Shown here: positions 1 through 32,000 of the stretch, piece after piece | How positions within the stretch are numbered: position 1 is the stretch's first letter | How the letters are laid out: every line of letters starts with the position of its first letter | Notes under the pieces: model-generated | Told to the model about the DNA's origin: nothing | What the model saw: only the letters and a program-made list of their open reading frames with translations | Database searches by the model: none | Assembly: GCA_041941765.1 (NCBI GenBank) | Contig: CP145869.1 | Coordinates: 180,001 to 212,000, forward strand | DNA from: Candidatus Saccharimonadota bacterium | GTDB lineage: Bacteria > Pseudomonadota > Gammaproteobacteria > Enterobacterales > Enterobacteriaceae | DNA: 32,000 bases | Reading direction: 5' to 3' | Translations under genes and position numbers: made by a program

Positions 1-1476
1 ATAGGAGTCTTTGAATCGCGAAAATTATCTGATTCTGCTAAAATGTTAGATGAAATAAGTAATTTGTATATTAGTACTTTGCTACTTCAAGGAGACCTTT
101 TAGGTAAAATTGGTCAATATTTACTTTTATATAATATACCTAATATTCCTTCAAAACGTATTTTACTAATAGGTTGTGGTAACGAACATCAACTTAATAG
201 AGATCATTATCAAACTATTATCAATAATATGATAAAGATTTTAAATGAAACTGGATCTAAAGAAGTTTTATTATTTTTAGCTGATGACTTAGATATTAAA
301 TATTTTAATACGTATTGGAAAATACGTCAAGCAGTTGAAACCATCAAAAACGCATTATATGTTTTTGATAAATTTAAGAGTAAGAAACAAAAATCTAAAA
401 AAAGTTGTCTGCATAAAATTATTTTTAATCTTTTACATTCTGAAGACATTTTTGTTGCAGAATTAGGTATTAAACATGGAATAGCTATTGCTGAGGGTAT
501 CAAAATAGCAAAAGATCTTAGTAACTTACCACCAAATATTTGTAATTCATCTTATATGGATTTACAAGCTTATGAGTTATTTAACTTATATAAAAATATC
601 AAAGTCTCATCAATTAATGAAAATACAATGAGAGATTTAGGTATGAATGCGTATTTAGCTGTAGGAGAAGGATCGAAAAATGAATCAATAATCACTATTA
701 TTGAATATGTATCTAATTTAGATAAAAAACCTATTATTTTGATAGGGAAAGGATTAACGTTTGATGCTGGGGGATTATCTATAAAACCTGCACAGGCCAT
801 GGAAGAAATGAAATATGATATGTGTGGTGCAGCTTCTGTATATGGTATTATGCATGTAGTTGCTAAATTAGAATTACCACTAAATATAATAGGAATTATT
901 GCTAGTTGCGAAAATATGATTAGTGAAAAATCTTTTCATCCAGGAGATATTTTAACTACTATGTCTGGAAAAACAGTTGAAGTTTTAAATACAGATGCTG
1001 AAGGAAGATTGGTATTATGTGACGTTTTAACATATGTTGAAAGATTTAACCCTAAAGTTGTAATTGATATAGCTACATTGACTGGTGCATGTATAATTGC
1101 TTTAGGAAATGAGATTAGTGGATTAATATCTAATCATAATCATTTAGCATCAGAGTTACTAAAGGCTTCAGAACTATCTGGTGATTTAGCATGGCGTTTA
1201 CCCATGATAAAAAAATATCAAGATCAATTAATATCCAATTCTGCAGATCTAACAAATATTGGTGGACGTTCCAGTTATGCAGGAGCTATTACAGCAGCTT
1301 GTTTTTTAGCACGTTTTACTACGAAGTATAAGTGGGCACATTTAGATATTGCAGGTACTGCATGGCAATCAGGAAAAGGTGCTACGGGAAGACCAGTATC
1401 TTTAATATCTCAATTTCTATTAAATAAAAGTATGTCTTCTTCATTTTTTAAAAAACATGACAAAGTGTATAAATAA
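1..1476 (+). CDS. pepA: Leucyl aminopeptidase PepA (M17 family), 5' end cut by the window edge
   Basis: Frame 1 is open from base 1. The residues [14 protein letters not shown] upstream of the track's Met at 43 align with the VGVFEPRRLSPIAEQL segment of E. coli PepA, so about 25 N-terminal codons lie outside the window. M17 signatures are present ([34 protein letters not shown]). The protein is colinear with E. coli PepA. Confidence 0.95.
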
Positions 1477-1563
1477 AAATTCAAGAATTTTTCTAATTAT
1501 ATTATAGGGACATTATTCTTAATTCTCCATAATAATAGCTACTATCTATGTCATTAGAATTTT

Positions 1564-4461
1564 ATGAAAACTAAATACAATCCAAAAGAAATAGAACAGC
1601 CAATATATGAATATTGGGAAGAACAAGGATACTTTCATCCGCATGGCAATACTTCTAAAGAAAGTTTTTGCATTATGCTTCCACCACCAAATATTACGGG
1701 AAATTTGCATATGGGGCATGCTTTTCAGCAAACTATTATGGATATATTAATTCGTTATAATCGTATGCAAGGTAAAAATACTTTATGGCAAGTAGGTACA
1801 GATCATGCTGGAATTGCTACACAAATTATAATAGAACGTAAATTGGCTTTGCAATGTGGAGAACATCGAAAACAGTTTGGAAGAAAAAATTTTATCAATC
1901 ATGTTTGGCATTGGTCCAAAACTTTAAAACCAATTATTATTAATCAGATGAAACGTTTAGGGAATTCTGCAGATTGGCAACGTGAAAGATTTACAATGGA
2001 TTCTGATTTTTCTCTGTCAGTAACAGAAGCTTTTATACTTTTATATAAAGAAGGTTTAATTTATCGGGGAAAACGTTTGGTAAATTGGGATCCAATATTA
2101 GAAACAGCTATTTCTGATTTAGAAGTTAATAATCGTATATATAAAGGATCAATGTGGTATATACGTTATCCATTTGCTAATAAAAACGTAAGTACATTGG
2201 ATGGTAAAAATTATATGGTAGTAGCTACTACTCGGCCAGAAACTATTTTTGGTGATACAGCAATTGTTGTTCATCCTACTGATCAACGTTATAAATCATT
2301 AATCGGTCAATTGGTTAATATTCCTTTATTAAATCGTTGTATTCCTATTATTTCTGATAAACAAGTGGATATGTCTATAGGAACAGGATGTATGAAAATT
2401 ACACCAGCTCATGATTTTAAAGATTATGAAATAGGTCATCGCTATGACTTACCAATAATTAATATTTTTAACCTGAATGGAACTATTAGAACTTCTGCCG
2501 AAATAGTCAATTATCAAGGAAAAATAATAAATATTCCTTCTGTAATCATACCCATAGACTTTCATAACTTAGAACGTACTGCTGCTCGAAAAAAAATTAT
2601 CATTCAATTAAAACAAATTCATTTATTAGAAAAAATACAAGATCATAATTTTATGATGCCATATTCAGATCGTAGTGGTGCACTTATTGAACCTATCTTA
2701 ACTGATCAGTGGTATATTTGTACAAAATCTATGGCAAAAATGGCTATAGAAGCAGTTAAACAAAAAAGAATCCAATTTATTCCAAAAACATATGAAAATC
2801 TTTATTTCTCTTGGATGCATGATATTCAAGATTGGTGTATCTCTCGAAGTTTATGGTGGGGACATCGCATTCCAGTTTGGTATGATTTAAATGGAAATAT
2901 TTTTGTGGGCAAAAACGAAAAAGAAGTGCGTTTAAAAAATAACTTAGATATTAATCTTCATTTAAATCAAGATAATGATGTACTAGATACCTGGTTTTCA
3001 TCTGCATTATGGACATTTGCAACGTTAGGTTGGCCAAAGCATACTGATGCTTTAGATATTTTTCATCCTACTAATATATTAGTAAGTGGATTTGATATTA
3101 TTTTTTTTTGGATAGCACGTATGATAATGTTTACTATGCATTTTCTTAAAGATAAACAAGGAAAACCACAAATCCCATTTAAAACAGTATATATCACTGG
3201 ATTAATTAAAGATGAAGAAGGTAATAAAATGTCTAAATCAAAAGGAAATGTTATCGATCCTTTGGATATAATAGATGGAATTTCATTAGAAGCATTATTA
3301 AAAAAACGTACAGAAAATTTAATACAGCCCAAATTAGCTAATAAAATTATTCATCAGACTAAAAAAAAGTTTCCTTTTGGGATAAAACCCTATGGAACAG
3401 ATGCATTAAGATTTACTCTAGCTGCTTTATCTTCTAACTGTCGAGATATTCATTGGGATATGAAACGATTAGAAGGTTATCGTAATTTCTGTAATAAATT
3501 ATGGAATGCTGCGAGATTTATATTACAACAGCATATAAATATTAATGATAATCCTTCAACTGCTACTAAGAATAATGTTTCATTAATACAATTCAATCGT
3601 TGGATTAAATCTGAATTAAATATTACTATTAAAAATTATCGTGATGCATTAGATAATTATCGTTTTGATCTAGCATCTAATATAATTTATGAATTTACTT
3701 GGAATCAATATTGTGATTGGTATTTAGAAATAGTCAAACTCACTAAACAAAATTATTATACTGAATTTATCAAGTACACATACCATACTATGATTGAAAT
3801 TTTTGAATCTATCTTATTATTAGCACATCCTATTATGCCGTTTATTACTGAAACACTTTGGCAACGTCTGAAAAATAACAAATCTTCTTCTGACACTATT
3901 ATGTTGCAACCTTTTCCTAATTATGATTCATTACAATATGATCATACAGCAATAATTGAGATAAACTTTATAAAAAAAATAGTTACAGCTATACGTAATA
4001 TTCGTGCTGAAATGAATTTACCATTAAATACATATTTAAAAGTCTTTTTTCGAAAGATTAATAATCTTAACTATTCTACTACTAATATTGATTATATTAC
4101 AATAATTAATAATTATACAGAATTTTTATGTTTAATGGCGCATTTAAGTACACTTAAAGTTTGGAAAAATAATTTTCAAATGAATAATTGTACTTATAAG
4201 AATAAAATTGTTTCAGGTATAGAATTATTAGTTCCATTAACAGGAATTATTAATCAAACCATTGAATTAGAACGAATAACTAAAAAAATAGATAAATTAT
4301 CTATAAAAATTAATAAACTAGAAAAACTTTTTTTAGATGAAGCCTTTCTCTCTCATGCTCCAACCAATATAATTTTAAAAAATCGAGAACAATTAAATTC
4401 TTATTTGCAAGAAAAACAACTATTAGAGCATCAACAACAAAAATTATTAAAAGAAAATTAA
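1564..4461 (+). CDS. valS: Valyl-tRNA synthetase
   Basis: 965 aa, against about 951 in E. coli. Class I motifs are present: [14 protein letters not shown] (HIGH) and NKMSKSKGN (KMSKS). ValRS-typical [14 protein letters not shown] and a C-terminal coiled-coil extension are also present. Confidence 0.97.
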
Positions 4462-5468
4462 TTATTACTAATCAAGGTTATTAAATCTAATAATTTTTCT
4501 GAATATCCTATTTCATTATCATACCAGGATATAATTTTAAAAAAATTGTTATTTAATGCAATACTTGCATCAGCGTCAAAAATTGATGTAAAAGTTTTAC
4601 CATAAAAATCACTCGAAACCAGTTTTTGTTTATTATAACCCAAAATTCCTTTAAGAGTTGTTTCCGATGCTTCTTTCATTATGGTACATATTGTTTCATA
4701 ATTAGCAGAGTTTTTTAATCTTACTGTTAAATCTATTACTGAAACATTAGGTACTGGAACACGAAATGCCATTCCAGTTAATTTTCCTTTAAGTGAAGGA
4801 ATAATTTGACTTATTGAATGTGCAGCTCCTGTAGATGATGGAATTATATTTTGCAAACCACTTCGTCCTAATCTCCAATCTTTACCACTAATACCATCTA
4901 CAATTTTTTGTGTTGCAGTTAAAGCATGTATAGTTGTCATCATTCCTTCTATAATAATAAAATTTTCATGAAGAATTTTAACTATAGGAGCTAAACAGTT
5001 AGTTGTACAAGATGCATTTGAAATAATTTTTTGCCCTTTATAACAATTATGATTTACTCCTATTACAAACATATCAATGTTATCATCTTTAGGGGGGGCA
5101 GTAAGTACTACTTTTTTAGCTCCTGCAATAAGATGTTTTGAAGCCAATTCTTTGGTTAAAAATTTTCCCGTAGCTTCAATAACAACTTCAACTCCCATAG
5201 TATTCCATCTTAAATTAAGAGGATTAGGTTCTGCAGTTACTAGTATATTTTTTTTATTTACTATCAAATTTCTATTTTTTAGATCTACATCTATAATTCC
5301 GGGAAATATTCCATGTGTGGAATCATATTTTAAAATATAAGCTAAATGATCTATTGGAACCAATAGATCATTTATAGCTACTATGTTAAGATTTTTTCGT
5401 TTTTGTGCGGCTCTAAAAATTGTTCTTCCAATTCTACCAAAACCGTTAATACCTATTTTAATATTCAT
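4458..5468 (-). CDS. gapA: Glyceraldehyde-3-phosphate dehydrogenase A
   Basis: Colinear with E. coli GapA: [12 protein letters not shown]-binding motif, active site [17 protein letters not shown] near the C-terminus. The track start at 5480 is a TTG lying inside the Shine-Dalgarno sequence (minus strand TTGGAGAAATATATG). The ATG at 5468, 6 nt after GGAG, gives [15 protein letters not shown], matching E. coli [15 protein letters not shown]. Confidence 0.95.
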
Positions 5469-5508
5469 ATATTTCTCCAAAACTAATTAAATAATAATAA
5501 TCAATTTT

Positions 5509-7566
5509 CTAGTTAGAAACGCATTCAAGACATTCTGCATATATGGGCATATTCTTAGACTTTAAAGATTCTAGAAATATGCTTAAATACGGATTTAAAA
5601 CCTTTATTAAATTAGGGTTCTGAGAAATAACTTTATATATTGGTTGTAGTAATTCTTTTTTAATAATTGCCATTGATAATGAATCATCGTCATCATCAGA
5701 GCTATCGCTGAAAAAAGCGTTTAAATTATACAGCAGAGCAAGATATGGATCATAAGGATTAAGCCATTCTATATATATATTCTTATTATTATCCTTATGT
5801 GCTAATTCTATAACTTTATTAATAGCGTCGTCAAAATTTCCTATCTGATCAACTAATCCTATTTTTTGAGCTTGAGAACCAGACCATACTCTACCTTCAC
5901 CAATTGAATTAATATATTGTATAGAACGATGTCTTGCCTCAGCTACTTTATATATAAAATTATCATACTCCATTTTGATGTGGGTCTTGAAAACATCTTG
6001 CTCTTGAGGAGTTAAACTCCGGAATAGAGGTGCTTTTCTTATAACAGTTGCAGTTGAGACAGGTGATTTATTTAATACAATTTGATGTATACCCAGTTTA
6101 TCCAATAATAATTTGAAATTTGGTATTACACCAAATATACCTATTGATCCAGTAATAGTATAAGGATTGGCAATTATATAATCAGTTGTAGTGGTAATTA
6201 AATAACCTCCTGATGCTGCATATTGTCCCATATAAGTTACTACTGGTTTACCTCTATTACGTAATGTCTGAAAACTGTTACGTATATTTTCTGATGGTTC
6301 TACTAGACCCCCTGGACTATCATCATATACTACAAAACCCATATATCGTGGAGATTGAGTGGCTTCCTGTATCAGATCAATGATATATTTACTATAGCCA
6401 GACGAAAGCTCTCCATCAATTTTGATCACACCAACCGTATTTCCTGTTTCTCTTTTCTGTAACGGTTTTTTAAAATTATCATGATGGGTGACTGTCTTTT
6501 CTTGATGAATATTTTCGATATAATTATTAATATTAATTTGATTAAACTTATGTAATATCTTATTACCTCCAAATTGTTGAATTATTTCATCATTAAAATC
6601 ATTTTCAGTTGTTAATTTATCAACTAAATTATTTTGAATAGCATACTTGGTAAAATCATATTTAAGCTCTTTGAGTTTGTTCAATATTTCTTTAGGGGCA
6701 GGAAAAAGTTGTTGTACTGTTATATGTCGATTTTTTGCTACAGTTTGTAAATAATGATCCCATAAATCTTTTGCTAACGATTCTCTATCAGCACGAGCAG
6801 CAGAAGACATTTCATTAAGTAATATTGGTTCAACAGCAGCTTTATACTTACCTACTTTTACTATATAAGGACTTATTCCAAGTTTGTCTAAAAAATCTTT
6901 ATAATAGTAAATTTCATTTGTTAACATACCAGATAATTCTACAAATCCCTTAGGATGGAGATAAACTTTATTAGCAAAACTTGCTAAATAATATACGTTT
7001 TGTGGATAATTCTTACTTATAGAGTAAACTGATTTACCACTCGCTTTAAATTCTTGTAATGCGTGACCCACGTAATCTAACATAGTCAGATCTGATTCAT
7101 TTTTAAAATGCGATAAATTTAAAACTATACTAGATATAGTTGGATCATATGTTGCTCTATGAATAGCATCCACTACCTCAAATAACGAAACCTTATCTGA
7201 GTATTTTAAAGATTCCATCCATGCGATTATTTTTTTTACCAAAAGTTTGTCAATAAAATTTAATTTTTTAAATTGGTCCTTTTGGGGTATTATTGGGTCG
7301 GGTAATATATATTTTACGAATGCCGACATATCTAAGACTAAAACTCGTGGTGAACTTTTATTATTTTTGAGTTGCTGATGCTGCTGCCGATGATAATTTA
7401 ATGGGATTTTAGGATTAGAATATTGATAATATTTAAATAGTAAAAACATACTTCCTATTACTAAAAAAATTAGTAAGAGATTAGCAATACCTTCACGAAC
7501 TAAACGTAAAATCCCCCAAATAGTGCTACAAAACTTCTTAATATTATGCCACACTGTCTTCATCAT
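5509..7566 (-). CDS. sppA: Signal peptide peptidase A (protease IV), tandem S49 domains
   Basis: Colinear with E. coli SppA: YLASFANK, KVGKYKAAVEP (catalytic Lys region), QYAASGGY (catalytic Ser region), TGSIGIFG, and an N-terminal TM helix. The track start at 7575 is a TTG only 1 nt after GGAG. The ATG at 7566 (or 7563) gives M(M)KTVWHNI, compared with E. coli MRTLWRFI. The protein is about 65 aa longer than E. coli's, including an acidic SSDDDDDS insert. Confidence 0.9.
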   Translation of the reverse strand: MMKTVWHNIKKFCSTIWGILRLVREGIANLLLIFLVIGSMFLLFKYYQYSNPKIPLNYHRQQHQQLKNNKSSPRVLVLDMSAFVKYILPDPIIPQKDQFKKLNFIDKLLVKKIIAWMESLKYSDKVSLFEVVDAIHRATYDPTISSIVLNLSHFKNESDLTMLDYVGHALQEFKASGKSVYSISKNYPQNVYYLASFANKVYLHPKGFVELSGMLTNEIYYYKDFLDKLGISPYIVKVGKYKAAVEPILLNEMSSAARADRESLAKDLWDHYLQTVAKNRHITVQQLFPAPKEILNKLKELKYDFTKYAIQNNLVDKLTTENDFNDEIIQQFGGNKILHKFNQININNYIENIHQEKTVTHHDNFKKPLQKRETGNTVGVIKIDGELSSGYSKYIIDLIQEATQSPRYMGFVVYDDSPGGLVEPSENIRNSFQTLRNRGKPVVTYMGQYAASGGYLITTTTDYIIANPYTITGSIGIFGVIPNFKLLLDKLGIHQIVLNKSPVSTATVIRKAPLFRSLTPQEQDVFKTHIKMEYDNFIYKVAEARHRSIQYINSIGEGRVWSGSQAQKIGLVDQIGNFDDAINKVIELAHKDNNKNIYIEWLNPYDPYLALLYNLNAFFSDSSDDDDDSLSMAIIKKELLQPIYKVISQNPNLIKVLNPYLSIFLESLKSKNMPIYAECLECVSN

Positions 7567-7676
7567 ACCATACAATCTCCAATATTAGATTTAGATTATT
7601 AATAAAATTTTTAATATAATACAACAATATCGAAAGTTTAAATCTAATCAATCAAAAAGAAAAGTGTTTTTATTAT

Positions 7677-8354
7677 ATGATGTATGAATTTTTAAATAAT
7701 GAAAAAAAGTTATTAGCACTTTGTCAATCTTTTGCAGGTTATAATTTAGGAGATTTAGCAGCATATACTAGATTAAATATTCCAAGAGATTTAAAATCTA
7801 ATAAAGGTTGGATAGGTCATTTAATCGAAAAATGTCTTGGAGCAAAAGTAAATAACAAACCCCAACCTGATTTTTCACATTTAGGAGTTGAATTAAAAAC
7901 TATACCAATAAATAGTTCGGGTCGTCCACTTCAAGCGACATTTATTTGTTCACTATCATTATCAATGAAAAAAAATCTAGGTATTACCTGGAAAATATCT
8001 AATGTTCGTAATAAAATTTCTAGAATTTTATGGGTACCTATAGAAGGTGAAAAAAACATTCCTCTTACTTTAAGAAAAGTAGGTACTCCGTTTTTGTGGA
8101 GTCCAAATTGTTACGAAGAACATCTTATACGTTGTGATTGGGAAGAATTAATAGAATCAGTTATATGTGGAGAAATAGAAAATGTAAGTACAAGAAATGG
8201 AGAAGTATTACAAATATGTCCTAAAACTACTAGAGGTAAAAATTTTACTAAAATTCTTGGAAAATATGGTCAAATAATTCATATTAGGCCTTTAGGTTTT
8301 TATTTAAGAAAAAATTTTACTGCTCTTATTTTAGCCCGTCAATTTTTACTTTAA
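7677..8354 (+). CDS. mutH: DNA mismatch repair endonuclease MutH
   Basis: 225 aa, against 229 in E. coli. Colinear matches include KGWIGHLIEKCLGA, DFSHLGVELKTIP, ILWVPIEGEK, CDWEELIE and RPLGFYLRKNFT. Confidence 0.93.
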   Translation: MMYEFLNNEKKLLALCQSFAGYNLGDLAAYTRLNIPRDLKSNKGWIGHLIEKCLGAKVNNKPQPDFSHLGVELKTIPINSSGRPLQATFICSLSLSMKKNLGITWKISNVRNKISRILWVPIEGEKNIPLTLRKVGTPFLWSPNCYEEHLIRCDWEELIESVICGEIENVSTRNGEVLQICPKTTRGKNFTKILGKYGQIIHIRPLGFYLRKNFTALILARQFLL

Positions 8355-8370
8355 TTATAGAATCGCAAAA

Positions 8371-9090
8371 ATGTTTATTACTCCAACCAATGTTTGGCTG
8401 TCTTTAATTACTTTAATAATTATAGAAATCATATTAGGTATTGACAATATTTTTTTTATTTCATTAATAGTTGCGAAATTACCTAAAAATCAACAAAAAT
8501 CCGTTCGTTCTTTTGCATTAATAGCAGCAATGTTAATACGTCTAATCTTATTATTTTGTCTGATTCGACTTATTAAAATTAATAAAATATTATTTACTCT
8601 GTTTAATTATGTATTTACTATGCATAATATTATTTTGTTAATAGGAGGATTATTTTTAATAATAAAATCCACTTTAGAACTTGTTAATTTATTGACAATA
8701 CATAGATATGAAAATAAACCAAGTATTTATTCTGGTTTTTCAGTAATCGTTTTTCAAATCATTTTTTTCGATATTCTATTTAGTTTTGATTCAGTAATTA
8801 CAGCTATTGGTTTATCGAATAATCTATTTATAATATTTACTGCTATAATAATAGCAGTTATTATAATGATGTATACTGCATTAACAATTTCTAATTTTAT
8901 TAATCATCACTTGTCAGTTAAAATCTTAGCATTAGCATTCTTATTTTTAGTTGGGTTAACTTTAATTGGTGAAGGATTTAATATACATATTCCTATTGGA
9001 TATATTTATTTTGCATTATTCTTTTCTATATTGGTAGAAATATTAAATCTTTTAATTAAGAATAAGATCACTAAGATTAAAAAAAATTAA
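8371..9090 (+). CDS. ygdQ: TerC-family integral membrane protein, YgdQ ortholog
   Basis: 239 aa and polytopic. It carries the TerC signature IEIILGIDNIFFISLIVAKLP, a second DSVITAIGLS repeat, and a C-terminus PIGYIYFALFFSILVEILNLLIKNK that resembles E. coli YgdQ PKGYIYFAMFFSIAVESLNLIRNKK. It sits directly downstream of mutH, as in E. coli. Confidence 0.8.
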   Translation: MFITPTNVWLSLITLIIIEIILGIDNIFFISLIVAKLPKNQQKSVRSFALIAAMLIRLILLFCLIRLIKINKILFTLFNYVFTMHNIILLIGGLFLIIKSTLELVNLLTIHRYENKPSIYSGFSVIVFQIIFFDILFSFDSVITAIGLSNNLFIIFTAIIIAVIIMMYTALTISNFINHHLSVKILALAFLFLVGLTLIGEGFNIHIPIGYIYFALFFSILVEILNLLIKNKITKIKKN

Positions 9091-9097
9091 GACTTTT

Positions 9098-10069
9098 TTA
9101 ATATTCTATAATTACAGACACTGTATCAGTGTAATTTCCAGATGGAACATCAATTTGTGTTGGATTTATTATAGCTTTATAAGCTATTAATTGTGGAAAT
9201 CCTGTTCCAATAAATTGCTTTGTATTATTTTTATTCCAAATTAAATTATTTTCTGGATGATAGAGATTATATTGAATATAATGATTATTATTATCACTTA
9301 ATCGACGCCATTGATCCTGAAAATGGTTACCTTCAGTAAACCAAAGTTTATAATTTTCTTGTTTTGTACAACTTACTGTCATATTAATTGTTGAAGATTT
9401 AAATTGATGTATTAGTGCATGACTTCCAAAATTAATATCAGGTATATTATTAATAATACAATCTTTATTTATGATAATTTTAACTGTTATGAAAGTTGAA
9501 CCTTTCCCATTCCAAGATGAAAAACATACTAAACTACCAAATCTACAAATTGAATATTCCCAATTCATTTGAATAATATCTTGATATACTCCAGCTCTTA
9601 CATTAGCATTTGGAGAAGTTTTTATATAAAGAGGAACTCTAGAATTAGTAGAAGACAATATCATAGAAATAAGATTAAGACTTTTATAGTCAATGGAATC
9701 TCCACTTTTATAAGCATATTGATAATTTTTATCAGGATAAATCATATAAGAAATGGTATCTCCTGAACCATCTAGATTTTTTAATTGCATATTATTATAG
9801 GTTCCAATAATCTTACCTTTAATTTTATTATGTGTTAATAAAGTCATACTTAATCCAGAACAAGCTAGTCCAGAATTTCCTTCGGCTTTTATGCTACCAT
9901 TTAATACTGCAAAAGAAGTAGAATTTGATAATTCTACTTTTCCATCTGATAACCAACAATGAGCTAATACTACATTAAAAAAAAATAATTGTATTATTAC
10001 TAATGTAATAATACTAAACCAATGGATTTTAATAATAATATTATTAAAAACTAGATTTTTTATTGACAA
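9098..10069 (-). CDS. CsuE-like two-domain pilus tip subunit (putative adhesin), SCPU-type
   Basis: 323 aa and last gene of the operon. Signal peptide: IKIHWFSIITLVIIQLFFFNVVLA/HC. The C-terminal half has the SCPU pattern (NKDC...VSCTKQ Cys pair, YNLYHPENN, final strand PSGNYTDTVSVIIEY). The N-terminal half ends with a similar strand, RAGVYQDIIQMNWEY. The TTG start overlaps the usher stop by 10 nt (GTTTGTCAATAA). Confidence 0.7.
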   Translation of the reverse strand: MSIKNLVFNNIIIKIHWFSIITLVIIQLFFFNVVLAHCWLSDGKVELSNSTSFAVLNGSIKAEGNSGLACSGLSMTLLTHNKIKGKIIGTYNNMQLKNLDGSGDTISYMIYPDKNYQYAYKSGDSIDYKSLNLISMILSSTNSRVPLYIKTSPNANVRAGVYQDIIQMNWEYSICRFGSLVCFSSWNGKGSTFITVKIIINKDCIINNIPDINFGSHALIHQFKSSTINMTVSCTKQENYKLWFTEGNHFQDQWRRLSDNNNHYIQYNLYHPENNLIWNKNNTKQFIGTGFPQLIAYKAIINPTQIDVPSGNYTDTVSVIIEY

Positions 10070-12285
10070 ACTTGTTTTCCTAAATTTAATATTCCATTAG
10101 ATTTTTTAAGGTTTAATTTGACATTACAAGTTTTTCTATTATCTGATCTAATAATAGTAAGAACTTGAGGAGAGTTTTTTGGAATTCCTTCTAACCACAT
10201 TTGTCCATCCCAACCTAACCAAGTTACTCTTGATATTCCTTGAAGTTTCACTAAACTACCATTAGGTAAATAATTACCTTTTTCATCAACTATTTGGCAC
10301 AATAGTGCATGTAATTTATGAATATCAAATTCTATGAAATAACCACTATGTTTTTTAATAGGTAGTTTTTTGGTAGTTTCTGTTGCTATTACATCAGCTG
10401 GTAATTTCATAGGATCTATATCAAATTTTGATTGATACAATCCTGTAACAGTTGGAACTAGTAAAAAGCCAAACTTATTAGTTTTACCTACCAACTGATT
10501 TTCATAAAAAACTGGGATTTGATTATATCCTTTTGTAGAAATTAATGCAAAAGCATCATGAATAGGTTGAGTTACATAAATATGTTTGGCGATATTAACT
10601 ACTGAACCCTCAAACTCAATCCAAGTATTTTCATTCTTATATCGATGGCCAAAAAATCCAAATCGATTTTCAAAATATGGAGTTTTCCACCTCACATTAG
10701 CTTCATGATATTTTTCAGGTTGAGAAAGAATTACATTCCATCCTATTTCCCCATAATGATGGGTTAATATTTTATTACTCCAAATTTGATGGAAATTTAA
10801 ATACTTATTTTCATCCAGCTTGGATGAGAATGATGTATTACCCCAAACTTTTAGGGGTAAAGTGAACATAAATTGTGCATTAAAATTTTGAGGGTGATTA
10901 TTTTTACTTACAGAAGCCCATAAATTTATGCTTTTTGGTAATGTAATACTATAAGAAAGATTAATCAATCGGTTAGTCTTATCATAATTCCACGTATTTA
11001 TTAATCCTAAACTTAAATTTCCATAATGTCCAAAATTTATAGTACCAATAAGATTATTTTCCTGCTTATTAGATTCTTTTGAGAAGCGATTATAATTAAT
11101 AAAGCTATGCAAAGCACTTAAACTCAAATATGTATTATTATAATTATAACCAATAGTCATTTTTTGATTTATTGGAGTTAAAAACAATGATGATTTATTA
11201 TTCGGATGAAAGCACTTTTTAATATTATTTCCAATCCATGATAGATTCACAACTCCTAATGTCATAGGTTTAATAGTTGCACCAATTCCATATTTTAATA
11301 AATTTTGACTCCTTTCCATTTGAGCTTCTAAAGTAAGCCACGATTTTATTCCATGACTAATTATTCCACTACTTATTAAATGACGATAATTCATACCGAA
11401 TCTTTCACGTAATAGTCCTAATGAAAAACTAAAATTAGTTAATCCAGGCTTTAAAAGTTCACTTGTCACATAAAATGGTATAAAAAAAATTTTTTTTTCA
11501 TTTTTTGGAGATAAAATAACCATTTTGGCTTTACTCGAACCTTGTAAATTAGGAATAGTATTTAGTAAAATAAAAGGTCCCGGATTGATTTTTGTAGATA
11601 TCATTTTAGAATGATTAATATAAAGATTAATTCGACTTGGTTTATCTGTTTGTCCAAAAAATTTAGGTAATGGATATGTAATTATATCTGGATATAATGA
11701 AAAATTTCGAAAGAATTTTATTCCACCTATTCTTAGCGGAATAGATCCAAATAATGTGTCAGTAATACTATCTCCTAGAATATAACTGAGTAAATGTTTT
11801 TCATCATTTATTTCGAGATGAGTATCATAGCGTTTTATAGACGGTTTAGAAAGTTCATTACTCCAGCTACTTGTATTTGATAATACACCCCATTTACTAA
11901 ATATACGTAACTCTGACCAAAAGGTTAAAAAATTAACTGGATTAGAATATGAAAATAGTTGTTTACGAAAATAAATATTATAATTAAATAACCATCCAAA
12001 ATTACTTTGACTAGTTAGATTGTTTTTTAAAATATTATACTTTTTATTTAAAAATATTTTTTGGATTGGAAACCAAAAAAAGGGTACATTTATCAGTAAT
12101 TGTTGTGAATTAATATTATATTGAATATGTACATCTTTAATTTGATCTATAGCAATCCAATCGGATTTAGTGATCTTTTTTGGAAGAATAAGTCCAACAG
12201 ATTTTAATTCTTTTAATCTAATATAATAATGACTATGGTTAAAATTAACATAAATAATTTTTCCAGTTTCCATTCCATTAATCAC
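10060..12285 (-). CDS. Fimbrial outer-membrane usher (CsuD-like). The 5' boundary is uncertain: the frame stays open up to 12438.
   Basis: 741 aa from the track's GTG start. Its size, beta-rich Tyr/Gly/Asn composition and position after the chaperone fit an usher. The N-terminal ELVINGMETGKIIYV...LKELKSVGL pattern and a C-terminal domain with paired Cys (KTCNV...GKQVCQ) also fit. The in-frame upstream sequence KFIKLTLFTIVTIILLFLINFFVLGNQ is a signal peptide, so the real start should lie near 12417-12431 (see finding). Confidence 0.85.
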   Translation of the reverse strand: MINGMETGKIIYVNFNHSHYYIRLKELKSVGLILPKKITKSDWIAIDQIKDVHIQYNINSQQLLINVPFFWFPIQKIFLNKKYNILKNNLTSQSNFGWLFNYNIYFRKQLFSYSNPVNFLTFWSELRIFSKWGVLSNTSSWSNELSKPSIKRYDTHLEINDEKHLLSYILGDSITDTLFGSIPLRIGGIKFFRNFSLYPDIITYPLPKFFGQTDKPSRINLYINHSKMISTKINPGPFILLNTIPNLQGSSKAKMVILSPKNEKKIFFIPFYVTSELLKPGLTNFSFSLGLLRERFGMNYRHLISSGIISHGIKSWLTLEAQMERSQNLLKYGIGATIKPMTLGVVNLSWIGNNIKKCFHPNNKSSLFLTPINQKMTIGYNYNNTYLSLSALHSFINYNRFSKESNKQENNLIGTINFGHYGNLSLGLINTWNYDKTNRLINLSYSITLPKSINLWASVSKNNHPQNFNAQFMFTLPLKVWGNTSFSSKLDENKYLNFHQIWSNKILTHHYGEIGWNVILSQPEKYHEANVRWKTPYFENRFGFFGHRYKNENTWIEFEGSVVNIAKHIYVTQPIHDAFALISTKGYNQIPVFYENQLVGKTNKFGFLLVPTVTGLYQSKFDIDPMKLPADVIATETTKKLPIKKHSGYFIEFDIHKLHALLCQIVDEKGNYLPNGSLVKLQGISRVTWLGWDGQMWLEGIPKNSPQVLTIIRSDNRKTCNVKLNLKKSNGILNLGKQVCQ

Positions 12286-12438
12286 TAATTCTAGATAAAG
12301 CTGCTGATGATTATTCTTCTTAAGAAGAGATCTTACTTTTAATTGATTACCTAATACAAAGAAGTTTATTAAAAATAATAATATTATAGTTACAATAGTG
12401 AATAAAGTTAGTTTAATAAATTTATATCCATTTAAATA

Positions 12439-13248
12439 TTAATTTTCTGGAATTACTTTTTGAAATTCCAGATTATCGTTTACTTTAACCATTAAAGATA
12501 ATTGAGATAATCTTAATGGAAAAGGAGTGGAAAAAGATAATACGATTTCTGATTGAGGTAAAATATATTCAAGAAATCCATTATTTATTATATATGGAAT
12601 TTTTCCATTTAAAAATCTAATATCAGTGATTTTTGCATGAACTAATCCTTTATTATGAATGATTAATAATTTTTTTTCATTTTTAGTAATTATACGATAA
12701 GATAATATTGGTTTAATTATTGGTTTTAATTGGCTCAAATGTTGATAATCAATTTTTGTCCAAATATTCTTACTATTTATAAATAATGGTATTGAATAAC
12801 GCATTTTAAAATTTAAACCCCTTTGATTGTTTTTAGTTGGTTCTTCTATAAGAGGTTGAGGAATTTCATCAATAATTATCCTATAACTCCACTCGTGATC
12901 TTGCGGCGGATTTATAAGTTTTATTAATCGAATGAGTTGTTTTTTTTTCGGATAAATTTCTACCATTGGTGGACTAACAATGACTTCATGTTGTTCTAAA
13001 AGCTGATTATCATTATTAGTTTGTTTCCAACTAAAAACTCTGATTTGTACTAAAAGAGAATTATTATTATGATTTTCTAACCATAATGAAATAGCATTTT
13101 GATCAGCTTCAATTACTGGATCAAGTGGCCAAATTAAGATTGATGAATTATTGGTGGCTAATACAAATGAAGAATAACATATGATGAAATATGAGATAAT
13201 CACTCTTAATAAATTATAATATCTAGTTTTTGTTTTTTTTTTCGGCAT
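12439..13248 (-). CDS. Periplasmic pilus chaperone (CsuC-like, PapD superfamily)
   Basis: 269 aa. Signal peptide: YYNLLRVIISYFIICYSSFVLA/TNN. Motifs ILIWPLDPVIEA, LVQIRVFSWKQ, SYRIIIDEIP and FKMRYSIPLF match my recollection of A. baumannii CsuC and the general PapD-like two-domain layout. Confidence 0.85.
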   Translation of the reverse strand: MPKKKTKTRYYNLLRVIISYFIICYSSFVLATNNSSILIWPLDPVIEADQNAISLWLENHNNNSLLVQIRVFSWKQTNNDNQLLEQHEVIVSPPMVEIYPKKKQLIRLIKLINPPQDHEWSYRIIIDEIPQPLIEEPTKNNQRGLNFKMRYSIPLFINSKNIWTKIDYQHLSQLKPIIKPILSYRIITKNEKKLLIIHNKGLVHAKITDIRFLNGKIPYIINNGFLEYILPQSEIVLSFSTPFPLRLSQLSLMVKVNDNLEFQKVIPEN

Positions 13249-13266
13249 AATTTCAGTTATTAATAA

Positions 13267-13842
13267 TTAATAGCTAATAGTCACAGTAACTATATCTTCA
13301 TATTGACCCGATTCAGGTAAAAGATTAGAATTAAATAAACGTGCATAAATATAATATTGATTATTAATCATTCCTAATGTAATTACAGATTTACTCTTAC
13401 CACCATTTATATCATTTCCCCATATTATACTATGTGCAGCATCTTGAAATAATTGATAGCGTAAGATTTGATTTCCAAAAGTTTTTTTTAGTAATCGTCC
13501 CTGACTTATATTTCCAATAAGATTTTTTCCACTATCTAATGCTAAATTTACACTAACACCTGGAGTACATTTTAATCTTAATGATCCTAAATCATAATTA
13601 TAAATAGTATCTATAGGTTTTTGAAGAGAAGTAATATAACCAAAATTAATACTATTTAGATTAGTTGTTGAAACCTGATTGAATTCACAACCTTTAACAA
13701 TATTAGCAGAAATTTTAAAATTTCTACTTTTATTATTATAATTCTTCGGATTATCGGCTTGAAGATTAACTATAAATAGAGAATGTATGATTATAACAAT
13801 ACCTATTCTAAATAGAAAATATCTGCTGATGCCCATAAACAT
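13267..13842 (-). CDS. SCPU-domain minor pilin (CsuA/CsuB-like)
   Basis: 191 aa. Signal peptide ...IIIHSLFIVNLQA/DN. SCPU hallmarks: Cys pair VKGCEFN / LKCTPG, RYQLFQDAAHSIIWG, and terminal strand ESGQYEDIVTVTISY. Confidence 0.8.
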   Translation of the reverse strand: MFMGISRYFLFRIGIVIIIHSLFIVNLQADNPKNYNNKSRNFKISANIVKGCEFNQVSTTNLNSINFGYITSLQKPIDTIYNYDLGSLRLKCTPGVSVNLALDSGKNLIGNISQGRLLKKTFGNQILRYQLFQDAAHSIIWGNDINGGKSKSVITLGMINNQYYIYARLFNSNLLPESGQYEDIVTVTISY

Positions 13843-13940
13843 GAAAGAAGTCTAGTTTTTTAGAATTTATTAATAATATAAAAACATATAAAGATTTAAA
13901 AATCATCTCTTAGTTTATTTACCTACTTTAGGTTTAATTA

Positions 13941-14447
13941 TTACCAACTAACTGTAACAGTTACTGTGTCAGTATAAGTACCTGCTTTAACTGAAGGTTG
14001 TGCAGGTATACGTCCATAAATAATTAAAGAAGTTTCTTTTCCAGTTCCCATATCAGAGAATTTATTATTATCCCATAAAGTGGTATGATTGGCATCTTGA
14101 TATAAATCATATTTTATATAATCACCTTGTTCTCCTTTCATACGTCTTTGTTTTCCCTCCGCTTGTAGTCCATTATTTAGACTAATATGAAAAGTTAATC
14201 CTTTTGTACAATTTAATCCTATAGATCCGGCTTTTCCATCAGTTGATTTACCATCAATCACATTCTTAAGATTAGGATATTCTCCGAAATCTATCTTTCC
14301 AAAATGCATTAAAGTTCCTCGTGTTATTTCACAACCGTTACCGATAGTGATTCGTACGTCTAAATTATTTTCTATTTGTCCTCCTGCATAAACCTCAGCA
14401 GAAAAAAACATAATAATTGACATTATTATTGATAATACTTTTCTCAT
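13941..14447 (-). CDS. SCPU-domain major pilin (CsuA/B-like)
   Basis: 168 aa and first gene of the operon. Signal peptide MRKVLSIIMSIIMFFSAEVYA/GG. Cys pair GNGCEIT / LNCTKG, KYDLYQDANHTTLWD, and terminal strand KAGTYTDTVTVTVSW. The architecture matches Acinetobacter CsuA/B as I recall it. Confidence 0.82.
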   Translation of the reverse strand: MRKVLSIIMSIIMFFSAEVYAGGQIENNLDVRITIGNGCEITRGTLMHFGKIDFGEYPNLKNVIDGKSTDGKAGSIGLNCTKGLTFHISLNNGLQAEGKQRRMKGEQGDYIKYDLYQDANHTTLWDNNKFSDMGTGKETSLIIYGRIPAQPSVKAGTYTDTVTVTVSW

Positions 14448-14533
14448 TTTATTATTTTAGTTGTTAGATAAATCATAATCTTATAGATTATAAGTGTAAA
14501 ATAACTCAATGATTTGTCAATTTTCAGTACGAA

Positions 14534-15460
14534 TTATTTTTTAATTTGATTAATATTATTTGGATTATAAAAAGATGACATCATATAACGTAAAAATGGA
14601 TGATGAATATCTAAAATAATAAAAGTGTTATGAGAGTGAAAAATGTTTTTATAAGCGTGCAAAGTACGAATAAAACTATAAAAATTAATATCATTATTAA
14701 AATAAGTGGTAAATAATTTATTTACCAATAAATCAGTGTCTCCATGTATAATATATGCTTGTTTTTTAGCTTGAGCTATAATAGCTATTACTTTATAATC
14801 TGCAAGAGCACGAATTTTTTCAGCTTTTTCTTTACCTTGAGAACTATGAAAATTAGCATCTGCCTTTTGTTCTACACGCATTCTTTTATATATAGCATCT
14901 AATACTTCAGAAGGTAAATTAATTTTATTAATACGCACATCAATTATTTGAATACCTAAGAGATTATGTCTAATATCAATAATACTTTCATTTAATTGTT
15001 GACGTAAAATTGAAGTTACGATTTTTCGTGAATCAGTTACAATATCTTTTACATTTAAACGTCCTATTTCAGAACGAAGTCTATCACTAAAGGTTTTTCT
15101 AAGAAAATTTTCTATTTTCTCAATATGTCCTCCTGTACTAACATAGAAACGATTCAAATCAGTAATACGCCATTTTATATATGAATCTACAAAAATATCT
15201 TTTTTTTCTTGGGTTATAAATTTCTCATTTTTATTTTCCATTGTTTGAATACGAACATCAAAAATTTTTTCTTTTTCAATTAATGGATTTTTCAAATGTA
15301 ATCCAGGCAATAATATTCCTGAATTATTATTAATATTACGTACAATTTTACCAAAACGTAATAAAATCCCTCTTTGACCTTCTTGAATCACAAAAAAAGA
15401 TGAATAGAGTAATATGAAAAGTATTGTAAAAAATATAATTATTAAAATAGATTTACGCAT
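14534..15460 (-). CDS. hflC: FtsH-modulating SPFH protein HflC
   Basis: Colinear with E. coli HflC: MRKS..., VIQEGQRGILLRFGK, DSYIKWRITD, FSDRLRSEIGRLNVKDIVTDSR, INLPSEV. ATG start with AGGAAA 9 nt upstream. Confidence 0.93.
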   Translation of the reverse strand: MRKSILIIIFFTILFILLYSSFFVIQEGQRGILLRFGKIVRNINNNSGILLPGLHLKNPLIEKEKIFDVRIQTMENKNEKFITQEKKDIFVDSYIKWRITDLNRFYVSTGGHIEKIENFLRKTFSDRLRSEIGRLNVKDIVTDSRKIVTSILRQQLNESIIDIRHNLLGIQIIDVRINKINLPSEVLDAIYKRMRVEQKADANFHSSQGKEKAEKIRALADYKVIAIIAQAKKQAYIIHGDTDLLVNKLFTTYFNNDINFYSFIRTLHAYKNIFHSHNTFIILDIHHPFLRYMMSSFYNPNNINQIKK

Positions 15461-15587
15461 TAGTTTATTTCCTAACGAACACGTTTTGCATTAGTTTTAC
15501 ATTGATTCAATATAATATTACTAATATTAGGATTCTTCTGACAATGTTTCATATTCATGATAAATAAATTTCTATGGTTGATTATTA

Positions 15588-16628
15588 TCAATTCAATTGA
15601 TAGATATGGTTTTTCTTAGAAAAATTTTTTAAGGGTACAAATAAAAAAAGATTCTTATTATTAGAAGACATAATAACTATCTTATTAGTATGTATTAAAA
15701 TATCTTCCATAGTTTCAATATATAACCGTTCTTTAATAAATTCCGAAGCTTTTTTATATACAGGTAAAATCTTTGCAATTTGTATGATTTCTCCTTGAGC
15801 TTCTAATATAGTACGTGTTTTATAAGCATTAGCATTTATAATTATGTGTTGTGCTTTACCACGTGCTTGTGATTGTACTTGATTAGCATAAGATTCTGCT
15901 TCATGAACATATTGTTGTTCATTTTCTCGTGCAATAATTGCATCATAAAAAGCAGATTTTACCTCTTTAGGAGGACAAATAGTTGGCAAATTTACATCTA
16001 GCAATGTAATTCCCATATTATACTGATTAATAGTTTTTTTTAATTCATCTTTCATATCTTGACGAATAAGAGTATGACCTTTAGTCAAAATAGTATTTAT
16101 GTTAAATTTTCCAATTATATCACGTAAAACACTATTAGTAGCCTGTTTTAAGTTCATCTTAGGATTAGTAACTGAAAAAAGATAATTTCTTGGATTACTA
16201 ATACGATATTGTATATTCATTTCTACGTTAATTAAATTTTCATCAGAAGTTAATATTATTCCTGTAGTAACAATTTCACGTACAGCTTCTACATTGATAG
16301 GATATACTCTATCTATAAATTGTAATTTCCAATTTAAACCTGGAAGAACTATATTACTAAATTTGCCAAATCTAGTCACTACACCGCGATCAGATTCTTT
16401 AATAGTATAAAATCCACTTATCAACCAAAGTATTATCATAATAATGAATATTATTAAAATTACTGGGCAATATTTATTACGATTACCTATTATTAAATCA
16501 AATAAGTTTTTTAACTTATTCGATCTATTTTCATTATGATTAGTATTGATTGTATCATAAGGATTTTCATCTCCCCAAGGATTACCATATTTTTTGATAA
16601 TTTTTTCATAATATTGATATATATTCAT
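15588..16628 (-). CDS. hflK: FtsH-modulating SPFH protein HflK (shortened low-complexity N- and C-terminal tails)
   Basis: SGFYTIKESDRGVVTRFGKFS, PGLNWK, MGITLLDVN, ARENEQQYVHEAESYANQV and RLYIETME are all colinear with E. coli HflK. It is 346 aa against about 419 because the Gly/Ser-rich tails are missing. Confidence 0.93.
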   Translation of the reverse strand: MNIYQYYEKIIKKYGNPWGDENPYDTINTNHNENRSNKLKNLFDLIIGNRNKYCPVILIIFIIMIILWLISGFYTIKESDRGVVTRFGKFSNIVLPGLNWKLQFIDRVYPINVEAVREIVTTGIILTSDENLINVEMNIQYRISNPRNYLFSVTNPKMNLKQATNSVLRDIIGKFNINTILTKGHTLIRQDMKDELKKTINQYNMGITLLDVNLPTICPPKEVKSAFYDAIIARENEQQYVHEAESYANQVQSQARGKAQHIIINANAYKTRTILEAQGEIIQIAKILPVYKKASEFIKERLYIETMEDILIHTNKIVIMSSNNKNLFLFVPLKNFSKKNHIYQLN

Positions 16629-16729
16629 TTGTATTACACCACATATAACTCAACTTAATAATTCTTTATTAATTCAAGATTAGAAAATCTAACTTATTAT
16701 TATTTTTAATCTTCAGATAATAATAAGTA

Positions 16730-17683
16730 CTATGATTTTTTATCAAATAATTTCAGTAGATTTTCAGATGCTAAATTAAGATCCTCATTATTAAGCCAGT
16801 AAGTATTTTTCCATTTACGTAACCAAGTTAACTGATGTTTCGCTAAATGACGTGTTGCATAAATTGCTTGTTTTAACATTTCGTGATAATTAATATTTCC
16901 TTCTATATACGACCACATTTGACGATAACCAACACAACGAATAGAAGGCATATTATGATGTAAATCTCCTCTCAAAAATAATTTTTGAACCTCATTTTCA
17001 AAACCTTCCTGTATCATTTTAAGGAAACGTTGTTCAATTAAATGATATAATTTATATCGACATGAAGGATACAGTACAAATTGAATAATATCATATTCTA
17101 AGTCATTATTATTTTTAAATCTATTTAATGTAGTCAATGTCTTACCAGAAATTAAACAAACTTCTATTGCTCGTGATATTCTTTGTCGATCATTACAATT
17201 AATTCTGCAAGCTGCTATTGGATCTAATTGATATAATTGTTGGTGAAGATTTGGCCAACCTTGTTGAAGAGCTTGTTTGTAAATATATTGACGTATTATA
17301 TAATGGGATGTTGGTAAATATGATAGTCCTTCCATTAAGATTTTAAAATAAAGCATAGATCCACCTACTAATAAAGGTAGTCTACCCTGCTTAGTAATAT
17401 AATCCATTTTTTTTATAGCATCTTTTCTAAACTCCGCTACCGAATAAATTTCTGATGGATCACGAATATTTAATAAATGATGTGGAACTTTATCTAATTG
17501 TTGATATGTAGGTTTAGCAGTACCAATATTCATTTCTCTATAAACCATCGCGGAATCAACACTTATTATTTCTACTGGAAGAAATTTACTTAATTTTAGA
17601 GCTAATTCAGTTTTTCCTGATGCAGTGGGACCCATTAAACAAATTGCTTTAGGTACGTGATTTTTTTGATTATTTATTATCAT
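16730..17683 (-). CDS. miaA: tRNA dimethylallyltransferase
   Basis: P-loop LMGPTASGKT, DSAMVYREMNIGTAKP and VGGSMLYFK; 317 aa. The start ATG lies inside the last codons of mutL (14-nt overlap). Confidence 0.95.
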   Translation of the reverse strand: MIINNQKNHVPKAICLMGPTASGKTELALKLSKFLPVEIISVDSAMVYREMNIGTAKPTYQQLDKVPHHLLNIRDPSEIYSVAEFRKDAIKKMDYITKQGRLPLLVGGSMLYFKILMEGLSYLPTSHYIIRQYIYKQALQQGWPNLHQQLYQLDPIAACRINCNDRQRISRAIEVCLISGKTLTTLNRFKNNNDLEYDIIQFVLYPSCRYKLYHLIEQRFLKMIQEGFENEVQKLFLRGDLHHNMPSIRCVGYRQMWSYIEGNINYHEMLKQAIYATRHLAKHQLTWLRKWKNTYWLNNEDLNLASENLLKLFDKKS

Positions 17684-19316
17684 AATTATTTTTTAATGTA
17701 CTTAATACGGCATTAAGATCAATACGTTGTAAAAAGTTCATTGGCGGTGATAAAATTACATTTGGACAAAATTTGATAATATCGTCTAATAAATTTATAG
17801 CTTGTGATATGTTCCATTTTTTTGATGTATTAAGAGATTTTACTAAAAAATTCATCATTTGGATTTCTGTTTTTTCAGGTAGTGTGGAAAGATAAATAAA
17901 AAAATCTGAAAAAATCTTATGTAGATTTTTATCACGTAAAATTAAAGGTATTGAACGAATAATTAATAAATTATTATCTATTATTAGATGAATCCCAATT
18001 TTTTTAAAAAAAAAAGAATTATTATAGATAATATCTAAAATGGTTTTTTCTTTTATATCAAATCGTAATGGAATTAATAAAGGATAATTTGTTTTCAAAT
18101 CTGATTGTAATTGTATAATATTTAAATATTTTTCAGCTACAGATAATGCAACTAATATTAATCCTTTGTTATCTTCTATTAAAGCAATATCTTCTTGCAA
18201 AATGCTTAATACTGTTCCAATGTTGGGTATTTTATTATTTTTATTGAATTCTAATTGGTTAAAATTAGTTTTAACAATATTTGTTTTTGTTTTAAACGTT
18301 CTTAGATTAAATAAATGTTTTTCTTTATATTCTTTAAGTTTATTTATCAATCCTTGATAAATAAATTCATAAATTAATTTTGATTGATAAAATCGTACAT
18401 CATGTTTAGTAGGATGTACATTAATATCTATTTCTTTAGGATTAATATTTAAATATAAAATAAATATCATGGGATCTTCATTGCCTAAAATATTATAATA
18501 TGCTTGACGAATAGCATGATATAATAATCTATTATGTATTATTCTTCCATTTACATAAAAATACTTTACATAATGTGGAATGCTTGATTCATTATTTGAT
18601 GATGATACCCATCCATGTAATTTAATTCCTTGAGATTCCCAATGAATTTTCAATATATGAGAAATAAAAAACTTTCCAAAAACTGAAGCAATTCTTTGTT
18701 CTGGTTCAATATTACTAAGATAGTGTCGAATTAATTTTCCATTATGTATAAGAGTAATTGATACATCAAATCTTGCTAACGCTATACGACGTATTATTTC
18801 ATCAATATGTAAAAATTCGGTTCGTTCACTTCGCAAAAATTTTCTACGAGCTGGAGTATTATAAAATAAATCACATACCTCTAAAGTCGTACCAATAGGA
18901 TGTGCAATGGGAATAAGATTCATTGGCTGTTGTGATGTTGTATATGTAGTTTGCCATGCTATTTTTTGCATTTTAGTTCGGGAGATTAATTTACATCTTG
19001 ATACTGAAATAATGCTTGCCAATGCTTCTCCACGGAAACCTAAACTAGTAATAATATTTAAATCATCAATAGTAGAAATTTTGCTAGTAGTATGATTCTC
19101 TAAAGCCAATAAAATTTCATTTTTATTAATTCCACAACCATTATCACGAATACGAATTAATTGTATTCCTCCTTTATTAATTTCAATATTAATATTATTA
19201 GCTCCTGCATCTAAGCTATTTTCTAATAATTCTTTAACTACTGAAGCAGGACGTTCTATTACTTCTCCAGCTGAAATTTGATTAGTAATCTGTATGGGTA
19301 ATTTTTTGATTGGCAT
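17670..19316 (-). CDS. mutL: DNA mismatch repair protein MutL (shortened linker/C-terminal region)
   Basis: GHKL ATPase motifs are present: VVKELLENSLDAGA, DNGCGI, LGFRGEALASI, NTPARRKFL. It is 548 aa against about 615 in E. coli. Confidence 0.93.
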   Translation of the reverse strand: MPIKKLPIQITNQISAGEVIERPASVVKELLENSLDAGANNINIEINKGGIQLIRIRDNGCGINKNEILLALENHTTSKISTIDDLNIITSLGFRGEALASIISVSRCKLISRTKMQKIAWQTTYTTSQQPMNLIPIAHPIGTTLEVCDLFYNTPARRKFLRSERTEFLHIDEIIRRIALARFDVSITLIHNGKLIRHYLSNIEPEQRIASVFGKFFISHILKIHWESQGIKLHGWVSSSNNESSIPHYVKYFYVNGRIIHNRLLYHAIRQAYYNILGNEDPMIFILYLNINPKEIDINVHPTKHDVRFYQSKLIYEFIYQGLINKLKEYKEKHLFNLRTFKTKTNIVKTNFNQLEFNKNNKIPNIGTVLSILQEDIALIEDNKGLILVALSVAEKYLNIIQLQSDLKTNYPLLIPLRFDIKEKTILDIIYNNSFFFKKIGIHLIIDNNLLIIRSIPLILRDKNLHKIFSDFFIYLSTLPEKTEIQMMNFLVKSLNTSKKWNISQAINLLDDIIKFCPNVILSPPMNFLQRIDLNAVLSTLKNNYDNK

Positions 19317-19491
19317 AGCAATTATTAATATTTAATAAAAATCTTAATCCGATCCAATTAATATTGATTGTTAAAAACCATACGAATTAATAAAGATATA
19401 TTCTATTAATTCTGAACGTGTAATAAATTAAATTAGACATATAAATAAGTATTTTTGATGATGAATGAGTAAGGTCAGAATAATTTTCAAT

Positions 19492-19536
19492 CTAGCAGCT
19501 TGAGATTATAATAAATAATGCAGCTAACCAATTCAT
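19492..19536 (-). pseudogene. 14-codon sORF with a strong Shine-Dalgarno; possible relic of the amiB 5' end
   Basis: The minus strand reads AAGGAGG-TAGTATA-ATG AAT TGG TTA GCT GCA TTA TTT ATT ATA ATC TCA AGC TGC TAG = MNWLAALFIIISSC*. This resembles the E. coli AmiB leader ...RNWLVATLLLLC... as I recall it, and amiB lies directly upstream of mutL in E. coli. The call is speculative. Confidence 0.3.
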
Positions 19537-19883
19537 TATACTACCTCCTTTTTATAAACTAATCACTATTAATAACTTCCATATTCGACTTTATAATCAA
19601 TTAGTAAATAAAAAATACATATGAAGAATTAATTATATTACAGTAAAGATTAATATAGCCATCTACCTTTATTCTAAAAGAATTACAATAAAGTAGTCTT
19701 ATATCATTACATGCTTTATTAATAACCTAAAGATATATCAAATATAAATATAGGTACTTTTTAGTTTTATTATTATTTTCTAATTTTCACTAAAGATTTC
19801 TAACTTCTTTGTAATAAAAAGAACCTGATTAATAATTATATTTATTTACTATTTTTGGATTTTTAAAAATATATTATAACTTA

Positions 19884-19959
<76 letters not shown>

Positions 19960-19990
19960 TTAAATATTTTAAAAGATTATAATTTATGAA

Positions 19991-20533
19991 CTATAATTGG
20001 AGAAAATGTTCACGATAATAAGCTAATTCTGCTACTGATTCACGAATATCTTCTAAAGCTTGATGAGTTCCTCTTTTTTTAAGTCCTTGAAGGATATTTG
20101 GTTTCCATCGACGAGCTAGTTCTTGAAGAGTGCTAACATCTAGATAACGATAGTTAAAATATGCTTCTAATTCAGGCATATAACGAATTAAAAATCGTCT
20201 ATCTTGACCAATACTATTTCCACAAATAGGTGAAGTATTTTCTGGAACCCATTTTTTTAAAAATTCTAAAGTTTCTAATTCAGCATCTCGTTCATTATAT
20301 GTACTGGCTATCACACGATTAATTAATCCAGTAGCACTATGAGTTCGTAAATTCCATTGATCCATTTCCGCTAATTGTACCTGGGATTGATGTACAGCTA
20401 ATACAGGTCCTTCCGCTAAAATATTTAAACTTACATCAGTAACTAAAGTAGCAATTTCAATAATCTTATCATGGATTGGATTTAAACCTGTCATTTCAAG
20501 ATCAATCCAAATAAGATTTTTATTATTTATCAT
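19991..20533 (-). CDS. orn: Oligoribonuclease
   Basis: 180 aa. [11 protein letters not shown] (DEDDh exo I), [34 protein letters not shown]. Almost residue-for-residue colinear with E. coli Orn. Confidence 0.96.
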
Positions 20534-20655
20534 GAAAGTTATTATTTTCTCCTATTTCATCTTTAATGAATCAAATATAAAATTTTTATACTACTTTTTT
20601 TTATAATATTAAAAATATTTCTTTGATAAAAAAAGATAATTTCAAATAAATTGAA

Positions 20656-21222
20656 CTATTTTATACGTGAAATATAATCACTAGATTGAGTATTCACTTT
20701 TACTATTTCTCCTTTTTCAATAAATAAAGGTACTTTTACTATGGCACCAGTACTTAATGTTGCATATTTCATTGCTGTAGTTACTGAATCACCCCTAACA
20801 CTTGGATCAGTATAAATAATTGGTAATTCAACAAAAGTAGGAGGAGTAACAATTATAGGTTTATCATTCCAGAAAGTTACAATACATTTAGACTGTTCAG
20901 TAATCCATTTTGCATTATGTCCAACTACTTTATGATCGACAGTAAATTGTTCAAAAGTGTTCTCCTCCATAAAATACCAAAAAATACCATCATTATATAA
21001 ATAAGTTAGATGAAGTTCAATAATATCAGCTTTTTCAAATGTATCAGTAGCTCTAAAGGTTTTTTCAATTTGTTTTCCAGTAAATAATCTTCGCATTTTA
21101 ACTCGTACAAAAGCTTGTCCTTTACCTGGTTTTACAAACTCACTAGTTTCAATAGTATACGGTTCTTGATCAAATATAATCTTTAATCCCGAATACAAAT
21201 CTTTACTTAAATAATTAGTCAT
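20656..21222 (-). CDS. efp: Elongation factor P
   Basis: 188 aa. [16 protein letters not shown] (the Lys34 modification loop), LTYLYNDG and [13 protein letters not shown]. Colinear with E. coli EF-P. Confidence 0.96.
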
Positions 21223-21242
21223 ACTATTAAATTTGAAATAAT

Positions 21243-23102
21243 TTAATTTAATAAAAAATCTTTATTTATCTTAACCAACCAATTAATAATTGTTTTTTGT
21301 ATTCCTATACTATCTAGACCATAACACTTTCTAATTTCTTCCTGTGAACCATGCGGAATAAATTCATCTGGCAAACCAATATTTAAAATCGAACTAAAAC
21401 CACTCTTCTTTTTTATAAGAAATTCATTAACCGCACTTCCCGCTCCACCGAATATAGTAGCTTCTTCTAATGTTATAAGGACCTCATAATTATTAGCTAT
21501 TTTTAATATCTGTTGTTCGTCAAGAGGTTTAATAAAACGCATATCAACAAGTGTTGCATTAAGATTATCTGCTACTATTTGTGCTTCGTAGAATAAATGT
21601 CCAAAATTAAGAATGGCTATGTTTTTTCCTAATCTTCTAGTAATACTTTTTCCAATAGGTAAAATCGATAACGAAGTAGTTACTAATTCACTTACTTTAT
21701 TACTAGATCCACGGGGATATCTAACAGCAATAGGACCTTTCTTATAATGAAATCCTGTATGTAACATATTTATTAATTCATTTTCATCACTAGGAGTCAT
21801 TAGAATTAAATTAGGTATACAACGTAAAAAACTGATATCAAATATCCCTTGATGAGTTTGACCATCAAAACCAACAATACCTGCACGATCTATAGCCAAT
21901 AATACTGGTAATTTAGGAAGAGCTATATCATGAATAATTTGATCATAGCATCGTTGTAAAAAGGTAGAATAAATGGCAACAACTGGTCTCAATTTAGCTA
22001 TTGCAAAACCACTGGCTAAGGCAATTGCATGTTGTTCTGCAATACCTACATCGACATATTGCGGCAAATACTGTTTGGAAAAACTAGACATTCCCGAACC
22101 CTCACACATGGCTGGAGTAATAGCAATTAATTTTTTCTCATGTTTAGCTATTTCATTTAACCATATTCCAAAAGTTTTAGAGTAATCAATTTTCTGACTT
22201 TTTGTTGTAGTAGCTACTATTTTCTCTTCTTCACTTTGGTTTAAATCAAATTTATTTACAGCATGCCACTTAATTGGATTTTTTTCAGCTGGACTATAAC
22301 CTTTGCCCTTTTTAGTAATAACATGTAATAAGTGAGGACCAGATAAATTACGTGCGTTTTGTAAAACGTCAATTAATTGAAATAAATTATGTCCATCATA
22401 AGGACCCAGATACTTTATATTTAATAAATCAAAAATAGTCACATTTTTATTTAAAATATTTTCTGGATTTTTTTCCGAAGAATTAGAAGGATAAAAAGAA
22501 GATAAATGATTTTTTAAAGCACCTACATTTTCTGAAATAGACATTTTATTATCATTAAGAATTATTAAAAGATCTGATGGAATAGATCCAGCATGATTAA
22601 TTGCTTCAAAAGCCATTCCAGCCGTCATAGCACCATCGCCAATTACACATACTGTACGACGACGACCTTTCTTATGATTTTCTTTAGTACAAGCGATTGC
22701 TAATCCTAATGCAATACTAATAGAAGTTGATGAATGACCAGCTGTCGCAACATCATATTCACTTTCTTCTCTACATAAAAAAGGATGTAATCCTCCTTTT
22801 TTTCGAATAGTATGAATACTATCACGACGACCTGTAAGGATTTTATGTACATATGCTTGATGTCCAATATCCCATACTAAATAATCAAAAGGTGTATTAT
22901 AAACATAATGTAAAGCAACTGTTAATTCAATAACCCCTAATCCGGAAGCCAAATGTCCACTGTTAGTGCTAACACTTTCTAATAAATAATTCCGTAATTC
23001 TTTACATAAAATAGGTAAGTCATGTTTTGGTAAAGAACGTAGTTTGTCAATTGAATTTATAGTACCAAGTATTGGATATTTTTTTATATTAAAACATTTC
23101 AT
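21243..23102 (-). CDS. dxs: 1-deoxy-D-xylulose-5-phosphate synthase
   Basis: 619 aa. [28 protein letters not shown] motif [19 protein letters not shown] and [15 protein letters not shown]. It is the last gene of the conserved xseB-ispA-dxs operon. Confidence 0.96.
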
Positions 23103-23107
23103 AGTTA

Positions 23108-24031
23108 TTATTTATCACGTTTAATAATGTAATTTGTTAATGCTTCTAAAGATTTAGTATTCAATGAACAATTCGATAGAATTTGTAAAGCTTCCATAGA
23201 TTGTTCATATAATTTATAAGCTTCTCTCCTAGCGTTTTCGACTCCTCCTAATAAAGATGGAAAGGTATTTTTTTTTAAACTTTCATCTGATCCGGTTTTT
23301 TTTCCCATTATTTTAGTTTCACCTATAACATCCAAAATATCATCTTGTATTTGAAATGCTAATCCAATAGATTTAGCGTAATTATCTAAAGCAGAATTGA
23401 TTAAAGTTTTATTATTAATAAAAGAAGAACAAGTTAATGCTCCTAATTTAACTGCAGCATGAATTAAGGCTCCAGTTTTATGATAATGAATGATTTTTAA
23501 TTTTTCAATGCTTATATTTTCTCCACTTTCTATTAAATCAAAAGCTTGTCCACTACACATTCCTCCTACACCACTCGCATAAGCTAGTTCTTTTATCATT
23601 GCTAACCTATTTTTCATTTCTATTTGAGGCATAGGTGTTTCACTAAGAATTGAAAAAGCCAAAGTTTGTAATGCATCACCCGCTAAAATAGCTAGAGACT
23701 CTCCAAATTTTATATGACAAGTTGGTTGTCCACGACGTAATAAACTATTATCCATGGTAGGTAAATCATCATGAATTAAAGAATAAGCATGAATACATTC
23801 AACAGCTGCTGCAGGTGCATCCAAACTTGAATTATTTGACTGAAACATTTCACCAATTGTATAAACTAAAAAAGGACGCAATCTTTTACCATTAGAAAAA
23901 ATACCATATTTCATGGCATTGACTAATTTACTATCTTGAAACGGTAATTTTTGCATAAAAGAATTTAATGCACCATTTACACGTTTTTGATATAATTCAA
24001 GTAATTTTTTAAAATTATTTTTTTTATTCAT
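23108..24031 (-). CDS. ispA: Farnesyl diphosphate synthase
   Basis: [10 protein letters not shown], first Asp-rich motif [10 protein letters not shown], second FQIQDDILD. The track start at 24037 is TTG. The ATG at 24031 (MNKKNN...) is the more likely start, 13 nt after the xseB stop. Confidence 0.93.
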
Positions 24032-24044
24032 TATCAAAATGATG

Positions 24045-24287
24045 TTAATCTGTTTTCACAAAAGAAGACAATTCTATATTATTTTCCGATTTAAGTAAAA
24101 TTTGAATACGTTGTTCGGCTTGTTGTAATTTTTTCTGACTTAATTGAGCCAAATATACTCCTTTTTCAAAAGCATTCAACGCTTCTTCTAAAGATAATTC
24201 TCCATTTTCTAAATAGCGTACTATTTGTTCTAATTCTTTTAAAGAAGATTCAAAATTACTTGTTGAATTGTCATTATCTTTTAGCAT
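24045..24287 (-). CDS. xseB: Exodeoxyribonuclease VII small subunit
   Basis: 80 aa. FESSLKELEQIVRYLENGELSLEEALNAFEKGV is typical of XseB, and the gene sits immediately upstream of ispA. Confidence 0.9.
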   Translation of the reverse strand: MLKDNDNSTSNFESSLKELEQIVRYLENGELSLEEALNAFEKGVYLAQLSQKKLQQAEQRIQILLKSENNIELSSFVKTD

Positions 24288-24325
24288 AATTAATACTCAA
24301 AAGTTTTTTGCAATAATATATCATA

Positions 24326-25720
24326 TTATTTTCCAATACAAAATTTCGAAAATATTTTTTTTAATAAATCTTTTGAAGAATCCTTTCCAATTAGATCACT
24401 AAGAGCTTCTTGAGTTAAACGTAATTCTTCTGCTAAGAATTCATAAGAATAAGAATGATTGGTAATAAATTCTTTTTTTCCTTGTTCTAAATGTGATAGA
24501 GCCAGTGATAACGCTTGTAAATGACGTTGTCTTGCCATAAAAATACCTTCTGTAGTATTAATATTTTCGAGAGTGTTTTTTAAATGATCACGTAATAATT
24601 CTATTCCTTTACCAGTTTTAGCAGAAAGATTAATAATTACACGACTAGAGAATCGTCTTAATTGAGATGATGGACATCTATTATTATTAATCTCAATGAG
24701 ATTATTTATTATAGTTAATGGAACTGATGGAGGAATTTTATCACTAAACTGGGGAAATATAATCGATAAATCTGCAGTAAGATCAAGAGATTCATTATTT
24801 TTTACTACTAATATAATATGGTCAGCCGTTTTTATTTCTTGTATAGCACGCTGTATACCAATTTGTTCTACAATATTATTAGTTTTATGTAAACCGGCAG
24901 TATCAATTATATGTAATAGCATGCCGTCAATATTAATATATTCATGTAACATATCTCTAGTAGTACCAGCATAGTCTGTAACTATTGCGATGGATTTTCC
25001 AACTAGAGTATTAAAAAGAGTTGATTTACCTACATTCGGAGCTCCAATAATTACTACTTTACGTCCTTCTCGTAATAATGTTCCTTTAGAAGAGATTGTA
25101 CATACTTCATTTAGTAATTTAATAATCTTATTAAGATTATCTTCAATTTCCTTTTTAGATAAATAATTTATATCATATTCATTAGGAAAATTAATATCTG
25201 ATTCTAAAAACATACGTAAATTACTTAGCATTTCTTTTAATAAACGAATTTTATCTGAAAAAGTACCTTGTAAAGAATGAAATGCTGCACGAGCAGCTTG
25301 TTCCGAAGTAGCATTAATTAAATCCGCAATTGCTTCGGCTTGGATTAAGTCAATTTTATTATTAAGAAATGCTCGTTCGGTAAATTCTCCTGGTTTAGCA
25401 ATACGAACTTCAGGAAGTTTCGATATGCTTTTTAAGAGCATATTTATAACTATAGGACTTCCATGACTATGTAATTCTAATACATTTTCACCTGTAAAAG
25501 AATTGGGAGCAGGAAACCATAATGTAATACCTTTATCAATTATACAACCTTTGTCATCATAAAAGGATAGGTAATGAGCATATCGAGGAGAGGGTAATTG
25601 ACCTAATACTTGTTGTGCGACATTTGCAGTCTGATCACCAGAAATACGTATTACACTTATCCCTCCATAACCAGGAGGAGTTGCTTGAGCAACAATGGTA
25701 TCTGCAGAATATTTATTCAT
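24326..25720 (-). CDS. mnmE: tRNA modification GTPase MnmE (TrmE/ThdF)
   Basis: 464 aa. G1 motif GAPNVGKSTLFN, G3 motif DTAG, and the invariant C-terminal FCIGK. It is adjacent to yidC, as in other gamma-proteobacteria. Confidence 0.95.
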   Translation of the reverse strand: MNKYSADTIVAQATPPGYGGISVIRISGDQTANVAQQVLGQLPSPRYAHYLSFYDDKGCIIDKGITLWFPAPNSFTGENVLELHSHGSPIVINMLLKSISKLPEVRIAKPGEFTERAFLNNKIDLIQAEAIADLINATSEQAARAAFHSLQGTFSDKIRLLKEMLSNLRMFLESDINFPNEYDINYLSKKEIEDNLNKIIKLLNEVCTISSKGTLLREGRKVVIIGAPNVGKSTLFNTLVGKSIAIVTDYAGTTRDMLHEYINIDGMLLHIIDTAGLHKTNNIVEQIGIQRAIQEIKTADHIILVVKNNESLDLTADLSIIFPQFSDKIPPSVPLTIINNLIEINNNRCPSSQLRRFSSRVIINLSAKTGKGIELLRDHLKNTLENINTTEGIFMARQRHLQALSLALSHLEQGKKEFITNHSYSYEFLAEELRLTQEALSDLIGKDSSKDLLKKIFSKFCIGK

Positions 25721-25748
25721 TATAAGATTCTTTAAATAAATTTAATGA

Positions 25749-27380
25749 TTAATTATTAGATTTATATAATGTTTGTTTTTTTAAATTATAATCAATTAAT
25801 TTTTGCTGAATAATAGTAACTACATTACTTACAATATAATATAAAACTAATCCTGATGGAAACCATAAGAAGAACAATGTAAATATTATCGGCATATATT
25901 CCATAATTCTCTTTTGCATTGGATCAGTTATAGTAGATGGAGACATCTTTTGAATTATCAACATAGTAATTCCCATCAAAATCGGTAAAACATAATATGG
26001 ATCTTTAGCTGATAAATCCTTAATCCATAAAATAAAAGGAGCATGTCTTAATTCAACAGCATTAATTAGCATATAATAAAGAGCTAAAAAAATTGGCATT
26101 TGAATTATTAATGGAAAACATCCTCCTAAAGGATTAATCTTTTCTGATTTATATAAATCCATGATTTCCTGGCTCATTTTTTGTTTATTATTACCCAATC
26201 TATCACGAATTTCTTGGATTTTAGGTTGTAATGATCGCATTTTGGCTATTGAAATAAATTGTGTTTTTGTTAAAGGATACATTAGGGTTCGAACGATTAG
26301 GGTAATTAAAATTATAGAAAAACCCCAATTACCTATTTTCATTTGTATAGCTTTTAATAATTTAAATAATGGTTTAGAAATAAACCACAACCATCCATAA
26401 TCTACTGTAAGATCTAAATATGGTGCGGCTACAGCCATTTGATCTTGAAGTTTAGGACCCATCCATAATGTTGATGATAGTTCTTTACTTTCACCTGGAT
26501 ATATTGTTATTGCATTAGATTTATAACCAACTGAAATCATTTTAGATGTATCATTCTTAGTATAAAATATATTAGTACCTTGACTATGGGGAATCCAAGC
26601 TGTAATAAAATAAGGTTGTAATATTGCTATCCAACCATTTAATGTACTAATCATCAGATTATTATCATAAAGTTGACGTAATTTATATTTTTTATATTTC
26701 TTATATTTAGTAGAATATGCTACTGAAAAAGAATTATTATAACTTAAAGAAGGAATTGTAAGATCCTTTTTAGGTATAATAGTTGATTGTTTCAACTGTC
26801 CATACATAGATACTTTTATTGGATATAAACTATTATTAGTAATATAATATTTTATATTAATAGAATATTGATGTTTTTTAAAAGAAAATATTTTAGTATA
26901 AAAAATACCATTATTATCTTTCCAATAAAAAGGAATTTTTAAAGTATCTTGTTGTAATTTATTCATTAGATATGAATCATGTTTTACTTGATAAATAGGT
27001 GTTTTTTCTTTTATTGATCTAGTTGAAGAATTATTTACAAATGATAATCCACTTTGTGCTTGAGAAATGATAGTAGGAGTCGTTTGCAGTAATTTAATAG
27101 GATGATGACTATTTAAACTTTCTGGATAAGATAATAATTGAGCTTGAATAATATCTCCTCCATAAGTATTAATCCGTAAGGATAATACATCAGTTTTTAC
27201 TGAGATTATTTTTCCTTTATTTTTAATAAAAGGAAAATGTTGAGTGTTTTTAAACCAAATATTTTCTGGAGTATTTTTCAGTTTTGATTGTAGTGTCTTA
27301 TGATCATTCTGCCAACTTTGCCAGATCATAAAAGATACAAATATAAAAGCAATCAATATTAGATTACGTTGTAAATCCAT
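25749..27380 (-). CDS. yidC: Membrane protein insertase YidC
   Basis: 543 aa. N-terminal TM helix, large periplasmic domain, and conserved core WGFSIILITLIVRTLMYPL, QPKIQEIRDR, NPLGGCFPLIIQMPIF. Confidence 0.95.
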   Translation of the reverse strand: MDLQRNLILIAFIFVSFMIWQSWQNDHKTLQSKLKNTPENIWFKNTQHFPFIKNKGKIISVKTDVLSLRINTYGGDIIQAQLLSYPESLNSHHPIKLLQTTPTIISQAQSGLSFVNNSSTRSIKEKTPIYQVKHDSYLMNKLQQDTLKIPFYWKDNNGIFYTKIFSFKKHQYSINIKYYITNNSLYPIKVSMYGQLKQSTIIPKKDLTIPSLSYNNSFSVAYSTKYKKYKKYKLRQLYDNNLMISTLNGWIAILQPYFITAWIPHSQGTNIFYTKNDTSKMISVGYKSNAITIYPGESKELSSTLWMGPKLQDQMAVAAPYLDLTVDYGWLWFISKPLFKLLKAIQMKIGNWGFSIILITLIVRTLMYPLTKTQFISIAKMRSLQPKIQEIRDRLGNNKQKMSQEIMDLYKSEKINPLGGCFPLIIQMPIFLALYYMLINAVELRHAPFILWIKDLSAKDPYYVLPILMGITMLIIQKMSPSTITDPMQKRIMEYMPIIFTLFFLWFPSGLVLYYIVSNVVTIIQQKLIDYNLKKQTLYKSNN

Positions 27381-27396
27381 TATTAATCTTCTCTAA

Positions 27397-27648
27397 TTAT
27401 TTATTCTTTGGTGGCACTGGATCATTGATATCATTCTTAATATTTAAAGGATTACATTTTATTATACGTTTTATAGTTAAAAAACTTCCTTTAAGGATAC
27501 CAAATCTACTTATAGCATTAATACTATATTCTGAGCAAGTAGGTCTAAAACGACACCTCGGACTTATTAATATACTAATAAATTTTTGATAACTATAAAT
27601 AAGCGTTATCAACATTTTTTTGAAGCTATAAAATAACACTCTTCCCAT
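27397..27648 (-). CDS. yidD: Membrane protein insertion efficiency factor YidD
   Basis: YQKFISILISPRCRFRPTCSEY and KCNPL motifs. The start is ambiguous. The ATG at 27648 overlaps rnpA by 40 nt. The ATG at 27615 overlaps it by only 7 nt (AAATGTTGA) and aligns about as well with E. coli YidD. Confidence 0.85.
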   Translation of the reverse strand: MGRVLFYSFKKMLITLIYSYQKFISILISPRCRFRPTCSEYSINAISRFGILKGSFLTIKRIIKCNPLNIKNDINDPVPPKNK

Positions 27649-27971
27649 ACAGTTTGAAGTATTTCTACTATTTTTTGATTCTTCATTAAATCAACTTTTT
27701 TTTTTATTATTATAACAAAATCCATTGATGGCAATTCATTTTGATTTAAACGAAAACTTTCACGAATTAATCTTTTTATCCTATTACGTTGATATGCAAG
27801 CGGAATATTATATTTATTAATAATTAATCCTAGACGAGCAAATTTATAATGATTACGACAATAATATAATATAATAGGTGATCTATTGATCTTCATTGAT
27901 TGTTGCAGAACTAAGTTAAAGTCTTTTGACTTTAATAAACGTAATTTTTTAGGAAATTTATAATAATTCAC
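27609..27971 (-). CDS. rnpA: RNase P protein component
   Basis: 120 aa with a GTG start. FPKKLRLLKSKDF and the RNR box QRNRIKRLIRESFRLNQ. It lies 20 nt downstream of rpmH. Confidence 0.93.
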   Translation of the reverse strand: MNYYKFPKKLRLLKSKDFNLVLQQSMKINRSPIILYYCRNHYKFARLGLIINKYNIPLAYQRNRIKRLIRESFRLNQNELPSMDFVIIIKKKVDLMKNQKIVEILQTVWEECYFIASKKC

Positions 27972-27991
27972 AATCCTAATTCATGTAAAGA

Positions 27992-28153
<162 letters not shown>

Positions 28154-28171
28154 TTATAAAAAATAAAAATC

Positions 28172-28200
28172 ATTTTAACAATTATTATAAATGTAGTCAA
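28172..28200 (-). promoter_or_regulatory. Candidate sigma70 promoter for the rpmH-rnpA-yidD-yidC-mnmE cluster
   Basis: The minus strand reads TTGACT (28200-28195), an exactly 17-nt spacer, then TAAAAT (28177-28172). This lies about 33 nt upstream of the rpmH ATG. AT-rich DNA produces -10-like hexamers by chance, so confidence is modest. Confidence 0.35.
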
Positions 28201-28310
28201 TTTAGTAAATCTTTTTAAAAAAAATGTATTTATCTTTTATCAAATGAGTATATGATAATTATTTATTTCTTTTAAGTTTTATTATTTATAACTAATTACA
28301 AGTCAGTCAG

Positions 28311-29411
28311 ATGCAATTAATTATTCAACGCGAAAGTTTACTCCAACCTTTACAAAAAATAAGTAGGATTCTCAATCATAAACCATTATTACCTATTGTT
28401 AATAATGTTCTTCTGAAAATAACTAACAATAAATTATGTTTAACTGTAACGAATTTAGAAATAGAAATTTTTACTCATATTCTTTTAACTGAACAACATA
28501 CCATTGGTACTAGTACGGTGTCAGCTAAAAAATTATTAGATATTTGTCGATATTTACCTGAAAAAGCTAATATAAATATTTCTTTAATAAATAATAGAAT
28601 TTTTCTTTCTTCAGGACGTAGTAAATTTTATCTTTCGACATTACCAGTAAAGAGTTTTCCCACTTTGGAAGATTGGAATACCAAAATAGAATTTTCTATT
28701 CAAGCGAATATAATGAAACATCTTATTGAAGCAACTCATTTTTGTATGTCATATCAAGATATTAGGTATTATCTAAATGGTTTATTATTAGAGATTAAAG
28801 ATAATTTTTTATATAGTGTAGCTACTGATGGACACCGAATAGCTATTTGTAAAATGGAAATAATTAAAATTCTACCTAAATCTTCAGTAATTTTGCCACG
28901 TAAATTTATCATAGAATTATTACGTTTACTTAAAGAAGATGACTCTTTACTTAAAATCCAAATTGGAACAAATAATATTCGAATACATATAAAAGATTAT
29001 ATTTTTACTTCAAGATTAATTGATGGAACATTTCCAAATTATAGCCATATATTACATAAAAATTATGATAAAATTATTGTAATTAATCGTGAAATATTAA
29101 AACAATCCTTTTTAAGAATATCTATTTTATGTAATTATACATTAAATGAAGTTCATCTTTATATTACCAAAAATGAATTAAAAATCATCACTAGTAATTT
29201 ATCCCAGGAAGAAGGTGAAGAAAAATTACCTATTTCTTATGAAGGTGATGATATAAGAATTAATTTAAATATCAATTATATACTTGACGTTTTATCTGTC
29301 TTAAAATGTGATACAATTAAAATTTCATTATTAGACTCAATGTCTAGCATTCAAATTAATGATATTGATAATGATTCTACAATTTATGTAATAATGCCCA
29401 TGAAGTTCTAA
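28311..29411 (+). CDS. dnaN: DNA polymerase III beta sliding clamp
   Basis: 366 aa, the same length as E. coli. MQLIIQRESLLQPLQKIS compares with MKFTVEREHLLKPLQQVS; ATDGHRIA and a C-terminal ...VIMPMKF are present. Confidence 0.95.
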   Translation: MQLIIQRESLLQPLQKISRILNHKPLLPIVNNVLLKITNNKLCLTVTNLEIEIFTHILLTEQHTIGTSTVSAKKLLDICRYLPEKANINISLINNRIFLSSGRSKFYLSTLPVKSFPTLEDWNTKIEFSIQANIMKHLIEATHFCMSYQDIRYYLNGLLLEIKDNFLYSVATDGHRIAICKMEIIKILPKSSVILPRKFIIELLRLLKEDDSLLKIQIGTNNIRIHIKDYIFTSRLIDGTFPNYSHILHKNYDKIIVINREILKQSFLRISILCNYTLNEVHLYITKNELKIITSNLSQEEGEEKLPISYEGDDIRINLNINYILDVLSVLKCDTIKISLLDSMSSIQINDIDNDSTIYVIMPMKF

Positions 29412-29468
29412 TTAAGATTTAATTTGGTCCACAAGAAAGAATATTTTTTCTACTCAAAAACCAAATAA

Positions 29469-31892
<2,424 letters not shown>

Positions 31893-31898
31893 ATTATT

Positions 31899-32000
<102 letters not shown>

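Follow-up and report, generated by a model that had tools for sequence, protein, structure and literature searches.

An archaic chaperone–usher pilus operon, apparently reduced and vertically inherited, in the small genome of the beetle symbiont Candidatus Dasytiphilus stammeri

The window, a stretch of 32 000 nt analysed here as a whole, comes from the genome (<0.5 Mb; 0.46 Mb) of Candidatus Dasytiphilus stammeri, a bacteriome symbiont that supplies tyrosine to its dasytine beetle hosts, and its usher is 100 % identical to a protein of a Ca. Dasytiphilus stammeri MAG. Five tightly packed minus-strand ORFs fill positions 9098–14447, as a first-pass annotation had placed them, and their products are a major pilin, a minor pilin, a CsuC-like chaperone, an usher and a CsuE-like two-domain tip adhesin. 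Judged by sequence similarity, this is an archaic (sigma, Csu/CupE-type, SCPU-pilin) chaperone–usher operon. We think it fairly probable that a vertically inherited, reduced Csu/CupE-like pilus operon has been held under purifying selection since the symbiont's last common ancestor and serves adhesion in an extracellular phase. A symbiont genome of this size still has an operon for a thin adhesive pilus, which may aid attachment to the surface of the egg or gut during transmission. What was observed directly is the homology, the order and synteny of the genes, the selective constraint and a lesion in the usher start codon. The operon genes are already annotated in GenBank and in the supplement of the 2024 genome paper, where a KEGG-based annotation labels the pilins cupE (PMC11191362); the text of that paper is silent on them.

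Profile searches against the SCPU, chaperone and usher families gave Pfam matches well past chance level for SCPU, PapD_N and Usher. With the CsuC, CupE and CsuE relatives, these bear out the Csu-type SCPU-pilin identity that the first-pass annotation had proposed, and all of the motifs that it quoted (C-terminal strands, Cys pairs, LIWP, VQIRVFSWKQ and FKMRYSIPLF) were found in the translations. The major pilin, pil1 (13941–14447, minus strand, 168 aa; Pfam SCPU 2.6e-35), is the equivalent of CsuA/B and CupE1, with a signal peptide ending in VYA, an N-terminal donor strand (GGQIENNLDVRITIG) and one Cys pair. Among solved structures, its best relatives were a CupE pilus subunit (8cio_A, 2.1e-22) and CsuA/B (1.3e-09), with alignments that start at the donor strand and reach the C terminus; identity was 71–78 % with Dasytes-clade orthologues and 52 % with Listrus and Dasytastes orthologues. 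The minor pilin in the csuB position, pil2 (pilY; 13267–13842, minus strand, 191 aa; Pfam SCPU 3.2e-24), is a probable adaptor pilin, with a signal peptide ending in LQA, a Cys pair and a donor-strand-like segment (RNFKISANIVKG). Its orthologues include the third gene in a six-gene Serratia operon (38 % identity) and pilY of the symbiont L005 (73 %). The periplasmic chaperone (12439–13248, minus strand, 269 aa; Pfam PapD_N 4e-19), equivalent to CsuC and CupE4, matched CsuC (5d6h_A) at 1.9e-32 over residues 36–240, whereas the best classical chaperone, YadV, reached only 5e-05.

The two-domain tip adhesin (9098–10069, minus strand, 323 aa), equivalent to CsuE and CupE6, matched Pfam SCPU in two stretches (4.3e-36) and aligned end to end with CsuE (6fjy_B, 1.8e-12). 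It starts at a TTG, overlaps the 3′ end of the usher gene by 10 nt, has a signal peptide ending in VLA and carries no donor strand. An AlphaFold2 model (pLDDT 81) gave CsuE as the top Foldseek match (E 1.4e-19, TM 0.61/0.66), with FimH at TM 0.39. The tip is the operon protein best conserved relative to Serratia (46 %), and all six of its Cys residues are invariant among 11 homologues. CsuE-type tips attach to hydrophobic surfaces via finger loops (PMC6003481). Finger 1 (GLSMTLLT) and a Cys-stapled finger 2 (C-RFGSLV-C) are both conserved in the Dasytiphilus tip; relative to CsuE, however, finger 2 has about 16 fewer residues, lies between two Cys and carries Arg or Lys, and finger 3 is absent. 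Serratia-type tips have the same Cys-stapled loop, but theirs is purely hydrophobic (GLGLIGL). The shorter finger 2 with its conserved basic residue suggests that the binding target may be other than hydrophobic surfaces.

The Csu system of Acinetobacter baumannii (csuA/B-A-B-C-D-E), the archaic prototype, shares with the window operon its SCPU pilins with N-terminal donor strand, CsuC-like chaperone, usher, donor-strand-less two-domain tip and gene order. The window operon differs in having one minor pilin only, the csuA-position gene having been lost, and in residing in the 0.46-Mb genome of an obligate symbiont of insects; no regulator gene, including any of BfmRS type, was seen adjoining the operon in the window. 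The csuA/B-(A/B)-C-D-E layout claimed earlier is thus correct in order but not as a complete set, the second pilin being the ancestral third gene. The 98-nt spacer at the position of the lost gene, pilX (13843–13940, minus strand), contains no ORF and no similarity to pilX. In Pseudomonas aeruginosa, CupE (cupE1–E6) is under the control of the PprAB two-component system. Its subunit is nearer to pil1 than CsuA/B is and its six-gene layout matches the ancestral Dasytiphilus layout, but usher identity to Pseudomonas homologues is only about 30 %.

One-to-one orthologues, in the same order as in Dasytiphilus, were found in an uncharacterized six-gene SCPU operon of Serratia, Yersinia and Budviciaceae (identity to Serratia: pil1 41 %, pilX 36 %, pilY 38 %, chaperone 42 %, usher 37 %, tip 46 %). 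These operons keep the full six genes in free-living, large-genome bacteria and in another genomic neighbourhood, and they are likely to represent the ancestral form. By this comparison, the window operon has been reduced from an ancestor with six genes. Serratia and the D. niger symbiont (L005) still have that six-gene form, with pilX located between pil1 and pilY in both. Reduction has taken different forms: pilX is the only minor pilin in the Dasytastes clade, and just four operon genes are left in Listrus-clade symbionts. According to the published gene table (PMC11191362), 16 of 20 Dasytiphilus genomes have the operon and four do not, namely the two Danacea symbionts and those of Dasytes lineellus and Listrus sp. 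07. These independent losses indicate that the operon is dispensable in some hosts.

Within the Dasytes clade (the window strain and L002–L005), NG86 dN/dS was 0.23–0.54 for operon genes and 0.26–0.46 for mutL, miaA, terC and mutH, values that are unreliable in absolute terms, dS being compressed by extreme AT bias, and meaningful only relative to neighbouring genes. Had the window–L003 divergence been unconstrained, the five genes should contain about 56 stop codons; none was seen. The usher, whose identity is 62–70 % within the Dasytes clade, 43 % with the Dasytastes clade and about 37 % with Serratia, has a C-terminal Cys pair invariant among the ushers compared; its rate ratio on the window branch (1.45–1.72) lay within that of neighbouring genes (1.15–2.1), with no extra acceleration. 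The operon is, on these comparisons, under purifying selection and evolving no faster than flanking housekeeping genes. The earlier proposal of selection for retention holds up, dN/dS resembling that of those genes.

The outer-membrane usher gene (10060–12438, minus strand; CsuD and CupE5 equivalent; Pfam Usher 1.6e-21 and a weak PapC_C match) has lost its start codon in the window strain. Reading from the chaperone stop (12441–12439), its frame stays open over 792 codons, as far as 10060, and encodes a signal-peptide-like stretch (KFIKLTLFTIVTIILLFLINFFVLG). There is no ATG, GTG or TTG in frame ahead of the GTG at 12285 (741 aa), which is followed by an ATG at 12273, both past the signal peptide; the GenBank annotation gives 737 aa only. 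The first-pass wording of 'at least 741 aa' was therefore right. The symbionts of D. alpigradus, D. aeratus and D. virens and L003 all have TAA-NNN-TTG-AAT-GGA-TAT-AA(A/G) here, while in the window the ancestral TTG is TTA (12433–12435, minus strand; G to A at 12433). An out-of-frame ATG (12431–12429) opens an 8-codon mini-ORF, MDINLLN (12408–12431, minus strand; stop 12410–12408), as read from the sequence. It holds the heptamer A_AAT_TTA (12423–12417), which is inherited and not particular to the window strain, and an in-frame near-cognate ATT lies at 12417–12415. One possibility is that a −1 slip on the heptamer would shift ribosomes from the ATG frame to the usher frame.

A candidate sigma-70 promoter (14493–14520, minus strand; TTGACA at 14520–14515, N16, TACACT at 14498–14493) is located in the 86-nt hflC–pil1 spacer. 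It is the top-scoring promoter-like site of the region, but the number of such sites equals shuffle expectation, so its real support is the phylogenetic footprint: the block TTGACAAAT.A...GA.TT.TTTTACACTT is invariant across five Dasytiphilus lineages, whereas adjacent non-coding sequence has diverged. Downstream, a deletion of ~29 nt in the window removes the AAAGGA Shine–Dalgarno sequence of the pil1 leader, conserved in four sister lineages. The operon had been called intact, and this applies to its five open frames but not to the usher start or the pil1 leader. The two lesions may be first steps of decay.

Together, the TTG-to-TTA change and the loss of the pil1 Shine–Dalgarno sequence point to either low-level, non-canonical usher synthesis or a very recent shut-down. 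The latter would mean that the operon of the window strain has just become non-functional, its frames being pseudogenes too young to have acquired stops, and that the strain is on the path already taken by the four lineages that deleted it. We regard this as possible but distinctly less probable than continued function. Each of the four sister lineages examined has kept the TTG, an independent Logan assembly (SRR27812163) agrees with the window sequence without a difference across 14.3 kb, and hflK and hflC next to the operon also appear relaxed on the window branch, suggesting active erosion in the region. However, 5.3 kb at about 25 % GC contain no stops or frameshifts, and window-branch dN/dS is 0.24–0.52 for all operon genes tested, not near 1. 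Most genes of Dasytiphilus genomes have no Shine–Dalgarno sequence anyway, the promoter footprint is unbroken in the window strain, and the in-frame ATT and the ATG with its slippery heptamer remain as routes to the usher.

For the preferred reading of a functional adhesive pilus, we infer assembly, expression and binding target as follows. Sec would export all five products and signal peptidase I would cleave them; DsbA would make the disulfide bond of each subunit, and the CsuC-like chaperone would cap subunits by donor-strand complementation. The usher, inserted in the outer membrane by BamA, would begin assembly with the two-domain tip adhesin, add the sole remaining adaptor, pil2, and then polymerize pil1 subunits into a thin pilus through donor-strand exchange; protruding loops of the tip domain would bind a surface. 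In the window strain, non-canonical initiation (ATT or −1 slip) might yield small amounts of usher, or the system might have been switched off very recently. In the published gene table, secY, lepB and bamA appear for 20/20 genomes and dsbA for all but the two Danacea symbionts, both of which also have no operon (PMC11191362). Functional pili of A. baumannii required all four subunit types (PMC6003481). Some Dasytiphilus operons, that of the window included, lack one or both adaptor pilins, which counts against the preferred explanation.

The most likely use would be adhesion or aggregation during a proposed extracellular phase, comprising gut passage, egg-surface smear and larval bacteriome colonization. 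Transmission via the gut and egg surface has been proposed for Dasytiphilus, the symbiont having been observed in the gut but never found in ovaries (PMC11191362). The attachment or transmission role suggested earlier fits this route, and an adhesive role in it would be plausible. Alternatively, and rather improbably in our view, a functional operon might be used inside the host, to hold symbiont cells together or to attach them to the membrane of the symbiosome or bacteriocyte, by analogy with stacked Csu biofilms. Serratia symbiotica STs and SCc are transmitted internally and have larger genomes (about 0.65 and 1.76 Mb). They keep a four-gene 'type-1 fimbriae-like' system as co-obligate symbionts (Manzano-Marin et al. 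2016), a precedent for an apparently complete pilin–chaperone–usher–adhesin set in a reduced, bacteriocyte-bound insect symbiont, and one read as a need of intracellular life (PMC4898801). The Listrus-clade operon has the same four-part content, but the S. symbiotica system, which may or may not be of the same family, is described as type-1-like (classical), and the 120 top-ranking relatives listed for the Serratia usher include no S. symbiotica protein. Antiparallel stacking of Csu pili makes three-dimensional biofilms (PMC12996565), and the operon is retained even where PMC11191362 reports no peptidoglycan synthesis. Against use inside the host, most bacteriome symbionts have no pilus and four Dasytiphilus lineages in the same organ type lost the operon; no sequence feature separates an in-host role from transmission-stage adhesion.

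Recent horizontal acquisition, for example from beetle-gut Serratia or Pseudomonas, is effectively refuted and most improbable. In its favour, the nearest free-living homologues are those of Serratia, Yersinia, Limnobaculum and Pseudomonas (30–46 % identity). Against it, between-clade divergence parallels that of flanking housekeeping genes, one insertion slot is common to all clades, and hflC, terC and mutH do not flank the Serratia copies. Operon GC (23–28 %) equals that of neighbouring genes, and a survey of window genes and tRNAs found no mobile-element genes or flanking tRNA around the operon, the sole tRNA being tRNA-Gly at 19884–19959; the first-pass annotation had likewise noted matching AT-richness and no integrase, IS element or flanking tRNA. 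It was also right that hfq and hflX have been deleted: neither gene occurs between the end of miaA (16730) and the start of hflK (16628). The arrangement hflK-hflC-[operon]-terC-mutH is constant in the Dasytes-, Dasytastes- and Listrus-clade genomes examined, so the suggested check in sister genomes found the same slot throughout these clades, though with the operon missing from four of the 20 tabulated genomes. This shared slot, the retention in 16/20 genomes, the housekeeping-like rate and the invariant promoter footprint indicate, at the level of sequence, that the operon is ancient, vertically inherited and under purifying selection, long-resident as first supposed.

The five co-oriented minus-strand ORFs reported at 9098–14447 in the first-pass annotation were confirmed at exactly these coordinates, and the profile-HMM check suggested there matched all of the SCPU, PapD_N and Usher families. 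SCPU (PF05229) was identified with Pfam in the 168 aa protein (pil1, the major pilin; 2.6e-35), the 191 aa protein (pil2; 3.2e-24) and, over two stretches, the 323 aa tip protein (4.3e-36), while the 269 aa protein matched PapD_N (4e-19) and the 741 aa ORF matched Usher (1.6e-21) with an additional weak PapC_C match. The structural subunits therefore have the pilin fold of SCPU (PF05229); the classical Fimbrial fold (PF00419) gave no Pfam matches among the operon proteins. Comparison with solved structures placed the chaperone closest to CsuC (1.9e-32, with the top classical chaperone at 5e-05) and pil1 closer to the Pseudomonas aeruginosa CupE pilus subunit 8cio_A (2.1e-22) than to CsuA/B (1.3e-09), and the tip protein aligned with CsuE over its full length (1.8e-12). 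For the tip protein, an AlphaFold2 model with a pLDDT of 81 ranked CsuE (6fjy_B) first in Foldseek (E 1.4e-19, TM 0.61/0.66) and reached a TM of 0.39 at most with FimH-type adhesins. The usher, compared with PDB sequences, gave only spurious LRR-kinase matches and a weak match to the PapC C-terminus; an archaic usher structure has apparently not yet been solved. No equivalog was detected in an NCBIfam scan, in which the pilins and the tip protein were unmatched and the classical usher and chaperone models scored far under their cut-offs (e.g. 56.6 bits against 752). Classical (type 1 or P) fimbriae were rejected on the lack of PF00419, these sub-cut-off scores and the FimH comparison. The Pfam matches, the matches to solved structures and the top match of the tip model to CsuE make placement in the archaic (sigma, Csu/CupE) chaperone-usher family secure.

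A Candidatus Dasytiphilus stammeri MAG encodes, on a 464 kb contig, a protein 100 % identical to the usher, and an independent Logan assembly of SRR27812163 agrees with the window base-for-base over 14.3 kb. Elimination among the Dasytes-clade genomes points tentatively to the Psilothrix viridicoerulea symbiont as the source of the window. Dasytiphilus lives in the bacteriomes of dasytine beetles, which it supplies with tyrosine; 20 of its genomes, of 437–601 kb, were published in 2024 (PMC11191362). Pili, fimbriae and ushers are mentioned nowhere in the text of that genome paper, and its supplementary orthogroup table carries the operon genes as KEGG cupE, fimC and fimD under the heading 'two-component system' (PMC11191362). 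The genes are thus already known, being annotated in GenBank and present in this table; what is new is their recognition as a pilus operon together with the comparative picture, and not a new machine, mechanism or family. A literature search, both for Dasytiphilus and for bacteriome symbionts with genomes of ~0.5 Mb in general, found no discussion of a chaperone-usher pilus. The only precedent found for chaperone-usher systems or fimbriae in reduced bacteriome symbionts was Serratia symbiotica, of which STs and SCc have a complete pilin-chaperone-usher-adhesin set in reduced, bacteriocyte-bound symbionts (PMC4898801). S. symbiotica was absent from the best 120 of 866 relatives in a search with the Serratia usher.

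Signal peptides with AXA-like cleavage sites were read from the translations of all five products. At the sequence level, both pilins have an N-terminal donor strand in which hydrophobic residues alternate, and behind it the first Cys of a conserved pair; the donor strand of pil1, IENNLDVRITIGNGCEI, aligns with LIGQVGVQMVIGAGCTI of the CupE subunit, and the donor-strand-like segment of pil2 is RNFKISANIVKGCEF. The tip protein has an extra N-terminal domain where the pilins have the donor strand, and its six Cys are all invariant across 11 homologs. According to the gene table, secY, lepB and bamA occur in every Dasytiphilus genome, and dsbA in all but those of the two Danacea symbionts, which are also operon-less (PMC11191362), so the standard assembly pathway is feasible. 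Subunits would be exported by Sec, receive their disulfides from DsbA, be captured by the chaperone and be assembled into a pilus at the usher by donor-strand exchange. The pilus subunits may rank among the chief clients left to DsbA.

The closest known system depends on the component considered, being CupE for the pilin, the solved Csu proteins for the chaperone and tip, and an uncharacterized operon of Serratia and Yersinia by orthology. In Acinetobacter baumannii, the four subunit types CsuA/B, CsuA and CsuB as well as CsuE are all reported to be necessary for functional pili (PMC6003481), whereas the window has only three subunit genes. The tip of CsuE has three hydrophobic finger loops, L40ALA43, I140VGIGV145 and L157GI159 (PMC6003481). 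The finger-1 motif is conserved in the Dasytiphilus tip protein (GLSMTLLT, with an MTLL core, versus GFSLALA in CsuE), and in place of fingers 2 and 3 there is a short loop bracketed by Cys and containing a basic residue, C-RFGSLV-C, the Serratia counterpart of which is C-GLGLIGL-C. The conserved Arg/Lys of this loop hints at a binding target that is perhaps not purely hydrophobic. Missing one adaptor pilin out of two, and apparently also CsuE's finger architecture, the operon is not a Csu system in the strict sense.

The missing subunit is explained by comparison with Serratia, in which a six-gene operon consists of pil1, pilX (a minor pilin at the csuA position), pilY (a minor pilin at the csuB position, equivalent to pil2), chaperone, usher and tip genes, all one-to-one orthologs in the same order with 36–46 % identity. 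The same six-gene operon is found in Yersinia, Limnobaculum and some Pseudomonas. All three pilins are retained in the Dasytes niger symbiont, whereas pilX has been lost from the window and its Dasytes-clade relatives, leaving a 98 nt spacer at 13843–13940. The Dasytastes clade has lost pilY instead, and the Listrus clade has lost both, retaining pil1, chaperone, usher and tip genes that are all open. The invariant core is the rod pilin, chaperone, usher and tip adhesin, unlike the four subunit types reported as necessary in A. baumannii (PMC6003481). Of the csuA/B-(A/B)-C-D-E layout initially proposed for the window, the order holds, with major pilin, minor pilin, chaperone, usher and tip adhesin following that of the Serratia orthologs, but there are only three subunit genes and the csuA-position gene is gone. 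The entire operon is absent from four of the 20 genomes, those of two Danacea nigritarsis symbionts and of the Dasytes lineellus and Listrus sp. 07 symbionts, the last having a chaperone remnant flagged as non-functional (PMC11191362). Only the two Danacea nigritarsis symbionts have lost dsbA; the D. lineellus and Listrus sp. 07 symbionts have kept dsbA and lost the operon. A six-gene SCPU operon was also observed in a free-living-type 23.8 kb Logan contig of SRR32665175, where the tip protein is 44 % identical to that of the window and the operon adjoins two fimbrial genes of the classical PF00419 family and a CusRS-like two-component system.

The operon occupies an identical slot, hflK-hflC-[operon]-terC-mutH, in all fetched Dasytiphilus loci. 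These comprised the symbionts of D. alpigradus, D. aeratus, D. virens and D. niger and CP145876, and the symbionts of Dasytastes bicolor, Dasytastes sp01 and sp02 and D. seminudus together with two Listrus-clade genomes. This common slot indicates that the operon is older than the diversification of the symbionts; recent transfer is excluded, in line with the initial impression of a long-resident operon. The dN/dS check across sister genomes that had been proposed gave values of 0.23–0.54 for the five operon genes (pairwise Nei–Gojobori; the window and four Dasytes-clade comparison loci, L002–L005), overlapping the 0.26–0.46 of the adjacent housekeeping genes mutL, miaA, terC and mutH; extreme AT bias compresses dS and so inflates the absolute values, which makes the comparison with neighbouring genes the meaningful one. 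When the nucleotide differences between the window and L003 were placed randomly in simulation, ~56 stop codons were expected over the five genes and none was observed, marking the operon as constrained. Conservation, both between clades and in comparison with Serratia, is highest for the tip adhesin and the major pilin. For the branch of the window itself, dN and dN/dS of the operon genes are not raised in comparison with the neighbouring genes.

The operon had been described as intact at first pass, which is correct in that the usher frame is open but does not hold for two of its translation signals. The usher frame has 792 open codons from the chaperone stop to 10060, including a signal-peptide-like segment, and has no ATG, GTG or TTG before a GTG at 12285, beyond the signal peptide. 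Four sister lineages start the usher at a TTG two codons past the chaperone stop (TAA-NNN-TTG-AAT-GGA-TAT...), and at this ancestral position the window has TTA, through a G-to-A change at 12433. The usher start codon is really lost in the window. Ushers are annotated as short in GenBank for two sister genomes (736 and 743 aa), but these are annotation choices because the TTG is present there. Comparison of the usher 5′ end (window 12408–12438; D. niger symbiont locus L005 7999–8060; L003 7857–7900) showed that the nucleotides AATGGATATAAATTTATTAAA are conserved across lineages and read in different frames. The start in the D. niger and Dasytastes symbionts is ATG-GAT, in a frame other than that of the Dasytes-clade TTG, which lies 4 nt upstream and in the −1 frame; within the signal peptide the two frames come together again. 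The corresponding ATG of the window (12431–12429) is out of frame and ends after seven codons. To judge by the sequence, residual usher could be made from an in-frame ATT at 12417–12415, or by a −1 slip from the ATG frame into the usher frame on A_AAT_TTA (12423–12417). This heptamer is inherited and is not an adaptation of the window strain. A conserved programmed −1 frameshift as the normal usher start was rejected because two sister lineages with a good TTG have AAGTTTA as the heptamer.

The second lesion, also lineage-specific, lies in the leader of pil1. Four sisters share a near-identical leader of ~57 nt, ATATCATTCATTGATCATATCCATATATGATGA.ATAACTAAAAGGATA.TCAAT (window 14448–14492; L002 6040–6092; L003 5815–5868; L004; L005), containing a short palindrome and the Shine–Dalgarno sequence AAAGGA, one of few in these genomes. 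A deletion of ~29 nt in the window has removed AAAGGA, and most of this leader is lost there. RNA folding of the sisters' leader was no better than that of shuffled sequence (z 0.5 to −0.05), so no riboregulator is claimed, and an Rfam scan of the whole window detected tRNA-Gly only. Upstream of pil1, a TTGACA-N16-TACACT block is invariant in five lineages within a spacer that has otherwise diverged, and is probably the phylogenetic footprint of a promoter. The promoter call relies on this cross-lineage footprint because a consensus promoter scan gave the number of promoter-like sites expected from a shuffle. A terminator scan found none after pil1. In the spacer between pil1 and pil2, a perfect inverted repeat (GGATTCC-N8-GGAATCC) follows pil1 in L003 (~6470–6500) and L004 (~6440–6470), and could be an attenuator or stabilizer setting pilin stoichiometry; its counterpart in the window is only a 5 bp hairpin, ACCTA-AAG-TAGGT, directly past the pil1 stop. 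If the pilus system is off in the window strain, the switch-off was recent, because dN and dN/dS of the operon on this branch are not above those of its neighbours. The operon is thus a well-supported member of the archaic family in an unusual host, with a strain-specific defect.

Surface organelles are normally lost from obligate bacteriome symbionts with genomes of ~0.45 Mb, and a conserved adhesin system is therefore a molecular lead on passage from mother to offspring. Transmission of Dasytiphilus has been hypothesized to proceed via the gut and the egg surface, symbionts being found in the gut and never in the ovaries (PMC11191362); such a route would call for an adhesive pilus. It is proposed tentatively, as a possibility that we regard as rather doubtful, that the pilus is a transmission or colonization organelle of a bacteriome symbiont of <0.6 Mb and that the series of six-, five- and four-gene operons shows the adaptors to be dispensable. 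If so, Dasytiphilus cells would stick to the egg surface, or in the passage from larval gut to bacteriome, during an extracellular phase, an archaic pilus would function on a rod pilin, chaperone, usher and tip adhesin alone, with no CsuA/CsuB-type adaptors, and the four operon-less lineages would be predicted to transmit differently. The 16 operon-carrying and four operon-less genomes form a natural comparison that makes the transmission question directly testable, and the stepwise loss of minor pilins tests the essentiality of CsuA/CsuB-type adaptors, reported as required in A. baumannii.

Differences were also observed in the genes flanking the operon. On the window's branch, hflK and hflC (14534–16628) have a dN/dS of ~0.7–1.1 and evolve faster, by 1.2- to 4.7-fold, than in the sister lineages, with other neighbours at 0.25–0.45; hflK encodes 346 aa in the window and 386–425 aa in sisters. 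The HflKC complex looks to be under relaxed selection in the window strain. The Dasytastes bicolor symbiont and one Listrus-clade genome have no called hflK and show a gap of ~1.4 kb at its expected place (L006 3575–4952 and L088 1741–3130, respectively); weak Band_7-like similarity was found in the latter, and hflK may be a pseudogene in this gap. The D. niger symbiont has kept hfq between miaA and hflK (L005 2923–3183); hfq is absent from the other Dasytes-clade loci and from the window, where the miaA–hflK gap is only 101 nt (16629–16729). In the Dasytastes clade, lysA is inserted between the tip gene and terC (L006 11384–12643).
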